Source of the DNA: an uncultured Allomuricauda sp.
GTDB lineage: Bacteria > Bacteroidota > Bacteroidia > Flavobacteriales > Flavobacteriaceae
DNA length: 64,000 nt
NCBI GenBank assembly: GCA_947258355.1
Contig: CAMYIC010000059.1
Location: forward strand, 65,648-129,647
Direction of reading: 5' to 3'
In this document: in pieces, positions 1 through 64,000 of the stretch
Numbering within the stretch: the stretch's first letter is position 1
Layout of the letters: every line of letters starts with the position of its first letter
Notes under the pieces: generated by a model
The model's input: the letters and a program-made list of their open reading frames with translations, nothing else
Database searches by the model: none
What the model was told of the DNA's origin: nothing
Program-made: the position numbers and the translations under genes

Positions 1-2066
1 AGGTCTTGTGCCACTTTCTCAACAATTCTGAGTGTAGAGCCATAAGATAGTAAGGTAATGTCTGTTCCCTCTTTAACTGTTTCCACTTTACCGATGGGTG
101 TACAGAATTCACCTAAGTTGGATGGCATTTTTTCCTTTAGTCGGTACCCGTTCAAACTTTCTATTATCAAAGCGGGTTCATCGCTTTTCATTAGTGTATT
201 GTAAAAACCAGCTGCTTGCGTCATGTTTCTCGGGGCCAATACATACATTCCCCGCAGTAAGTGGATTAAACCACCCATTGGGGAGCCGGAATGCCAAATT
301 CCTTCCAAACGGTGTCCTCTTGTACGAACAATCAGCGGTGCTTTTTGTTTTCCAACGGTACGGTACATAAGAGTGGCCAAATCATCGCTTAAGGTTTGAA
401 TGGCATAAAGGATGTAATCCAAATACTGTATTTCCGCAATTGGACGTAATCCGCGAAGTGCCATACCAATACCTTGCCCAATAATGGAAGTCTCTCTTAT
501 CCCTGTATCCGATACTCTGAGCTCACCGTACTTCTTTTGTAGACCTTCGAGACCTTGGTTTACATCTCCAATATTCCCGGTGTCTTCACCAAACACCAAA
601 GCTTCTGGGTACTTGCTGAACAATGCGTCGAAGTTGTCCCTTAATATAACCCTTCCATCTACCTCGTCGGTATCATTGGAATAGGAGGGGGGCACAGGCT
701 CAATTTTGGTGGACTTGTTGCCTACCTCGTTGTACAGATGTGACCCATATTGGTACTCGTTGGTGGATATGAAGTGGTCTACCCATTGTTGAAGTTGCTG
801 TTTTTCAGGAGTGGATTCCCCTAAAAGATATCGCAGTGCATTTCTTGATTTAGATGCCAAATCCTTCTTCAAAGGTTCTTCAATGGCGATCAGATCATTT
901 TTTATTTTATTGATGAATGCTCGGTTTGGGCTTTGGGCAGCAACTTTATCGAGCAAGTGCACCAATTGTTTTTTGGCTTCTAATTGTGGTTTTAAAAACT
1001 CGGACCAGGCTTCTTTTTTTGCAGCACGTACCTTGTGTTTTATTTCGCGCTCTACTTTTTTCAGTTCTTCTTCGGTACTTATGCCATTTTCAATGATCCA
1101 TTCCCTAAACCTTTTATTGCAGTCATTCTCACGTTCCCATTCCAAACGCTCGGAAGACTTGTACCTTTCGTGGGACCCTGATGTGGAATGTCCTTGGGGT
1201 TGGGTGAGTTCAGTAACATGGATTAGCACGGGTACATGACCTTCGCGAGCTATATCTGAAGCATTTTCAAAAGCATGGATAAGTGCTGTATAATCCCACC
1301 CCTTTACTTTTAAAATTTCAAAACCATCGTGTTCTTCATCTCGTTGCAACCCGCTAAGCGCCTCTGAAATATCGCCTTTGGTGGTGTGATATTCCGATGG
1401 AACGGAAATACCATATTCGTCATCCCAAACACTGATCACCATGGGTACTTGCATTACTCCCGCGGCATTTAAAGTCTCAAAAAAGTGACCTTCACTAGTA
1501 CTGGCATTGCCTATGGTTCCCCAGGCCACCTCATTCCCATTGTCGGAAAAGTTGGTTTGGTCAATACCATCAACATGTCTGTATATTTTGGAAGCTTGCG
1601 CAAGTCCAAGCAAACGAGGCATTTGACCTGCCGTACAGGAAATATCGGCGCTACTGTTCTTTTGCTCTGTTAGATTCTTCCATGTGCCGTCTTCATTTAG
1701 ACTATGGGTGACAAAATGCCCACCCATTTGTCTTCCCGCACTCATAGGTTCCTTTTCTAAATCCGTAGTGGCGTAAAGTCCATGAAAAAATGCTTTGGGA
1801 GTCAGATAGCCCAATGCCATCATAAAGGTTTGGTCTCGGTAATATCCACTTCTGAAATCACCATCTTGAAATGCCCTTGCCATGGCCAATTGAGGTAGTT
1901 CCTTACCATCACCAAAAATTCCGAATTTGGCTTTTCCAGAAAGGACCTCCCTTCTTCCCATTAAGCTACATTCCCTACTGGTGACCGCAGTCTCATAATC
2001 TTGAAGAATTTGAGATTTAAAATCATCAAAAGAAATATCGTTACTCGTACTAGGATTAGGTTTCAT
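1..2066 (-). CDS. Thiamine-diphosphate-dependent 2-oxoacid dehydrogenase E1 component, fused alpha/beta subunits (partial; 3' end runs off the left window edge)
   Basis: My translation of the minus strand from the ATG at 2066..2064 gives MKPNPSTSNDISFDDFKSQILQDYETAVTSRECSLMGRREVLSGKAKFGIFGDGKELPQLAMARAF..., and I saw no stop in the parts I translated. Near position 1 the frame reads ...CTPIGKVETVKEGTDITLLSYGSTLRIVEKVAQDL, which is typical of an E1-beta C-terminal region. It is absent from the ORF track because it is open at the edge. The + strand ORFs 98..1673 are antisense shadows. Confidence 0.8.
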   Translation of the reverse strand, partial: MKPNPSTSNDISFDDFKSQILQDYETAVTSRECSLMGRREVLSGKAKFGIFGDGKELPQLAMARAFQDGDFRSGYYRDQTFMMALGYLTPKAFFHGLYATTDLEKEPMSAGRQMGGHFVTHSLNEDGTWKNLTEQKNSSADISCTAGQMPRLLGLAQASKIYRHVDGIDQTNFSDNGNEVAWGTIGNASTSEGHFFETLNAAGVMQVPMVISVWDDEYGISVPSEYHTTKGDISEALSGLQRDEEHDGFEILKVKGWDYTALIHAFENASDIAREGHVPVLIHVTELTQPQGHSTSGSHERYKSSERLEWERENDCNKRFREWIIENGISTEEELKKVEREIKHKVRAAKKEAWSEFLKPQLEAKKQLVHLLDKVAAQSPNRAFINKIKNDLIAIEEPLKKDLASKSRNALRYLLGESTPEKQQLQQWVDHFISTNEYQYGSHLYNEVGNKSTKIEPVPPSYSNDTDEVDGRVILRDNFDALFSKYPEALVFGEDTGNIGDVNQGLEGLQKKYGELRVSDTGIRETSIIGQGIGMALRGLRPIAEIQYLDYILYAIQTLSDDLATLMYRTVGKQKAPLIVRTRGHRLEGIWHSGSPMGGLIHLLRGMYVLAPRNMTQAAGFYNTLMKSDEPALIIESLNGYRLKEKMPSNLGEFCTPIGKVETVKEGTDITLLSYGSTLRIVEKVAQD

Positions 2067-2223
2067 GGGTTGTAGAAGATTTCTGCAAAATTACTAAAAA
2101 ACCATCAGAATTGCAATACACAACGCTGTTAATAAAATGAATATAATATAATAATTCTATCTAAACATTAGTGATTTCACAATAAACATTTTCATATAGA
2201 GCTATATATTATCAATTTGATAA

Positions 2224-5112
2224 TTAAAACCACTTCCTAGTGAATAGCCCAACAAGTGTTCTTGGGCTTATGGTCACTACAAAACGAATACGTTGACCAT
2301 AGTCATCCTCTGCAATTTCCCAACCCCTATTGGAATAAACGGGGAAGTACAGCTCAAAATAATCAGTCACCAAATTCAGTCGTATTCCAGAGTCATAAAC
2401 AAAACGTGCACTATCGCCTTTGTTTTTTAAAAACCCGAGATCACCGTAAGCTTCGACCCACCTCCAAATATTGGTGCTTGCATTGGTGGTGGCAATCCAA
2501 TCATTGGCAAATGGATTTTCGAGCTTGGATTTAAAACCACCCTCGGCAATAATTACTTGTTGACTGTATAAACCGGAATCTTCAGATCTACCCAAATAGG
2601 CAAGGTCGAACATATAATCTGTTGGCCTATCCAAGGCGAAACTGAAAAAGTCGGACTCGGTCTTGTTTCGTAAAAACTTACCAGCATAAAAGCGCAGGTT
2701 CAATTGCCTATTGCTTTGAAACAGTTTTCGATACTCCAGTTCAAAAGCAAGTTTGGTAAATTCGCTGGAATGCTGTGCATCTACCGACCAAGAGGAGTAG
2801 TTGAGTATGTTGTTGTCCACATCGGTGTAACGAACATTCATGACGCCATAGTCGGGATCCGTGTCCAATTCACCTATCAAGCTATCGTCGATGCTCCTAA
2901 AGACACTTCTATACCTTAACAAGAGAAATTGCCTCCTGTTAGAAAGCAAGTCGTTGGGTCTCCAACCGAAACTTACGGCAGGGGTCAATGTAGAGAACCG
3001 AGAATTTTCCTGAAAATGGGAAGTGGATGCAGAAAAAGAGTAATTGGTCACATATAAACCTGTTTTTTTATGATACTTACGGTACCTAAAACTGGCTTTG
3101 CCCACTAAAGTGCGTTCCAAGAACGAATAGGTGGGTGAAATATCATATTGGAATGGTCTTTCCAAAAATGTTTTGTTGTAAAGTCTAAGACCGGGTGTTA
3201 TACCATCATACAGGTTGAAATTTGCGATCGGCACATAAAAAACCTGATTATAATATGGGTCCTCGGTATCCTTAAAAAATTGAAATTTCAACTTTTTGTT
3301 ACTGGAAAAGAATCCGTTTAAGGTCTTCCAGTTATCGCGTTGGTTGAATTCGGGAATTTTTTGATCATAGTTCAGTACCAAGCGATCTTCGCTTTTTCGA
3401 GGAATGGTAATGCTTTTGGTAGTGTCGATATCCGTAAACCAATAGCGGGACACAACAGAATCATTTTCAAGCCCAAAAACAGATATGGGTACATTGGTTC
3501 CCTGTTTGTTCTTTAGAACAAAAGTGATGGAATCATCTGTCTTTTCAATTCTCTTGATTTTATAATCAATTTTGTTATCGGTAGAGACGTATTCATCAAA
3601 GAACCAATCCACATCCTTATCAGCGTATTTTTCTATCGTTTTTCTAAAATCAGCAGCGGTCACCTGCTGTTTTAGTTTGTGATTTTTATAAAAATCCAGA
3701 ACAGTACTGTCAATTTTGTTTTCACCCAAAAAGGCGGACAGGTAGGACATTCCAAGACCGGCTTTATAACCATTGGCTATTTTCTGGTTGAACTTGATTA
3801 AGGAATCATTGGAGGTGGTCAATGCCTGATCGATATTTTTTCGAGCAGAGAGCATACTGAAGAGTGCGTACTGTTCGTTAAAATCCATTTGTGCAAAATG
3901 GAAATTTTTTATCCCCCATATTTTAGAAAGTTTCCCGGCCAGTTTTTTATCGGGGTAGTGCTCATCAACATATTTTATCATAAGATAAAAACCGATGGCG
4001 TCGTTTACCCATCGCTCTTTTCGTGGGTCCAGATACAGGGATTCTTTTAAATAATTACGAATGGCTGTTTTTAAGAACTTCATTTCAAATTGAAATTGTT
4101 CTTCGTATGGCCTAATAAAAGAGGGTAGTTGGCTTATTCCATAAAGCGGGGATTTGTTATAGTCAAATTCACTTACAAGAAGATTGTCGTGGGGATAGTT
4201 CCCTAAATTTTCATGAAGAAATTGAGCTATTTTATTTATGGATATTCCCTGTGTGATTTCCTCATATTTGTTGGACTCGATATCTGTTGTAATTGTTATG
4301 TAACTGGTAACATGTTGGGTAAACCTGTCATCGATTGTTAGAATAAGCTCACAGTTTTTTCTTTTGTCACCAAAAAGCTGGACATGTTGCCCTCCCGGAA
4401 AACTTGAAACACTGGACATCCTGTAATTTGAGGCTAGGAATAGGTTTTCAGGATAAGTAAAATTGATTCTTGTCTCGGTGACATCGGTATAGAGGTCATC
4501 TAGATTTATATTGTTGTATAACTTCCAATCCCCATCGAAAACGGCTGGTGTAAAGTACCAATCTTTTAAATTGAATCCGCGACTGTTTGTATGTCCGTAT
4601 CCCGTAAATTTTGCTTCGGGCAGCCTTATGGTATAGGTGAAAAATAATTGGATTGATTCACCCGGTTTTAGAATTTCGTTTAAGGTAACGGAAATAATAT
4701 CCATATTCCCTTCTCTTTTCCAGTCCAGTCCGGTATAGTTTTCATCTACAATGGTTCTGATGGTGGTTTTACCTCTCTCCCTATCTTTTGCCAAATGAAG
4801 GCTTCGGTTGAATTCTTCCGCAAACCTTTTGGCAAGCGCGGTGTTCTTATTGGAATAGGCATGGTTCCAATCGTTGAAATATAAAGTGGAAAGTCCCCGG
4901 TTTGATTGATTGGTGTATGTAAAATGTTGTTTGATCCGTATTTGATTGGTGGGGCCATCGAGAGTTGCCACTATTTCGTTTTTGTGCTGCCCTAAAAGTT
5001 TAGGGTGCACCATAGTGACAAGAAGCAAAACGCTAAGTATTACTCGAGGGTTAATCAATGCAAAACAATAATTAAAAGTTTGGACTGAGTGTTCGGCCTT
5101 TGTAAAAGGCAT
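2224..5112 (-). CDS. Large exported protein of unknown function; the N-terminal half resembles an M1 aminopeptidase-N fold but has no HEXXH, and the C-terminal third looks beta-rich and ends in Phe
   Basis: 962-aa ORF. It has a hydrophobic signal-like segment (ILSVLLLVTMVHPKLLG). The segment ERWVNDAIGFYLMIKYV resembles the WLNEGFA.Y region of M1 peptidases, but I found no HEXXH or GAMEN. The C-terminus ...LFTRKWF is OMP-like. The annotated start overlaps the upstream gene by 41 nt, so the true start may be internal or non-ATG. Confidence 0.6.
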   Translation of the reverse strand: MPFTKAEHSVQTFNYCFALINPRVILSVLLLVTMVHPKLLGQHKNEIVATLDGPTNQIRIKQHFTYTNQSNRGLSTLYFNDWNHAYSNKNTALAKRFAEEFNRSLHLAKDRERGKTTIRTIVDENYTGLDWKREGNMDIISVTLNEILKPGESIQLFFTYTIRLPEAKFTGYGHTNSRGFNLKDWYFTPAVFDGDWKLYNNINLDDLYTDVTETRINFTYPENLFLASNYRMSSVSSFPGGQHVQLFGDKRKNCELILTIDDRFTQHVTSYITITTDIESNKYEEITQGISINKIAQFLHENLGNYPHDNLLVSEFDYNKSPLYGISQLPSFIRPYEEQFQFEMKFLKTAIRNYLKESLYLDPRKERWVNDAIGFYLMIKYVDEHYPDKKLAGKLSKIWGIKNFHFAQMDFNEQYALFSMLSARKNIDQALTTSNDSLIKFNQKIANGYKAGLGMSYLSAFLGENKIDSTVLDFYKNHKLKQQVTAADFRKTIEKYADKDVDWFFDEYVSTDNKIDYKIKRIEKTDDSITFVLKNKQGTNVPISVFGLENDSVVSRYWFTDIDTTKSITIPRKSEDRLVLNYDQKIPEFNQRDNWKTLNGFFSSNKKLKFQFFKDTEDPYYNQVFYVPIANFNLYDGITPGLRLYNKTFLERPFQYDISPTYSFLERTLVGKASFRYRKYHKKTGLYVTNYSFSASTSHFQENSRFSTLTPAVSFGWRPNDLLSNRRQFLLLRYRSVFRSIDDSLIGELDTDPDYGVMNVRYTDVDNNILNYSSWSVDAQHSSEFTKLAFELEYRKLFQSNRQLNLRFYAGKFLRNKTESDFFSFALDRPTDYMFDLAYLGRSEDSGLYSQQVIIAEGGFKSKLENPFANDWIATTNASTNIWRWVEAYGDLGFLKNKGDSARFVYDSGIRLNLVTDYFELYFPVYSNRGWEIAEDDYGQRIRFVVTISPRTLVGLFTRKWF

Positions 5113-5764
5113 CTATAATTTCGACCACTTCATCTTCTGTATCCGCTAATTTGATCAAGTCAAGATCTTTTGGACTGATATTACCTGCCTCGACCAAAGT
5201 GTTTTTGATCCAATCCATCAATCCTTTCCAAAACTCCGTGCCAACAAGAATTATTGGGAATGTATGTATTTTATGGGTTTGAATCAACGTAAGTGCTTCA
5301 AAGAACTCGTCAAGGGTTCCAAAACCACCTGGCATTACCACAAAGCCTTGTGAGTATTTTACAAACATTACTTTTCGAACAAAGAAATAATCAAAATCAA
5401 GGCTCTTATCATCATCGATAAAGGGATTGTCATGTTGTTCAAATGGAAGGTCTATGTTCAAGCCCACCGAGGTGCCTCCTGCTAAGTTTGCTCCCTTGTT
5501 GCCAGCTTCCATGATTCCTGGCCCTCCTCCTGTGATGACCCCATAGCCAGCTTCGGCAATTTTTTGGGAGATTTTTACCGCTAAATCGTAATAGCGGTGC
5601 CCTTCCCGAACCCTGGCCGACCCAAAAATGGATACACAAGGGCCTATTACGCTCATTTTTTCAAATCCATTGACAAACTCACCCATAATTTTGAATATGG
5701 CCCATGAATCGTTTGTCTTTATCTCATTCCAGCCTTTGGAATGTTGTTCTTTACGCATTTGCAT
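5072..5764 (-). CDS. LOG family protein (TIGR00730-type Rossmann fold; cytokinin riboside 5'-monophosphate phosphoribohydrolase-like)
   Basis: 230 aa with the motifs GGGPGIMEAGNKGA and PGGFGTLDEFFEALTLIQT, matching the LOG family PGGxGTxxE signature. Confidence 0.9.
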   Translation of the reverse strand: MQMRKEQHSKGWNEIKTNDSWAIFKIMGEFVNGFEKMSVIGPCVSIFGSARVREGHRYYDLAVKISQKIAEAGYGVITGGGPGIMEAGNKGANLAGGTSVGLNIDLPFEQHDNPFIDDDKSLDFDYFFVRKVMFVKYSQGFVVMPGGFGTLDEFFEALTLIQTHKIHTFPIILVGTEFWKGLMDWIKNTLVEAGNISPKDLDLIKLADTEDEVVEIIDAFYKGRTLSPNF

Positions 5765-5778
5765 AGTTGTCTGCTATT

Positions 5779-8640
5779 TTAAACTGCTCGTGCAATTTTT
5801 TGTTTTGTATTGTCCAATTCTTTCTTTAAAAACTTCGCGGTATAACTTTTCTTGTCCTTGGCCACTTCTTCGGGGGTACCTGTTGCAACGACCATTCCAC
5901 CGCCTCTTCCCCCTTCGTAGCCAATATCGATGATATGATCCATCATTTTGATCACATCCATATTGTGTTCTATTACTAAAATGGTGTTCCCTTTATCCAC
6001 CAAACGTTCTAGCACTTCCATGAGAACTCGAATATCTTCAAAATGTAAGCCTGTGGTCGGTTCGTCGAGGATGTAAAATGTGTTTCCAGTATCTCTTTTG
6101 GAGAGCTCTGTTGCCAATTTTACTCGTTGGGCCTCTCCACCAGAGAGGGTAGTGGATTGCTGCCCTAATGATATATAACCCAAACCTACATCTTTTATTG
6201 TCTTAAGTTTACGATGAATTTTTGGAATATTCTCAAAGAAATCCACAGCTTCATTGATGGTCATTTCCAAGACATCTGCAATGGACTTTCCCTTGTAGCG
6301 GATTTCCAAGGTCTCCCTATTGAACCTTTTTCCGTTGCAAGTCTCACATTCCACATAAACATCTGGCAAAAAGTTCATTTCTATAACCTTGAGTCCTCCT
6401 CCTTGACAGGTTTCACACCTTCCACCTGCCACATTAAAACTAAATCTTCCAGGTTTATAGCCTCGTATGGTAGCTTCGGTAGTTTTAGCAAAAAGCGAAC
6501 GTATTTCACTAAAAACCCCAGTATAGGTTGCAGGATTGGAACGTGGCGTACGACCAATAGGGGACTGGTTGATATCGATTACCTTATCGATATGCTCCAA
6601 CCCCTTGATTTTTTTATAGGGCATCGGTTTTTTAACACCGTTAAAATAATGGGCGTTCATAATCGGGTAAAGAGTTTCGTTAACCAAAGTGGATTTGCCA
6701 CTTCCTGAAACGCCGGTTACTCCAATCAGTTTTCCCAAAGGGAAGTCTACCGTCACATTCTTTAAGTTGTTGCCCGTGCAACCTGAGAGCGTAATTTTTT
6801 TGCCCGTTCCCTTACGTCGTTTTGCCGGTACCGGGATTTCAACTTCTCCAGTTATATACTGTGCTGTCATCGTATGGTGGTCAATCAACTCTTTGGGGCT
6901 TCCTTCGGAAATGATTTCACCACCGTGTTTTCCCGCTTTTGGGCCAATATCGATAACATGGTCGGCACTTTCGATCATATCACGGTCGTGCTCTACCACA
7001 ATAACAGAATTCCCAATATCACGAAGCGATTCCAGGGAATGAATCAATCGTTCATTGTCCCGCTGGTGCAGGCCAATACTTGGTTCATCCAAAATGTAGA
7101 GTACGCCAACCAATTGCGAGCCGATCTGAGTGGCCAGTCTAATCCGCTGTGCTTCACCACCTGATAACGATTTTGAACTTCGGTTCAAGGAGAGGTAATC
7201 AAGCCCTACATCCAGCAAGAAACCAACCCTTGCCTTGATTTCCTTGATAATTTCCTCGGCAATTTTCTTTTGGTTGCCCTCCAAAGTATCCTCCAAATGT
7301 TTGAATAAATTGGCAAGCTCAGCAATGTCCATGTGAGCCAATTCGGCAATGTTTTTGCCATCTATCTTAAAGTAGAGTGACTCTTTACGTAAACGGGAAC
7401 CTTCACAAGCGGGACATTCCACTTTGTCCATGTAATCCTTCGCCCATCTTTTAATGGAAGTGGAGTTGGCTTCTTCGTATTGTGTTTTGATGAAGTTGGA
7501 AATTCCTTCGTAATCAATCTTGTATTGTCTTTTGACCCCTAGACTTTTGGAGTCCACCTCAAAACTTTCCTTGCCGCCGTTCAAAATAACATCCATGGCT
7601 TCGGCCGGTACTTTTTCTATCGCATCCGAAAGGTCGAAATTGTAGCGTTGCGCAATGGTTTCCAGTTGTTTGAAGGCCCAAGACTTTTTGTATTCACCTA
7701 GAGGGGCAAGCCCTCCGGATTTGATGGATATTTTTTTGTTCGGGATGATTTTATTCTCATTGACTTGAAAAACATGCCCCAATCCACTGCATTCAGGACA
7801 CATGCCTTTTGGAGAGTTAAAGGAAAACGTGTTGGGCTCGGGAGTGGGGTAGGAGATGCCCGATGACGGACACATCAAATCCCTACTGAAATATCTTGGT
7901 ACCGATTCGCCTTCTTCCAACACCATGAGCACATTGTCACCGCTGTACATGGCCGTGTTGATGGTTTCGCTCAGCCGTTTATGGAAATCTTCACTATGGC
8001 CGACTTTCAAGCGGTCGATTACAATCTCAATATCGTGGGTTTTGTATCGGTCAACCTTCATTCCTTTGGTGATGTCGGTAATCTCCCCATCGACCCGCAC
8101 CTTTACAAAACCTTGCTTTGCAATCTGTTCAAACAATTCGCGGTAATGTCCTTTTCTTGACTTAATGACAGGAGCCAGCACATTGATTTTCTTGTCCTTG
8201 TACGACTCAATGATTAAATCCTTGATCTGTTCATCGCTGTAGCTTACCATTTTTTCACCAGTGTTGTAACTGTAGGCATCGCCAGCACGAGCAAACAACA
8301 ATCGTAAAAAGTCATACACTTCGGTTATGGTTCCAACGGTAGAGCGAGGGGATTTTGAAGTGGTTTTCTGTTCAATGGCGATTACAGGTGAAAGTCCATC
8401 GATTTTATCCACATCGGGGCGCTCCAATCCACCCAAAAACTGCCGGGCGTAGGCAGAAAAGGTTTCAATGTACCTACGCTGTCCTTCCGCGTAAATGGTA
8501 TCAAAGGCCAAAGAGGATTTTCCACTTCCCGAAAGTCCCGTGATTACCACCAGTTTTTCACGGGGTATGGTAACATCTATATTTTTCAGGTTATGGACCC
8601 TTGCGCCCTTAACCTCAATATTTTCTTCGTAATTGATCAT
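5779..8640 (-). CDS. uvrA: Excinuclease ABC subunit A
   Basis: 953 aa. Two ABC modules with Walker A motifs [14 protein letters not shown] and [14 protein letters not shown]. The LSGGEAQR signature occurs twice. Cys-pair zinc modules are present ([32 protein letters not shown]). Confidence 0.97.
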
Positions 8641-8740
8641 AAATCATAGCAAACCTCAAAAATAGCGATTTGGGATGTAAAAAGGAAGTGACCTCTGGTT
8701 TCGTTTTTATGAATTGATGGATTATTTTTACCGTGTACAT

Positions 8741-8810
8741 TGTCACCTCGAGCGCAGTCGAGAGGTGCTTGTTTATCCAATGTTGGGTCTCGACTGCGCT
8801 CGACCTGACA
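8741..8810. repeat. REP-like imperfect hairpin element, full copy 1
   Basis: Left arm TGTCACCTCGAGCGCAGTCGAGAGGTG (8741..8767); right arm GGTCTCGACTGCGCTCGACCTGACA (8786..8810). The 16-nt cores TCGAGCGCAGTCGAGA and TCTCGACTGCGCTCGA are exact reverse complements. The same cores recur at 50245..50321 and, as a half copy, at 11587..11611. Confidence 0.85.
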
Positions 8811-8824
8811 GAAAAGAATTTAAA

Positions 8825-9352
8825 ATGAAATTATTAGGTATTGGCTCTAGAATAGATCATCCGGATTATGGAAAAGGTGTGGTAACCAACGTATCGTCCA
8901 AACATTATTGGGTAACATTTTTGGAAAATGGATTGGAAACCATTGATCTGGATTCAGATTTTGAAGTCATTGAAGCTGTGGAAGATGAAGTGGATAGCGT
9001 CAGTTTTTTTGATGTGGAACGCTCCTTGGTGAAAATATTGGAAAAGTGGAGCGATACGCATGAAAAAGTGGCCATGGCCGATAAGTGGAGAGGCGGTAAA
9101 CTGGTTTTAGAAACTGGGGACACTACTGCCAATAAAGAAATGCCGATTGATACTTTTTTCCATAAAATTGTGATGGTGCGCGACCGCATCCGTGTGATGG
9201 AGCAAAAGATAAACAGCAGCAAGAACCTGGACGACCAAGAAAAGATAGACCTACAACAATATATTACCCGAATTTATGGCAGTTTGACCAGTTTTAATGT
9301 ACTGTTCAAGACCAAAAGCGACCATTTTGTAGGAGAGAAAAGTAAAGGGTAA
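8825..9352 (+). CDS. Hypothetical protein (175 aa)
   Basis: The ORF-track entry 8714..9352 starts inside the REP-like element; its first 37 codons (..CHLERSREV..LDCARPDR..) are a translation of the repeat. The internal ATG at 8825 (MKLLGIGSRIDHPDYGKGVV...) is the likelier start. I recognised no family. Confidence 0.65.
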   Translation: MKLLGIGSRIDHPDYGKGVVTNVSSKHYWVTFLENGLETIDLDSDFEVIEAVEDEVDSVSFFDVERSLVKILEKWSDTHEKVAMADKWRGGKLVLETGDTTANKEMPIDTFFHKIVMVRDRIRVMEQKINSSKNLDDQEKIDLQQYITRIYGSLTSFNVLFKTKSDHFVGEKSKG

Positions 9353-10162
9353 TCAAACCGCTTCCTTCTTCTCACTTAAATACTTCCAATAGCGTTTTGG
9401 AACGTGTTGTGTATGTAATTTAGGGTTGATACGCGACGCAATATAGGTACTTTTAAAATAATCGTTCCAAAGGGTTTGGTATTCATATTCCTCATTGGTA
9501 AAGGCATCATTTTTAACCGTTTTGTTATAGTGGATATCCTTTAAATTCAGGGATACCATCTCTACATGGTCCAAATCGTAATAAATGCCATACTTGCGTT
9601 TCACATCATATATCAACCATTTTTGGTCAGCGTAGCGGTCACGAAAATGTTTGGAAATTAACGGTAGCACATCAAAATCAGGTTCAATGTTTGCAAAGTA
9701 GATTTCGTCCTTGGTCAATTGGAACCGAACAAAAGCCTCCATTCGGTGTTTCTCCCGTCCCACTTTTCTGGCCAGCTGTGCTATGTAGAGCACTGTGGAG
9801 TCAGAATAATCCAAATACTTGCCATTTTTGGTGCGCATCAATTTTTGGATGTAGGAGTAAAGCATCATTTCCACGCCTTCTGCTTCACTTAAAAAAGCAA
9901 AATAGACATTGGAAATCGCATTGTGGCTTTTATTGCGGACACCGTTCCAAACACGTTTGGCTTTTTCCACATGGGTGAAAACGGTCTCTGTATCAGAAAA
10001 CAATCCGCTTTGGGTTTGATCGTTCTTTTGGATGTCGGCTACATTGATTTTTTCATCAAAGGCGACAAATACGGCGGTCAAGAATCCGTTAAAGCTACCG
10101 TCATAAACTAAGGTTGTTGAAGCATTCATAGCGCTTGCATTTTTTGTTTCTTTCAATGTCAA
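9353..10162 (-). CDS. DUF4130 / TIGR03915-type putative DNA-repair protein, the usual partner of the radical-SAM protein upstream
   Basis: 269 aa, lying 17 nt downstream of the radical-SAM ORF on the same strand. The pairing and size match my recollection of the TIGR03915/TIGR03916 gene pair. No UDG-like C-terminal extension is present here. Confidence 0.7.
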   Translation of the reverse strand: MTLKETKNASAMNASTTLVYDGSFNGFLTAVFVAFDEKINVADIQKNDQTQSGLFSDTETVFTHVEKAKRVWNGVRNKSHNAISNVYFAFLSEAEGVEMMLYSYIQKLMRTKNGKYLDYSDSTVLYIAQLARKVGREKHRMEAFVRFQLTKDEIYFANIEPDFDVLPLISKHFRDRYADQKWLIYDVKRKYGIYYDLDHVEMVSLNLKDIHYNKTVKNDAFTNEEYEYQTLWNDYFKSTYIASRINPKLHTQHVPKRYWKYLSEKKEAV

Positions 10163-10179
10163 TTGCTCATTGTTTATGG

Positions 10180-11442
10180 TTAATTGAACAATGACAATTG
10201 TGTACTGTACTGATTCCTAAATTTTCCCGAGGAATTCTGTAGAATCATACCTTTAATTTTATCCGCATCCAGATCACGGCGTTCCCAGTGCCGGGAATCG
10301 CATACCATAAAATATTGGGCACGGTTGAGGGCCACACCAATCTTTTTGAGGTGGTCCCAGTTCAGTTTTCTAAATTTCCTGGCTTTTACAATTTTGTCAA
10401 CCGACCGCATTCCAATACCCGGAATTCGGGCCAGTAGTTGTTTGTCGGCCGTATTTATATTCACAGGAAAATGGTGCAGGTTGCGCAAGGCCCACGAGAG
10501 CTTTGGATCTACATCCATATCCAGGTTGGGATGCTGGTTGTTCAAGATTTCTCCAATGGAAAAGCCGTAAAAACGCAATAGCCAATCCGTTTGGTACAAT
10601 CGGTTTTCACGTAACATAGGTACTTGGGAACCAATGGCCGGCAAGCGGGAATCATGGGTTACTGGAACATAACCGGAATAATATACACGCTTCATATTGA
10701 AGGTTTTATAGTAATAGGTCGCGGAATACATAATATCCTTATCCGATTCTCCCGAAGCTCCCACAATCATTTGAGTACTTTGTCCTGCCGGGGCATATTT
10801 TGGTGTAGTCTTTATGATTTTTCGCTCTGATTTGTAACGTACAATTTCATTTTTCACCTTTTCCATAGGTTTGGTGAAATCTTCATGTTTTTTGTCCGGT
10901 GCCAATAATTTTAATCCTGAGATGGTAGGAACTTCGATGTTTACAGAAAGTCGGTCGGCGTACAATCCAGCTTCGTACATTAATTCATCGCTGGCCCCAG
11001 GAATGGATTTTAAATGGATATAGCCGTTGAAATTTTCTTCTTCGCGCAGTTTTTTGGCAACGGCCACCAAACGTTCCATGGTGTGGTCGGGACTTTTGAA
11101 AATCCCGGAACTCAAAAAAAGCCCTTCGATATAATTTCTGCGATAAAAATTGATGGTGAGGTCTACCACTTCCTGTACCTTGAAAGCGGCCCTCGGGACA
11201 TCATTACTTTTTCGGGTTACGCAATAGGCGCAATCAAAAATACAATGGTTGGTCAATAGGATTTTTAATAAGGAAACACATCGGCCATCTGCTGTATAGC
11301 TATGGCATATTCCCATTTTGGAAGCATTTCCCAATCCTTTGGTTTTATTCGTTCGGTCACTGCCACTACTTGCACAAGAGACATCGTATTTGGCAGCATC
11401 TGCCAATATGTTCAGTTTTTCTCTTATTCGTTCAAAATTCAT
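10180..11442 (-). CDS. Putative DNA modification/repair radical SAM protein (TIGR03916-like) with a C-terminal helix-hairpin-helix
   Basis: CxxxCxxC cluster motif CIFDCAYC and an HhH-like LLARIPGIGMRSVDKIV. The ORF track starts at a TTG (11460) inside a palindromic operator-like site. The ATG at 11442 (MNFERIREKL...) is the more plausible start. Confidence 0.88.
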   Translation of the reverse strand: MNFERIREKLNILADAAKYDVSCASSGSDRTNKTKGLGNASKMGICHSYTADGRCVSLLKILLTNHCIFDCAYCVTRKSNDVPRAAFKVQEVVDLTINFYRRNYIEGLFLSSGIFKSPDHTMERLVAVAKKLREEENFNGYIHLKSIPGASDELMYEAGLYADRLSVNIEVPTISGLKLLAPDKKHEDFTKPMEKVKNEIVRYKSERKIIKTTPKYAPAGQSTQMIVGASGESDKDIMYSATYYYKTFNMKRVYYSGYVPVTHDSRLPAIGSQVPMLRENRLYQTDWLLRFYGFSIGEILNNQHPNLDMDVDPKLSWALRNLHHFPVNINTADKQLLARIPGIGMRSVDKIVKARKFRKLNWDHLKKIGVALNRAQYFMVCDSRHWERRDLDADKIKGMILQNSSGKFRNQYSTQLSLFN

Positions 11443-11445
11443 AAC

Positions 11446-11524
11446 TTGGAAATATTCCAATCAAAAATATGGAAATAATCCAATAAATGGAAATAATCCA
11501 TAAAAGTTTTTGGAAATATTCCAA
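11446..11524. promoter_or_regulatory. Cluster of four operator-like 15-bp palindromes in the divergent promoter region
   Basis: Perfect TTGGAAATATTCCAA at 11446..11460 and 11510..11524. Degenerate ATGGAAATAATCCAA at 11469..11483 and ATGGAAATAATCCAT at 11487..11501. Start-to-start spacing is 23/18/23 nt, symmetric about about 11485. Confidence 0.7.
11462..11469 (-). promoter_or_regulatory. Candidate Bacteroidota -7 box (TATTTTTG on the minus strand) for the radical-SAM operon
   Basis: Plus-strand CAAAAATA is TAnnTTTG on the minus strand. It sits about 20 nt upstream of the ATG at 11442, between operator copies 1 and 2. Confidence 0.45.
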
Positions 11525-11530
11525 AATAGC

Positions 11531-11538
11531 TATATTTG
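11531..11538 (+). promoter_or_regulatory. Candidate Bacteroidota -7 box (TATATTTG) for the LexA-like repressor gene
   Basis: Exact match to TAnnTTTG, 6 nt downstream of the perfect palindrome at 11510..11524. Confidence 0.45.
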
Positions 11539-11586
11539 AGAATGGATTGTCTGTCTGGTTGCTTTCGAGAATAATATGTTGCTAGA

Positions 11587-11611
11587 TGTCTCGACTGCGC
11601 TCGACATGACA
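11587..11611. repeat. REP-like element, half copy (right arm only; the left arm is decayed)
   Basis: TGTCTCGACTGCGCTCGACATGACA matches the right arms at 8786..8810 and 50297..50321. Upstream, ..gctttcgagaat.. looks like a left arm with an internal deletion. Confidence 0.75.
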
Positions 11612-11622
11612 TTATTGAATTG

Positions 11623-12378
11623 ATGATGGAAAATGAAATAACCCTAAAAAGATTTACCGATATCCGCAGGGAGCTTGGCTACACCCAAACTGAGTTCGCC
11701 AAATTACTGGGGGTTAAAAATACCACGGCCGACATAGAGCGGGGGAGAACCAAGCTTTCTGGTAAAGTAGTGGCTGAACTTTTGAAGCAGTTCAAGATTA
11801 ATCCATTGTGGTTGTTCGGTGAAAGTGATCAAAAGCATTTGGATACCTCCAAAACCAGTGTTATTCCTAAAGTGGTCACTGTTGATAATTCCGATAATGA
11901 CAACATGGTGATGGTAAATGCCAAAGCTGCGGCAGGGTATCCACAGAATATTTCTGATACAAGTTGGTATAGGCAGTTGCCCGCTTTTGATATGCCCATA
12001 CCTGAGTTCCGTAATGCGACCTATCGTGGTTTTCAGGTGGAAGGGGATAGTATGTTGCCCAATTTAAGACCCAACGATTGGGTGTTGGCACGTGCTATTG
12101 AGCATATAGACCATGTGAGCCCCAATAAAATGTATGTGGTGGTATTACAAGATTCCGTGATGGTGAAGAAAATAGAGCGCAAGCCCAATTCCAATAACAT
12201 CACCTTGGTTTCCTTAAACGAAACCTACCCGCCTTACGAAATCAAACCCTTTCAAATTCAAGAGATTTGGGAGGTGAGCAGTAAGTTGACCTTTAATGTT
12301 GACGCAACTACCGAAACAGGCCTTTTAAAGCAACTACAGCAGTCCATGGAAGAGTTGAAAAAGCAGATAGCCAAATAA
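11623..12378 (+). CDS. LexA-like autocleavable repressor (XRE-type HTH plus S24 peptidase domain)
   Basis: N-terminal HTH LGYTQTEFAKLLGVKNTTADIERG. Candidate Ala-Gly cleavage site in VNAKAAAGYPQ. S24 catalytic Ser in VEGDSMLPNL and Lys in SVMVKKIER. The ORF track starts at TTG 11620; ATG 11623 follows immediately. Confidence 0.85.
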   Translation: MMENEITLKRFTDIRRELGYTQTEFAKLLGVKNTTADIERGRTKLSGKVVAELLKQFKINPLWLFGESDQKHLDTSKTSVIPKVVTVDNSDNDNMVMVNAKAAAGYPQNISDTSWYRQLPAFDMPIPEFRNATYRGFQVEGDSMLPNLRPNDWVLARAIEHIDHVSPNKMYVVVLQDSVMVKKIERKPNSNNITLVSLNETYPPYEIKPFQIQEIWEVSSKLTFNVDATTETGLLKQLQQSMEELKKQIAK

Positions 12379-12380
12379 TT

Positions 12381-13298
12381 TTAAGAGAAGAATTTGTTTT
12401 TAATGGCCTCCGCAACTGTATGTGCAGCTGTTGGGTTAAGACGGAACCATAATTCCGGTTCAAAAATCTCCAATTCGGCCAGTGCCCAATTACCATCATT
12501 ATCTTTAAAAATATCTACCCGTGCATAAACTGGTAATTCTGGTGCAGCATACACCACACTTTTTGCAAATGCTATTTGCGAAGCACTCGGCGAATAGTTA
12601 TGAACAGTTCCACCAAAATCATCCTGTACCCTAAAATCGCCAGCTTTGGCAATTTTCAACACAGCATGGGTAAACTGCACGTCAAAAACCATCATGGAAA
12701 TTTCTCCTTCCGAAACAATGTGGTGCTGAAATTCCTGAAGCATCATGGCTTCCTCTTTTATCAAATCTTGAAAAACAGCTTCGTGCTCGGAAACTGTATC
12801 ATTTTTGATCTTGTAGGTGTGACGTGCTGCTCCGGAAACACATGGCTTTAAAATGTACGTGTCCGTGGCGAAACCATAATCGGACTTCGCACGTTGAATA
12901 GTTCCTTCAAGGGTGGTTTCTGAACCTTTTTCCACGAACACCGTTTTGGGAACATTCACTCCAGCATTGGATAGGTCTTGAAAATAGTGCTTGTCAATAT
13001 TCCAATAAATCAGCTCTTTGGAATTGATAAACTGTGTTTGTTTTGATGCTTTTTCCAACCATTCTGAGAATTCCGCATAGCGGTCAAAATAGTCCCAAGT
13101 GGTCCGGAACAAGGCATATTTGGTGGTTGACCAATCAAAATCCGGGTCGTCCCATGATTTTCTCACCACATGTAACCCTTGATTTTGCAATGCTTCCAAT
13201 ACCAGTTGGTCTTCTTGCAGTACATTTTGAATGTAGGGTGTCTTTTCATTTGGGTCCACATACCTATGGTCCGTCAAAACAACAACGTCAAATTCCAT
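12381..13298 (-). CDS. ATP-grasp fold protein (RimK / glutathione-synthetase-like ligase)
   Basis: 305 aa. ATP-grasp-like segments: ILKPCVSGAARHTYKI, MMLQEFQ, ARVDIFKDNDGNWALAELEIFEPELWF. Confidence 0.65.
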   Translation of the reverse strand: MEFDVVVLTDHRYVDPNEKTPYIQNVLQEDQLVLEALQNQGLHVVRKSWDDPDFDWSTTKYALFRTTWDYFDRYAEFSEWLEKASKQTQFINSKELIYWNIDKHYFQDLSNAGVNVPKTVFVEKGSETTLEGTIQRAKSDYGFATDTYILKPCVSGAARHTYKIKNDTVSEHEAVFQDLIKEEAMMLQEFQHHIVSEGEISMMVFDVQFTHAVLKIAKAGDFRVQDDFGGTVHNYSPSASQIAFAKSVVYAAPELPVYARVDIFKDNDGNWALAELEIFEPELWFRLNPTAAHTVAEAIKNKFFS

Positions 13299-13308
13299 TG
13301 AATGCTAA

Positions 13309-14994
13309 TTAATAACCAACCGCTGTATCATCTCCACGTTTATCTGCGCCACCTTCCAATTTTCCGTCGGGCAACACACGAATCGCGTCAACCTTTCCAA
13401 TAATCGGGGTCCGCTCTTCATTGATGATGTACCCTTTGGATTTTAATTCGGCCTTAAGCTCTTCGGAAAAGCCTTCCGGTTCGAAGATCACCATATCAGG
13501 CAACCATTGATGGTGAAAACGGGGTGCGTTCACAGCTTCTTGCATGCTTAGGTTGAACTCATAAACATTCAAGATGGTCTGCGCAACAGCGGTAATTATC
13601 GTAGAACCACCAGGAGTACCCACAACCATGTATAGTTTCCCGTCTTTTTCCACAATGGTCGGGGTCATACTGCTCAGCATGCGTTTTTCCGGTTCAATAC
13701 TGTTGGCTTCGGCACCAATGAGTCCAAACATATTGGGTACGCCCGGTTTGGCACTAAAATCGTCCATTTCGTTATTCAAAAAGAAACCGAGTTCGGCACA
13801 ATATAATTTGGAACCATACCCTCCGTTTAAGGTAGAGGTAGCTGAAATGGCATTACCTTCCCTGTCCACAATAGAATAGTGTGTAGTTTGGGCACTTTCA
13901 ACTATTTCGACTTCACCATGACTAACCTCTGAGGATAAAGTAGCTTTGTCAAAAGAGAAATTGCTCATTCTGTCCTGTAAATATTCATCGTTTAGCAGCA
14001 TATCGTATGGAATGTCCACAAAATCAGGATCACCTAAATAGAAATTTCTATCAGCATAGGCCCTTCGAGATGCTTCGGTGAACAATTGGATGGTTTTGGT
14101 GGAGTTATGTCCATATTTGGCAACTTCGTAAGGTTCCATCATTTTAAATATCTGGTTGATGGTAACTCCTCCGCTGCTGGGTGGACTCATTGAGATTACT
14201 TTAATGCCCTTGTAGTTAAAGACAACGGGGTCTCTCCAGACCGCTTCATATTTTTCTAGATCTTCTTCAGTGATCAAACCTCCATTTTCTTGAACAAACT
14301 TGGCCAGCTTTTGAGCAACTTCGCCCTTGTAGAAACCATCGCGACCTTCTTCCATGATTTTTTGGAGTGTCTTCGCATAGGCAACATATTTTATAGTATC
14401 CCCTGGAGCAAAAGGACCTGCGAACTTGGTACTGTCACCATTGGCTTCAATAAATTGGTCCCTATATCCTTCCAATCGCTTTGCTTGTTTTTCTGTCACA
14501 ACCACGCCTTTGTTGGCAAGTGCGATAATAGGTTCTATGATATCCTTTAATGGAAGTTTTCCAAACTTTTCGTGCACTTCAATCATTCCTGCCACCGTTC
14601 CAGGTACTCCCACAGCGGTTCCTCCCGATGTACTCAAGCCAGGAATTACATTACCCAAGGAATCCAAATACATGTCTTTATGAGCGGCCAAAGGGGCTTT
14701 TTCGCGATAATCGATTCCACCGAATTCGCCATTGCTTTTGCGGTAGACCATAAAACCACCACCACCAACGCTTCCTGCAAACGGATAAGCGACAACGAGG
14801 GAAAGTTCCGTAGCTACCATGGCATCAAAAGCGTTTCCGCCCTTTTTCATAAGATCCACCGCCAATTGTGATGCTTCTTCACGGGCGGATACCACCATGG
14901 CCTTTTCGGCGACCAGTCCAGTAGGTGTTGCTGGTTGTTGCTTACAATTGATAAAAAAGATAAGGGGGAGGAAGAGGAGTACTAGTCTTCGCAT
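13309..14994 (-). CDS. ggt: Gamma-glutamyltransferase (lipoprotein-type signal)
   Basis: 561 aa. Signal with lipobox LIFFINC. Autoprocessing/nucleophile region AQTTHYSIVD. MVVGTPGGSTIITAV near the C-terminus. Confidence 0.93.
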   Translation of the reverse strand: MRRLVLLFLPLIFFINCKQQPATPTGLVAEKAMVVSAREEASQLAVDLMKKGGNAFDAMVATELSLVVAYPFAGSVGGGGFMVYRKSNGEFGGIDYREKAPLAAHKDMYLDSLGNVIPGLSTSGGTAVGVPGTVAGMIEVHEKFGKLPLKDIIEPIIALANKGVVVTEKQAKRLEGYRDQFIEANGDSTKFAGPFAPGDTIKYVAYAKTLQKIMEEGRDGFYKGEVAQKLAKFVQENGGLITEEDLEKYEAVWRDPVVFNYKGIKVISMSPPSSGGVTINQIFKMMEPYEVAKYGHNSTKTIQLFTEASRRAYADRNFYLGDPDFVDIPYDMLLNDEYLQDRMSNFSFDKATLSSEVSHGEVEIVESAQTTHYSIVDREGNAISATSTLNGGYGSKLYCAELGFFLNNEMDDFSAKPGVPNMFGLIGAEANSIEPEKRMLSSMTPTIVEKDGKLYMVVGTPGGSTIITAVAQTILNVYEFNLSMQEAVNAPRFHHQWLPDMVIFEPEGFSEELKAELKSKGYIINEERTPIIGKVDAIRVLPDGKLEGGADKRGDDTAVGY

Positions 14995-15575
14995 AGAGAA
15001 ATAAATTTTTGGTTGGAAAAGGTAATCAATTCTTCAAAAAATGAAGTGAATTCATTTTCGAATTCAGTATAGTTTTCTTCAAGGTCCAAAATGGCAAAAT
15101 TCATTCGGGACTTGTTTTTGGTTCTTCGGTTCATGCCATTGAGTACACGTTCAATCCCAGCTAAATTGGCATAGTTGAGCAGCCAATTGTCCGCAATCAT
15201 GTAGGGCATCATTCGTTTGGTGGCCATGGGTAGGATATCGTAATTGTCTTCCAATAAATCATAGAACTTTTCTACAAAAGTATCCAAAGGCACATCTGAA
15301 TAACTGCTCCAGTTTTTGGCCAAAAAATGGTCGTAATAAATATCAACGATCACTCGACTGTAATGATGGTAGTTTTTGTGAAGGCGCTTACTGCTTTTTC
15401 TGGCAGTTGGGTGTGCATCTGTGAAGGTGTCGATTTCCCGGTGCAGCAAAATGCCTTTCTGAATTTTTTCTGGCAAATGTTTGTACTTGTTGCCACGAAT
15501 ATGATCGGCAAAGAAATTACCCAATGTTATTTCCTCATCATCAAAAGATAAATAGATATGCGCTAAGAAGTTCAT
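14982..15575 (-). CDS. acpH: Acyl carrier protein phosphodiesterase
   Basis: 197 aa with the characteristic N-terminus MNFLAHIYLS...GNFFADHIRGNK. Its stop overlaps the ggt start by 13 nt, so the two are probably an operon. Confidence 0.85.
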   Translation of the reverse strand: MNFLAHIYLSFDDEEITLGNFFADHIRGNKYKHLPEKIQKGILLHREIDTFTDAHPTARKSSKRLHKNYHHYSRVIVDIYYDHFLAKNWSSYSDVPLDTFVEKFYDLLEDNYDILPMATKRMMPYMIADNWLLNYANLAGIERVLNGMNRRTKNKSRMNFAILDLEENYTEFENEFTSFFEELITFSNQKFISLCED

Positions 15576-15666
15576 CGGGGCAAATTCCTTTTCTGTCGAA
15601 ATTTACAAATTCAAAACATGGAATCGGTTAAGCCCCACTATATTTGCAAAAACTTTTTTAACAATT

Positions 15667-17055
15667 ATGACACTGATCAAATCAATTTCCGGAATACGAG
15701 GTACCATTGGAGGCCATACAAACGATAACCTAACACCTTTAGATGCTGTAAAATTTGCAGCAGCTTATGGTACTTGGTTAAAATCGTACTCGGAAAAAGA
15801 TGAATTAAAAGTCGTAATTGGTCGTGATGCCCGTTTATCTGGTGAAATGATCCAAAATTTGGTCGTCTCCACTTTGGTCGGACTTGGGATTGATGTAATC
15901 GATTTGGGACTGTCCACAACACCAACAGTAGAGATAGCGGTTCCTTTGGAAAAAGCGGACGGCGGTATCATTTTAACGGCCAGCCATAACCCAAAGCAAT
16001 GGAACGCCCTTAAATTGCTGAATGAAAAAGGAGAGTTTTTGGATGCGGAACAAGGGGCGAAGATCTTGGCTTTGGCCGAAAAAGAGGATTTTGAATTTGC
16101 CGAGGTCGATGACTTGGGAGAAATCATTAAAAATGATTCTTATATCGACATCCATATTGATGAAGTTTTGGAGCTGTCCTTGGTGGATGCAGATACCATT
16201 AAAAAAGCAAGCTTCAAAGTCGTTGTGGATGGCGTAAATTCCACTGGAGGTATCGCCATTCCCAAATTGCTTGAAGAATTGGGAGTGGAAGTAGTAAAGC
16301 TATATTGTGACCCAACAGGGCACTTTCCGCACAATCCCGAGCCATTAAAAGAGCATCTCGGCGATATCTGTAAAAAAGTAGTTGAAGAAAAGGCCGATTT
16401 TGGTATTGTGGTCGACCCGGATGTGGACCGTTTGGCGTTTATAAGCAACGACGGAGAAATGTTCGGTGAAGAATACACATTGGTGGCGTGCGCTGATTAT
16501 GTATTGTCCAAGACCAAAGGGAATACGGTATCCAACCTATCTTCTTCCAGAGCTTTACGCGATGTAACTGAAAAACATGGCGGAACGTATGAAGCCGCTG
16601 CAGTGGGAGAGGTGAACGTGGTGACCAAAATGAAAGCCAATAATGCTATTATTGGCGGTGAAGGTAACGGAGGAATCATCTATCCAGAAAGCCATTATGG
16701 GCGTGATGCCTTAGTAGGTACTGCTTTGTTCTTAATGTTGATGGCTGAGCGAGGAGGAACGGTTGCTGAACTACGTGCCAGCTATCCGAGTTACTTTATG
16801 AGCAAAAAGAAAATTCAATTGACACCAGACTTGGATGTGGATGCACTTTTGGAGGCCATGCACAACAAATACAAAGATGAGGAGATGTCCACTATTGATG
16901 GGGTAAAGATTGATTTTCCGGAGAACTGGGTACACTTAAGAAAATCGAATACAGAGCCCATTATCCGAATTTACACCGAGGCAAAATCACAGGACGAAGC
17001 CGATGGTTTGGCCGATAGAATCATCAGTGAAATAAAGGAAGTGGCAGGAATCTAG
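15667..17055 (+). CDS. glmM: Phosphoglucosamine mutase
   Basis: 462 aa. Active-site phosphoserine loop TASHNPKQWNALK, metal loop VVDPDVDRL, N-terminus SISGIRGTIGG. Confidence 0.93.
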   Translation: MTLIKSISGIRGTIGGHTNDNLTPLDAVKFAAAYGTWLKSYSEKDELKVVIGRDARLSGEMIQNLVVSTLVGLGIDVIDLGLSTTPTVEIAVPLEKADGGIILTASHNPKQWNALKLLNEKGEFLDAEQGAKILALAEKEDFEFAEVDDLGEIIKNDSYIDIHIDEVLELSLVDADTIKKASFKVVVDGVNSTGGIAIPKLLEELGVEVVKLYCDPTGHFPHNPEPLKEHLGDICKKVVEEKADFGIVVDPDVDRLAFISNDGEMFGEEYTLVACADYVLSKTKGNTVSNLSSSRALRDVTEKHGGTYEAAAVGEVNVVTKMKANNAIIGGEGNGGIIYPESHYGRDALVGTALFLMLMAERGGTVAELRASYPSYFMSKKKIQLTPDLDVDALLEAMHNKYKDEEMSTIDGVKIDFPENWVHLRKSNTEPIIRIYTEAKSQDEADGLADRIISEIKEVAGI

Positions 17056-17969
17056 GAATTCACAGCTTTAGTGGGTTTTCGTTGAAATTCTTTAGGCGCT
17101 TTGTCTTTGTGCTTCCAGCGTTTGTGGGTCCAGAAATAATACTCGGGTGCCTCTCTAATGGATTTTTCGGTTTCTCGTAAAAAGGCATCGGTAATTTCAT
17201 AATCAGGCACCTCGGAAGGGTTTTCAGTAAGAATTTTAAAGGAACCTTCGTAATATCCTCTTTTCTTTTTACGAACCTTTAGGTAAATCGGAATAAAGTC
17301 GTTGGCTTTACAGATTTCCTCACCACCAACATGAGCAGGAACAACAATTCCCATAAAGTCTGTCCAGTACTTTGTTCTACTGACCATGGGGGATTGGTCA
17401 CTGATTATACCCACCATCAATAATTCTTTGCTTTCTTTTGCTGCTTTAAGAATTTTTCGGGACTCTCTGGTGGATATGAGCTCGGTATTGTATTTGCCCC
17501 TGATGTCTCTTACCAACTTATCAAAATACTTGTTTTCAATTTTTTGATAGATACCATAACCTTTTGATAGTATTTGAAGGTTTAGGGAAAGTACCCACTC
17601 CCAACTGGCGTAATGAGGAAGCATTAGCATGGTATTGAGACCTTTTTTCTCCAATCCATTCACAAGCTCCATATTGGTGACCGTAAAACGTTCCTGAATT
17701 TCTTTTTTGCTCATGCCCATGGTCTTCATCATCTCCAGAAATATGTCGCACATGTGCTTGTAGAACTTTTTCTCTATCAGTAATCGTTCTTTTTCCGACT
17801 TTTCCGGAAAAACCAAAGCTAAATTGTTGCGCACCACTTTTTTCCGATAGCCTATTACATGGTACAATAGCACATAAACACCATCAGAAATAAAATAAAT
17901 GACTTTAAAGGGAAGTCTGGAAATCAACCAGAGCAATGGATAAACAAGGATATAAACTACCAGCTGCAT
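17052..17969 (-). CDS. Lysophospholipid / lipid A (LpxL/HtrB-type) acyltransferase family protein
   Basis: 305 aa. N-terminal membrane anchor, then LMLPHYASWEW (an HX4-type acyltransferase region). The size and architecture fit the lipid A biosynthesis acyltransferase family. Confidence 0.75.
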   Translation of the reverse strand: MQLVVYILVYPLLWLISRLPFKVIYFISDGVYVLLYHVIGYRKKVVRNNLALVFPEKSEKERLLIEKKFYKHMCDIFLEMMKTMGMSKKEIQERFTVTNMELVNGLEKKGLNTMLMLPHYASWEWVLSLNLQILSKGYGIYQKIENKYFDKLVRDIRGKYNTELISTRESRKILKAAKESKELLMVGIISDQSPMVSRTKYWTDFMGIVVPAHVGGEEICKANDFIPIYLKVRKKKRGYYEGSFKILTENPSEVPDYEITDAFLRETEKSIREAPEYYFWTHKRWKHKDKAPKEFQRKPTKAVNS

Positions 17970-18022
17970 AGACTATTCTTGTGTGCAAATATAGCTATAT
18001 TTGAACCCAAACCTTTTTTTAC

Positions 18023-18673
18023 ATGCTCAATTTACATATTGCTACTATTGCCATTATGGTCGCCAATGTTTTGGTTTCCCTACGCGGATTCAATAGCAAC
18101 GCTTTTTTTGATAGATACAAGTTCAGTATCAATGCTATACAGGCTGGTCAAAAAGAACGAATGGTGACATCTGGTTTTTTACATGTTGATATTTCGCATT
18201 TGTTCCTGAACATGTTCACCCTCTACTTTTTTGCCCCTGTGGTGATCAGTTGGTTCGGTTCCATAAAATTTCTGATCATTTATTTGGTCAGTTTGATTGC
18301 TGGTAGTTTGTTGGCGCTGGTTTTTCATAAAGATGAGCCATTTTACAGTGCTGTTGGAGCCAGTGGAGCGGTAATGGGCGTTCTTTATGCCGCTATTTTA
18401 CTCAATCCGGATATGCAATTGGGCATAATGTTCATTCCGATTCCGCTCCCTGCTTATGTTTTGGGTATTGCTTATTTGCTGTATTCCATTTGGGGGATGA
18501 AGAGCAGACATGGTAATATAGGACATACGGCCCACTTTGGTGGAGCTATTGGTGGCTATGCAACCACCTTGCTCTTTAAGCCGGAACTTTTTGCAACGGA
18601 TACACTGATTGTAGTATTGCTGGCCATTCCGATAATCATACTTTTTGTGTTGGAAAAGATGGGCAAAATATAG
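18023..18673 (+). CDS. Rhomboid family intramembrane serine protease
   Basis: 216 aa, polytopic. FLHVDISHLFLNMFTLY motif, catalytic Ser in GASGAVMG, catalytic His in HTAHFGGAIGGY. Confidence 0.9.
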   Translation: MLNLHIATIAIMVANVLVSLRGFNSNAFFDRYKFSINAIQAGQKERMVTSGFLHVDISHLFLNMFTLYFFAPVVISWFGSIKFLIIYLVSLIAGSLLALVFHKDEPFYSAVGASGAVMGVLYAAILLNPDMQLGIMFIPIPLPAYVLGIAYLLYSIWGMKSRHGNIGHTAHFGGAIGGYATTLLFKPELFATDTLIVVLLAIPIIILFVLEKMGKI

Positions 18674-18734
18674 TGCAACAAAAAAGGTCTTGACATAATC
18701 AAGACCCTCGTTTTTTCATATAGAATTTCGCTGT

Positions 18735-19856
18735 TTAGCTCTTGCCCAGGATTTCAGCCACTTTTTCTTCCAAAGCAGGGCCTCTTAGGTCTCTTGCTAC
18801 AATAACACCGTTTTCATCCAATAAAAACGCGGCAGGTATTGCATTAATATTATACAAGCGTGCTATCGGGTCTTGAAAACGCTGTAAGTTGGAAATGTGG
18901 TTCCATTCCAATCCATCCGATGCAATGGCTTTGGTCCAGTGCTCGGAATTGTTGTCCAAAGAAACACCAAGAACGTCAAATCCTTTTTCGTGATATTTTT
19001 TATAGACCGAAACAATGTTGGGGTTTTCTGCACGACAAGGTCTGCACCAAGCCGCCCAAAAATCTACCAAGGTCAGTTTGGCGTTGCTGGTCACATCGCT
19101 TAATGCAAGCACGTCACCTGTAGGAGTAGGGGCCGAAAACTCTGGTGCCACTGCACCTATTTCGGTGGATTTAAGATTTTCGAGTTGTTCTGCGATTCTT
19201 TTACCGGGTTCTGTGGCCTTCATCTCGGGAGAAAGTCCTTCGAACAATGCTTGAACCTCATCAACAGGAAGTGCTTTTGTGGCCAAGAAGTTACCAACAA
19301 TCAATACAGAAACAAAGGCATTGGGATGTTCTTTGGCATAGTTCAAATTAAAGTCCTTTGCATCTTCTTGGAACTCCATAAATTCTTCACGAAGAGCTGC
19401 AACTGTGGCAGTATCTCTTTGTTGGGCTGCCATACGCATATCGTTTTGCATAGATCGTGCACGTTGCGATAGTTTTCTGGATTCTGTCAAAAAGTCCATG
19501 AACATATCGTTTTGCTCAGTGCCCTTTATTTTGGCTTGATCAATACTATCTTTTTGAAACTCTATTTCGATGCTGCCGTTTTCAACGATTACTGGCACAT
19601 TGCCACGAACTTGGTCCACAAAAACATAGTGCATCTTAGGCTCTACTTGATTTCCGCTGAAACTGAACATGCCATTTTCTACAGTGGTCGTATCGATATC
19701 CACCAGTTGATTGATGGAGTCTGTGGTTTTTAAGAATATTTGGGTGCCATTTTCGGGTTCGCCGTTTATGGTACCACTCAAAGTGTATCCTTTAGGGTCA
19801 GAATTACAGGCAGTTAAAAATAGAACTCCCAAGGATAGTACAAATAGTTTTTTCAT
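18735..19856 (-). CDS. TlpA-family thiol:disulfide oxidoreductase lipoprotein
   Basis: 373 aa. Lipobox LFLTAC. C-terminal thioredoxin fold with FWAAWCRPC (CxxC). Confidence 0.88.
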   Translation of the reverse strand: MKKLFVLSLGVLFLTACNSDPKGYTLSGTINGEPENGTQIFLKTTDSINQLVDIDTTTVENGMFSFSGNQVEPKMHYVFVDQVRGNVPVIVENGSIEIEFQKDSIDQAKIKGTEQNDMFMDFLTESRKLSQRARSMQNDMRMAAQQRDTATVAALREEFMEFQEDAKDFNLNYAKEHPNAFVSVLIVGNFLATKALPVDEVQALFEGLSPEMKATEPGKRIAEQLENLKSTEIGAVAPEFSAPTPTGDVLALSDVTSNAKLTLVDFWAAWCRPCRAENPNIVSVYKKYHEKGFDVLGVSLDNNSEHWTKAIASDGLEWNHISNLQRFQDPIARLYNINAIPAAFLLDENGVIVARDLRGPALEEKVAEILGKS

Positions 19857-19898
19857 TTTAAAATGTTTAGAGTGCTAAGGTATTCATTACTTATGGCA

Positions 19899-19931
19899 TA
19901 AAAAAACCCCTGGCCTTTATCGGGCCAAGGG
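19899..19931 (-). terminator. Rho-independent terminator downstream of the beta-barrel gene
   Basis: The minus strand reads CCCTTGGCC-cgataaa-GGCCAGGGG followed by TTTTTTTT; it begins 23 nt after the stop at 19954. Confidence 0.75.
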
Positions 19932-19953
19932 TGTGCTATAAAGTTTTCTTAAT

Positions 19954-20451
19954 TTAAAATTGGTATCGAATACTAAGGGCAATGTCAAAATCAAAATCAT
20001 TGTCAAAGCCATCGTAACCAAGAATACCGATTTCGGGTCTAAAGTCCAAGGATAACAATAAGGGAATATCAAAATCATATTCTACACCAATGTCACCTGC
20101 CGCAAATACAAAAAGGCCATCGTTATCACTGTCAAAATTGGGATTAGGCTCAAAATCCACGCTGCCCAGTCCGCCGCCAACACCGTAATACCAATTAAAA
20201 TTGCCATCCAACTGGTGCACCCATTGATACAAGCCAGCCAATTTAAAGGCATCAAAATCCCTGCTGTCCCTCCAACCAAGGTCAAACTCTAAACGATTGT
20301 ACTGTCCTATGGATTTTTGATATGAAATCTCGGCTCCGAAGCCGTCGCTGTCACCCAACCTTAATCCTAAAGCATGTTCAGAAATGCTTTGTGCGCTTAG
20401 GCTAACTGTTGCAAACAAAAAAAATACTGAAAATAATGTGGTAATCTTCAT
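19954..20451 (-). CDS. Small outer-membrane beta-barrel (porin-family) protein
   Basis: 165 aa. Signal peptide ending SLSAQS, alternating aromatic/Gly beta-strand pattern, C-terminal ...LSIRYQF. Confidence 0.7.
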   Translation of the reverse strand: MKITTLFSVFFLFATVSLSAQSISEHALGLRLGDSDGFGAEISYQKSIGQYNRLEFDLGWRDSRDFDAFKLAGLYQWVHQLDGNFNWYYGVGGGLGSVDFEPNPNFDSDNDGLFVFAAGDIGVEYDFDIPLLLSLDFRPEIGILGYDGFDNDFDFDIALSIRYQF

Positions 20452-20539
20452 GAGGTTCTCGTTAAGTTAATAATTAGAGATAGTTTTGTGTTAGATTTAC
20501 GATCTAAAAACCATTTTAGTTTCCAAAAAGTATTCCAAA

Positions 20540-23455
20540 TTGGATAAAAATTTGTTAAAAGACCTCTCGCAAGCATTGAAAGGGGAGTTGCTGTTCGATA
20601 ATTTGAGCAAGGCTATCTACGCTACAGATGCTTCGGTTTATCGAAAGCTGCCAACAGCGGTGGCTTACCCGAAAAATGCTGACGACCTAAAAATTTTATT
20701 GGATTTTGCCAATGCGCATACAATTGGACTCATTCCAAGAACAGCTGGGACATCGTTGGCTGGTCAATGTGTGGGAGAAGGTATTGTGGTTGATGTTAGT
20801 CGTTATTTTACCAAAATCATTAGTCTGGATAAAGACAAAAAACAAGTTACGGTAGAGCCAGGTGTGGTTCGGGACGAACTGAATCAATATTTAAAACCCT
20901 TTGGTCTTTTCTTCGGTCCCAACACTTCCACATCCAACCGTTGCATGATAGGGGGAATGGTAGGGAACAATTCTTCTGGGACGACATCCATTCAATATGG
21001 GGTTACCCGAGATAAGGTGGTTGCAATGCAATGTGTGCTTTCCAATGGAAGCGATGCCTCTTTCTCCGATATTTCCAAAGAAGAATTTGAAAAGAAAGCA
21101 AAAGGAAATTCGCTGGAGGCCCAAATCTATAATAAACTGTATGAGGAACTTTCCGATTCAGAGACGCAAAATAATATAAAAGCAGAATTCCCAAAGCCCA
21201 GTATTCACAGAAGAAATACAGGTTATGCGGTTGACGAATTGCTTAAAAACGAGATTTTTGGGGAAGACAAGGCACAATTCAATCTATGTAAATTGTTATC
21301 CGGTAGTGAAGGCACTCTTGCTTTCACCACCGAAGTAACCTTGCAGTTGGATGAGCTACCACCACAGTATTCCGCTATGGTGGCGACGCACTATAAAACT
21401 CTGGAAGATTGCTTGAGCGATGTGGCCCCCGTAATGCAACACAGTCTCCATCTATGCGAAATGATGGACAAAGTGATTCTGGACTGTACCAAGAACAACA
21501 GGGCCCAATTGGCCAATCGTTTTTTTGTGGATGGTGACCCTGCGGCCATTTTAATGTTGGAAGTAAAGGCTGAAACGGAGGAAGATCTCGAAAAACAGCT
21601 GGAATCACTCTTAAAAACCATTGAAAAGTCAGGATTGAGCTACTCGAACCCTATCTTGTATGGTAGCCAGATCAACCAAGCCATAGAACTGCGTAAAGCA
21701 GGTCTTGGCCTGTTGGGCAATATGGTTGGGGATAGAAAAGCGGTAGCGTGTATCGAGGATACAGCCGTTGCTTTGGAGGACTTAAAAGATTTTATCTTGG
21801 AGTTTTCCCAAATCATGAAAGGGTACAACCAAGACGCGGTGTATTATGCCCATGCCGGGGCCGGAGAATTACATTTGCGGCCCATTCTCAATTTAAAGAA
21901 ATCCGAAGATGTGGTTATGTTCCGAGGCATAACTACCGATGTGGCCAAGTTGACCAAGAAATATCAGGGAAGCTTTAGTGGAGAGCATGGCGATGGAATC
22001 GTGAGGGCCGAGTTTATCCCTTTAATGATAGGAGATACCAACTATGAGCTGTTGAAAAGGGTGAAATCAATTTTTGACCCCAATGGTATATTGAATCCTG
22101 GAAAAATTGTAGATGCTTACCCAATGGATGAATCTTTGCGATATGAGGTTGATCGTGAGGAACCCAATATAAAAACGTTGATGGACTTTTCGGACAGTGA
22201 GGGTATTTTAAAGGCTGCCGAGAAATGCAACGGTAGTGGCGATTGTAGAAAAAGCCACCACATGAGCGGGGCTATGTGTCCCAGTTATCAAGCTACTAAA
22301 AACGAAAAAGACACTACTCGTGGCAGGGCCAACGCGCTGAGAGAATTTTTGACCAGTTCAGAAAAAACCAATCGGTTCGATCACGAAGAACTTAAAACAG
22401 CATTCGACCTTTGTTTGAGCTGTAAGGCCTGTGCCAGCGAATGTCCCAGTAACGTGGATGTTGCTACCCTTAAGGCTGAGTTCCTTTATAATTATCAAGA
22501 GGCCAATGGATACTCGTTGCGAAGCAAACTGTTTGCTTACAATACGCAATTGAATGCCATGGGGAGCAAGGTATCCGGTATCACCAATTGGATGTATGAG
22601 TCCAAAACGTTAGGAGGAATGCTTAAAAAAGCGGTCGGGGTGGCCCAGGAGCGCAACTTGCCCAAAGTAGGCCGTTTCAATTTTAAAAATCATTTGAAAA
22701 AGCATAGGGTAAAAAGAACCGATCTCTCCAAGAAACAGGTGGTCCTTTATATTGATGAGTTTGTGAAGTATCTGGATATCCAGATTGGGAAAGACGCCAT
22801 AGAACTTTTGTGCAAATTGGGATACGATGTGGAATTGTTCTACGGGGAAAGTGGACGAACTTATCTATCCAAGGGTTTTTTGAAACAGGCCAAAAAGTTG
22901 GTGGCGCAAAACGTGGATAACCTTAAAGAGATTTTAAATGAGGGAACCCCGATTGTGGGATTGGAACCTTCGGCCATTCTGTCGTTCAGGGATGAATACC
23001 AGCGATTGCACGACGATAAGGAGCAATTACGGAAGTTGGCTTCCCAATCATTTTTGATAGAAGAGTTTTTGGCCGCCGAAATTGCAGCTGGCCATATTAC
23101 GTCCGATAGTTTTACCGATGAGGAGAAGACCATTAAAATTCATGGGCATTGCCATCAAAAGGCATTGAGCAACCAGAAAGTAACCTTTGATGTGCTGAAT
23201 CTGCCCAAAAATTATAAAGTGACGATTATACCGTCCGGTTGTTGTGGTATGGCTGGTTCTTTTGGGTACGAAAAAGAGCATTACGAAGTAAGTATGCAGG
23301 TCGGCGGGTTGAAGTTGTTTCCTGCTGTAGAGAAAAGCCCTGAGGAAACACTCATTGCTGCTAATGGGACAAGTTGTAGGCATCAAATAAAGGATGGGAC
23401 GAAAAGGGAGGCACACCACCCGGTTTCAATCTTGAGACAGGCCCTTGTTGTCTAA
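20540..23455 (+). CDS. FAD-binding and (Fe-S)-binding oxidoreductase (FAD-linked oxidase + 4Fe-4S dicluster + CCG domains; YdiJ / D-2-hydroxyacid dehydrogenase-like)
   Basis: 971 aa with a TTG start. FAD PCMH-type N-terminus (IPRTAGTSLAGQCVG). Cys clusters CNGSGDCRKSHHMSGAMCP and CLSCKACASECP. C-terminal CCG-type motif PSGCCGMAGSFG. Confidence 0.85.
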   Translation: MDKNLLKDLSQALKGELLFDNLSKAIYATDASVYRKLPTAVAYPKNADDLKILLDFANAHTIGLIPRTAGTSLAGQCVGEGIVVDVSRYFTKIISLDKDKKQVTVEPGVVRDELNQYLKPFGLFFGPNTSTSNRCMIGGMVGNNSSGTTSIQYGVTRDKVVAMQCVLSNGSDASFSDISKEEFEKKAKGNSLEAQIYNKLYEELSDSETQNNIKAEFPKPSIHRRNTGYAVDELLKNEIFGEDKAQFNLCKLLSGSEGTLAFTTEVTLQLDELPPQYSAMVATHYKTLEDCLSDVAPVMQHSLHLCEMMDKVILDCTKNNRAQLANRFFVDGDPAAILMLEVKAETEEDLEKQLESLLKTIEKSGLSYSNPILYGSQINQAIELRKAGLGLLGNMVGDRKAVACIEDTAVALEDLKDFILEFSQIMKGYNQDAVYYAHAGAGELHLRPILNLKKSEDVVMFRGITTDVAKLTKKYQGSFSGEHGDGIVRAEFIPLMIGDTNYELLKRVKSIFDPNGILNPGKIVDAYPMDESLRYEVDREEPNIKTLMDFSDSEGILKAAEKCNGSGDCRKSHHMSGAMCPSYQATKNEKDTTRGRANALREFLTSSEKTNRFDHEELKTAFDLCLSCKACASECPSNVDVATLKAEFLYNYQEANGYSLRSKLFAYNTQLNAMGSKVSGITNWMYESKTLGGMLKKAVGVAQERNLPKVGRFNFKNHLKKHRVKRTDLSKKQVVLYIDEFVKYLDIQIGKDAIELLCKLGYDVELFYGESGRTYLSKGFLKQAKKLVAQNVDNLKEILNEGTPIVGLEPSAILSFRDEYQRLHDDKEQLRKLASQSFLIEEFLAAEIAAGHITSDSFTDEEKTIKIHGHCHQKALSNQKVTFDVLNLPKNYKVTIIPSGCCGMAGSFGYEKEHYEVSMQVGGLKLFPAVEKSPEETLIAANGTSCRHQIKDGTKREAHHPVSILRQALVV

Positions 23456-24394
23456 GTAATCCTGGTCTACATTTTCTTCGCGTTCGCTGAACTGTTCCTC
23501 GGTAACATCTTCAACCTTCACTTCTTTGTCGGTTATGGAGGCGATGAGGTCGTTTATGTCCATTTCCTTTAAATCCTCGTCCACAAAGAAGGGGGAAAGT
23601 CTATCGTGATTGTAATGGTAGATTCTCCAGCGTTTGAAGGAATATTCGAGAGCGGTCAGGTTTTCCACCCAATCCCCGGAATTTAAATAGGTGCAACTAC
23701 CATATTTGTTTTCGTAAATCTCCTTCTTGGGTTGATGGATATGCCCGCAAACCACATAATCGTATTCATTTTCAATGGCTAGTTCGGCAGCTGTCTTTTC
23801 AAAATTATTGATGTACTTAACGGCACCCTTTACACTATTTTTTATTTTTTTGGATAGAGAGTATTTCTCACGGCCCATTTTGGAGAGGCACCAGTTGAGG
23901 AAGCTGTTGATCAAAATAAGAAGGTCATATCCGTAGCCGCCCAACTTTGCCAACCATTTGGCATTTTGTATGGAGACATCGAACACATCACCATGAAAAA
24001 TCCATGCCTTTTTACCATCCAGATTGAGCACAAGCTTATTCATGATTTTGAAATTCCCCATTGAAGTATCACTGAACTTACGAAGCATTTCATCGTGATT
24101 TCCAGTGATATAGTAAACTTCGGTACCTTTTGATGCCATCCCAATGATCTTTCTCAATACTTTGAGGTGGGATGGAGGGAAATACCGTTTGCTAAATTGC
24201 CAAATATCAATAATATCCCCGTTCAAAATCAGCTTTTTAGGCTGTATACTGTTAAGGTAGGTGATAAGTTCATCTGCATGGCAGCCGTAAGTTCCCAAGT
24301 GTACGTCTGAGATTACTGCTAATTCTATCTTCCTTTTTTTCAATGGTATAGGGTTTAGTGCAAAATAAAACGGTAGGAATAAATTAAAAATCAA
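23426..24394 (-). CDS. UDP-2,3-diacylglucosamine diphosphatase-like metallophosphoesterase
   Basis: 322 aa. Calcineurin-like motifs VISDVHLG, NGDIIDIW, GNHDE, VCGHIH. It has a non-ATG (TTG) start and no nearby in-frame ATG, so the start is uncertain. Its 3' end overlaps the convergent upstream gene by 30 nt. Confidence 0.8.
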   Translation of the reverse strand: MIFNLFLPFYFALNPIPLKKRKIELAVISDVHLGTYGCHADELITYLNSIQPKKLILNGDIIDIWQFSKRYFPPSHLKVLRKIIGMASKGTEVYYITGNHDEMLRKFSDTSMGNFKIMNKLVLNLDGKKAWIFHGDVFDVSIQNAKWLAKLGGYGYDLLILINSFLNWCLSKMGREKYSLSKKIKNSVKGAVKYINNFEKTAAELAIENEYDYVVCGHIHQPKKEIYENKYGSCTYLNSGDWVENLTALEYSFKRWRIYHYNHDRLSPFFVDEDLKEMDINDLIASITDKEVKVEDVTEEQFSEREENVDQDYLDNKGLSQD

Positions 24395-24537
24395 TTTGAA
24401 GTCATCAATTCATGAGGATAATGTTAAAAAATCATCATGCTGAAACTAAATATGTTACAATAATATTAAGGCATAACATCGTTTTTGAATTAGATTTGTA
24501 TCGTCTACCTTTGGGGACATCATAATTTTTATACCGA

Positions 24538-25602
24538 ATGGCAGGAAATTCTTTTGGACAACTTTTTAGGCTCACCACCTTTGGTGAATCTCATGGAAAA
24601 GCTTTGGGGGGTATCATCGATGGCTGCCCAGCAGGGATAACATTGGACTTGGAAAAGGTTCAAGACGAGTTGAACAGGAGAAAACCAGGGCAATCCGCTA
24701 TTGTTACCCAGCGTAAGGAACCCGATACGGTGGAAATTTATTCAGGGGTGTTCGAAGGTAAAACCACTGGTACACCGATTGGATTTGCCATTCACAATAC
24801 CAACCAAAAATCAAAGGACTATTCGCACATTAAAGACTCGTACCGACCATCGCATGCGGATTATGTGTATGATAAGAAATACGGCTTCCGTGATTATCGA
24901 GGTGGGGGTAGAAGCTCCGCTCGTGAAACGGCCAGTAGGGTAGTGGCAGGTTCCATTGCGAAGCAATTTCTGAGTGAAATCAAAATAAACGCCTTTGTTT
25001 CCCAAGTTGGGGAGATGAAATTGGACAAGCCCTATCAGGAGTTGGACTTTTCGAATATCGAGTCCAATGCCGTTCGTTGTCCCGACACCGAAATGGCCCA
25101 AAAAATGGAGGATTACATCAAATCCATAAAAAAAGAGGGTGATACCATAGGTGGGGTCATCACTTGTGTCATACAAAATGTACCCATTGGTTTGGGTGAG
25201 CCGGTTTTTGATAAATTGCACGCCCGTTTGGGAGAAGCAATGCTCTCCATTAATGCCGTGAAAGGTTTTGAATACGGAAGTGGGTTTGCAGGTGTTTCTA
25301 TGAAAGGAAGCGAACATAACGACGCCTTCAATACGGATGGCACAACAAAAACCAACCGCAGCGGTGGAGTTCAAGGAGGTATCAGCAATGGTATGGATAT
25401 TTACTTTAGTGTAGCCTTTAAACCTGTGGCAACCGTACTACAATCCTACGAGACCATAAACAAAGAGGGTGACAAAGTAACCACTCAAGGCAAGGGAAGG
25501 CATGATCCCTGTGTGGTTCCAAGGGCAGTACCTATCGTAGAGGCCATGGCAGCCTTAGTGTTGGCCGATTACTCCCTTTTGGCCCGTACCAACAAAATCT
25601 AG
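24538..25602 (+). CDS. aroC: Chorismate synthase
   Basis: 354 aa. N-terminus [15 protein letters not shown], then [11 protein letters not shown] and [13 protein letters not shown]. Confidence 0.95.
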
Positions 25603-25659
25603 ACCTACGTTAGGACGTTTCCATTCAAAAAAGTATCTTTCCGTCCATAATCTTACTTT

Positions 25660-26985
25660 ATGAAGAAATTGGAACTGCACTGGCAAATCCTTATCGGAAT
25701 GCTGCTTGGTATTCTTTTTGGATTTGCGATGACCCAAATTAGTTGGGGTAAGGAATTTGTAAATGATTGGATCCAGCCTCTGGGGACCATTTTTGTAAAA
25801 CTTCTTAAACTTATTGCCATACCGCTTATCTTGGCCTCTTTGGTCAAAGGTATTTCCGATCTTAAGGATATTTCAAAATTTAGAAATATCGGTCTCCGAA
25901 CCATCGGGACATATATCGTAACAACGGTAGTGGCGATTACGATTGGGCTTTTGCTGGTGAATGTATTGAATCCGGGCAGCGGGATTTCGGAAGAAACTGT
26001 GACCAAACTTACAGATACGTATGCGAATGATGCTGGGGTTACCTCAAAATTGGAAGAAGCTTCGCGCCAAAAAGATAGCGGTCCACTCCAATTTTTAATT
26101 GATATGGTACCCGACAATGCTTTGGCCGCGATGACGGACAATGCGCTTATGCTTCAGGTAATATTCTTTACCATTTTCTTGGGTATTTCCATGTTATTGA
26201 TAGGGGAGAAAAAAGCAAAACCACTTAAAGATTTCTTCGACTCGCTAAACGATGTAGTTCTTAAAATGGTTGATTTGATCATGTTGACCGCACCTTACGC
26301 TGTATTTGCTTTATTGGCAGGTGTGGTAGTGTCCTCCAGTGATCCGGACCTGTTACTTGCCCTATTGAAATATGCTGGAGTTGTGGTATTGGGCCTTTTA
26401 CTTATGATTACTTTTTATGCCACTATTGTTGGCCTGGTTACCAAAAAGAATCCATTTTGGTTTTTAAAAGAAATCAGTCCTGCACAATTGTTGGCATTTT
26501 CAACCAGTTCCAGTGCAGCCACCTTGCCCGTGACCATGGAAAGGGTAGAGGAGCATATTGGTGTGGACAAAGAAGTATCCAGTTTTGTATTGCCCGTTGG
26601 TGCTACCATTAATATGGATGGTACAAGTTTGTACCAAGGTGTTGCCGCGGTATTTATTTCACAAGCGCTTGGCTTTGATTTGACCTTTGGCAACCAGTTA
26701 ACGATTGTATTGACTGCCTTGCTGGCCTCCATAGGTTCTGCTGCAGTTCCCGGAGCGGGAATGGTGATGTTGGTAATTGTATTGGAGTCCATTGGGTTCC
26801 CTGCGGATAAATTGGCCATAGGTTTGGCCTTGATATTTGCGGTGGATAGACCATTGGATATGTGCCGTACCGTAGTGAACGTAACGGGGGATGCCACCGT
26901 ATCCATGGTGGTTGCCAAATCTGTGGATAAGCTTGGAGAACCCCACGTTCATGATTGGGACGAGCACTACGATGAAGTCAAATAA
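25660..26985 (+). CDS. Dicarboxylate/amino acid:cation (Na+/H+) symporter, DAACS family
   Basis: 441 aa, polytopic. Family-typical segments SSSAATLPVTM, GATINMDGTSLYQG, VDRPLDMCRTVVNVTGD. Confidence 0.9.
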   Translation: MKKLELHWQILIGMLLGILFGFAMTQISWGKEFVNDWIQPLGTIFVKLLKLIAIPLILASLVKGISDLKDISKFRNIGLRTIGTYIVTTVVAITIGLLLVNVLNPGSGISEETVTKLTDTYANDAGVTSKLEEASRQKDSGPLQFLIDMVPDNALAAMTDNALMLQVIFFTIFLGISMLLIGEKKAKPLKDFFDSLNDVVLKMVDLIMLTAPYAVFALLAGVVVSSSDPDLLLALLKYAGVVVLGLLLMITFYATIVGLVTKKNPFWFLKEISPAQLLAFSTSSSAATLPVTMERVEEHIGVDKEVSSFVLPVGATINMDGTSLYQGVAAVFISQALGFDLTFGNQLTIVLTALLASIGSAAVPGAGMVMLVIVLESIGFPADKLAIGLALIFAVDRPLDMCRTVVNVTGDATVSMVVAKSVDKLGEPHVHDWDEHYDEVK

Positions 26986-27010
26986 ACTTTCAGGTTTCAA
27001 AATATATAAA

Positions 27011-27037
27011 GGCCTCCAATTGGGAGGCCTTTTTTTA
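27011..27037. terminator. Bidirectional-looking rho-independent terminator between convergent genes
   Basis: GGCCTCC-aattg-GGAGGCC followed by TTTTTTT, with AAA preceding the stem. Confidence 0.8.
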
Positions 27038-27057
27038 TTGTATTTAAGTGAGATACA

Positions 27058-27465
27058 TTAATCCAAAAACTTGGCTTTTAACTCTGGTGTGGGGATCATG
27101 CAAGCGTCTTTTTTGCCGAACCATTTGTAGCGGTTTTTCGCCACAAAATCGTAAATCGCGTTGCGGATGGATGTGGGAATCCAAGAGAAAACTCCTGTAA
27201 GTTTCCAGATTCCACCAAGTTCTTGAGCAATTTCCAGAGCAGCATCCGATTTGGTGTAGTAAGCTACCCCTGGCTCAATAAGGATAATCGAATCCACTTT
27301 ACTGGTATCTATATGGCGTTGGTTCACCAATTTTTGCCCCACTTCGCTTTGTAGGGCCGCATATCGGAATAGGTCTTTTTTGTCGCGTTTGATCACAAAC
27401 TGGACAGAGCTGTTACAAAGATTGCAAACCCCATCGAACAAAATTATTTTTTTACCGTTTTCCAC
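27058..27465 (-). CDS. Thiol-disulfide oxidoreductase DCC family protein (DUF393)
   Basis: 135 aa with the N-terminal motif ILFDGVCNLCN. Confidence 0.85.
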   Translation of the reverse strand: MENGKKIILFDGVCNLCNSSVQFVIKRDKKDLFRYAALQSEVGQKLVNQRHIDTSKVDSIILIEPGVAYYTKSDAALEIAQELGGIWKLTGVFSWIPTSIRNAIYDFVAKNRYKWFGKKDACMIPTPELKAKFLD

Positions 27466-27530
27466 GGGTCAAAGATACACAGCTTTGCAATGAAAGCCTA
27501 GCTTATGGATGGGGTCTCAGCTTTTGGGGG

Positions 27531-28274
27531 TTAATACCCAGCTAGTTTATAAATTTCATTAGGAGTAAGTTCGCTGAGTTCAAGAACGTCTTTGCCTGAA
27601 TTGGTCATCGCTTTCCTAATAAGGTAGTTTCCGGTTCGGTATCCTACGGCTAGTCTGCCATCAGGGTGTTGGAACATCCAGTGTTGATAATTGGCATTTA
27701 GCGGTAATGATCTAATCTCTTCCACCCATTGTTCTGCAACGGAGGCTTTTGGAGGAGTATCCGCTTCCATGGATTCACCAGTATATTCCTCGGAGAAAAC
27801 AACGGCCAAACCTTCGTTTATGGCAGCTATGGAAATACCAGGCCCATATTTGTTGTCCTGAATGGCCCAACCACGTGATAGGTGGTGGAATTCATGAAAA
27901 ATCGTATGCTTTAATGCCGTTTGGGTCGCTTTGGACACCCCGCCCGGAAATTTCTCGGAGATTTGAATAAGAACCAAGGGAGGAGAGTTGGTTTCGGTAC
28001 GTCCGGTAACACCTCCGACCACATCAAGGTCCCAATCCACAATTTCCAAGGATACGGTTATGCTATCCGGTAGGGTCGGTAATAGGAATCGGATTTCTTG
28101 TTCCGATTCCAGTACTGTTTCTCGAATGAGTTCTTTTTCCGATGCGGTAAATTTTCCACCATCTTCGGTAAAGGTGATGATAGAACTTACTGCTTCTGTA
28201 CTGTTCGGGCTCTTCTTGCAATTGCTGATGACCAATAGTGCAAAAAGGAATGATAGGATTTTGATGGATTTCAT
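27531..28274 (-). CDS. Predicted zinc metalloprotease lipoprotein (DUF2268-like)
   Basis: 247 aa. Lipobox LVISNC and an HExxH motif in TIFHEFHHLSRG. Confidence 0.6.
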   Translation of the reverse strand: MKSIKILSFLFALLVISNCKKSPNSTEAVSSIITFTEDGGKFTASEKELIRETVLESEQEIRFLLPTLPDSITVSLEIVDWDLDVVGGVTGRTETNSPPLVLIQISEKFPGGVSKATQTALKHTIFHEFHHLSRGWAIQDNKYGPGISIAAINEGLAVVFSEEYTGESMEADTPPKASVAEQWVEEIRSLPLNANYQHWMFQHPDGRLAVGYRTGNYLIRKAMTNSGKDVLELSELTPNEIYKLAGY

Positions 28275-28416
28275 TGATGATGTTTTACCTGTAGACTCGG
28301 TAGCAGTAAAAATGTTACATGGGAATGAAAAAGGAAGTTATGGTGATTGTCATTTTTAATCGCCCTAAATAGGGATTTCCATAAATAAGATTATTAGAAC
28401 AAAATAATGAATTTGG

Positions 28417-28424
28417 TATCTTTG
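28417..28424 (+). promoter_or_regulatory. Candidate -7 box (TATCTTTG) giving a leader of about 165 nt for the methyltransferase gene
   Basis: Exact TAnnTTTG match within the 324-nt divergent intergenic region. Confidence 0.35.
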
Positions 28425-28598
28425 CAGAGTTATGACACTTTAGTAGACATATCCGACCAAGGACATTTTATACCAAATGACAATTATCCATCGGGATTTA
28501 GCTTCATAATCCCAATGCTTGGTCACCTATACATTTATTTTACTATTTAAACCGCAGTACTTCATTGGAATGAAATTCCTGCACAATTCAAAATAATT

Positions 28599-29438
28599 AT
28601 GTCTATCAAAGATTTAATAAAGCAGACTGCCATGCCCAGTCTATATGAAAAAGGCAATGCATTTATGTGGGATGATCCACATATTTCAAAACAGTTATTG
28701 GATGTCCACTTAAACAAGGATATTGACCTTGCGAGTCGTAAACAATCCTCAATCTACTCTACAATTGATTGGATTTTACAGCAATGTCCGCAAAATGGCA
28801 TGTCCATACTTGACCTTGGATGTGGTCCCGGATTATATTGTAATATTCTTCATGATAAAGGTCATTCAGTAACAGGAGTTGATATATCCGTTAGTTCAAT
28901 TGAATACGCAAAGGCCAAGGCTCTTGAAAATTCAAAGTCTATCGAGTATTTAAACGCAAACTACTTGAAAGTTGATCTAGAGTCCAATAAATACGACTTG
29001 GTCATTATGATTTACACTGATTTTGGTGTGTTATCGCCCAATGACCAAAAAAGTCTTTTACTCAAGATTTACAGTTCGTTAAAACCAGGTGGAAAATTCA
29101 TTTTTGATGTTTTGAACGATACGGACCTTGACTCCAAGCTGACCCCTGTAAATTGGGAAGCAGTCGAAAGTGGTTTTTGGTCCGATAAGCCCCATCTGGT
29201 CCTGTCCAATAGCTTTCTGTACGAAGAACAAAAGACGATTCTTTATCAGCATAATGTTATAACAGATGAAGACGAGTTAAAAACATATCGTTTCTGGACC
29301 CAACATTTTTCTAACGATGATATCATCAATATTGTGGCGGATACCGACTTCACGTTATCCAATATTGAAACCAATGTTTTACCAGAATCAGATTTATGGG
29401 GCGGAAAGTTCGTTGACTTTTATGTACTCTTAAAGTAA
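28599..29438 (+). CDS. Class I SAM-dependent methyltransferase
   Basis: 279 aa. Motif I ILDLGCGPGLY, followed by VTGVDIS and a GGKFIFDV region. Confidence 0.85.
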   Translation: MSIKDLIKQTAMPSLYEKGNAFMWDDPHISKQLLDVHLNKDIDLASRKQSSIYSTIDWILQQCPQNGMSILDLGCGPGLYCNILHDKGHSVTGVDISVSSIEYAKAKALENSKSIEYLNANYLKVDLESNKYDLVIMIYTDFGVLSPNDQKSLLLKIYSSLKPGGKFIFDVLNDTDLDSKLTPVNWEAVESGFWSDKPHLVLSNSFLYEEQKTILYQHNVITDEDELKTYRFWTQHFSNDDIINIVADTDFTLSNIETNVLPESDLWGGKFVDFYVLLK

Positions 29439-29455
29439 TTTTAAATCTATAGTAA

Positions 29456-29490
29456 TAGCTCGGGTTCTTGATTTTTACGAATCCGAGCTA
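29456..29490. terminator. Hairpin terminator between convergent genes
   Basis: TAGCTCGGGTTC-ttgatttttac-GAATCCGAGCTA, a stem of about 12 bp with one G:T pair. There is no long T-run. Confidence 0.55.
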
Positions 29491-29531
29491 CTTTAAATGA
29501 TTATTAAGATTGTTGTGCTTTCTTACTTTAA

Positions 29532-31367
29532 CTATCCCAAAGGTCCATACACAATCGCTTCATCCCCAATGTCGATAAGTTCACAACTTCTGGAGAAGCT
29601 GCTGTTATCCGTTTTAATATGAATTCTTAGGGTTTTGTCTTCACCATTGGAATCTATCGGAAGCCAGCGATAAGGTAAATCCAGCATCGATTCTTTAAGG
29701 TCCATCAGTTCTAGAATAGCATGCTCCCCGTTTAGATTTTCAAAAGAGGTTGGTTTAGCAAAGGACAATTCCAGTATATTGTCATCTAATTTTTTACGTT
29801 CCATTAACCGAACCACCCTTTCATCAAAATACTTTTCATCATCACATTCTGACCAAATTTTATCCTGATTCATTTGCAATGCGGCCAAGAAACCTCCCTG
29901 AATCGACCCTTCGAAACCACCCCCTGGAAATGCCCATGCCGATGCAAAGTATAGATTGGGGATCAAGAAATTGTTCCTAAATCGCTTACTGGCTATCTGA
30001 TCTTTTGTTTGGGCGTAACCATAGACGGAACCACTTGGGTTCAGCGTGTAGCGTTCAATGGTCTTGGATGTGGATACCTCGTAGTACTCTATACTATTTC
30101 TAATCCCTGGATATTGGTTTTCCAAACGTTGCAATAATATTTGGGCCACTTCTTCTTTTTTGGCATCATACTTTTCTTTGCTTAAAGTTTCCCAGTCTTC
30201 AATATAGTCAACCGTACAAATCACACCTTCCGATTTGTCGGGTGGTGTAAGTCCGGCATCCACTTTGTTATAGTCCACAAAAATGAATCTACGTTTAGAC
30301 CAATCACCATGATGGTTATTTTTAATATCCTTTAAAGCCATTACATCATCTCCTTCAAAAACGTTCGAATAGTATTTTACACCAAACTTTTTCACATCGG
30401 TATTAAAGCCGAGATATATGCATAAGAGCGAGCATGAATTCGTTTTTGAGCTTATTTTTTGTTGAAGCTGAGTCGAATAAGGTTTATCCAACATTGATGG
30501 TACTAATGGAATGGCACAATTGGCGACCACATTGTCACATAAAATAGTAACCGGCTCTGAATTGTTGTTAAAGCTATCACGGAATATTACTCCACTCGCC
30601 TTACCATTTTCTGTGATGATTTTTTCCGCTTTTTTACCCAAGAGCACGGTACCACCGTTATTTTCAATATAAGCAGCAAGGTAACTGGAAAGCTGTTGTG
30701 ACCCCCCTTTTATAAAGTGACCACCATTCTCAATGAAGCCTGAAAATGGCACAGCATAGTAGAACATGGACAGTGTATATGGGTCATCTCCCCAATACAC
30801 AATATGGGCTATGAGGTCTAATTTTGCATTTTCGTTGGTGATGTACTTATCCAACCAAGACCCAACGGTATGTTTGGTGGCCTCTACAAGATTCGGGTAA
30901 AGCAATGGCATCAATGGGTAAATCAGTTTTTTTACTAAAGGGGAACGTGGAAGACTGGTAGCATCCTTTCGGGTTCCTGCTATCAATTTCATAAAATGTT
31001 TGATGCCTTTTTCTTCTTCCGGGTATTTGTCTATCAATGCCTTGGTCGCTGCATCATATCCATGTGGCATCACAAAATCTCCTTTATCGGAAACCACTCC
31101 ATAAAACTCAGGTACTTTTTCAAAATCGACATGTTTTTGTACATCGAGCATTTTAAATATTCGCGTAATGGAACCATTTTCGGTGAGTCCGCTCATTTCG
31201 TGCAAACCAACTTCTATAATGAAATCCCCTCGCTTAAATGTGGTTGCGCAGCCACCAGGCTTATGATGCTGCTCCAATAAAAGAACTTTCTTGCCAAATT
31301 TTGAAAGTGTCGCTCCAGCGGTCAATCCTGCCAATCCGCCTCCTATAATAATGGTATTGTATTTCAT
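29532..31367 (-). CDS. Phytoene-desaturase-family NAD(P)/FAD-dependent oxidoreductase with an extra C-terminal domain of about 115 aa
   Basis: 611 aa. Dinucleotide-binding N-terminus IIIGGGLAGLTAGATLSKFGKKVLLLEQHHKPGGC. The body ends near ...GGFLAALQMNQ, followed by a distinct tail (see findings). Confidence 0.8.
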   Translation of the reverse strand: MKYNTIIIGGGLAGLTAGATLSKFGKKVLLLEQHHKPGGCATTFKRGDFIIEVGLHEMSGLTENGSITRIFKMLDVQKHVDFEKVPEFYGVVSDKGDFVMPHGYDAATKALIDKYPEEEKGIKHFMKLIAGTRKDATSLPRSPLVKKLIYPLMPLLYPNLVEATKHTVGSWLDKYITNENAKLDLIAHIVYWGDDPYTLSMFYYAVPFSGFIENGGHFIKGGSQQLSSYLAAYIENNGGTVLLGKKAEKIITENGKASGVIFRDSFNNNSEPVTILCDNVVANCAIPLVPSMLDKPYSTQLQQKISSKTNSCSLLCIYLGFNTDVKKFGVKYYSNVFEGDDVMALKDIKNNHHGDWSKRRFIFVDYNKVDAGLTPPDKSEGVICTVDYIEDWETLSKEKYDAKKEEVAQILLQRLENQYPGIRNSIEYYEVSTSKTIERYTLNPSGSVYGYAQTKDQIASKRFRNNFLIPNLYFASAWAFPGGGFEGSIQGGFLAALQMNQDKIWSECDDEKYFDERVVRLMERKKLDDNILELSFAKPTSFENLNGEHAILELMDLKESMLDLPYRWLPIDSNGEDKTLRIHIKTDNSSFSRSCELIDIGDEAIVYGPLG

Positions 31368-31468
31368 GACTGATAATAGGTTTTAATTGATTGATAGTTA
31401 AATGTTTAAATAACCTTTAAAGCTATCTATTTAAACCCTATTAGGTAATGACGATCGTCAGTTCCACC

Positions 31469-31515
31469 GCTTTTTTTAAAAGCACTGAATTTAAATTAAG
31501 GAAGGAGGAAATAAT
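31469..31515 (-). repeat. Array element copy 1 (diverged)
   Basis: Plus strand ctttttttaaaagcactgaatttaaattaaggaaggaggaaataat aligns with copy 6 (gttttgctgaaaatagggaatttagtttaggctgagagggtaataat). It abuts the stop codon at 31519. Confidence 0.55.
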
Positions 31516-31518
31516 ACT

Positions 31519-32148
31519 TTACAGCCTTTGTTTTAGCGCATTTTTGTTGATAGTCAAATTAAGGCAAACCGTCCATGAAAGGATCAGTACAAAAGCAATT
31601 TTCTGAATGATAGGGGAGTATTGGGTTAGATTTTCATTGTAGTAGAAGTAGTTGTTCATCCCCACAATTAGAATACAAAAGACGCCCATTACCATTAACA
31701 TGATCAACCGATTTTTGTACAGGGCTCGTAACATTCCAATGATGACCAGAGTGCCAAATACACTTAAAATGGTGGTCATAATATCATGGTATATGGTAAA
31801 AATGAAACATGCCGATAACATACCCAAGGCCCCCGAAATCTTAATGGTTATGTTCCAATTTCTATTTGTCTCAAAATGGTTCGCAAACTGAAAGAAAAAG
31901 ATGATCATACTGGCGCAAAGCAGTGTTATGCCAACAATGGCAACGGGTCTTGCTTGGTTTTGAACGCCATTCAAGGCATTTTCACGCATTAAGTTGCACC
32001 AATGATTGTTGAGCCAATCAAAACCTGCTGAATTTACATCTGCCAGCGAACCCCCGGGGTATAAATTGGAAGCATAAATGTAAATACCGATAAACACCAG
32101 TATTCCTATGGTGGGAAGAAATCTTAATAATCCTTTTGGGTTTATCAT
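31519..32148 (-). CDS. Polytopic membrane protein, unknown function
   Basis: 209 aa with about 6 hydrophobic segments. No family recognised with confidence. Confidence 0.7.
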   Translation of the reverse strand: MINPKGLLRFLPTIGILVFIGIYIYASNLYPGGSLADVNSAGFDWLNNHWCNLMRENALNGVQNQARPVAIVGITLLCASMIIFFFQFANHFETNRNWNITIKISGALGMLSACFIFTIYHDIMTTILSVFGTLVIIGMLRALYKNRLIMLMVMGVFCILIVGMNNYFYYNENLTQYSPIIQKIAFVLILSWTVCLNLTINKNALKQRL

Positions 32149-32195
32149 ATCCCTCAGTTGTTACAAATGTGCAACCATGTTCTCAGCTATGATTC

Positions 32196-32259
32196 TTTGT
32201 TGTAATAAATGTAGGGAAATTAGTTTAAGGTGGGAGAGGGACAATAAATTATAGTCCCT
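32196..32259 (-). repeat. Array element copy 2 (core plus hairpin-capable tail)
   Basis: Plus strand tttgttgtaataaatgtagggaaattagtttaaggtgggagAGGGACaataaattataGTCCCT. Confidence 0.7.
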
Positions 32260-32273
32260 GTTCACAACAGTTT

Positions 32274-32897
32274 TTAAATCTGTTCAATCTTCTTATAGAT
32301 TTCCTTTTTAGAGTTCTCAAATAATTCTCCACCAAACTCTTCATTGTCCAAAGAGATTATCGAAATGTCCCTTATGCCCATAATTCCAAAAACGAACTTC
32401 AAGTAGGTTGTTTGGAAATTCATGTGTTCATTTTTTTCGTTTTCCCCATAACCTGTGTCACCACGACTGGACAGTATGAACATTTTCTTGTTTTCAAGCA
32501 TACCCACATAATCCCCGTCTGGTTTGCCTGAACGGAATTTCCAGGTTTCGTTGATTCGCATAAGTTGGTCGATGTAAGCCTTTAGTCCGCTCGGAATGGA
32601 CCAGTTGTACATGGGCGTCCCTAAAACATAAATATCATGTGCTTTAAACTCTTTTACCAATGCATCACTAAGGGCAACACCTGACTGGTTTTCTTGTGTT
32701 CTTTCACTGGGTTGGACGAATGCACTTGCAATCCATTTTTCATTGATGGGCGGGATTGCTTCCAGGCCTACTTCTCGATGGGTAAAAAGGTCGTTCGGAT
32801 GTTTTTTTTGCCAATTTTCCTTAAAAAGTTGTGTCAGCTTTCTACTGTGCGACCTTTCCTTTCGTACACTTGCGTTGATGATCAATATTTTGTTCAT
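32274..32897 (-). CDS. azoR: FMN-dependent NADH-azoreductase / NAD(P)H:quinone oxidoreductase (flavodoxin-like fold)
   Basis: 207 aa. N-terminus KILIINASVRKERSHSRKL and the region GTPMYNWSIPSGLKAYID, typical of AzoR-type proteins. Confidence 0.8.
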   Translation of the reverse strand: MNKILIINASVRKERSHSRKLTQLFKENWQKKHPNDLFTHREVGLEAIPPINEKWIASAFVQPSERTQENQSGVALSDALVKEFKAHDIYVLGTPMYNWSIPSGLKAYIDQLMRINETWKFRSGKPDGDYVGMLENKKMFILSSRGDTGYGENEKNEHMNFQTTYLKFVFGIMGIRDISIISLDNEEFGGELFENSKKEIYKKIEQI

Positions 32898-32962
32898 AAT
32901 TCATATATTTTTAATTACGAGACAAAATTCCGAATCTGGAAAGTGAAAAAAATTGACCTAGT

Positions 32963-33550
32963 TCAAGATGCATCGATTTTTTTTCGAATTCTACTTAAAA
33001 ATTCAGCAGAAATGCCCAAATACGAAGCAATGAGATAGTTGGGTACTTTTTCGGCTATTTTGGGATAGTTTTCCAAAAATTCCAAATAGCGTTGTTCAGC
33101 GTCAAGCGTTTTATTTAAGATGATTCTTTTCTGCAAACTCCCTAGATAATTTTCCAGGATGATTCTAAAAAAGCGCTCCAATTTTGGAAGTTGCCTTAGC
33201 ATTTCTTGAAAAGAGCCGTGGCTTATTTGAAGCAGCGTGGTTTTTTCAATGGCCTGAATGTTGTAGATGGATGGTCTTTGTTTTTGAAAACTATCCATAT
33301 CCGTTGCCCACCAGTTTTCAATGGCAAAATATAGGATCTCTTCCTTTCCCGTTTCTGGGTTGATGTAAAAAGCCTTTAATGCACCGTCCACCACAAAATT
33401 ATCGGTACGGCAGGTTTGTCCGTTTCGCAACAGATAATCCCCTTTTTCAAGGGTTTTTTCCGTCCAAAACGTTTCGATTAAATGGGCTTCCTCGGAACTT
33501 AAGGTAATGTATTTGGAAATTGATGTAATGAGTCCCTCTTTCATATCCAT
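32963..33550 (-). CDS. Crp/Fnr family transcriptional regulator
   Basis: cNMP-binding beta-barrel (GDYLLRNGQTCRTDNFVVDGALKAFY) and a C-terminal HTH (NYLIASYLGISAEFLSRIRKK). The ORF track starts at TTG 33559; the ATGs at 33550 or 33544 are likelier. Confidence 0.85.
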   Translation of the reverse strand: MDMKEGLITSISKYITLSSEEAHLIETFWTEKTLEKGDYLLRNGQTCRTDNFVVDGALKAFYINPETGKEEILYFAIENWWATDMDSFQKQRPSIYNIQAIEKTTLLQISHGSFQEMLRQLPKLERFFRIILENYLGSLQKRIILNKTLDAEQRYLEFLENYPKIAEKVPNYLIASYLGISAEFLSRIRKKIDAS

Positions 33551-33577
33551 ATGCACCAATGGTCTTGTCTATAGGTG

Positions 33578-33639
33578 TTTGTTTTCTTAAAAGTAGGGAT
33601 TTTAGTTTAGGGTGAGAGTGGAGCAATGGATTACAGCCC
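33578..33639 (-). repeat. Array element copy 3 (strong)
   Basis: Plus strand tttgttttcttaaaagtagggattttagtttagggtgagagtggagcaatggattacagccc. Confidence 0.85.
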
Positions 33640-33689
33640 TTTTTTGCAAAGTGCTTTTGTTCCTTTTGATATCCGTTTGTACTTTTTTC

Positions 33690-34103
33690 TTAAGATTTTG
33701 ATGTCTCTTTAGGCCATTTCCAAGCATACCAAACAATTAAGGCAGTGACCATACTTTCCAAAAAAGCCAAGAACACATAAAACAGGTACCATTCGTGGGT
33801 GGAATAGATTCCAATAACCACCATCATTAGGGTAAATAAGGAACCAAATAGGATATTCAGAATTCGGTTAATGCTAGGTTTAAGAAGTACCGATGCTGCA
33901 ACCATAAGGGAAGAAATTGCCAAAATTATCGATGCTGTCAGTAATTTGATGGGACTGTCCAAGTTGTTTTCGCCTGAAATTAAGCTATTGACTTTATCGG
34001 GTGTATACAGCTCAAAGTAGTCTCCATATAAATAGCACAAGGTAACAGTGGTCCACAAGGCAGCGAGTTTTATTTTGATATTGATTTTTTGGTTTTCCAG
34101 CAT
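33690..34103 (-). CDS. Small 4-TM membrane protein (resembles the DUF6326 family)
   Basis: 137 aa. The family-like N-terminus KIKLAALWTTVTLCYLYGDYFELYTP is from memory and was not searched. Confidence 0.65.
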   Translation of the reverse strand: MLENQKINIKIKLAALWTTVTLCYLYGDYFELYTPDKVNSLISGENNLDSPIKLLTASIILAISSLMVAASVLLKPSINRILNILFGSLFTLMMVVIGIYSTHEWYLFYVFLAFLESMVTALIVWYAWKWPKETSKS

Positions 34104-34219
34104 CCTTCTCGGTTTTTTGACATTCGGTTATTCAGGTCTCTACTACTAAAGACGTAAACGATGTTAAAAAGGTTGCCTGAGTTTTGAATTTAGTTCAATT
34201 TCAACTTGTTGCCATTTAT

Positions 34220-34291
34220 CCCGATCATGATTTTGACCTTAGGTTATTGGTTTTCTTAAAAGAAGGGAATATTGTTAAGGCTGGGAGTTGG
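34220..34291 (-). repeat. Array element copy 4 (extended form with orphan ATG)
   Basis: Plus strand cccgatcatgattttgaccttaggttattggttttcttaaaagaagggaatattgttaaggctgggagttgg. Confidence 0.75.
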
Positions 34292-34328
34292 ATTATTACT
34301 TTTCAGCATAGTTGGCAAATGTTCCATT

Positions 34329-35252
34329 CTATTTTATATTGAATAGCACATCAGCGTTCACCCAATAAACTTCACCTTTCTCAACACCTGCCCATCCTTT
34401 TTTTTCAGGGTTGTTATACCTTCTGGAGAAGAAAAAATATTTTCCATCAGAAGACATATATGGACAATAGTACCGCCAATTGCTTTCATATTTTAATGGA
34501 ACTTCTTTCGGTTTTGTCCATTCACCATTATCGTTATACGTTATTTGAAATTTACCTTGCCCATTGGTTATGGCATACCGTTCATCTGGTGAAACATAAG
34601 TTATCAGTTCCTTTTTCTCTGTTTTAGTAGGTATTAAAATGGGTGTTTCAAATTTTTCATTTCCTAAATATTGCGCGCGATATGTGTGCATTCCTCCTTC
34701 ATCACTTGGTCTATTTGAACGAAAATATAAACTCCCATCTGCTGTAACTACAGGATAGGTTTCCACATATTCGGTGGAAACCAAAAAATCCACTTTAGAG
34801 GCTATTTCCCATTTACCGTCCACTTTTTCACTCTTATAAATGTCCGGAGGTATCGTGTAAAGTTCTTCTCTGGTAACATCATTTTTATAAAGCTTGGGGT
34901 CTACACCAAGAAAATACATGGTCTTTCCATCTTTGGTGATTGTAGGGTCGCAAGCAACTGAAACCATGACGCTATCGTCATACATTTTAATGGGTTCAAC
35001 CTTGGACCACTTGCCATTGATCAATTCAGAATGGTGAATAACAAAGCTGTTATCCACAATTCTTGAAAAGAACATCTCTGTATGGTCATGGTTAAAAACC
35101 ACATTTAGTTCTATGTTATCTGAATTAACAATTGATGGTGCAAATAATTTAGGGGTTGTAGACGGGGGTTCTTCGTCGAAATATGAAATGGTATTGTTCT
35201 TACAACCACAAAAGGTCACAATGATTAAGAAAACCGATAAGAATTTATTCAT
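34329..35252 (-). CDS. Lipoprotein with a TolB-like (PD40/WD40-like) beta-propeller
   Basis: 307 aa. Lipobox TFCGC. Recurrent PD40-like strands: TEMFFSR, KTMYFLG, GSLYFRSNR, KYFFFSRR. Confidence 0.65.
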   Translation of the reverse strand: MNKFLSVFLIIVTFCGCKNNTISYFDEEPPSTTPKLFAPSIVNSDNIELNVVFNHDHTEMFFSRIVDNSFVIHHSELINGKWSKVEPIKMYDDSVMVSVACDPTITKDGKTMYFLGVDPKLYKNDVTREELYTIPPDIYKSEKVDGKWEIASKVDFLVSTEYVETYPVVTADGSLYFRSNRPSDEGGMHTYRAQYLGNEKFETPILIPTKTEKKELITYVSPDERYAITNGQGKFQITYNDNGEWTKPKEVPLKYESNWRYYCPYMSSDGKYFFFSRRYNNPEKKGWAGVEKGEVYWVNADVLFNIK

Positions 35253-35279
35253 TACTATTAAAAAAGTTTGCCAACGGTT

Positions 35280-35345
35280 GGGGCCATGATTTCGACCTTG
35301 ATTTATGATTTATTTATTTCAGGGGAAAGGGAGACAATTACTTAA
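35280..35345 (-). repeat. Array element copy 5 (degenerate core; the conserved orphan-ATG block is retained)
   Basis: Plus strand ggggccatgatttcgaccttgatttatgatttatttatttcaggggaaagggagacaattac. Confidence 0.5.
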
Positions 35346-35388
35346 AGCTATTATTGAACAAAGTGCTCTACAATTTTAACATGTAACA

Positions 35389-35871
35389 TCATTCCTTTAT
35401 CCCATGTTTTTTTCTTTGGATTCTGCCATACTCAATAAATGAGCCATCAAAAAACTTGCTAAAAGGATGTTTTAACAATGCTCCAAATCCAGGGGAGAGT
35501 ACCACGCCATCAACCAGTGCTTTTCTAGATTTCCAATTTTTTGCACTCAACATTTTGTTTTCATTTTGCAAAAATAAATTTTCGACGTGCCGAACTTCTG
35601 CACCAAACAAGTAAAAACCATGGTTTTGTTCCTCTTCAGTTAAGGAATCGGGGTCGTCTCTAAATATTGTGATTATTCTTGCCAATTCTTGCGAACTACC
35701 AAAATTCAGAAGTATGTTGATGTCCAAAGCTGCAATTTCATGAAAAGTTGATGCTTGCGTTGCTTTTGTATTTTCTTTGATTTGAACACCAACAAATATC
35801 AAAGAGATAATAATGGCAATCGCTGATATTATCTCGGCGATCAATGCATAGTCTTCCAATGTTTCAATCAT
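35389..35871 (-). CDS. Hypothetical N-terminally membrane-anchored protein
   Basis: 160 aa with a single N-terminal TM segment (YALIAEIISAIAIIISLIFVGV). No recognised family. Confidence 0.65.
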   Translation of the reverse strand: MIETLEDYALIAEIISAIAIIISLIFVGVQIKENTKATQASTFHEIAALDINILLNFGSSQELARIITIFRDDPDSLTEEEQNHGFYLFGAEVRHVENLFLQNENKMLSAKNWKSRKALVDGVVLSPGFGALLKHPFSKFFDGSFIEYGRIQRKKHGIKE

Positions 35872-35930
35872 GATCCTTAGTTGTTTTGCTGAAAATAGGG
35901 AATTTAGTTTAGGCTGAGAGGGTAATAATG
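35869..35930 (-). repeat. Array element copy 6 (strong; abuts or overlaps the start codon of 35389..35871)
   Basis: Plus strand catgatccttagttgttttgctgaaaatagggaatttagtttaggctgagagggtaataatg. Confidence 0.85.
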
Positions 35931-35991
35931 AATCAAAGTAATTGTTGTGCTATCGTTATTTTTTAATCACTTATGATAAACATTATTGAAA

Positions 35992-36399
35992 CTACACTCC
36001 TGAATCAGCCAACTTTTTAGTATCCACATATTGCTGAAAGGCGGTAATTTTCCCTTCATCATTAAGTGTCCATAGATGAGCCGCTTGTGCATTATAGCTC
36101 TTTCCAGTTGCTTTTACTGTAGCGTCGTATCGTAGAGTGGCCAAGACCATGTTACCACTCATACCATGGGTTTTAACATCTTGTAAACCAAAGTGATCAT
36201 GATCGGCACCAAGACGTGCAAATACGCCTTCTAAAACTGCATCCGGACCAATGTAAGGATTGCCTTCCGCAAGCGAATTACTTTCAGCTTCGTTCCATTC
36301 GATTTGAGGATCCATTAATCCCAAAACAGTTGGCATATCACCAGTTGAAAAAGCGTTGTACAAAGAGTCAATAACTTGAACATTTTCTTCAATTGTCAT
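35992..36399 (-). CDS. SnoaL-like / NTF2-fold (ketosteroid-isomerase-like) protein
   Basis: 135 aa. NTF2-like N-terminus NVQVIDSLYNAFSTGDMPTVLGLMDPQIEWNEAE. Confidence 0.75.
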   Translation of the reverse strand: MTIEENVQVIDSLYNAFSTGDMPTVLGLMDPQIEWNEAESNSLAEGNPYIGPDAVLEGVFARLGADHDHFGLQDVKTHGMSGNMVLATLRYDATVKATGKSYNAQAAHLWTLNDEGKITAFQQYVDTKKLADSGV

Positions 36400-36416
36400 A
36401 ATTTCAAATCTTATAT

Positions 36417-36530
36417 TTAGTACCTACTCTGGTCGGTTTTCGGCTTTCCCGTTCTTTTTTCCTCAATTGAGTTTCCAGTTTTTCCTTCGCAAAATAAATT
36501 TTGGCGGATTCTGCGGAAGAACTTGATCAT
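36417..36530 (-). pseudogene. Remnant 5' end (37 codons) of a paralog of the 36705..37442 gene
   Basis: The minus strand reads ATGATCAAGTTCTTCCGCAGAATCCGCCAAAAT..., translating to MIKFFRRIRQNLFCEGKTGNSIEEKRTGKPKTDQSRY*. Its first 10 residues and about 60 nt of upstream leader match the intact gene (MIKFFRSIRQRLLSENKF...). Confidence 0.7.
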
Positions 36531-36590
36531 TGAAGGTTGGTTTTTCTAAAGATATGATTTTTAATCAATTGGATTTAGGAACAATAAAAC
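36531..36590 (-). repeat. Array element, variant subfamily copy 8' (duplicate of 37443..37510)
   Basis: Plus strand tgaaggttggtttttctaaagatatgatttttaatcaattggatttaggaacaataaaac, about 85% identical to the 37443 copy. Confidence 0.75.
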
Positions 36591-36597
36591 ACAAACG

Positions 36598-36670
36598 TCC
36601 CGACCATGATCTCGACCTTGGGTTCTGTTTTCTTAAAAGTAGCGAATTAAGTTTAGGTCAGGTGCCATTC
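36598..36670 (-). repeat. Array element copy 7 (extended form with orphan ATG)
   Basis: Plus strand tcccgaccatgatctcgaccttgggttctgttttcttaaaagtagcgaattaagtttaggtcaggtgcc. Confidence 0.85.
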
Positions 36671-36704
36671 ATTAAGCGATAATTGCGCTATCACTGAAAA
36701 GTCT

Positions 36705-45432: not shown

Positions 45433-45523
45433 GCCCCAATAGTTTTTCAAAGTAGTCGGCCGCTCAAGTGGGGTTCAACCATTTGATGCCGGCTGTTTTT
45501 TATTAGGCATTTTACCGGGTGGT

Positions 45524-45549
45524 AAAAAAAGGACCACATTAAGCGGTCC
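45524..45549 (-). terminator. Rho-independent terminator of the Gfo/Idh/MocA gene
   Basis: The minus strand reads GGGACCGC-ttaat-GTGGTCC followed by TTTTTTT. It lies about 25 nt after the stop at 45576. Confidence 0.6.
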
Positions 45550-45575
45550 CTTATAAAATGCTATTCTTGAAAGGA

Positions 45576-47033
45576 TTACATTTCCCAACCTTCGCGGTAG
45601 GTACGGGTCACAAATTGGTTGGCATCCTCAAAATTGGTGATTTCCATGCTGTCTCCATCCCATAGCAGTTTTTTGCGACCATAGAATTCCATATTGCCTT
45701 TATCGTTCTCTCTACGCAACATAAAACTACGTATGGCCAAATTCCCCATGAGTACTGTCTCGGTCATAGGTCCTGCGTAATCAAAGGACGAAGTAAGGTC
45801 TTGATGCTGCTGACTTCCAAACCCAGCCTTACAGGCGTCCACCCATTTACGTTGGTGGCCGTATTCAGGTTCGGGCATGTCTTCCACTTCAGGGCCGAAT
45901 TCTGTAACTCCGTTACTCATGTATAATTTAGGTGTCAATGGAGAACTGTCATTAATATTTGTGGAAATCACTCCATGTTCCCCATGTATCAGCACCCCGT
46001 TGTAACTTCCAGGACCGCCAATGTCACTATCGGCAGGGATAATCTCAGGGTGTGAGGGACGTATACCACCATCGCTCCAGGTCATGGTCAGTGGAGCTGC
46101 TGTTTTGTCCGTTGCCTCATAATTTAGGGTGATAAACGAGGATGGAGGACACCCTTCCGGATGGTAGTCCGGATTCCACATTTGCGAAAATACGGTTCCT
46201 ACGCTACATTCGGCCGCAGTGGGATACCCTAACTTCAACGTTCTGTATGGGATATCGATCAAATGACAGCCGACATCTCCCAGAGCTCCAGTTCCATAAT
46301 CCCACCAACCTCTCCAATTAAATGGATGAAGATTGGGTGTGTAGGGTCGTATTGGGGCTGGCCCCAACCATAAATCCCAAAACAAATCATCGGGTTTACT
46401 TGCCGGGTCTGCTTTGGGCATAGCATTTCCTTGAGGCCAAACAGGGCGGTTGGTCCATATTTCCACTTTGGTGATTCTTCCCAAGGCCCCGGAATCCACC
46501 CATTTTTGCACCAAACCCAACAAAGGGTTGGATGCCCCTTGATTGCCCATTTGGGTCACTACCTGTTTGTCTCGGGCCATTTGGGTCAGCATACGTGCCT
46601 CACTGATATTGTGGGTCATGGGCTTTTGTACATACACATGTTTGCCTCGTTCCATGGCATAGGCCGCTGCAGGACCGTGCACATGATCTGGTGTACTAAT
46701 GGTAACCGCATCGATATCTTTTACGGTATCGAGCATTTCGCGGTAATCGTTGAATAATTTAGCCTTGGGAAAGCGTTCTACGGATTGCTTTGCTGAACCG
46801 GAAAAGTCAACATCACAAAGAGCAACCACATTTTCCCGGCCGTTAACGGAGGCATTGGCAATATCGCTGGCTCCTTTACCGCCCGCGCCAATAGCGGCGA
46901 TATTCAAACGGTCGCTAGGGGCTAAAAACCCAGGTCCACCCAAAACATGGCGGGGAACAATAAAAATACTGGAAGCAAGTGCAGTGTTTTTTACAAAGTT
47001 TCTTCTACTGGAAGAGGTTGGTGTTTTTTTCAT
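45576..47033 (-). CDS. Gfo/Idh/MocA family oxidoreductase with a twin-arginine signal
   Basis: 485 aa. Tat-like SSRRNFVKNTALASSIF and Rossmann NIAAIGAGGKG. Confidence 0.88.
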   Translation of the reverse strand: MKKTPTSSSRRNFVKNTALASSIFIVPRHVLGGPGFLAPSDRLNIAAIGAGGKGASDIANASVNGRENVVALCDVDFSGSAKQSVERFPKAKLFNDYREMLDTVKDIDAVTISTPDHVHGPAAAYAMERGKHVYVQKPMTHNISEARMLTQMARDKQVVTQMGNQGASNPLLGLVQKWVDSGALGRITKVEIWTNRPVWPQGNAMPKADPASKPDDLFWDLWLGPAPIRPYTPNLHPFNWRGWWDYGTGALGDVGCHLIDIPYRTLKLGYPTAAECSVGTVFSQMWNPDYHPEGCPPSSFITLNYEATDKTAAPLTMTWSDGGIRPSHPEIIPADSDIGGPGSYNGVLIHGEHGVISTNINDSSPLTPKLYMSNGVTEFGPEVEDMPEPEYGHQRKWVDACKAGFGSQQHQDLTSSFDYAGPMTETVLMGNLAIRSFMLRRENDKGNMEFYGRKKLLWDGDSMEITNFEDANQFVTRTYREGWEM

Positions 47034-47164
47034 TTCTTGTTTAGGTCGGTTTAATTTTAATGCTAAACAAGATAGGGAAAAATGAGTGTATGTTAATTGA
47101 TCAATGTCGAAAGCAAAAAAATGGGATATTTTGCTGAATCAAAGGAAATCCATGAAATAAAGAA

Positions 47165-49336
47165 TTACTTTTTAGCCTCTACCAATTCCAGTTGGTCCAC
47201 GCTTACGTTGGTGGTGAACATACCGTAATTTACCACGGCCTTACCTTTTTCCAGTGTGTCGATGCTGCCTACGGCCTTGCCGTCCATTAAACGCACACGG
47301 TCACCAATTTTAAACACTGGTCGTGGCTTGTTCTTTTCGGCCTGGATTGCCTTTTTCTTTTTGATTTTCTTCTCGACCCGTACTTTCTTGATTTTTTGTT
47401 CCAGCTCTTGGGCCACCTGTTTTTTCTCTTGCTGTTTGGCCTTCGCCTTTTTCGCCGTGGTTTTTTTGCGTTTGCTGTTCTCGGTTTCCACAATTCGAAT
47501 TATCTCCGAGATTAAGGGCCGTTTCTTTTTATCAATAAAGTATTTTTCGGCAGCGGTATTCAATTTGTTTCCCAACTGAATCATACGCTGGTTGTGGTCG
47601 TACAATTCCTGATAGCTCTCCAGCTTGGATTTGATTTTGGAGTTGAGTTTCTCCAATCGTTCATTTTCCTCGCGTGCCTTGGATTCCTCTTCTTTGAGTT
47701 TGGAGCCCGTCTCCACCATTTTGCTGCGTTCTTTTTGAAGTTTCGCAATAGTGGCATCAAAACGGACCTTACCGCGTTCTATCTTCTTCTTGGCCTTATT
47801 GATCAAGGAGTAGGGGATGCCGTTCTTTTGGGCGACCTCAAATGTAAAAGAGCTTCCCGCTTCACCCAAAACCAATTGGAAGGTAGGCTCCAAAGTTTTA
47901 GAGTTGAACAACATATTTGCGTTGGTGGCATGCGGCAGTTCGTTGGCCAAAGCCTTTAAATTGGCATAGTGTGTTGTAATAACTCCGTAAGCTTCCCGTT
48001 CGTAGAAGACTTCCAGAAAAGCTTCGGCCAAGGCACCACCCAATTCCGGGTCACTTCCCGTTCCGAATTCATCGATTAAGAACAAGGTTTTGTCATTGCA
48101 CTTCCTTAGAAAGCGGTTCATGTTCTTCAATCGATAACTGTATGTACTTAAATGATTTTCAATGGATTGATTGTCTCCAATATCTGTTAAAATCTTATCA
48201 AAAAAGCACACAGAACTACGCTCGTGCACGGGAATCAACATGCCACTTTGCAGCATCACTTGAAGCAAGCCAATGGTCTTTAATGTGATACTTTTTCCGC
48301 CCGCATTCGGGCCTGAAATCACAATGATTCGATTCTCTTGATGTAGTTTGATGGTTTGTGGCCAGGTTTTCTCATTCTTTCGTTTGTTCGAAAGAAAAAG
48401 CAGAGGGTGATAGGCATCACGTAGAAACAATTCCCGCTCTTCATTGATTTCGGGAAGCAACCCGTTCATCTCGTTGGCGTATTTTGCCTTTGCTGCGGTA
48501 ATATCGATATCGGACAAATACTTTTGGTATTCCTGAAGTAATTCCAGATAGGGTCTAATCTGATCCGTAAGCTTGTTCAAGATGCGTTGAATCTCCTCTT
48601 TTTCCTCAAATTCGAGGTTGTTGAGCTCTCGGGTGTATGATAGTGTGGCTTCCGGGACAATGTAGACGATGCTTCCCGTTTTGGAAGTGCCCATTACAGT
48701 GCCCTTTACTTTTTTGCGATGCATTGCCTTAACGGCCAGTACCCTGCGATTTTCCATTACTGACTCACGGATTTCATCCAAAAAATCAGAAGATTGATAA
48801 CGTCCCAAGGCAGCGCTAAAACTTTGGTTGATTTTACCACGTACGCTATTGATTTGGCTTCGGATATAACGTAATTCATCCGAAGCGGAATCCTTGATTT
48901 CCCCAAATTTGTCGATTACATCGTCAATGGCATCAGGAATCTCGGGATGTAGCTCCAGGGCATTCACTTTATCAAAAAGCAACGGATAGTATTCCTTGAA
49001 CTTTTTAAAGAATTTCTGATGGATGGCGACAGTCTTGCAGATGCCACCAATCTTTCGAAAACCAGAAATCTCCAAAGTGCTATTGTCAATCTTGAGCAGC
49101 CCCAATTCGCTGTTGATATGGTCGAAACCATGATTGGGAATGCGATTGTCGTTGGAAAAAGAGGCCAGATATTCCGAAGTCTGCCCCAATACTTCCATTA
49201 ATTCGGCTTTGTGGCGGAACGGTTGTATGGTCAGCGCATCTTCTTTGCCCAGTTCCGTATTGCATCGCGAAGCGATTTGAGTCAATACCGTTGGGAACTC
49301 TAGATCTTGAAGTGTTTTGGGGTGAATGTTTCGCAT
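47165..49336 (-). CDS. mutS2: MutS2-family protein (endonuclease MutS2 homolog; no recognisable Smr domain)
   Basis: 723 aa. Walker A ISGPNAGGKSITLK and Walker B LFLIDEFGTGSDP. A K/E-rich linker leads to a short C-terminal KOW/SH3-like module (FKIGDRVRLMDGKAVGSIDTLEKGKAVVNYG). Confidence 0.88.
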   Translation of the reverse strand: MRNIHPKTLQDLEFPTVLTQIASRCNTELGKEDALTIQPFRHKAELMEVLGQTSEYLASFSNDNRIPNHGFDHINSELGLLKIDNSTLEISGFRKIGGICKTVAIHQKFFKKFKEYYPLLFDKVNALELHPEIPDAIDDVIDKFGEIKDSASDELRYIRSQINSVRGKINQSFSAALGRYQSSDFLDEIRESVMENRRVLAVKAMHRKKVKGTVMGTSKTGSIVYIVPEATLSYTRELNNLEFEEKEEIQRILNKLTDQIRPYLELLQEYQKYLSDIDITAAKAKYANEMNGLLPEINEERELFLRDAYHPLLFLSNKRKNEKTWPQTIKLHQENRIIVISGPNAGGKSITLKTIGLLQVMLQSGMLIPVHERSSVCFFDKILTDIGDNQSIENHLSTYSYRLKNMNRFLRKCNDKTLFLIDEFGTGSDPELGGALAEAFLEVFYEREAYGVITTHYANLKALANELPHATNANMLFNSKTLEPTFQLVLGEAGSSFTFEVAQKNGIPYSLINKAKKKIERGKVRFDATIAKLQKERSKMVETGSKLKEEESKAREENERLEKLNSKIKSKLESYQELYDHNQRMIQLGNKLNTAAEKYFIDKKKRPLISEIIRIVETENSKRKKTTAKKAKAKQQEKKQVAQELEQKIKKVRVEKKIKKKKAIQAEKNKPRPVFKIGDRVRLMDGKAVGSIDTLEKGKAVVNYGMFTTNVSVDQLELVEAKK

Positions 49337-49461
49337 CTTTTTCTACTAGCAGCGCAAAGATAGGATTTTGATGTGTTTTTGAGGCCTACCCATTTAGCAA
49401 AAACAATTCGCTTTGTGTACTTTTGAATCATCCCGAATGTATTCATTAAAATCCAATAAAA

Positions 49462-49566
49462 ATGAGGAGCGACAATACCGTGATTTATATTATTGCAGGC
49501 GTTATACTACTGCATTTTGTTGTTGGCATTGGGTATTTAATCTATAAATTGACCAAAAAGAAGTAA
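49462..49566 (+). CDS. Possible 34-aa single-TM small protein
   Basis: My own translation: MRSDNTVIYIIAGVILLHFVVGIGYLIYKLTKKK*. It ends 8 nt before the ung ATG. It is below the ORF-track length cutoff and has no homology support. Confidence 0.3.
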   Translation: MRSDNTVIYIIAGVILLHFVVGIGYLIYKLTKKK

Positions 49567-49574
49567 AGCAACAG

Positions 49575-50240
49575 ATGGACGTAAGCATTGAGCCAAGTTG
49601 GAAAACACAATTGAACAAAGAGTTTGAACAACCATATTTCCAGAAATTGGCTGCTTTTGTAAAGCAGGAATACCAGCAGAACACCTGTTACCCAAAGGGT
49701 AAGGATATTTTTTCTGCCTTTGACCATTGTCCGTTCCAAGAAACCAAAGTGGTCATCATTGGTCAAGACCCTTATCATGGGCCCAATCAAGCGAATGGAT
49801 TGTGTTTTTCAGTGAAAGATGGCGTCCCGCATCCGCCATCCTTGGTCAATATTTTTAAGGAAATCAAAACGGATTTGGAAAAGCCCTATCCCAAAAGTGG
49901 CAATCTGGAACATTGGGCGGAACAAGGAGTGCTCTTGTTGAATGCTACGCTAACGGTTCGCGCACATCAGGCAGGCAGCCATCAGAAAAAAGGGTGGGAG
50001 CAATTTACCGATGCTGTGATCAAAACGGTTTCCAGTGAACTGGAAGGGGTTGTATTTCTGCTTTGGGGAGGATTCGCCAAGAAAAAATCATCCTTGATCG
50101 ATAAAAGCAAACACCATATTTTAACCTCTGGGCATCCTTCGCCTTTGAGCGCCAATCGAGGATTGTGGTTCGGCAATCAACATTTTAGCAAAACAAATAG
50201 CTTATTGGCCAAAATGGGTAAAGAGCCCATTGATTGGTAG
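49575..50240 (+). CDS. ung: Uracil-DNA glycosylase (family 1)
   Basis: 221 aa. Catalytic water-activating loop GQDPYHG and the Leu-intercalation loop HPSPLSA. Confidence 0.95.
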   Translation: MDVSIEPSWKTQLNKEFEQPYFQKLAAFVKQEYQQNTCYPKGKDIFSAFDHCPFQETKVVIIGQDPYHGPNQANGLCFSVKDGVPHPPSLVNIFKEIKTDLEKPYPKSGNLEHWAEQGVLLLNATLTVRAHQAGSHQKKGWEQFTDAVIKTVSSELEGVVFLLWGGFAKKKSSLIDKSKHHILTSGHPSPLSANRGLWFGNQHFSKTNSLLAKMGKEPIDW

Positions 50241-50244
50241 TATG

Positions 50245-50321
50245 TGTCACTTCGAGCGCAGTCGAGAAGTTAATTTAATCATTATTTGATTTGTGCGGTC
50301 TCGACTGCGCTCGACCTGACA
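50245..50321. repeat. REP-like imperfect hairpin element, full copy 2
   Basis: Left arm TGTCACTTCGAGCGCAGTCGAGAAGT (50245..50270); right arm GGTCTCGACTGCGCTCGACCTGACA (50297..50321). It lies between convergent genes and probably also acts as a terminator hairpin. Confidence 0.85.
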
Positions 50322-50326
50322 GCTAT

Positions 50327-51175
50327 CTATTCCAAAAGGAATTCTGATGCCTTCTTGACTTCATCAATCAATTTAAGGTCTTGCAGTCTGGTCTGTACCT
50401 CGTTCACGGTTATTTCCGATAGTTGTTCTTGGCCCCATATGGTTTTCGATAGCCATTCCTGGATATCTTCCAATTTTTGTTCGTATCGGTTGGATAGGGT
50501 TCTGTCAATACTAGGAATTTGCTTGAATTCGGAAGTATAGGTGTTAATGACTTCCAAAACGTGTTTTAGTAAACCTTCATTTTCCTTTATAAACTTATCC
50601 GAAGCGGCGATTACGAAACAAGGCCAAGGGGTAGGGCAGTCACCCACACGTTTAAAGGTGCCATTGTCCACTAGGGGTTTTGTTGTAAAATGTTCCCACA
50701 TAAAATAGGCGTTGGACCCACTTGTGAGGTTGTCTACGGCGCCATTAAGATTGTTTATGATCTCAAACTGCAGCTTTTCCGTGTCCCATCCTTGGTTTTG
50801 AGCATTGATATAGGCCATTAAATGACTTCCACTGCCCATTCGACTAATGGCGACTGGGTCATCTTTTACATCTGCAATGGAGTTCCGTTTGCTGTTCGCA
50901 TCCACATGAATGCCCCAAAGCAGGGGAGAGGAAACATACTCCTGAACAATTTTGCATGGATTTCCCTGTGATATACTTTTGATGATACCTTCGGTGAGGA
51001 TAATGCCCATATCCGCCACGCCATCCTGAAGCATTTGTGTCATTTTGCCGGTGCCTTCGGGAACATCAGTCCATTCCAATTGAATACCTCGGTCTTCAAA
51101 AGCATTATCTTCCATCGTCAAGTGCCAAGGAAGATTGAAATGCTCGGGGACTCCGATTATTTTTATGGTTTTCAT
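50327..51175 (-). CDS. Cytoplasmic periplasmic-binding-protein-type-II fold protein (NMT1/THI5 / SsuA-like substrate-binding domain)
   Basis: 282 aa with no signal peptide. N-terminus IKIIGVPEHFNLPWHL. This is only a general fold call from memory. Confidence 0.5.
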   Translation of the reverse strand: MKTIKIIGVPEHFNLPWHLTMEDNAFEDRGIQLEWTDVPEGTGKMTQMLQDGVADMGIILTEGIIKSISQGNPCKIVQEYVSSPLLWGIHVDANSKRNSIADVKDDPVAISRMGSGSHLMAYINAQNQGWDTEKLQFEIINNLNGAVDNLTSGSNAYFMWEHFTTKPLVDNGTFKRVGDCPTPWPCFVIAASDKFIKENEGLLKHVLEVINTYTSEFKQIPSIDRTLSNRYEQKLEDIQEWLSKTIWGQEQLSEITVNEVQTRLQDLKLIDEVKKASEFLLE

Positions 51176-51246
51176 TTATTTGGCTTGTTTGTACAATTAA
51201 AATTATGATGCCATGTGGTATTTTTTAAAAAATGTCCTTTGAAAAA

Positions 51247-52134
51247 TTATACCAACTGACTTTTGGCTATGCAGCCCAAGGTGTATTGGATAAGTTCATC
51301 AATGGTTTGATGGCCTTGCTTGGAGAACTCACTTGTGGCCCTGTTGGCCAATATGGCGTTCAGGGAAACAGCCCTGTGTCCATGTAGTTTTGCGATTCCG
51401 TACATAGCTGCGGTTTCCATTTCCAAGTTGGTGATACGTGTTCCCCCATAGGAGAAGGCTGCTAGTTTGTCGTTAAAGTCTTTGATGGCAGGGGATAATC
51501 GAAGTGTTCGGCCTTGCGGGCCATAAAATCCTGAATTTGTTCCTGTTACACCTAATCGTATACGATTTGAGGTAAAAACACCACCCAAATCCGAATCAAA
51601 ATCCACTACGTAAGGATGGATATTGTGCTTGCTCCAGTCCAGGTGTTCCGTCAGGGCCAGTTCCAGCTCTTGATTTTTAATGTGTCCACAGTCGTAAAAA
51701 TGTAAAAGGTTGTCAAAACCGATACCGGCAGCGCTCATCAAAAATGAATCAATAGGAATGTCCGATTGCAAGGAGCCTGATGTACCGACCCGTATATAAT
51801 TGAGTTGTTGCTTATTGGTTTTTACCTGGCGTGTTTCAAAATCTATATTGGTAAGAGCGTCCAGTTCGTTAAAAACGATATCTATATTGTCTGTTCCTAT
51901 ACCGGTGGAAACAACAGTAATCCGCTTGCCTTTGAATGTGCCCGTATGAGTAACGAACTCACGTTTGTTCTTTTGCACCTCGATGGAATCAAAGTATTTG
52001 GATACTTCGTGCACCCGATTTTGGTCGCCCACGGTAATAATGGTGGTTGCAATGTCTTCTGGGAGAAGATTTAGATGGTAAATGCTCCCATCAGGATTCA
52101 GAATAAGCTCTGAACTGCCCAGTGATGAGCTCAT
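51247..52134 (-). CDS. Nucleoside phosphorylase (PNP/UDP family 1)
   Basis: 295 aa. Segments VVSTGIGTDNIDIV, RVGTSGSLQ and EMETAAMYG are typical of uridine/purine nucleoside phosphorylase-like proteins. Confidence 0.8.
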   Translation of the reverse strand: MSSSLGSSELILNPDGSIYHLNLLPEDIATTIITVGDQNRVHEVSKYFDSIEVQKNKREFVTHTGTFKGKRITVVSTGIGTDNIDIVFNELDALTNIDFETRQVKTNKQQLNYIRVGTSGSLQSDIPIDSFLMSAAGIGFDNLLHFYDCGHIKNQELELALTEHLDWSKHNIHPYVVDFDSDLGGVFTSNRIRLGVTGTNSGFYGPQGRTLRLSPAIKDFNDKLAAFSYGGTRITNLEMETAAMYGIAKLHGHRAVSLNAILANRATSEFSKQGHQTIDELIQYTLGCIAKSQLV

Positions 52135-52137
52135 TTG

Positions 52138-53070
52138 CTACAATTTAAGGATTCGGTCCGTCTCCGTATTGTATAGGAAGTTATACTTTAAGGAACCTCC
52201 TAAATACATCTGATTATCACGTAGTTCTGAATAGTAATTCGCTTCCATTTTCAAAACATCCAAACCTTTTTTGGTCAATTTGACCGGATCAAAGGAACAA
52301 AAAAGAGGTTTTAATGAAGAAATCATTCGGTCGTACTGTGTATCCCCGAAACCATAAAACCCTTGGTTGTTCAACAATTCGCGCATCAACTCTTTTCTGG
52401 ATTTTGGTTTTTCTTGTTTCGCCACTTCCAATATGTGGTTTTCAAGGTCGTTAAGACCATTTTTAATTGCTGGGAATCTTTTAAGGTGTGTTTTTAAAGC
52501 GTCAGAAAGATATTCGAATTGAAAATCATTGTTGGCTATCTGGTTCTCCAATCGTATTGGATTGTCGCTACAATATAGTTGCCAAATATAATCTGCGTAT
52601 TCTATATCGTCTTGTGATAGTACTTTTTTGTTTTCGTAAAGTTCCATCAACTTGTCATCGTCGAGTTCATTTAAACCATGAAGTTTGGTAGAACCTTCTA
52701 TTTTACCACTGCATACCAAAGAGATTTCAGCATGTCTTCTGTGCTGTTTGAGCCAGCTGATAACTGCCAGCATGTTGATTTGGCAAAAAAGATCGTATTC
52801 GAACCAAAGAACGATTTGGTCCTGTTGTTTGTGGTTACAAAGCGATCGGTATTCCTTCAGGGTTTTTTCGATAAACCAAGACTTGGAAACTTTGTAGTTT
52901 TTGTTTAGGAACTCGAACCTTGTTTTCCAGAACGATTCGCTTCCTACGGTGGAAAGGGTTTTGCCTTCGCAAAGCATTTCCCTCCAGGTAATTACATCTC
53001 CTTTAAATTGCAAAGATTGTAATCTAGACGTGAAACTGTCCCCGTTGGTTATGTGCAACAGTGATTTCAT
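52138..53070 (-). CDS. DUF1835-domain protein
   Basis: 310 aa. The N-terminus LLHITNGDSFTSRL is characteristic of DUF1835 (from memory). Confidence 0.55.
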   Translation of the reverse strand: MKSLLHITNGDSFTSRLQSLQFKGDVITWREMLCEGKTLSTVGSESFWKTRFEFLNKNYKVSKSWFIEKTLKEYRSLCNHKQQDQIVLWFEYDLFCQINMLAVISWLKQHRRHAEISLVCSGKIEGSTKLHGLNELDDDKLMELYENKKVLSQDDIEYADYIWQLYCSDNPIRLENQIANNDFQFEYLSDALKTHLKRFPAIKNGLNDLENHILEVAKQEKPKSRKELMRELLNNQGFYGFGDTQYDRMISSLKPLFCSFDPVKLTKKGLDVLKMEANYYSELRDNQMYLGGSLKYNFLYNTETDRILKL

Positions 53071-53213
53071 TTTCAGCTCAGTTTTCGTTGGTTAGGAATA
53101 ATAAAAGTAAGATTTAAAGCAGGAACACAAAAATTTTTTCACAAAACATTGGTATTCAGGCCTACTTTTTAACATGTGAAAAAAACCGATTCTATTTTTT
53201 GAAGAATTGGCAT

Positions 53214-53543
53214 TTATCCACCAACACGCTTAACCGAAAAGCCATTTTCCTTTAGGAAATCCATTATTTTATCGCGATAATCACCCTGTATGATGATGGC
53301 TTCGTTTTTATAGCTCCCTCCAACACCCAACAGTGTTTTGAGGTCTTTCGTCAACTTTTTAAAATCACTGTCCGCCCCATTGTACCCCTCTAAAATAGTC
53401 ACGGGTTTTCCCTTGCGCTTTTCATACTTGCAGATAATGGGGTCATCCTGGAGCCAATATGGAGATTTATTCTTTTCCTTTTCGGGCTCCTCTTCTGGAA
53501 CATGGTCCGGGAATAAATTTTTGAGCTGGTCTCCTAAATCCAT
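53214..53543 (-). CDS. SUI1/YciH-family translation initiation factor
   Basis: 109 aa with a C-terminal SUI1 fold: VTILEGYNG...LKTLLGVGGSYKNEAIIIQGDYRDKIMDFLKENGFSVKRVGG. Confidence 0.85.
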   Translation of the reverse strand: MDLGDQLKNLFPDHVPEEEPEKEKNKSPYWLQDDPIICKYEKRKGKPVTILEGYNGADSDFKKLTKDLKTLLGVGGSYKNEAIIIQGDYRDKIMDFLKENGFSVKRVGG

Positions 53544-53545
53544 AC

Positions 53546-54496
53546 TTACTTTTTAATCAGTCCTAATTCTATCAATCTTTCATGTAAATATCCACCTGCG
53601 GTAATATCTTCAAAGGCTTTTGGGTGCTCTTCGTCAATACAATTTTCCAGGCAGTTGAGCGGCATGTCGCTAACAGGGTGCATAAAAAATGGGATAGAGT
53701 ATCTGGATGTGCCCCATAGTTCCTTTGGGGGATTTACAACTTGGTGGATGGTGGATTTAAGCTTGTTGTTGGAAAGTCTGGACAGCATATCACCAACATT
53801 GATCATCAATTGGTCGGGTTTTGCAATGGCATCCACCCAATTGCCATCGTGATTTTTGACTTGAAGTCCTTTTCCGTGAGCTCCCATAAGTAAGGTGATC
53901 AGGTTAATATCACCATGGGCGGCCGCTCTAACCGCGTTTTTGGGTTCCTTGGTAATAGGTGGATAGTGAATGGGTCTTAAAATGGAATTTCCGTTTTTAA
54001 TGTAGTCATCAAAATAGGTTTCCTCCAGATTCAAATGTAAAGCCAAGGCCCGTAATACATATTTTGCTGTTTTTTCCAGCATTTTGTAGGTTTCCTTTCC
54101 AACTCGATTAAAATCGGGAAGTTCTTTCACGGTTACATTGTCGGGGTATTCAGCTTCCAGTTCGGGATTGTCTTCTACATACTGGCCAAAATGCCAAAAC
54201 TCTTTGAGGTCACCTTCTTTTTTTCCTTTGGCATGTTCTTTTCCAAATGAAGTATACCCACGTTGTCCTCCTATGCCTTCAATTTCGTATTTATCCTTAG
54301 TTTCCTGTGGCAGGTTAAAGAACTTTTTTATTTCTGCGTATAGGTCTTCTACCAGTTCATCGGACAAAAAATGCCCGCTTAGGGCCACAAAACCGATATC
54401 CTCGAATGCGGCACCTATTTCTTTGACAAACTTTTCTTTTCTTTTTGGGTCGTCTGAAACAAAATCTTTCAGGTCCACGCTTGGAATAGCACTCAT
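53546..54496 (-). CDS. 2-oxoglutarate/Fe(II)-dependent oxygenase (isopenicillin N synthase family)
   Basis: 316 aa. HxD in AAHGDINLITLL, distal His in STIHQVVNP, and RxS in SRYSIPFF. Confidence 0.85.
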   Translation of the reverse strand: MSAIPSVDLKDFVSDDPKRKEKFVKEIGAAFEDIGFVALSGHFLSDELVEDLYAEIKKFFNLPQETKDKYEIEGIGGQRGYTSFGKEHAKGKKEGDLKEFWHFGQYVEDNPELEAEYPDNVTVKELPDFNRVGKETYKMLEKTAKYVLRALALHLNLEETYFDDYIKNGNSILRPIHYPPITKEPKNAVRAAAHGDINLITLLMGAHGKGLQVKNHDGNWVDAIAKPDQLMINVGDMLSRLSNNKLKSTIHQVVNPPKELWGTSRYSIPFFMHPVSDMPLNCLENCIDEEHPKAFEDITAGGYLHERLIELGLIKK

Positions 54497-54606
54497 ATTG
54501 TCATTTTTGAAATATTGTCAAAAATAGGGAATATTGACGAAGGTTTTCGAATTTTAAAGCGTTTTGAAAGGCTTTTTACTACATTTATCACACATAATTT
54601 TATTGT

Positions 54607-56586
54607 ATGAGGTATCATGTTGGCAGCTTCGAACACGAAAAGTTGCTGGATTTGTACAAAGGCATGCTGAAGCCCAGAATGATAGAGGAAAAAATGTTGA
54701 TTCTTCTGCGGCAAGGCAAAATTTCCAAATGGTTTAGCGGTATAGGTCAAGAGGCCATTTCCGTGGGTGTCACCAAGGCGCTCAAGGAAAGTGAATACAT
54801 TCTTCCCATGCACCGAAACCTTGGGGTGTTTACCTCCAGGAATATTCCTTTGAACCGACTTTTCTCCCAATGGCAAGGCAAAGCAAGCGGTTTTACCAAA
54901 GGTAGGGACCGTAGTTTCCATTTTGGCACCCAGGAATACAAGATTGTGGGGATGATTTCCCACTTGGGCCCTCAATTGGGGGTGGCCGATGGGATTGCCC
55001 TGGCAGATATGCTCCGCAGAAAAAAACGTGTGACCGCTGTTTTTACAGGTGAAGGTGCGACCAGCGAAGGGGATTTCCATGAAGCCTTGAACGTGGCTTC
55101 GGTATGGAATCTTCCGGTGTTGTTCTGTATTGAAAACAATGGCTACGGACTTTCCACGCCCACCAACGAACAATATAACTGTGAACATTTGGCCGATAGG
55201 GCCAAGGGATATGGTATTGAGTCAAGGATTATTGACGGTAACAACATTCTTGAGGTTTTTGCCAAGGTGGATGAATTGTGCAAGGCTATTCGGCGAAGGC
55301 CAAGACCTGTTTTGCTGGAATTCAAAACCTTTCGCATGCGCGGACATGAGGAGGCCAGCGGCACCAAGTATGTTCCGGATAAATTGATGAAAGAATGGGA
55401 GAAAAAAGATCCTATTTCCAATTACGAAAGTTTTTTATTGGAAGAAGGTGTGCTCACTGAGGAAATCATTGAGGGATATAAAGCAGAAATCACGGAGGAA
55501 ATCAATTCCAATTTGCAGTTGGCTTTTGATGAGCCTGAAATCTCTTCAAATGAAAGTAAAGAGTTAAAGGAAGTGTATCAAGAGTTTGATTATCAAGATA
55601 TTGAACCTAAATCAGATTCAAGTGAAAATATACGTTTTGTGGATGCCGTCTCCCAAGGATTGGAGCAATCCATGTACAAGCACAACGAGCTCATCATTAT
55701 GGGACAAGATGTGGCAGATTATGGTGGTGTTTTTAAAATAACGGAAGGTTTTGTACCCAAATTCGGTAAAAGTCGAGTACGGAACACCCCCATTTGTGAA
55801 TCAGCAATAGTTTCCACCGCCATGGGACTGTCCATTAACGGGATGAAGGCCGTGATGGAGATGCAGTTTGCCGATTTCGTGAGCTCAGGGTTCAACCCCA
55901 TTGTAAATTATTTGGCCAAAGTGCATTATAGATGGAACGAGAAAGCCGATGTGGTCATTCGAATGCCCTGCGGAGGCGGAGTAGGGGCCGGCCCTTTCCA
56001 TTCTCAGACCAATGAGGCCTGGTTTACCAAAACTCCGGGTTTAAAAGTGGTATATCCATCTTTCCCGTATGATGCTAAAGGTTTGTTGAACACGGCGGTG
56101 AATGACCCAAACCCGGTCTTATTTTTTGAACATAAGGGATTGTACAGAAGCGTTAAAGGGGATGTGCCTACCGACTATTACACTTTGCCTTTTGGTAAAG
56201 CAAATCTTTTGCGGGAGGGTAATTCCATTTCGGTGGTAACGTATGGCGCAGGAGTGCACTGGGCTCTGGAAATTTTGGATGTGCATCCGGAGATTGATGT
56301 TGACTTGATAGATCTACGCACCCTACAGCCTTTGGATTGGGAAACCATTTTTAAATCAATCAAAAAAACAGGGAAGATGATCATATTGCAAGAGGATACC
56401 TTGTTTGGCGGAGTCGCCAGCGACATATCCGCTATGGTGATGGAAAACTGTTTTGAGTATTTGGACGCCCCTGTAAAAAGAGTGGGCAGCTTGGAAACCC
56501 CCGTGCCTTTTGCAAAATCGCTCGAAGCCAATTTTTTACCTAAAAAGAGATTTGAATCAGAATTAATTGAATTATATCAATATTAA
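54607..56586 (+). CDS. Thiamine-diphosphate-dependent dehydrogenase E1 component, fused alpha/beta subunits (second paralog)
   Basis: 659 aa. Alpha-part TPP region VFTGEGATSEGDFHEALNVASVWNLPVLFCIENNGYGLSTP. Beta part IIMGQDVADYGGVFKITEGF...RNTPICESAIV... Confidence 0.88.
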   Translation: MRYHVGSFEHEKLLDLYKGMLKPRMIEEKMLILLRQGKISKWFSGIGQEAISVGVTKALKESEYILPMHRNLGVFTSRNIPLNRLFSQWQGKASGFTKGRDRSFHFGTQEYKIVGMISHLGPQLGVADGIALADMLRRKKRVTAVFTGEGATSEGDFHEALNVASVWNLPVLFCIENNGYGLSTPTNEQYNCEHLADRAKGYGIESRIIDGNNILEVFAKVDELCKAIRRRPRPVLLEFKTFRMRGHEEASGTKYVPDKLMKEWEKKDPISNYESFLLEEGVLTEEIIEGYKAEITEEINSNLQLAFDEPEISSNESKELKEVYQEFDYQDIEPKSDSSENIRFVDAVSQGLEQSMYKHNELIIMGQDVADYGGVFKITEGFVPKFGKSRVRNTPICESAIVSTAMGLSINGMKAVMEMQFADFVSSGFNPIVNYLAKVHYRWNEKADVVIRMPCGGGVGAGPFHSQTNEAWFTKTPGLKVVYPSFPYDAKGLLNTAVNDPNPVLFFEHKGLYRSVKGDVPTDYYTLPFGKANLLREGNSISVVTYGAGVHWALEILDVHPEIDVDLIDLRTLQPLDWETIFKSIKKTGKMIILQEDTLFGGVASDISAMVMENCFEYLDAPVKRVGSLETPVPFAKSLEANFLPKKRFESELIELYQY

Positions 56587-56673
56587 AACCAGTTGGTTAG
56601 CTATTTTTTTAATAATTTAACAACTGTAAGTATATCCCCAATCGTATATTTTTTGAACATTAACTTAACACCT

Positions 56674-57159
56674 ATGATGAAACGATCAATTTTAATGATT
56701 ACCGTGGTGGGACTTTTGCTCTCATCATGTTCAGTTTCCAAAAGCGCTAGAACGCAACGAAATCTTTTTAGCGGTACTTGGAATTTGGACAATGTCTATT
56801 ACGAAAACAATACAGGAAACTTTAAATCTGTCATTTTTAACGATGCCGAGGATATCTGTTTTGAGGATAGTGAATGGTTTTTTCGCGACAACAACAGTAC
56901 AGGACGCTACACTATTTCCCAAAGTTCGCTATGCCAGGGCGGCGACCGATATTTCAGATGGTCCGTGGTAGAACCCGAACAAAATTATCAAAGCCAACTT
57001 CAATTCAAGTTTATTGATGAAAACCGAAAAGATATTTCGGGAGGCTATGGGTATCGTTTGAACATCGTTAGCTTGTCCGAGCAATCAATGACCCTGAACT
57101 CCAATGTATCGGTTGATGGTCAACCTGTGACCATAGTTTACGAATTCTCAAAAAAATAA
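56674..57159 (+). CDS. Lipocalin-like lipoprotein
   Basis: The ORF track starts at 56593. The ATG at 56674 gives MMKRSILMITVVGLLLSSC, with a lipobox. The beta-rich body includes FSGTWNLDNVYYEN. Confidence 0.7.
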   Translation: MMKRSILMITVVGLLLSSCSVSKSARTQRNLFSGTWNLDNVYYENNTGNFKSVIFNDAEDICFEDSEWFFRDNNSTGRYTISQSSLCQGGDRYFRWSVVEPEQNYQSQLQFKFIDENRKDISGGYGYRLNIVSLSEQSMTLNSNVSVDGQPVTIVYEFSKK

Positions 57160-57163
57160 TTCC

Positions 57164-57856
57164 ATGAAAAATATAGTATTAAAAGGTGCAACTGCTTTTT
57201 TGGCGTTGACCATGATTATTAGTTGTGACGCTATCAAAAATGCCAATAATACCCAAAAAGGTGCGGCTATTGGCGCTGGTGGCGGTGCTGTTATCGGTGG
57301 TGTTATCGGTAACAACGTAGGAAAAGGAAACACAGCGCTCGGAGCCATTATTGGTGCTGTGGTAGGTGGTGCCGCGGGAGGTTACATAGGTAACCGTATG
57401 GACAGGCAGGCCGAACAGATTGAACAAGAAATCCCTGGAGCCGAAGTACAAAGAGTGGGAGAAGGTATCAATGTCACTTTTAGTGGGGAGAACGGTGTTT
57501 ATTTTGACACCAATAAATCCGATATTAAGGGTGCCTCTGCAAATACATTGGACAAATTGGCTGGAATCTTTAAGGAATACCCAAAAACCAATATTTTGGT
57601 AGAAGGCCACACCGATAGTGATGGAGCCGCAGAATATAACATGGGTCTTTCCCAACGTAGGGCACAGGCCGTAACCGGTTATTTAGTGGCCAAGGGTATT
57701 TCCAGTGGGCGTTTCACTACTAAATGGTATGGAGAGGAGCAACCAGTGGAAACCAATGAGACTGCAGCAGGAAAAGCAGCCAATAGACGTGTGGAACTTG
57801 CCATTATCGCCAGTGATGAACTAAAACAAGAAGCTTACGAGCAGACTGAAAATTAA
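57164..57856 (+). CDS. OmpA-family peptidoglycan-binding lipoprotein with an N-terminal glycine-zipper
   Basis: 230 aa. Lipobox MIISC. Gly-zipper GAAIGAGGGAVIGGVIGNNVG...GAVVGGAAGGYIG. OmpA-like VEGHTDSDGAAEYNMGLSQRRAQAV...NRRVEL. Confidence 0.9.
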   Translation: MKNIVLKGATAFLALTMIISCDAIKNANNTQKGAAIGAGGGAVIGGVIGNNVGKGNTALGAIIGAVVGGAAGGYIGNRMDRQAEQIEQEIPGAEVQRVGEGINVTFSGENGVYFDTNKSDIKGASANTLDKLAGIFKEYPKTNILVEGHTDSDGAAEYNMGLSQRRAQAVTGYLVAKGISSGRFTTKWYGEEQPVETNETAAGKAANRRVELAIIASDELKQEAYEQTEN

Positions 57857-57880
57857 TGTATAACCATCAATTGGATATAA

Positions 57881-57906
57881 AGCCTGGTTTTTCCAGGCTT
57901 TTTTTG
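57881..57906 (+). terminator. Rho-independent terminator after the OmpA-family gene
   Basis: AGCCTGG-ttttt-CCAGGCT followed by TTTTTTT. Confidence 0.8.
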
Positions 57907-58016
57907 TTTATAGATGTTAAATAAACCATTAAATGTGAGTTAAGCCATCCAGATTTGAAGGAATTTATTTAACTTAAAGGGTGTCAACTTGTTAATCTTA
58001 AATTTCTCTAGTTTCC

Positions 58017-58334
58017 ATGGACAACACCATACAAAATAGTACGAATAAACTACAGGACCTACTGGTACGAGTGGAACGGAACAATAGAATGGTGCAGCGG
58101 TTATCCGAAAAATTGAATTCATATACCTATGAACCAAAATGTCCTCAAAAATTTGAAAAGTTTTACGAACTGAACAGAAGCATTCAAAACTATCAGAAAC
58201 ATCAAAAACAGGTCATGTCCAAAATAAGGCAGCAAGGATTTGATGTGTACAACGCGAATAACAATGAGGTCGAGAATCAATTGAATCTATTTAAAAAGTT
58301 GGAGAGGGATTTTGCCTCCTATTTACTTGATTAA
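58017..58334 (+). CDS. Hypothetical small protein (coiled-coil-like)
   Basis: 105-aa ORF in an otherwise empty interval. No recognisable motifs. Confidence 0.45.
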   Translation: MDNTIQNSTNKLQDLLVRVERNNRMVQRLSEKLNSYTYEPKCPQKFEKFYELNRSIQNYQKHQKQVMSKIRQQGFDVYNANNNEVENQLNLFKKLERDFASYLLD

Positions 58335-58428
58335 AAAATCGTTGTAAATAATTCTCAAATTTTTAGGCACACCGTTATTTTCTTCCGTAAACATATGTAA
58401 TATTGCAGGGCAGCTAAACTGTCTTGGA

Positions 58429-59346
58429 ATGGGAAAATCCTCAAACTCTGCTCTTGTCATTCTGGCCTTTTTCGCCATTTATGTTATTTGGGGGTCTACC
58501 TATTTGCTGAACAAGATAGCCGTATTGGAATTGGAGCCATTTATGTTGGCCAGTTTTAGGTTCACTTTGGCTGGTTTGTGCATATTTCTTTTGGCCAAGA
58601 TCATGGGGATTTCCCTTCGCATTTCCCAAAAGCAACTTTTCAATACCATACTTGCGGGAATTTTGTTTCTGAGTTTCGGCAACGGATTGGTGGTTTGGGC
58701 CTTGCGTTATGTGGATACAGGTTTTGCAGCCCTGGAAATCTCTTCCCAACCCCTGATCATCCTTATAATGATGCGAATCCTGCAGGGCAAAAAAATACAG
58801 CCCATGTCGGTAGTCGGAGTTGTTTTTGGAGTGATCGGCATTTATTTATTGGTGAGTCAAAAGCAAATTATTGCCCAAAAAGAATCCATAGTGGGCATGA
58901 TCATGATTTTTTTCTGTATGCTCTGTTGGGCTTATGCCAGTCTCTTTGTGGCAAAAGCTGATTTACCTACCAACTATTTTGTAAATACGGGCTATCAAAT
59001 GTTTTTTGCAGGTATTATATTAAGTTTAATGAGCCTTGGCTTTGGTGAAGAATGGACTTCACCATTGTCCTGGAGTGGCGAGGTGCAAATTGCGATGCTT
59101 TTGCTCATCTTTTTTGGTAGTATAGTTGCCTTCACCTCTTTTAATTATCTACTTAAAGCCGTTTCACCGGAAAAAGTAGCTACTTCCACCTATGTGAACC
59201 CTATAGTGGCACTACTATTGGGTTGGTACTTTTTGGATGAACAAATCACCTTGCAATCCGTCATCGCGGCCGCTATTCTTTTAACAGGTGTATATTTTAT
59301 CAATACCAAAAAGACCTTGGCCATTTTTGAACGTTTTAAACGTTAA
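58429..59346 (+). CDS. EamA/DMT-family transporter
   Basis: 305 aa with about 10 TM segments in two homologous halves, which is typical EamA architecture. Confidence 0.85.
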   Translation: MGKSSNSALVILAFFAIYVIWGSTYLLNKIAVLELEPFMLASFRFTLAGLCIFLLAKIMGISLRISQKQLFNTILAGILFLSFGNGLVVWALRYVDTGFAALEISSQPLIILIMMRILQGKKIQPMSVVGVVFGVIGIYLLVSQKQIIAQKESIVGMIMIFFCMLCWAYASLFVAKADLPTNYFVNTGYQMFFAGIILSLMSLGFGEEWTSPLSWSGEVQIAMLLLIFFGSIVAFTSFNYLLKAVSPEKVATSTYVNPIVALLLGWYFLDEQITLQSVIAAAILLTGVYFINTKKTLAIFERFKR

Positions 59347-59414
59347 GACACCGTTATTTGTTTCGGATTTGGTTGTTGTATTTTGTAATTTGTAAAGAGT
59401 TAACAATCAAATAA

Positions 59415-59972
59415 ATGAAGTCTATAATTAAAATCGGCGCCTACGCCTTACTATTGTTTTCCATGGCTTGTGTTTCAACCAAAAGCAGGGCCACTCCGGA
59501 AGAAATTGCAGCGTTTGACAAGATGATTGACCACAAGCATTTTGAAATAAAAGCTCTTTTGGCGCAGCCTTTGGCAACCCAGAGTTTAAATAGTATAGCA
59601 AACGCAGGTTTGCTGCCACCGGGCAGTACCGCTAGCCTAATTGATATTTCCGGTACGGGCGGTTATTTTCGTATGGTGGGGGATAGTGTTATGGCAGACC
59701 TTCCCTTTTATGGCGAACGTAGAATGGGTGGCTACTACAACCAGAATAAAACGGGTATCCAATTTGAAGGAATTCCAGTGGAACTTTCCTTTTCACCGAC
59801 CAAAAATGGAGCGGGTCAAACCATGCGTTTCACCATAGACCATGAATCCGAAGGTTTTCAAGTAATTGCCCAGCTATACCCCAATGGCAAAGCAAGACTT
59901 ACCGTATCCAGTACACACAGAACAAATATGTGGTATCAAGGCAATCTATCCGAATATAAGAAAGAGGAGTAG
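59415..59972 (+). CDS. Lipoprotein, possibly DUF4251 family
   Basis: 185 aa. Lipobox LFSMAC. The family assignment is from memory only. Confidence 0.55.
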   Translation: MKSIIKIGAYALLLFSMACVSTKSRATPEEIAAFDKMIDHKHFEIKALLAQPLATQSLNSIANAGLLPPGSTASLIDISGTGGYFRMVGDSVMADLPFYGERRMGGYYNQNKTGIQFEGIPVELSFSPTKNGAGQTMRFTIDHESEGFQVIAQLYPNGKARLTVSSTHRTNMWYQGNLSEYKKEE

Positions 59973-60066
59973 GTCAAATCACAAAAGAATGCCGCAACTG
60001 GCATGAGGGTTCCATCATTTTATTATAGCTTTATTGATTCAGAAACCAAAATACCTAAAAAACAAG

Positions 60067-61266
60067 ATGAAAATGTATACTTTGACTTTAAGGTCAATAT
60101 TATTGTTGATGCTATCAGTAACCTTTATAGCGTGTAAAGGGAACAAAGAAAGCAACGAAGAAGAAACCACCGAAGAAGTAGCTGAGAACGCGGAAGAAAC
60201 ACCAAAATACACTGGTGATTTGCCCTTGGACAGACTTAATCTGCCAGAAGGTTTTAGCATAGACGTTTACGCAGAAAATATTGAAGGTGCTCGTTCCATG
60301 GCCATGGGAGCCGATGGAACCCTTTTTGTAGGTACCCGAAATGAAGGAAATGTGTACGCCTTAAAAGATGTGGATGGGGATTACCGGGTTGATGAGACTT
60401 ATACCATTGCATCCGGTTTGGAGCAGCCCAACGGACTCGCCTTTAGGGATGGCGCTTTGTATGTGGCCGCGGTAAGCCGATTGTTCAAGTACGCTGATAT
60501 TGAATCGCAGCTGGAAAATCCTGCGGAACCTCAACTGATTTATGACGATTATCCGACAGAGTTCCATCATGGTTGGAAATACATTGCCTTTGGTCCTGAT
60601 AATAAACTATATGTTCCCGTGGGTGCACCATGCAATATTTGTGACCGTACAGATGAAGATGAACGTTTTGGAACCATCACGCGAATGGACCCCGATGGCA
60701 GCAACAGGGAGATTGTGGCACATGGTGTTCGCAATACCGTCGGTTTTACTTGGCACCCAGACACCAAAGAACTTTGGTTTACCGATAATGGAAGGGACAT
60801 GATGGGGGACGACCTGCCTCCAGGGGAATTGAACAAGCTCACGGAAGTAGGCCAACATTTTGGATATCCATTTTGCCATGGGGGAACTGTAAAGGACCCG
60901 GAGTTTGGCGACCAGCGACCATGTTCGGATTTTGTGGCCCCGGTACAGCCTTTGGGAGCCCACGTAGCTGCTTTGGCCGTTAAATTTGGGAAAGGGCCCA
61001 TGTTCCCAGAAGCCTATCAAGGACATGCCTTTTTGGCGGAACATGGTTCATGGAACCGTTCATCCAAAGTGGGCTATAGGGTAACGCTGGTAAAACTGGA
61101 AAACGGCGAAGCTGTTAGTTACGAACCTTTTATTGATGGTTGGTTGGACGAAGAATCACAAGAGGCATTCGGTAGACCGGTAGATTTGCTTTTTCTTGAA
61201 GATGGCTCTTTGCTTATCTCCGATGATGAAGGCAACGCGATTTACAGGGTTACTTATAAGGGTTAA
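60067..61266 (+). CDS. PQQ-dependent sugar (sorbosone) dehydrogenase-family beta-propeller lipoprotein
   Basis: The ORF track starts at 60034. The ATG at 60067 gives MKMYTLTLRSILLLMLSVTFIAC. Family-like segments: LWFTDNGRDMMGDDLPPGELN, GQHFGYPFCHG, LLISDDEGNAIYRVTY. Confidence 0.8.
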   Translation: MKMYTLTLRSILLLMLSVTFIACKGNKESNEEETTEEVAENAEETPKYTGDLPLDRLNLPEGFSIDVYAENIEGARSMAMGADGTLFVGTRNEGNVYALKDVDGDYRVDETYTIASGLEQPNGLAFRDGALYVAAVSRLFKYADIESQLENPAEPQLIYDDYPTEFHHGWKYIAFGPDNKLYVPVGAPCNICDRTDEDERFGTITRMDPDGSNREIVAHGVRNTVGFTWHPDTKELWFTDNGRDMMGDDLPPGELNKLTEVGQHFGYPFCHGGTVKDPEFGDQRPCSDFVAPVQPLGAHVAALAVKFGKGPMFPEAYQGHAFLAEHGSWNRSSKVGYRVTLVKLENGEAVSYEPFIDGWLDEESQEAFGRPVDLLFLEDGSLLISDDEGNAIYRVTYKG

Positions 61267-61281
61267 GATTGCACCAATTGA

Positions 61282-61653
61282 TTATTGTAGAAAGTACTTG
61301 GGAATGGACATCTCATTCATCTTCCAAGTACTTTTTTTTTGGTCTTTATCCGTTACTTCTATAAAATAGTATTGGGCACCTCCTTCAATTTTGGAAATAA
61401 TGTGCTCCACTGTAAATGTCGATTCATTATGTTGAAAAATAAACTCCGTCACATTGCCATCAGGGGCTTCATTTATTTTCCCATTTCTTAGGATCAAATT
61501 GGGTTTCGCTAAAATACTGTTGCTTTTGTGCCAGCACAAGTAGCGTATTTCCCCTGTTAATAGTCGATCGATTTTTACAGTGTATTCTCCATTGCCAAAA
61601 TAGGCCAGAATACGTTCAATATAGGGCTCTCTCCAAAAAATAGCTAAGTAGGT
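61282..61653 (-). pseudogene. Start-less open frame; possible 5'-truncated gene fragment, or a gene with a non-canonical start
   Basis: The track ORF (TTG at 61539) is open in the same frame back to a stop at 61654..61656 (TYLAIFWREPYIERILAYFGNGEYTVKIDRLLTGEIRYLCWHK...). That extension contains no ATG, GTG or TTG. Confidence 0.35.
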
Positions 61654-61702
61654 TTAAGTGGGTTCGGTGTTGATCGAACGTTGATATATTTTCAGTATTG
61701 CA

Positions 61703-61822
61703 CTAAACCTTGTTTCTTTTTCCCCAATGTGCGCCGGACAGCCAACCGATCATAAAAATAATCCATCCCAATAATGCCAAACAAATTATCTGTAAGGTGT
61801 TTATAGTCTCTAATGTAGTCAT
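61703..61822 (-). CDS. Possible 39-aa single-TM small protein
   Basis: My own translation: MTTLETINTLQIICLALLGWIIFMIGWLSGAHWGKRNKV*. It is below the ORF-track cutoff and has no further support. Confidence 0.25.
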   Translation of the reverse strand: MTTLETINTLQIICLALLGWIIFMIGWLSGAHWGKRNKV

Positions 61823-61960
61823 AATCTTATTTTTTAAGCAAACTACACGTTACGTAATTATTTTACGCAGCCAATTGATGAATGCCCTGTTTCAATTGAT
61901 GAATGGTATGTTTTGATGTATGGTTTGCATCGAAAATTTGAGAAAAGTAAGCTCCGGGTA

Positions 61961-62027
61961 GAAAATTGTCCATTCACTGGCGAAGTTCGTCCATTTTTTT
62001 GCCCATGGCATTGCCGCAACTTTGTTC
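61961..62027 (+). promoter_or_regulatory. Shared upstream module, copy 1 (before the isochorismatase-family gene)
   Basis: GAAAATTGTCCA-N16-GTCCATTTT-N13-CATtGCcGCAaCTTTGT. The same three blocks occur with identical spacing at 62901..62967. Confidence 0.6.
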
Positions 62028-62065
62028 CATCAAAATTTAAGTTTAATCAGTTAAAGAAAAATACC

Positions 62066-62800
62066 ATGAAAAATTTGATGAGAACATTAACAGTGTTCAT
62101 GATTACCATTTCGGGGCTCTATGCTCAATTGCCAGAACCCGGTTTTACCATCGACGGAACTACCGCCATTGTGATCACCGACCCACAAAACGATTTCCTT
62201 AGCCCCGATGGTGTGGCTTGGGGTGCCGTGGGACAGAGTGTTCAAGAAAACAACACTATTGAGAACCTGGAGACCATTTTTAAATTGGGTGAAAAGTACG
62301 ATATCCCCGTATTTATTTCTCCCCACTACTACTACAAGCACGACCATGTTTGGAAGTTCGAGGGAACCCTTGAAAAATTGATGCATAACATCAGCATGTT
62401 CGATCGTGGCGACCAACTCAATGTAGAAGGTTTTGAAGGTTCCGGTGCCGATTGGTTGCCTCGCTACAAAAAGTACATCAATAAGGATAGGGTAGTGGTG
62501 ACCAGCCCGCACAAAGTATTTGGTTCCGAGTCCAACGATTTGGCCCTACAGTTGAGAAAACAAGGGGTGGACAAAGTAATCTTGGCAGGAATGTCAGGTA
62601 ACCTATGTGCTGAATCACACATGAGGGAATTGGTGGAAAACGGTTTTGAAGTTGCCGTTGTCGGTGATGCTACCGCTTCTGCCAAACTACCTGGATTGGA
62701 CGGCGACCAAGCTGCCCAGACCAACTACAAAATGATTTCCAGCCGTGTATTCACTACCAAAGAATTGGTAAAGGAATTGAAAATGCACCCAATGAAGTAG
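62066..62800 (+). CDS. Secreted cysteine hydrolase / isochorismatase-family protein
   Basis: The ORF track starts at 61913. The ATG at 62066 gives MKNLMRTLTVFMITISGLYAQ, a signal peptide. The catalytic-Cys region is ILAGMSGNLCAESHMREL. Confidence 0.8.
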   Translation: MKNLMRTLTVFMITISGLYAQLPEPGFTIDGTTAIVITDPQNDFLSPDGVAWGAVGQSVQENNTIENLETIFKLGEKYDIPVFISPHYYYKHDHVWKFEGTLEKLMHNISMFDRGDQLNVEGFEGSGADWLPRYKKYINKDRVVVTSPHKVFGSESNDLALQLRKQGVDKVILAGMSGNLCAESHMRELVENGFEVAVVGDATASAKLPGLDGDQAAQTNYKMISSRVFTTKELVKELKMHPMK

Positions 62801-62900
62801 AACGCAAGTGTTTGTGATGTTGATGTTGAGGGTAGAAGGGTTAAACCATAGGTTTAGCCCTTCTTTTTGTTTGATAATCAGATGTTTGTGGTCCATCAGG

Positions 62901-62967
62901 GAAAATTGTCCAAGGAGTTGCGTCATCTGTCCATTTTATCCAAACCAACATCGCTGCACCTTTGTAT
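62901..62967 (+). promoter_or_regulatory. Shared upstream module, copy 2 (before the AhpD-like gene)
   Basis: GAAAATTGTCCA-N16-GTCCATTTT-N13-CATcGCtGCAcCTTTGT. Confidence 0.6.
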
Positions 62968-63011
62968 CGTCGATAATGACAATTGAATTATTAATAAAAA
63001 AACAGAAAGTT

Positions 63012-63557
63012 ATGACACGTTTACAAGCATTAGATCCAAAGGAAGCAACCGGAAGATCAAAAGAATTATTTGAAGCAATCCAAGGTAAATTGGGCATGGT
63101 TCCCAATATGATGAGAACTATGGGGAACTCCTCAGTGGTTTTGGAAGGATACTTGAACCTTAGTGAACTTTTGGGTAAAGGATCTTTGGGTGGAAAGTTG
63201 GGCGAGCTATTGGCTTTGACCGTAGCAGAATCCAACGCCTGTAACTATTGCCTATCCGCTCACTCGTTTATCGGTGAAAAATTGGTAGGTATCGATACGG
63301 ACACCTTGAGTGCTGCAAGAGATGGTGAGAACGCAGACCCAAAAATTGCGGCTGCCTTGAACTTTGCAAAAGCATTGATCGCCAAAAACGGACGCGTTTC
63401 CACAGAGGACGTAGCAGCCGTTAAAGATGCTGGATACACCGATGGTGCCGTAGGTGAAATTGTGGCACACGTAGCCTTGAACATCTTCACCAACTATTTT
63501 AATAACACAGCCAACACCGATATCGATTTCCCAGTAGTGGAAGCCGCTACGGTATAA
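63012..63557 (+). CDS. Carboxymuconolactone decarboxylase / AhpD-like alkylhydroperoxidase family protein
   Basis: The ORF track starts at 62808. The ATG at 63012 gives MTRLQALDPKEATGRSKELFEAIQGKLGMVPNMMRTMGNS. CxxC motif in ESNACNYCLSAH. Confidence 0.85.
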   Translation: MTRLQALDPKEATGRSKELFEAIQGKLGMVPNMMRTMGNSSVVLEGYLNLSELLGKGSLGGKLGELLALTVAESNACNYCLSAHSFIGEKLVGIDTDTLSAARDGENADPKIAAALNFAKALIAKNGRVSTEDVAAVKDAGYTDGAVGEIVAHVALNIFTNYFNNTANTDIDFPVVEAATV

Positions 63558-63581
63558 TTAACCCTTAAATTCAATTACAGA

Positions 63582-64000: not shown

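Follow-up and report, generated by a model that had tools for sequence, protein, structure and literature searches.

Introduction

The closest described relatives of the system studied here are the HTH_3 + S24 repressors of a Bacteroidetes-specific family that has been named "non-canonical LexA" (Sanchez-Osuna et al., 2021, Nucleic Acids Res, PMC8565304). According to that account, GGA-N5-TCC is one of two Bacteroidetes LexA boxes, occurring mainly in Flavobacteriaceae, and the other group of proteins recognizes CTAA-N5-TTAG (PMC8565304). The Salegentibacter LexA was found to bind GGA-N5-TCC specifically in EMSA; binding was lost on substitution in either dyad or when the spacer length was altered, and it survived changes to the spacer sequence or to the dyad-adjacent positions (PMC8565304). 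Moreover, induction by mitomycin C was demonstrated by RT-qPCR in S. agarivorans and P. actiniarum, and the regulators bind their own promoters (PMC8565304). Regulon size, as it is described there, varies and can be very small in certain clades, and the GGA-N5-TCC regulon takes in the UDG/radical-SAM operon COG1573-COG4277 (PMC8565304). Other promoters of the regulon, such as those of dinB, SRAP and PA0069-type radical-SAM genes, carry pairs of sites 19 bp apart (PMC8565304). A term search of the main text of that paper returned no mention of operator spacing architecture, of "cooperativ*" or of "leaderless".

Of particular relevance is the entry for Muricauda ruestringensis in Table S5 of the same work, in which MURRU_RS15645 (TIGR03915) and MURRU_RS15650 (LexA) have four sites in common, located at 3469783, 3469806, 3469824 and 3469847 and thus spaced 23/18/23, with the sequences ATTGGAAATATTCCAAT, TATGGAAATGTTCCAAA, AATGGAAATATTCCATA and TTTGGAAATAATCCAAA (PMC8565304). 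The dinB (DNA polymerase IV) and SOS-response-associated peptidase genes of this organism share one site pair, and its PA0069-family radical-SAM gene likewise carries GGA-N5-TCC sites (PMC8565304, Table S5). In Maribacter the listed arrays are spaced 23/18/19 or 22/18/19, and their last site is a degenerate GTA-N5-TCC (PMC8565304, Table S5).

In this study, we followed up an earlier note on a stretch of DNA of 64 kb, referred to here as the window, whose species is apparently not one of the genomes named in the 2021 paper and supplement. The note had proposed that four palindromes between two divergent units form the operator of an autoregulated, LexA-like HTH + S24 repressor of Bacteroidota. 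The domains and catalytic motifs of the repressor, the published motif and the Table S5 array all support that proposal, and we conclude that the array very probably consists of the SOS operators through which a non-canonical LexA of Flagellimonas (formerly Muricauda) also regulates its own gene.

Results

The four sites

The divergent intergenic region measures 177-180 nt depending on which lexA start is chosen; the 180 nt given previously applies to ATG 11623, and the length becomes 177 nt if lexA starts at TTG 11620. The sequence and a script reading agreed exactly with the earlier note on four copies, their coordinates and their start-to-start distances of 23/18/23. Operator 1 (TTGGAAATATTCCAA, 11446-11460) has its GGA-N5-TCC core at 11448-11458 and scores 20.5 bits; operator 2 (ATGGAAATAATCCAA, 11469-11483) has an intact core at 11471-11481 and scores 21.6 bits; operator 3 (ATGGAAATAATCCAT, 11487-11501) has an intact core at 11489-11499 and scores 20.9 bits; and operator 4 (again TTGGAAATATTCCAA, 11510-11524), with its core at 11512-11522, gives the top score in the window, 25.4 bits. 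The weight matrix used for scoring was trained on orthologous loci only, and the operators, at 20.5-25.4 bits, stand against 14.2 bits for the runner-up within the window. The four copies are oriented alike and share a 13-mer, TGGAAATAWTCCA, whose only four occurrences in the 64 kb by script count fall within 11446-11524; a search for it at 0 or 1 mismatch gave no further match anywhere in the window. The four-site array of M. ruestringensis, identical in spacing, is the ortholog of this array.

Two of the earlier descriptions of the sites hold only in part. Firstly, the sites had been called 15-bp palindromes, and the arms TTGGA/TCCAA, 5 bp each, are indeed palindromic; however, palindromy is confined to them, and the 5-bp spacer (AATAT or AATAA) is asymmetric, so that a minus-strand match has 3 mismatches. 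Secondly, the copies had been divided into two perfect and two degenerate ones. The sequences are as stated, but the supposedly degenerate copies retain the whole GGA-N5-TCC core, and operators 2 and 3 are full sites and not decayed ones.

The only repeated element of the promoter region is GGA-N5-TCC, and no classical SOS box of the CTGT-N8-ACAG or GAAC-N4-GTTC type is present there. The motif differs from classical LexA boxes as the earlier note said, but it is not a new one, having been published in 2021 as a Bacteroidetes LexA box. The bare core is not enriched, with 17 occurrences in the window vs 14.5 expected. Two further cores, at 410 and 442, were taken as chance occurrences; they score at most 8.3 bits and lie inside an apparently continuous coding sequence, which runs off the window edge and is hence absent from the list of open reading frames. 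The 14.2-bit match, at 14549-14565, was not considered an operator either, as it falls about 430 nt into the coding region of the gamma-glutamyltransferase.

Divergent promoters and operator geometry

The TAnnTTTG boxes reported before were both located at their positions. The -7 box of the radical-SAM/TIGR03915 operon lies at 11462-11469 on the minus strand (CAAAAATA on the plus and TATTTTTG on the minus strand), and that of the lexA promoter at 11531-11538 on the plus strand (TATATTTG). Since a transcription start site (TSS) map of Flavobacterium puts the sigma-A box at -12 to -5 (PMC9723704), the start sites are predicted at about 11457 (minus strand) for the radical-SAM gene and about 11543 (plus strand) for lexA. 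In the lexA promoter, a TTTG at 11509-11512 (plus strand), which overlaps the left arm of operator 4 and is separated from the -7 box by 18 nt, is a candidate -33 element according to the Bacteroidetes sigma-A consensus. The radical-SAM promoter was inspected for a -33 TTTG at a distance of 17-20 nt from its -7 box, and no good one was found.

Measured from these predicted starts, operator 1 extends from about -1 to +10 of the radical-SAM promoter, over the start site and the 15-nt 5' UTR, in agreement with the earlier expectation for the left perfect copy. Operator 2 occupies about -14 to -24 of the same promoter, that is, the promoter spacer immediately upstream of the -7 box. For operator 3 the positions are about -32 to -42 with respect to the radical-SAM start and about -44 to -54 with respect to the lexA start; operator 4, at about -21 to -31 from the lexA start, is situated between the -33 and -7 elements of the lexA promoter. 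The copies had been described as symmetrically spaced, which is true of the 23/18/23 spacing; in function, however, the two perfect copies are not mirror images around their -7 boxes: operator 1 is downstream of its own -7 box and over the predicted start, whereas operator 4 is upstream, in the promoter spacer.

The repressor

The gene for the non-canonical LexA (11623-12378, plus strand) encodes 251 aa from ATG 11623, or 252 aa from TTG 11620. The protein contains an N-terminal HTH_3 domain (PF01381, E=8.8e-09, 35.7 bits, cut-off 23) and a Peptidase_S24 domain (PF00717, E=1.2e-13, 51.2 bits, cut-off 23.3), and the 251-aa sequence matched neither PF01726 of canonical LexA nor any LexA model in Pfam and NCBIfam. 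Across 20 homologues there is no variation in KAAAG (Ala104-Gly105), GDSM (Ser143) or VKK (Lys182), and AAAG, GDSM and VKK line up with their counterparts in the Salegentibacter and Pontibacter proteins. The cleavage and catalytic motifs also align with lambda CI through the near-identical M. ruestringensis sequence in the published alignment (PMC8565304); a MAFFT alignment with a lambda CI C-terminal fragment misaligned the Ala-Gly and Ser motifs, and that curated alignment was used there.

Over its C-terminal 160 residues, the repressor is near-identical to the M. ruestringensis protein WP_014034459.1, with a handful of differences in the alignment provided by PMC8565304. Its C-terminal domain has 63% identity to the EMSA-validated Salegentibacter LexA (WP_075324850.1) and 29% identity to the CTAA-group Pontibacter protein (WP_025606010.1). 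On this comparison of C-terminal domains, it clusters with the proteins of the GGA group and not with the CTAA-N5-TTAG ones. The top genome matches come from Flagellimonas (formerly Muricauda/Allomuricauda), with up to 99% identity (F. profundi), and several close homologues carry the NCBI name "LexA family transcriptional regulator".

A sequence search of the PDB yielded a generic 70-aa HTH protein as the sole match (8tac, E=0.0011), and no LexA, CI or UmuD chain in the PDB was reached by it. The AlphaFold2 model has a mean pLDDT of 52 and a pTM of 0.41 and was built on a shallow alignment (20 sequences, 85-96% identical); its quality is too low for it to lend structural support. An extra C-terminal helix is predicted in the repressor.

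The repair operon and the surrounding genes

On the other side of the array, the radical-SAM gene (10180-11442, minus strand) matches its model with 671 bits vs a cut-off of 343.5, and its family is named as a member of the GGA-N5-TCC regulon (PMC8565304). The second gene of the operon (9353-10162, minus strand) matches the models of the TIGR03915/DUF4130 family of putative DNA repair proteins; judging from the N-termini of its orthologs, it probably starts at ATG 10129. The neighbourhood as a whole is of a housekeeping and repair character, with uvrA (5779-8640), the radical-SAM/TIGR03915 operon, an ATP-grasp enzyme and the gamma-glutamyltransferase, among others. The window also contains mutS2 (47165-49336) and ung (49575-50240).

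The matrix scan found no second regulon member within the 64-kb window. In particular, no GGA-N5-TCC occurs upstream of uvrA, mutS2 or ung even when one core mismatch is allowed, which confirms what had been seen by eye. Nothing in the 64 kb other than the operators exceeds 14.2 bits, these upstream regions included, and it could be argued that the protein serves as a repressor of this locus alone, acting on its own gene and on the neighbouring radical-SAM/TIGR03915 operon, with no wider SOS regulon, the more so as very small regulons occur in some clades (PMC8565304). However, uvrA, mutS2 and ung are not among the GGA-N5-TCC regulon members reported by PMC8565304, and because that account leaves them outside the regulon, their lack of sites says little in favour of local control and is no argument against the SOS operator model. 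Moreover, the protein is near-identical over its C-terminal domain to the LexA of M. ruestringensis, an organism in which the motif is listed at dinB, SRAP and a PA0069-family radical-SAM gene (PMC8565304). Control restricted to this one locus thus seems distinctly improbable to us. As the window holds no second regulon member, the standing of the SOS repressor as a global regulator rests on its congener M. ruestringensis.

Conservation across related genomes

We fetched 80 genome loci from Flagellimonas, Maribacter, Croceitalea, Croceivirga and MAGs, with repressor relatives 84-99% identical. Upstream sequence was present in 79 of them, which are the usable loci, and the promoter boxes were counted out of 80 sequences. 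The operator array is found in 79/79 usable loci, and so passes the check that had been suggested for it, namely conservation upstream of orthologous repressor/radical-SAM pairs. Operators 2, 3 and 4 are kept in every usable locus and in the window, as is the distance of 18 bp between operators 2 and 3, and the distance from operator 3 to operator 4 is 22 or 23 bp across the usable loci. The full 23/18/23 layout is present in 39 sequences, counting the window; in the other 41, operator 1 is replaced by a half-degenerate GTA-N5-TCC located 19 bp from site 2, as in Maribacter.

The promoter elements are conserved along with the sites. The lexA TAnnTTTG box is 8-9 nt 3' of the operator 4 core (8 nt in 75) in 79/80 sequences, the minus-strand TAnnTTTG box adjoins operator 2 in all 80, and the TTTG overlapping the left arm of operator 4 occurs in 77 of the 80. 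Column by column, conservation peaks in the dyads, where it is near-complete, and in the -7 boxes; it is about 50% at spacer position 5 and declines beyond the array. Within the sites, this profile mirrors the mutational sensitivity in EMSA published for the Salegentibacter protein (PMC8565304).

These data bear on the proposition that the copies arose by tandem duplication and have no function, or that AT-rich palindromes came to be clustered there by chance. It is true that four same-oriented copies can be read as two 41-bp units. Yet the chance expectation for an exact TGGAAATAWTCCA is only about 0.0075 for both strands of the 64 kb, as calculated from base composition, and in the 79 usable loci the dyads hardly vary, in contrast to spacer position 5 and the flanks. 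We consider this proposition refuted and give it practically no weight.

Divergently from lexA, most loci have the radical-SAM gene, and about 13 have the TIGR03915 gene directly, as in M. ruestringensis. Synteny with the repair module extends over nearly all 80 genomes and at least four genera, which, taken together with the 84-99% protein identity across genera, indicates vertical chromosomal inheritance. This is difficult to reconcile with a prophage or mobile-element immunity region, in which a CI-type repressor would act through operators on a divergent lytic or early promoter and have nothing to do with SOS control of the host. Such an origin would account for the N-terminal domain of phage CI/XRE type and for several operators between divergent promoters, an arrangement that resembles lambda OR. 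Viral contigs also encode distant homologues (at most 38% identity), preceded by a dyad-N5-dyad palindrome, and no GGA-N5-TCC array was found beside them on those contigs. Nevertheless, the neighbours are housekeeping and repair genes, there is no phage gene among them, and the syntenic relatives retain high identity; a phage immunity region is effectively refuted and has, in our judgement, only a very slight probability. A chromosomal SOS operator array remains the preferred reading.

The lexA leader

In 39 of the 77 scorable loci, the lexA start codon follows the -7 box at a distance of only 3-6 nt; a leaderless lexA mRNA is therefore predicted for them, and the ancestral lexA mRNA was probably leaderless. 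In flavobacteria only a minority of mRNAs are leaderless, with 5.5% in F. psychrophilum (PMC9723704). In the window and many relatives, the short gap is occupied by inserts of 18-218 nt. Alignment with the minimal loci, whose region measures 97 bp as in F. aequoris, places the lineage-specific insert of the window, of about 80 nt, at 11539-11619 (plus strand), beginning right after a relic ATG at 11542. The insert contains at 11588-11610 one copy of a REP-like 23-mer, GTCTCGACTGCGCTCGACMTGAC, of which there are 5 copies in the window vs 0 expected, some of them arranged as inverted pairs (8742/8787 and 50246/50298). In an RNA fold of the inserted leader, the predicted hairpin showed no clear gain in stability over shuffled sequences (z = -1.3). 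The insert lies outside the operator and would turn the lexA transcript from leaderless to leadered.

Discussion

The array described here is already known, as the motif and the same four-site layout were published in 2021 for the same genus (PMC8565304), and the window is a further Flagellimonas instance of the operator array catalogued for that genus. The finding is thus correct but ordinary. The repressor family, the GGA-N5-TCC box, autoregulation, control of the repair operon and the four-site array were all in print, and the discovery value is little. Rather, the case serves as a positive control, in which a real conserved operator and its regulator were recognized from sequence alone. 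What this study adds is the strict conservation of the operator/promoter geometry in four or more genera, the likelihood that the ancestral lexA mRNA had no leader, and the repeated invasion of the leader by REP-like sequences. These additions could guide follow-up on how CI-like LexA proteins repress Bacteroidetes sigma-A promoters.

It seems that the most economical mechanism would be simultaneous steric occlusion of both promoters. Dimers of the 251-aa repressor would occupy the four GGA-N5-TCC sites and fill the divergent promoter core. Binding at operator 1 would cover the radical-SAM/TIGR03915 start site and the short 5' UTR, binding at operators 2 and 3 would cover the radical-SAM promoter spacer and -33 region, and binding at operator 4 would block the lexA promoter between its -33 and -7 elements. 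With operators over both promoters, both would be blocked as long as the repressor is bound. Upon DNA damage, RecA-ssDNA filaments would stimulate self-cleavage at Ala104-Gly105 by means of Ser143 and Lys182. Occupancy would then drop, the repair operon and lexA would be derepressed, and renewed lexA expression would reset the system.

A more elaborate reading is that the invariant 23/18/23 geometry does not simply follow from two promoters being packed together but reflects a higher-order complex like that at lambda OR, in which dimers on same-oriented operators touch one another and derepression is cooperative and hierarchical. In such a complex, the extra C-terminal helix might perhaps provide the contacts between repressor dimers. 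We regard this as unlikely. If it were true, the region would be a domesticated switch of the phage-immunity type with an ancestrally leaderless lexA and not a set of independent SOS boxes, and the repair operon would be derepressed cooperatively and hierarchically relative to lexA.

In comparison with known systems, canonical LexA follows the same logic as the repressor studied here: a self-cleaving S24 repressor, autoregulation, and several operators over the core promoter. In E. coli, lexA itself is preceded by tandem boxes. However, the E. coli SOS box CTGT-N8-ACAG is unrelated to the motif in the window, and the DNA-binding domain of canonical LexA is the winged HTH of PF01726, whereas that of the window repressor is HTH_3/CI-like. 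The repressor and lambda CI both combine a CI-type helical HTH with an S24 domain. In lambda OR, several operators are packed between divergent promoters, an organization shared by the window, and the cI mRNA transcribed from PRM is leaderless, as is predicted for the ancestral lexA mRNA. The two differ in that the divergent partner in lambda is cro, whereas the window locus is chromosomal and its divergent partner is a DNA-repair operon; furthermore, the half-sites and the rigid N5 spacer are different from those of lambda OR.

Other S24-family repressors that are not LexA, such as HdiR in the Streptococcaceae and UmuDAb in Acinetobacter, have taken over DNA-damage regulons as the window repressor appears to have done. 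Nonetheless, they belong to different lineages and have different DNA-binding domains and motifs and, as it has been described, UmuDAb requires the DdrR co-repressor. It is with the GGA-N5-TCC LexA group that the correspondence is closest. The architecture (HTH_3 + S24, with the Ala-Gly, Ser and Lys residues) and the motif are the same, and so are autoregulation, the Flavobacteriaceae host and the regulated neighbour (TIGR03915/TIGR03916, COG4277). Nothing essential differs between that group and the window, where lexA has in addition a leader insert of about 80 nt with a REP-like repeat.

Architecture of the operator array

In the window, as well as in the consensus drawn from related loci, the asymmetric spacer is oriented alike in all four operators between lexA and the divergent radical-SAM operon (11446-11524), reading GGAAATAW-TCC and never its reverse complement, and the array therefore consists of an imperfect palindrome repeated in direct orientation. 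The fifth-best match to the weight matrix in the window, AATGGAAGTTTTCCAAA at 14549-14565, scores 14.2 bits with an intact GGA-N5-TCC core; it is located about 430 nt into the coding region of a gamma-glutamyltransferase and is probably a chance match.

In two related loci, L022 and L068, the array still adjoins the radical-SAM gene but is approximately 0.7-1.7 kb away from lexA, and L022 carries a second copy, of two sites 23 bp apart, which adjoins lexA. The distance from lexA together with this second copy suggests that the control region was split or duplicated by insertion in these loci. It was also observed that Maribacter/Croceitalea-type loci contain a conserved ORF that encodes about 50 aa, including the stretch YLERSRNAILNLGYDYVVFKSKLKK, and that has no homologue in the window. 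This ORF is on the minus strand at 3755-3904 in L054, 3688-3837 in L066 and L070, 3644-3811 in L069, and about 2400-2640 in approximately 25 further loci. Since it lies either immediately 3' of the radical-SAM gene or divergent to lexA with no intervening gene, it would be under the control of the same operator array.

The lexA leader and its insert

The lexA -7 box is separated from the start codon by an insert of about 80 nt (11539-11619) that is missing in close relatives with a 97-bp intergenic region (L014, L018, and L020), which represent the uninterrupted state. The insert begins directly 3' of a relic ATG at 11542, now the start of a 10-codon uORF (MDCLSGCFRE*). Roughly half of the 80 loci have an insert in the leader, 18-218 nt long.

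The leader also contains a lone copy (11588-11610, plus strand) of the REP-like 23-mer GTCTCGACTGCGCTCGACMTGAC, of which the window holds five intergenic copies versus 0 expected. The others form inverted pairs whose partners are about 45-52 bp apart, at 8742-8764 (minus) and 8787-8809 (plus), and at 50246-50268 (minus) and 50298-50320 (plus). Because the TTG-start ORF at 8714 runs through the first pair, the ATG at 8822 is probably where this gene truly starts.

Among 77 loci, 39 have a minimal intergenic region (L037, L038, and L014 are examples), with just 3-6 nt from the end of the TAnnTTTG -7 box to the start codon of lexA, and this short gap predicts a leaderless lexA mRNA. Leaderless mRNAs are a minority class in flavobacteria, accounting for 5.5% in F. 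psychrophilum (PMC9723704).

Comparison with phage repressors

The predicted leaderless lexA mRNA recalls lambda cI transcribed from PRM. A viral contig (L081, IMGVR_UViG_3300046052_000046) encodes an HTH+S24 homologue with 38% identity, preceded at about 4955-4985 by CTTGA-CAAAA-TCAAG. This palindrome shares the dyad-N5-dyad layout of the GGA-N5-TCC operators but differs in its half-sites, and is consistent with the phage ancestry proposed for the non-canonical LexA family.
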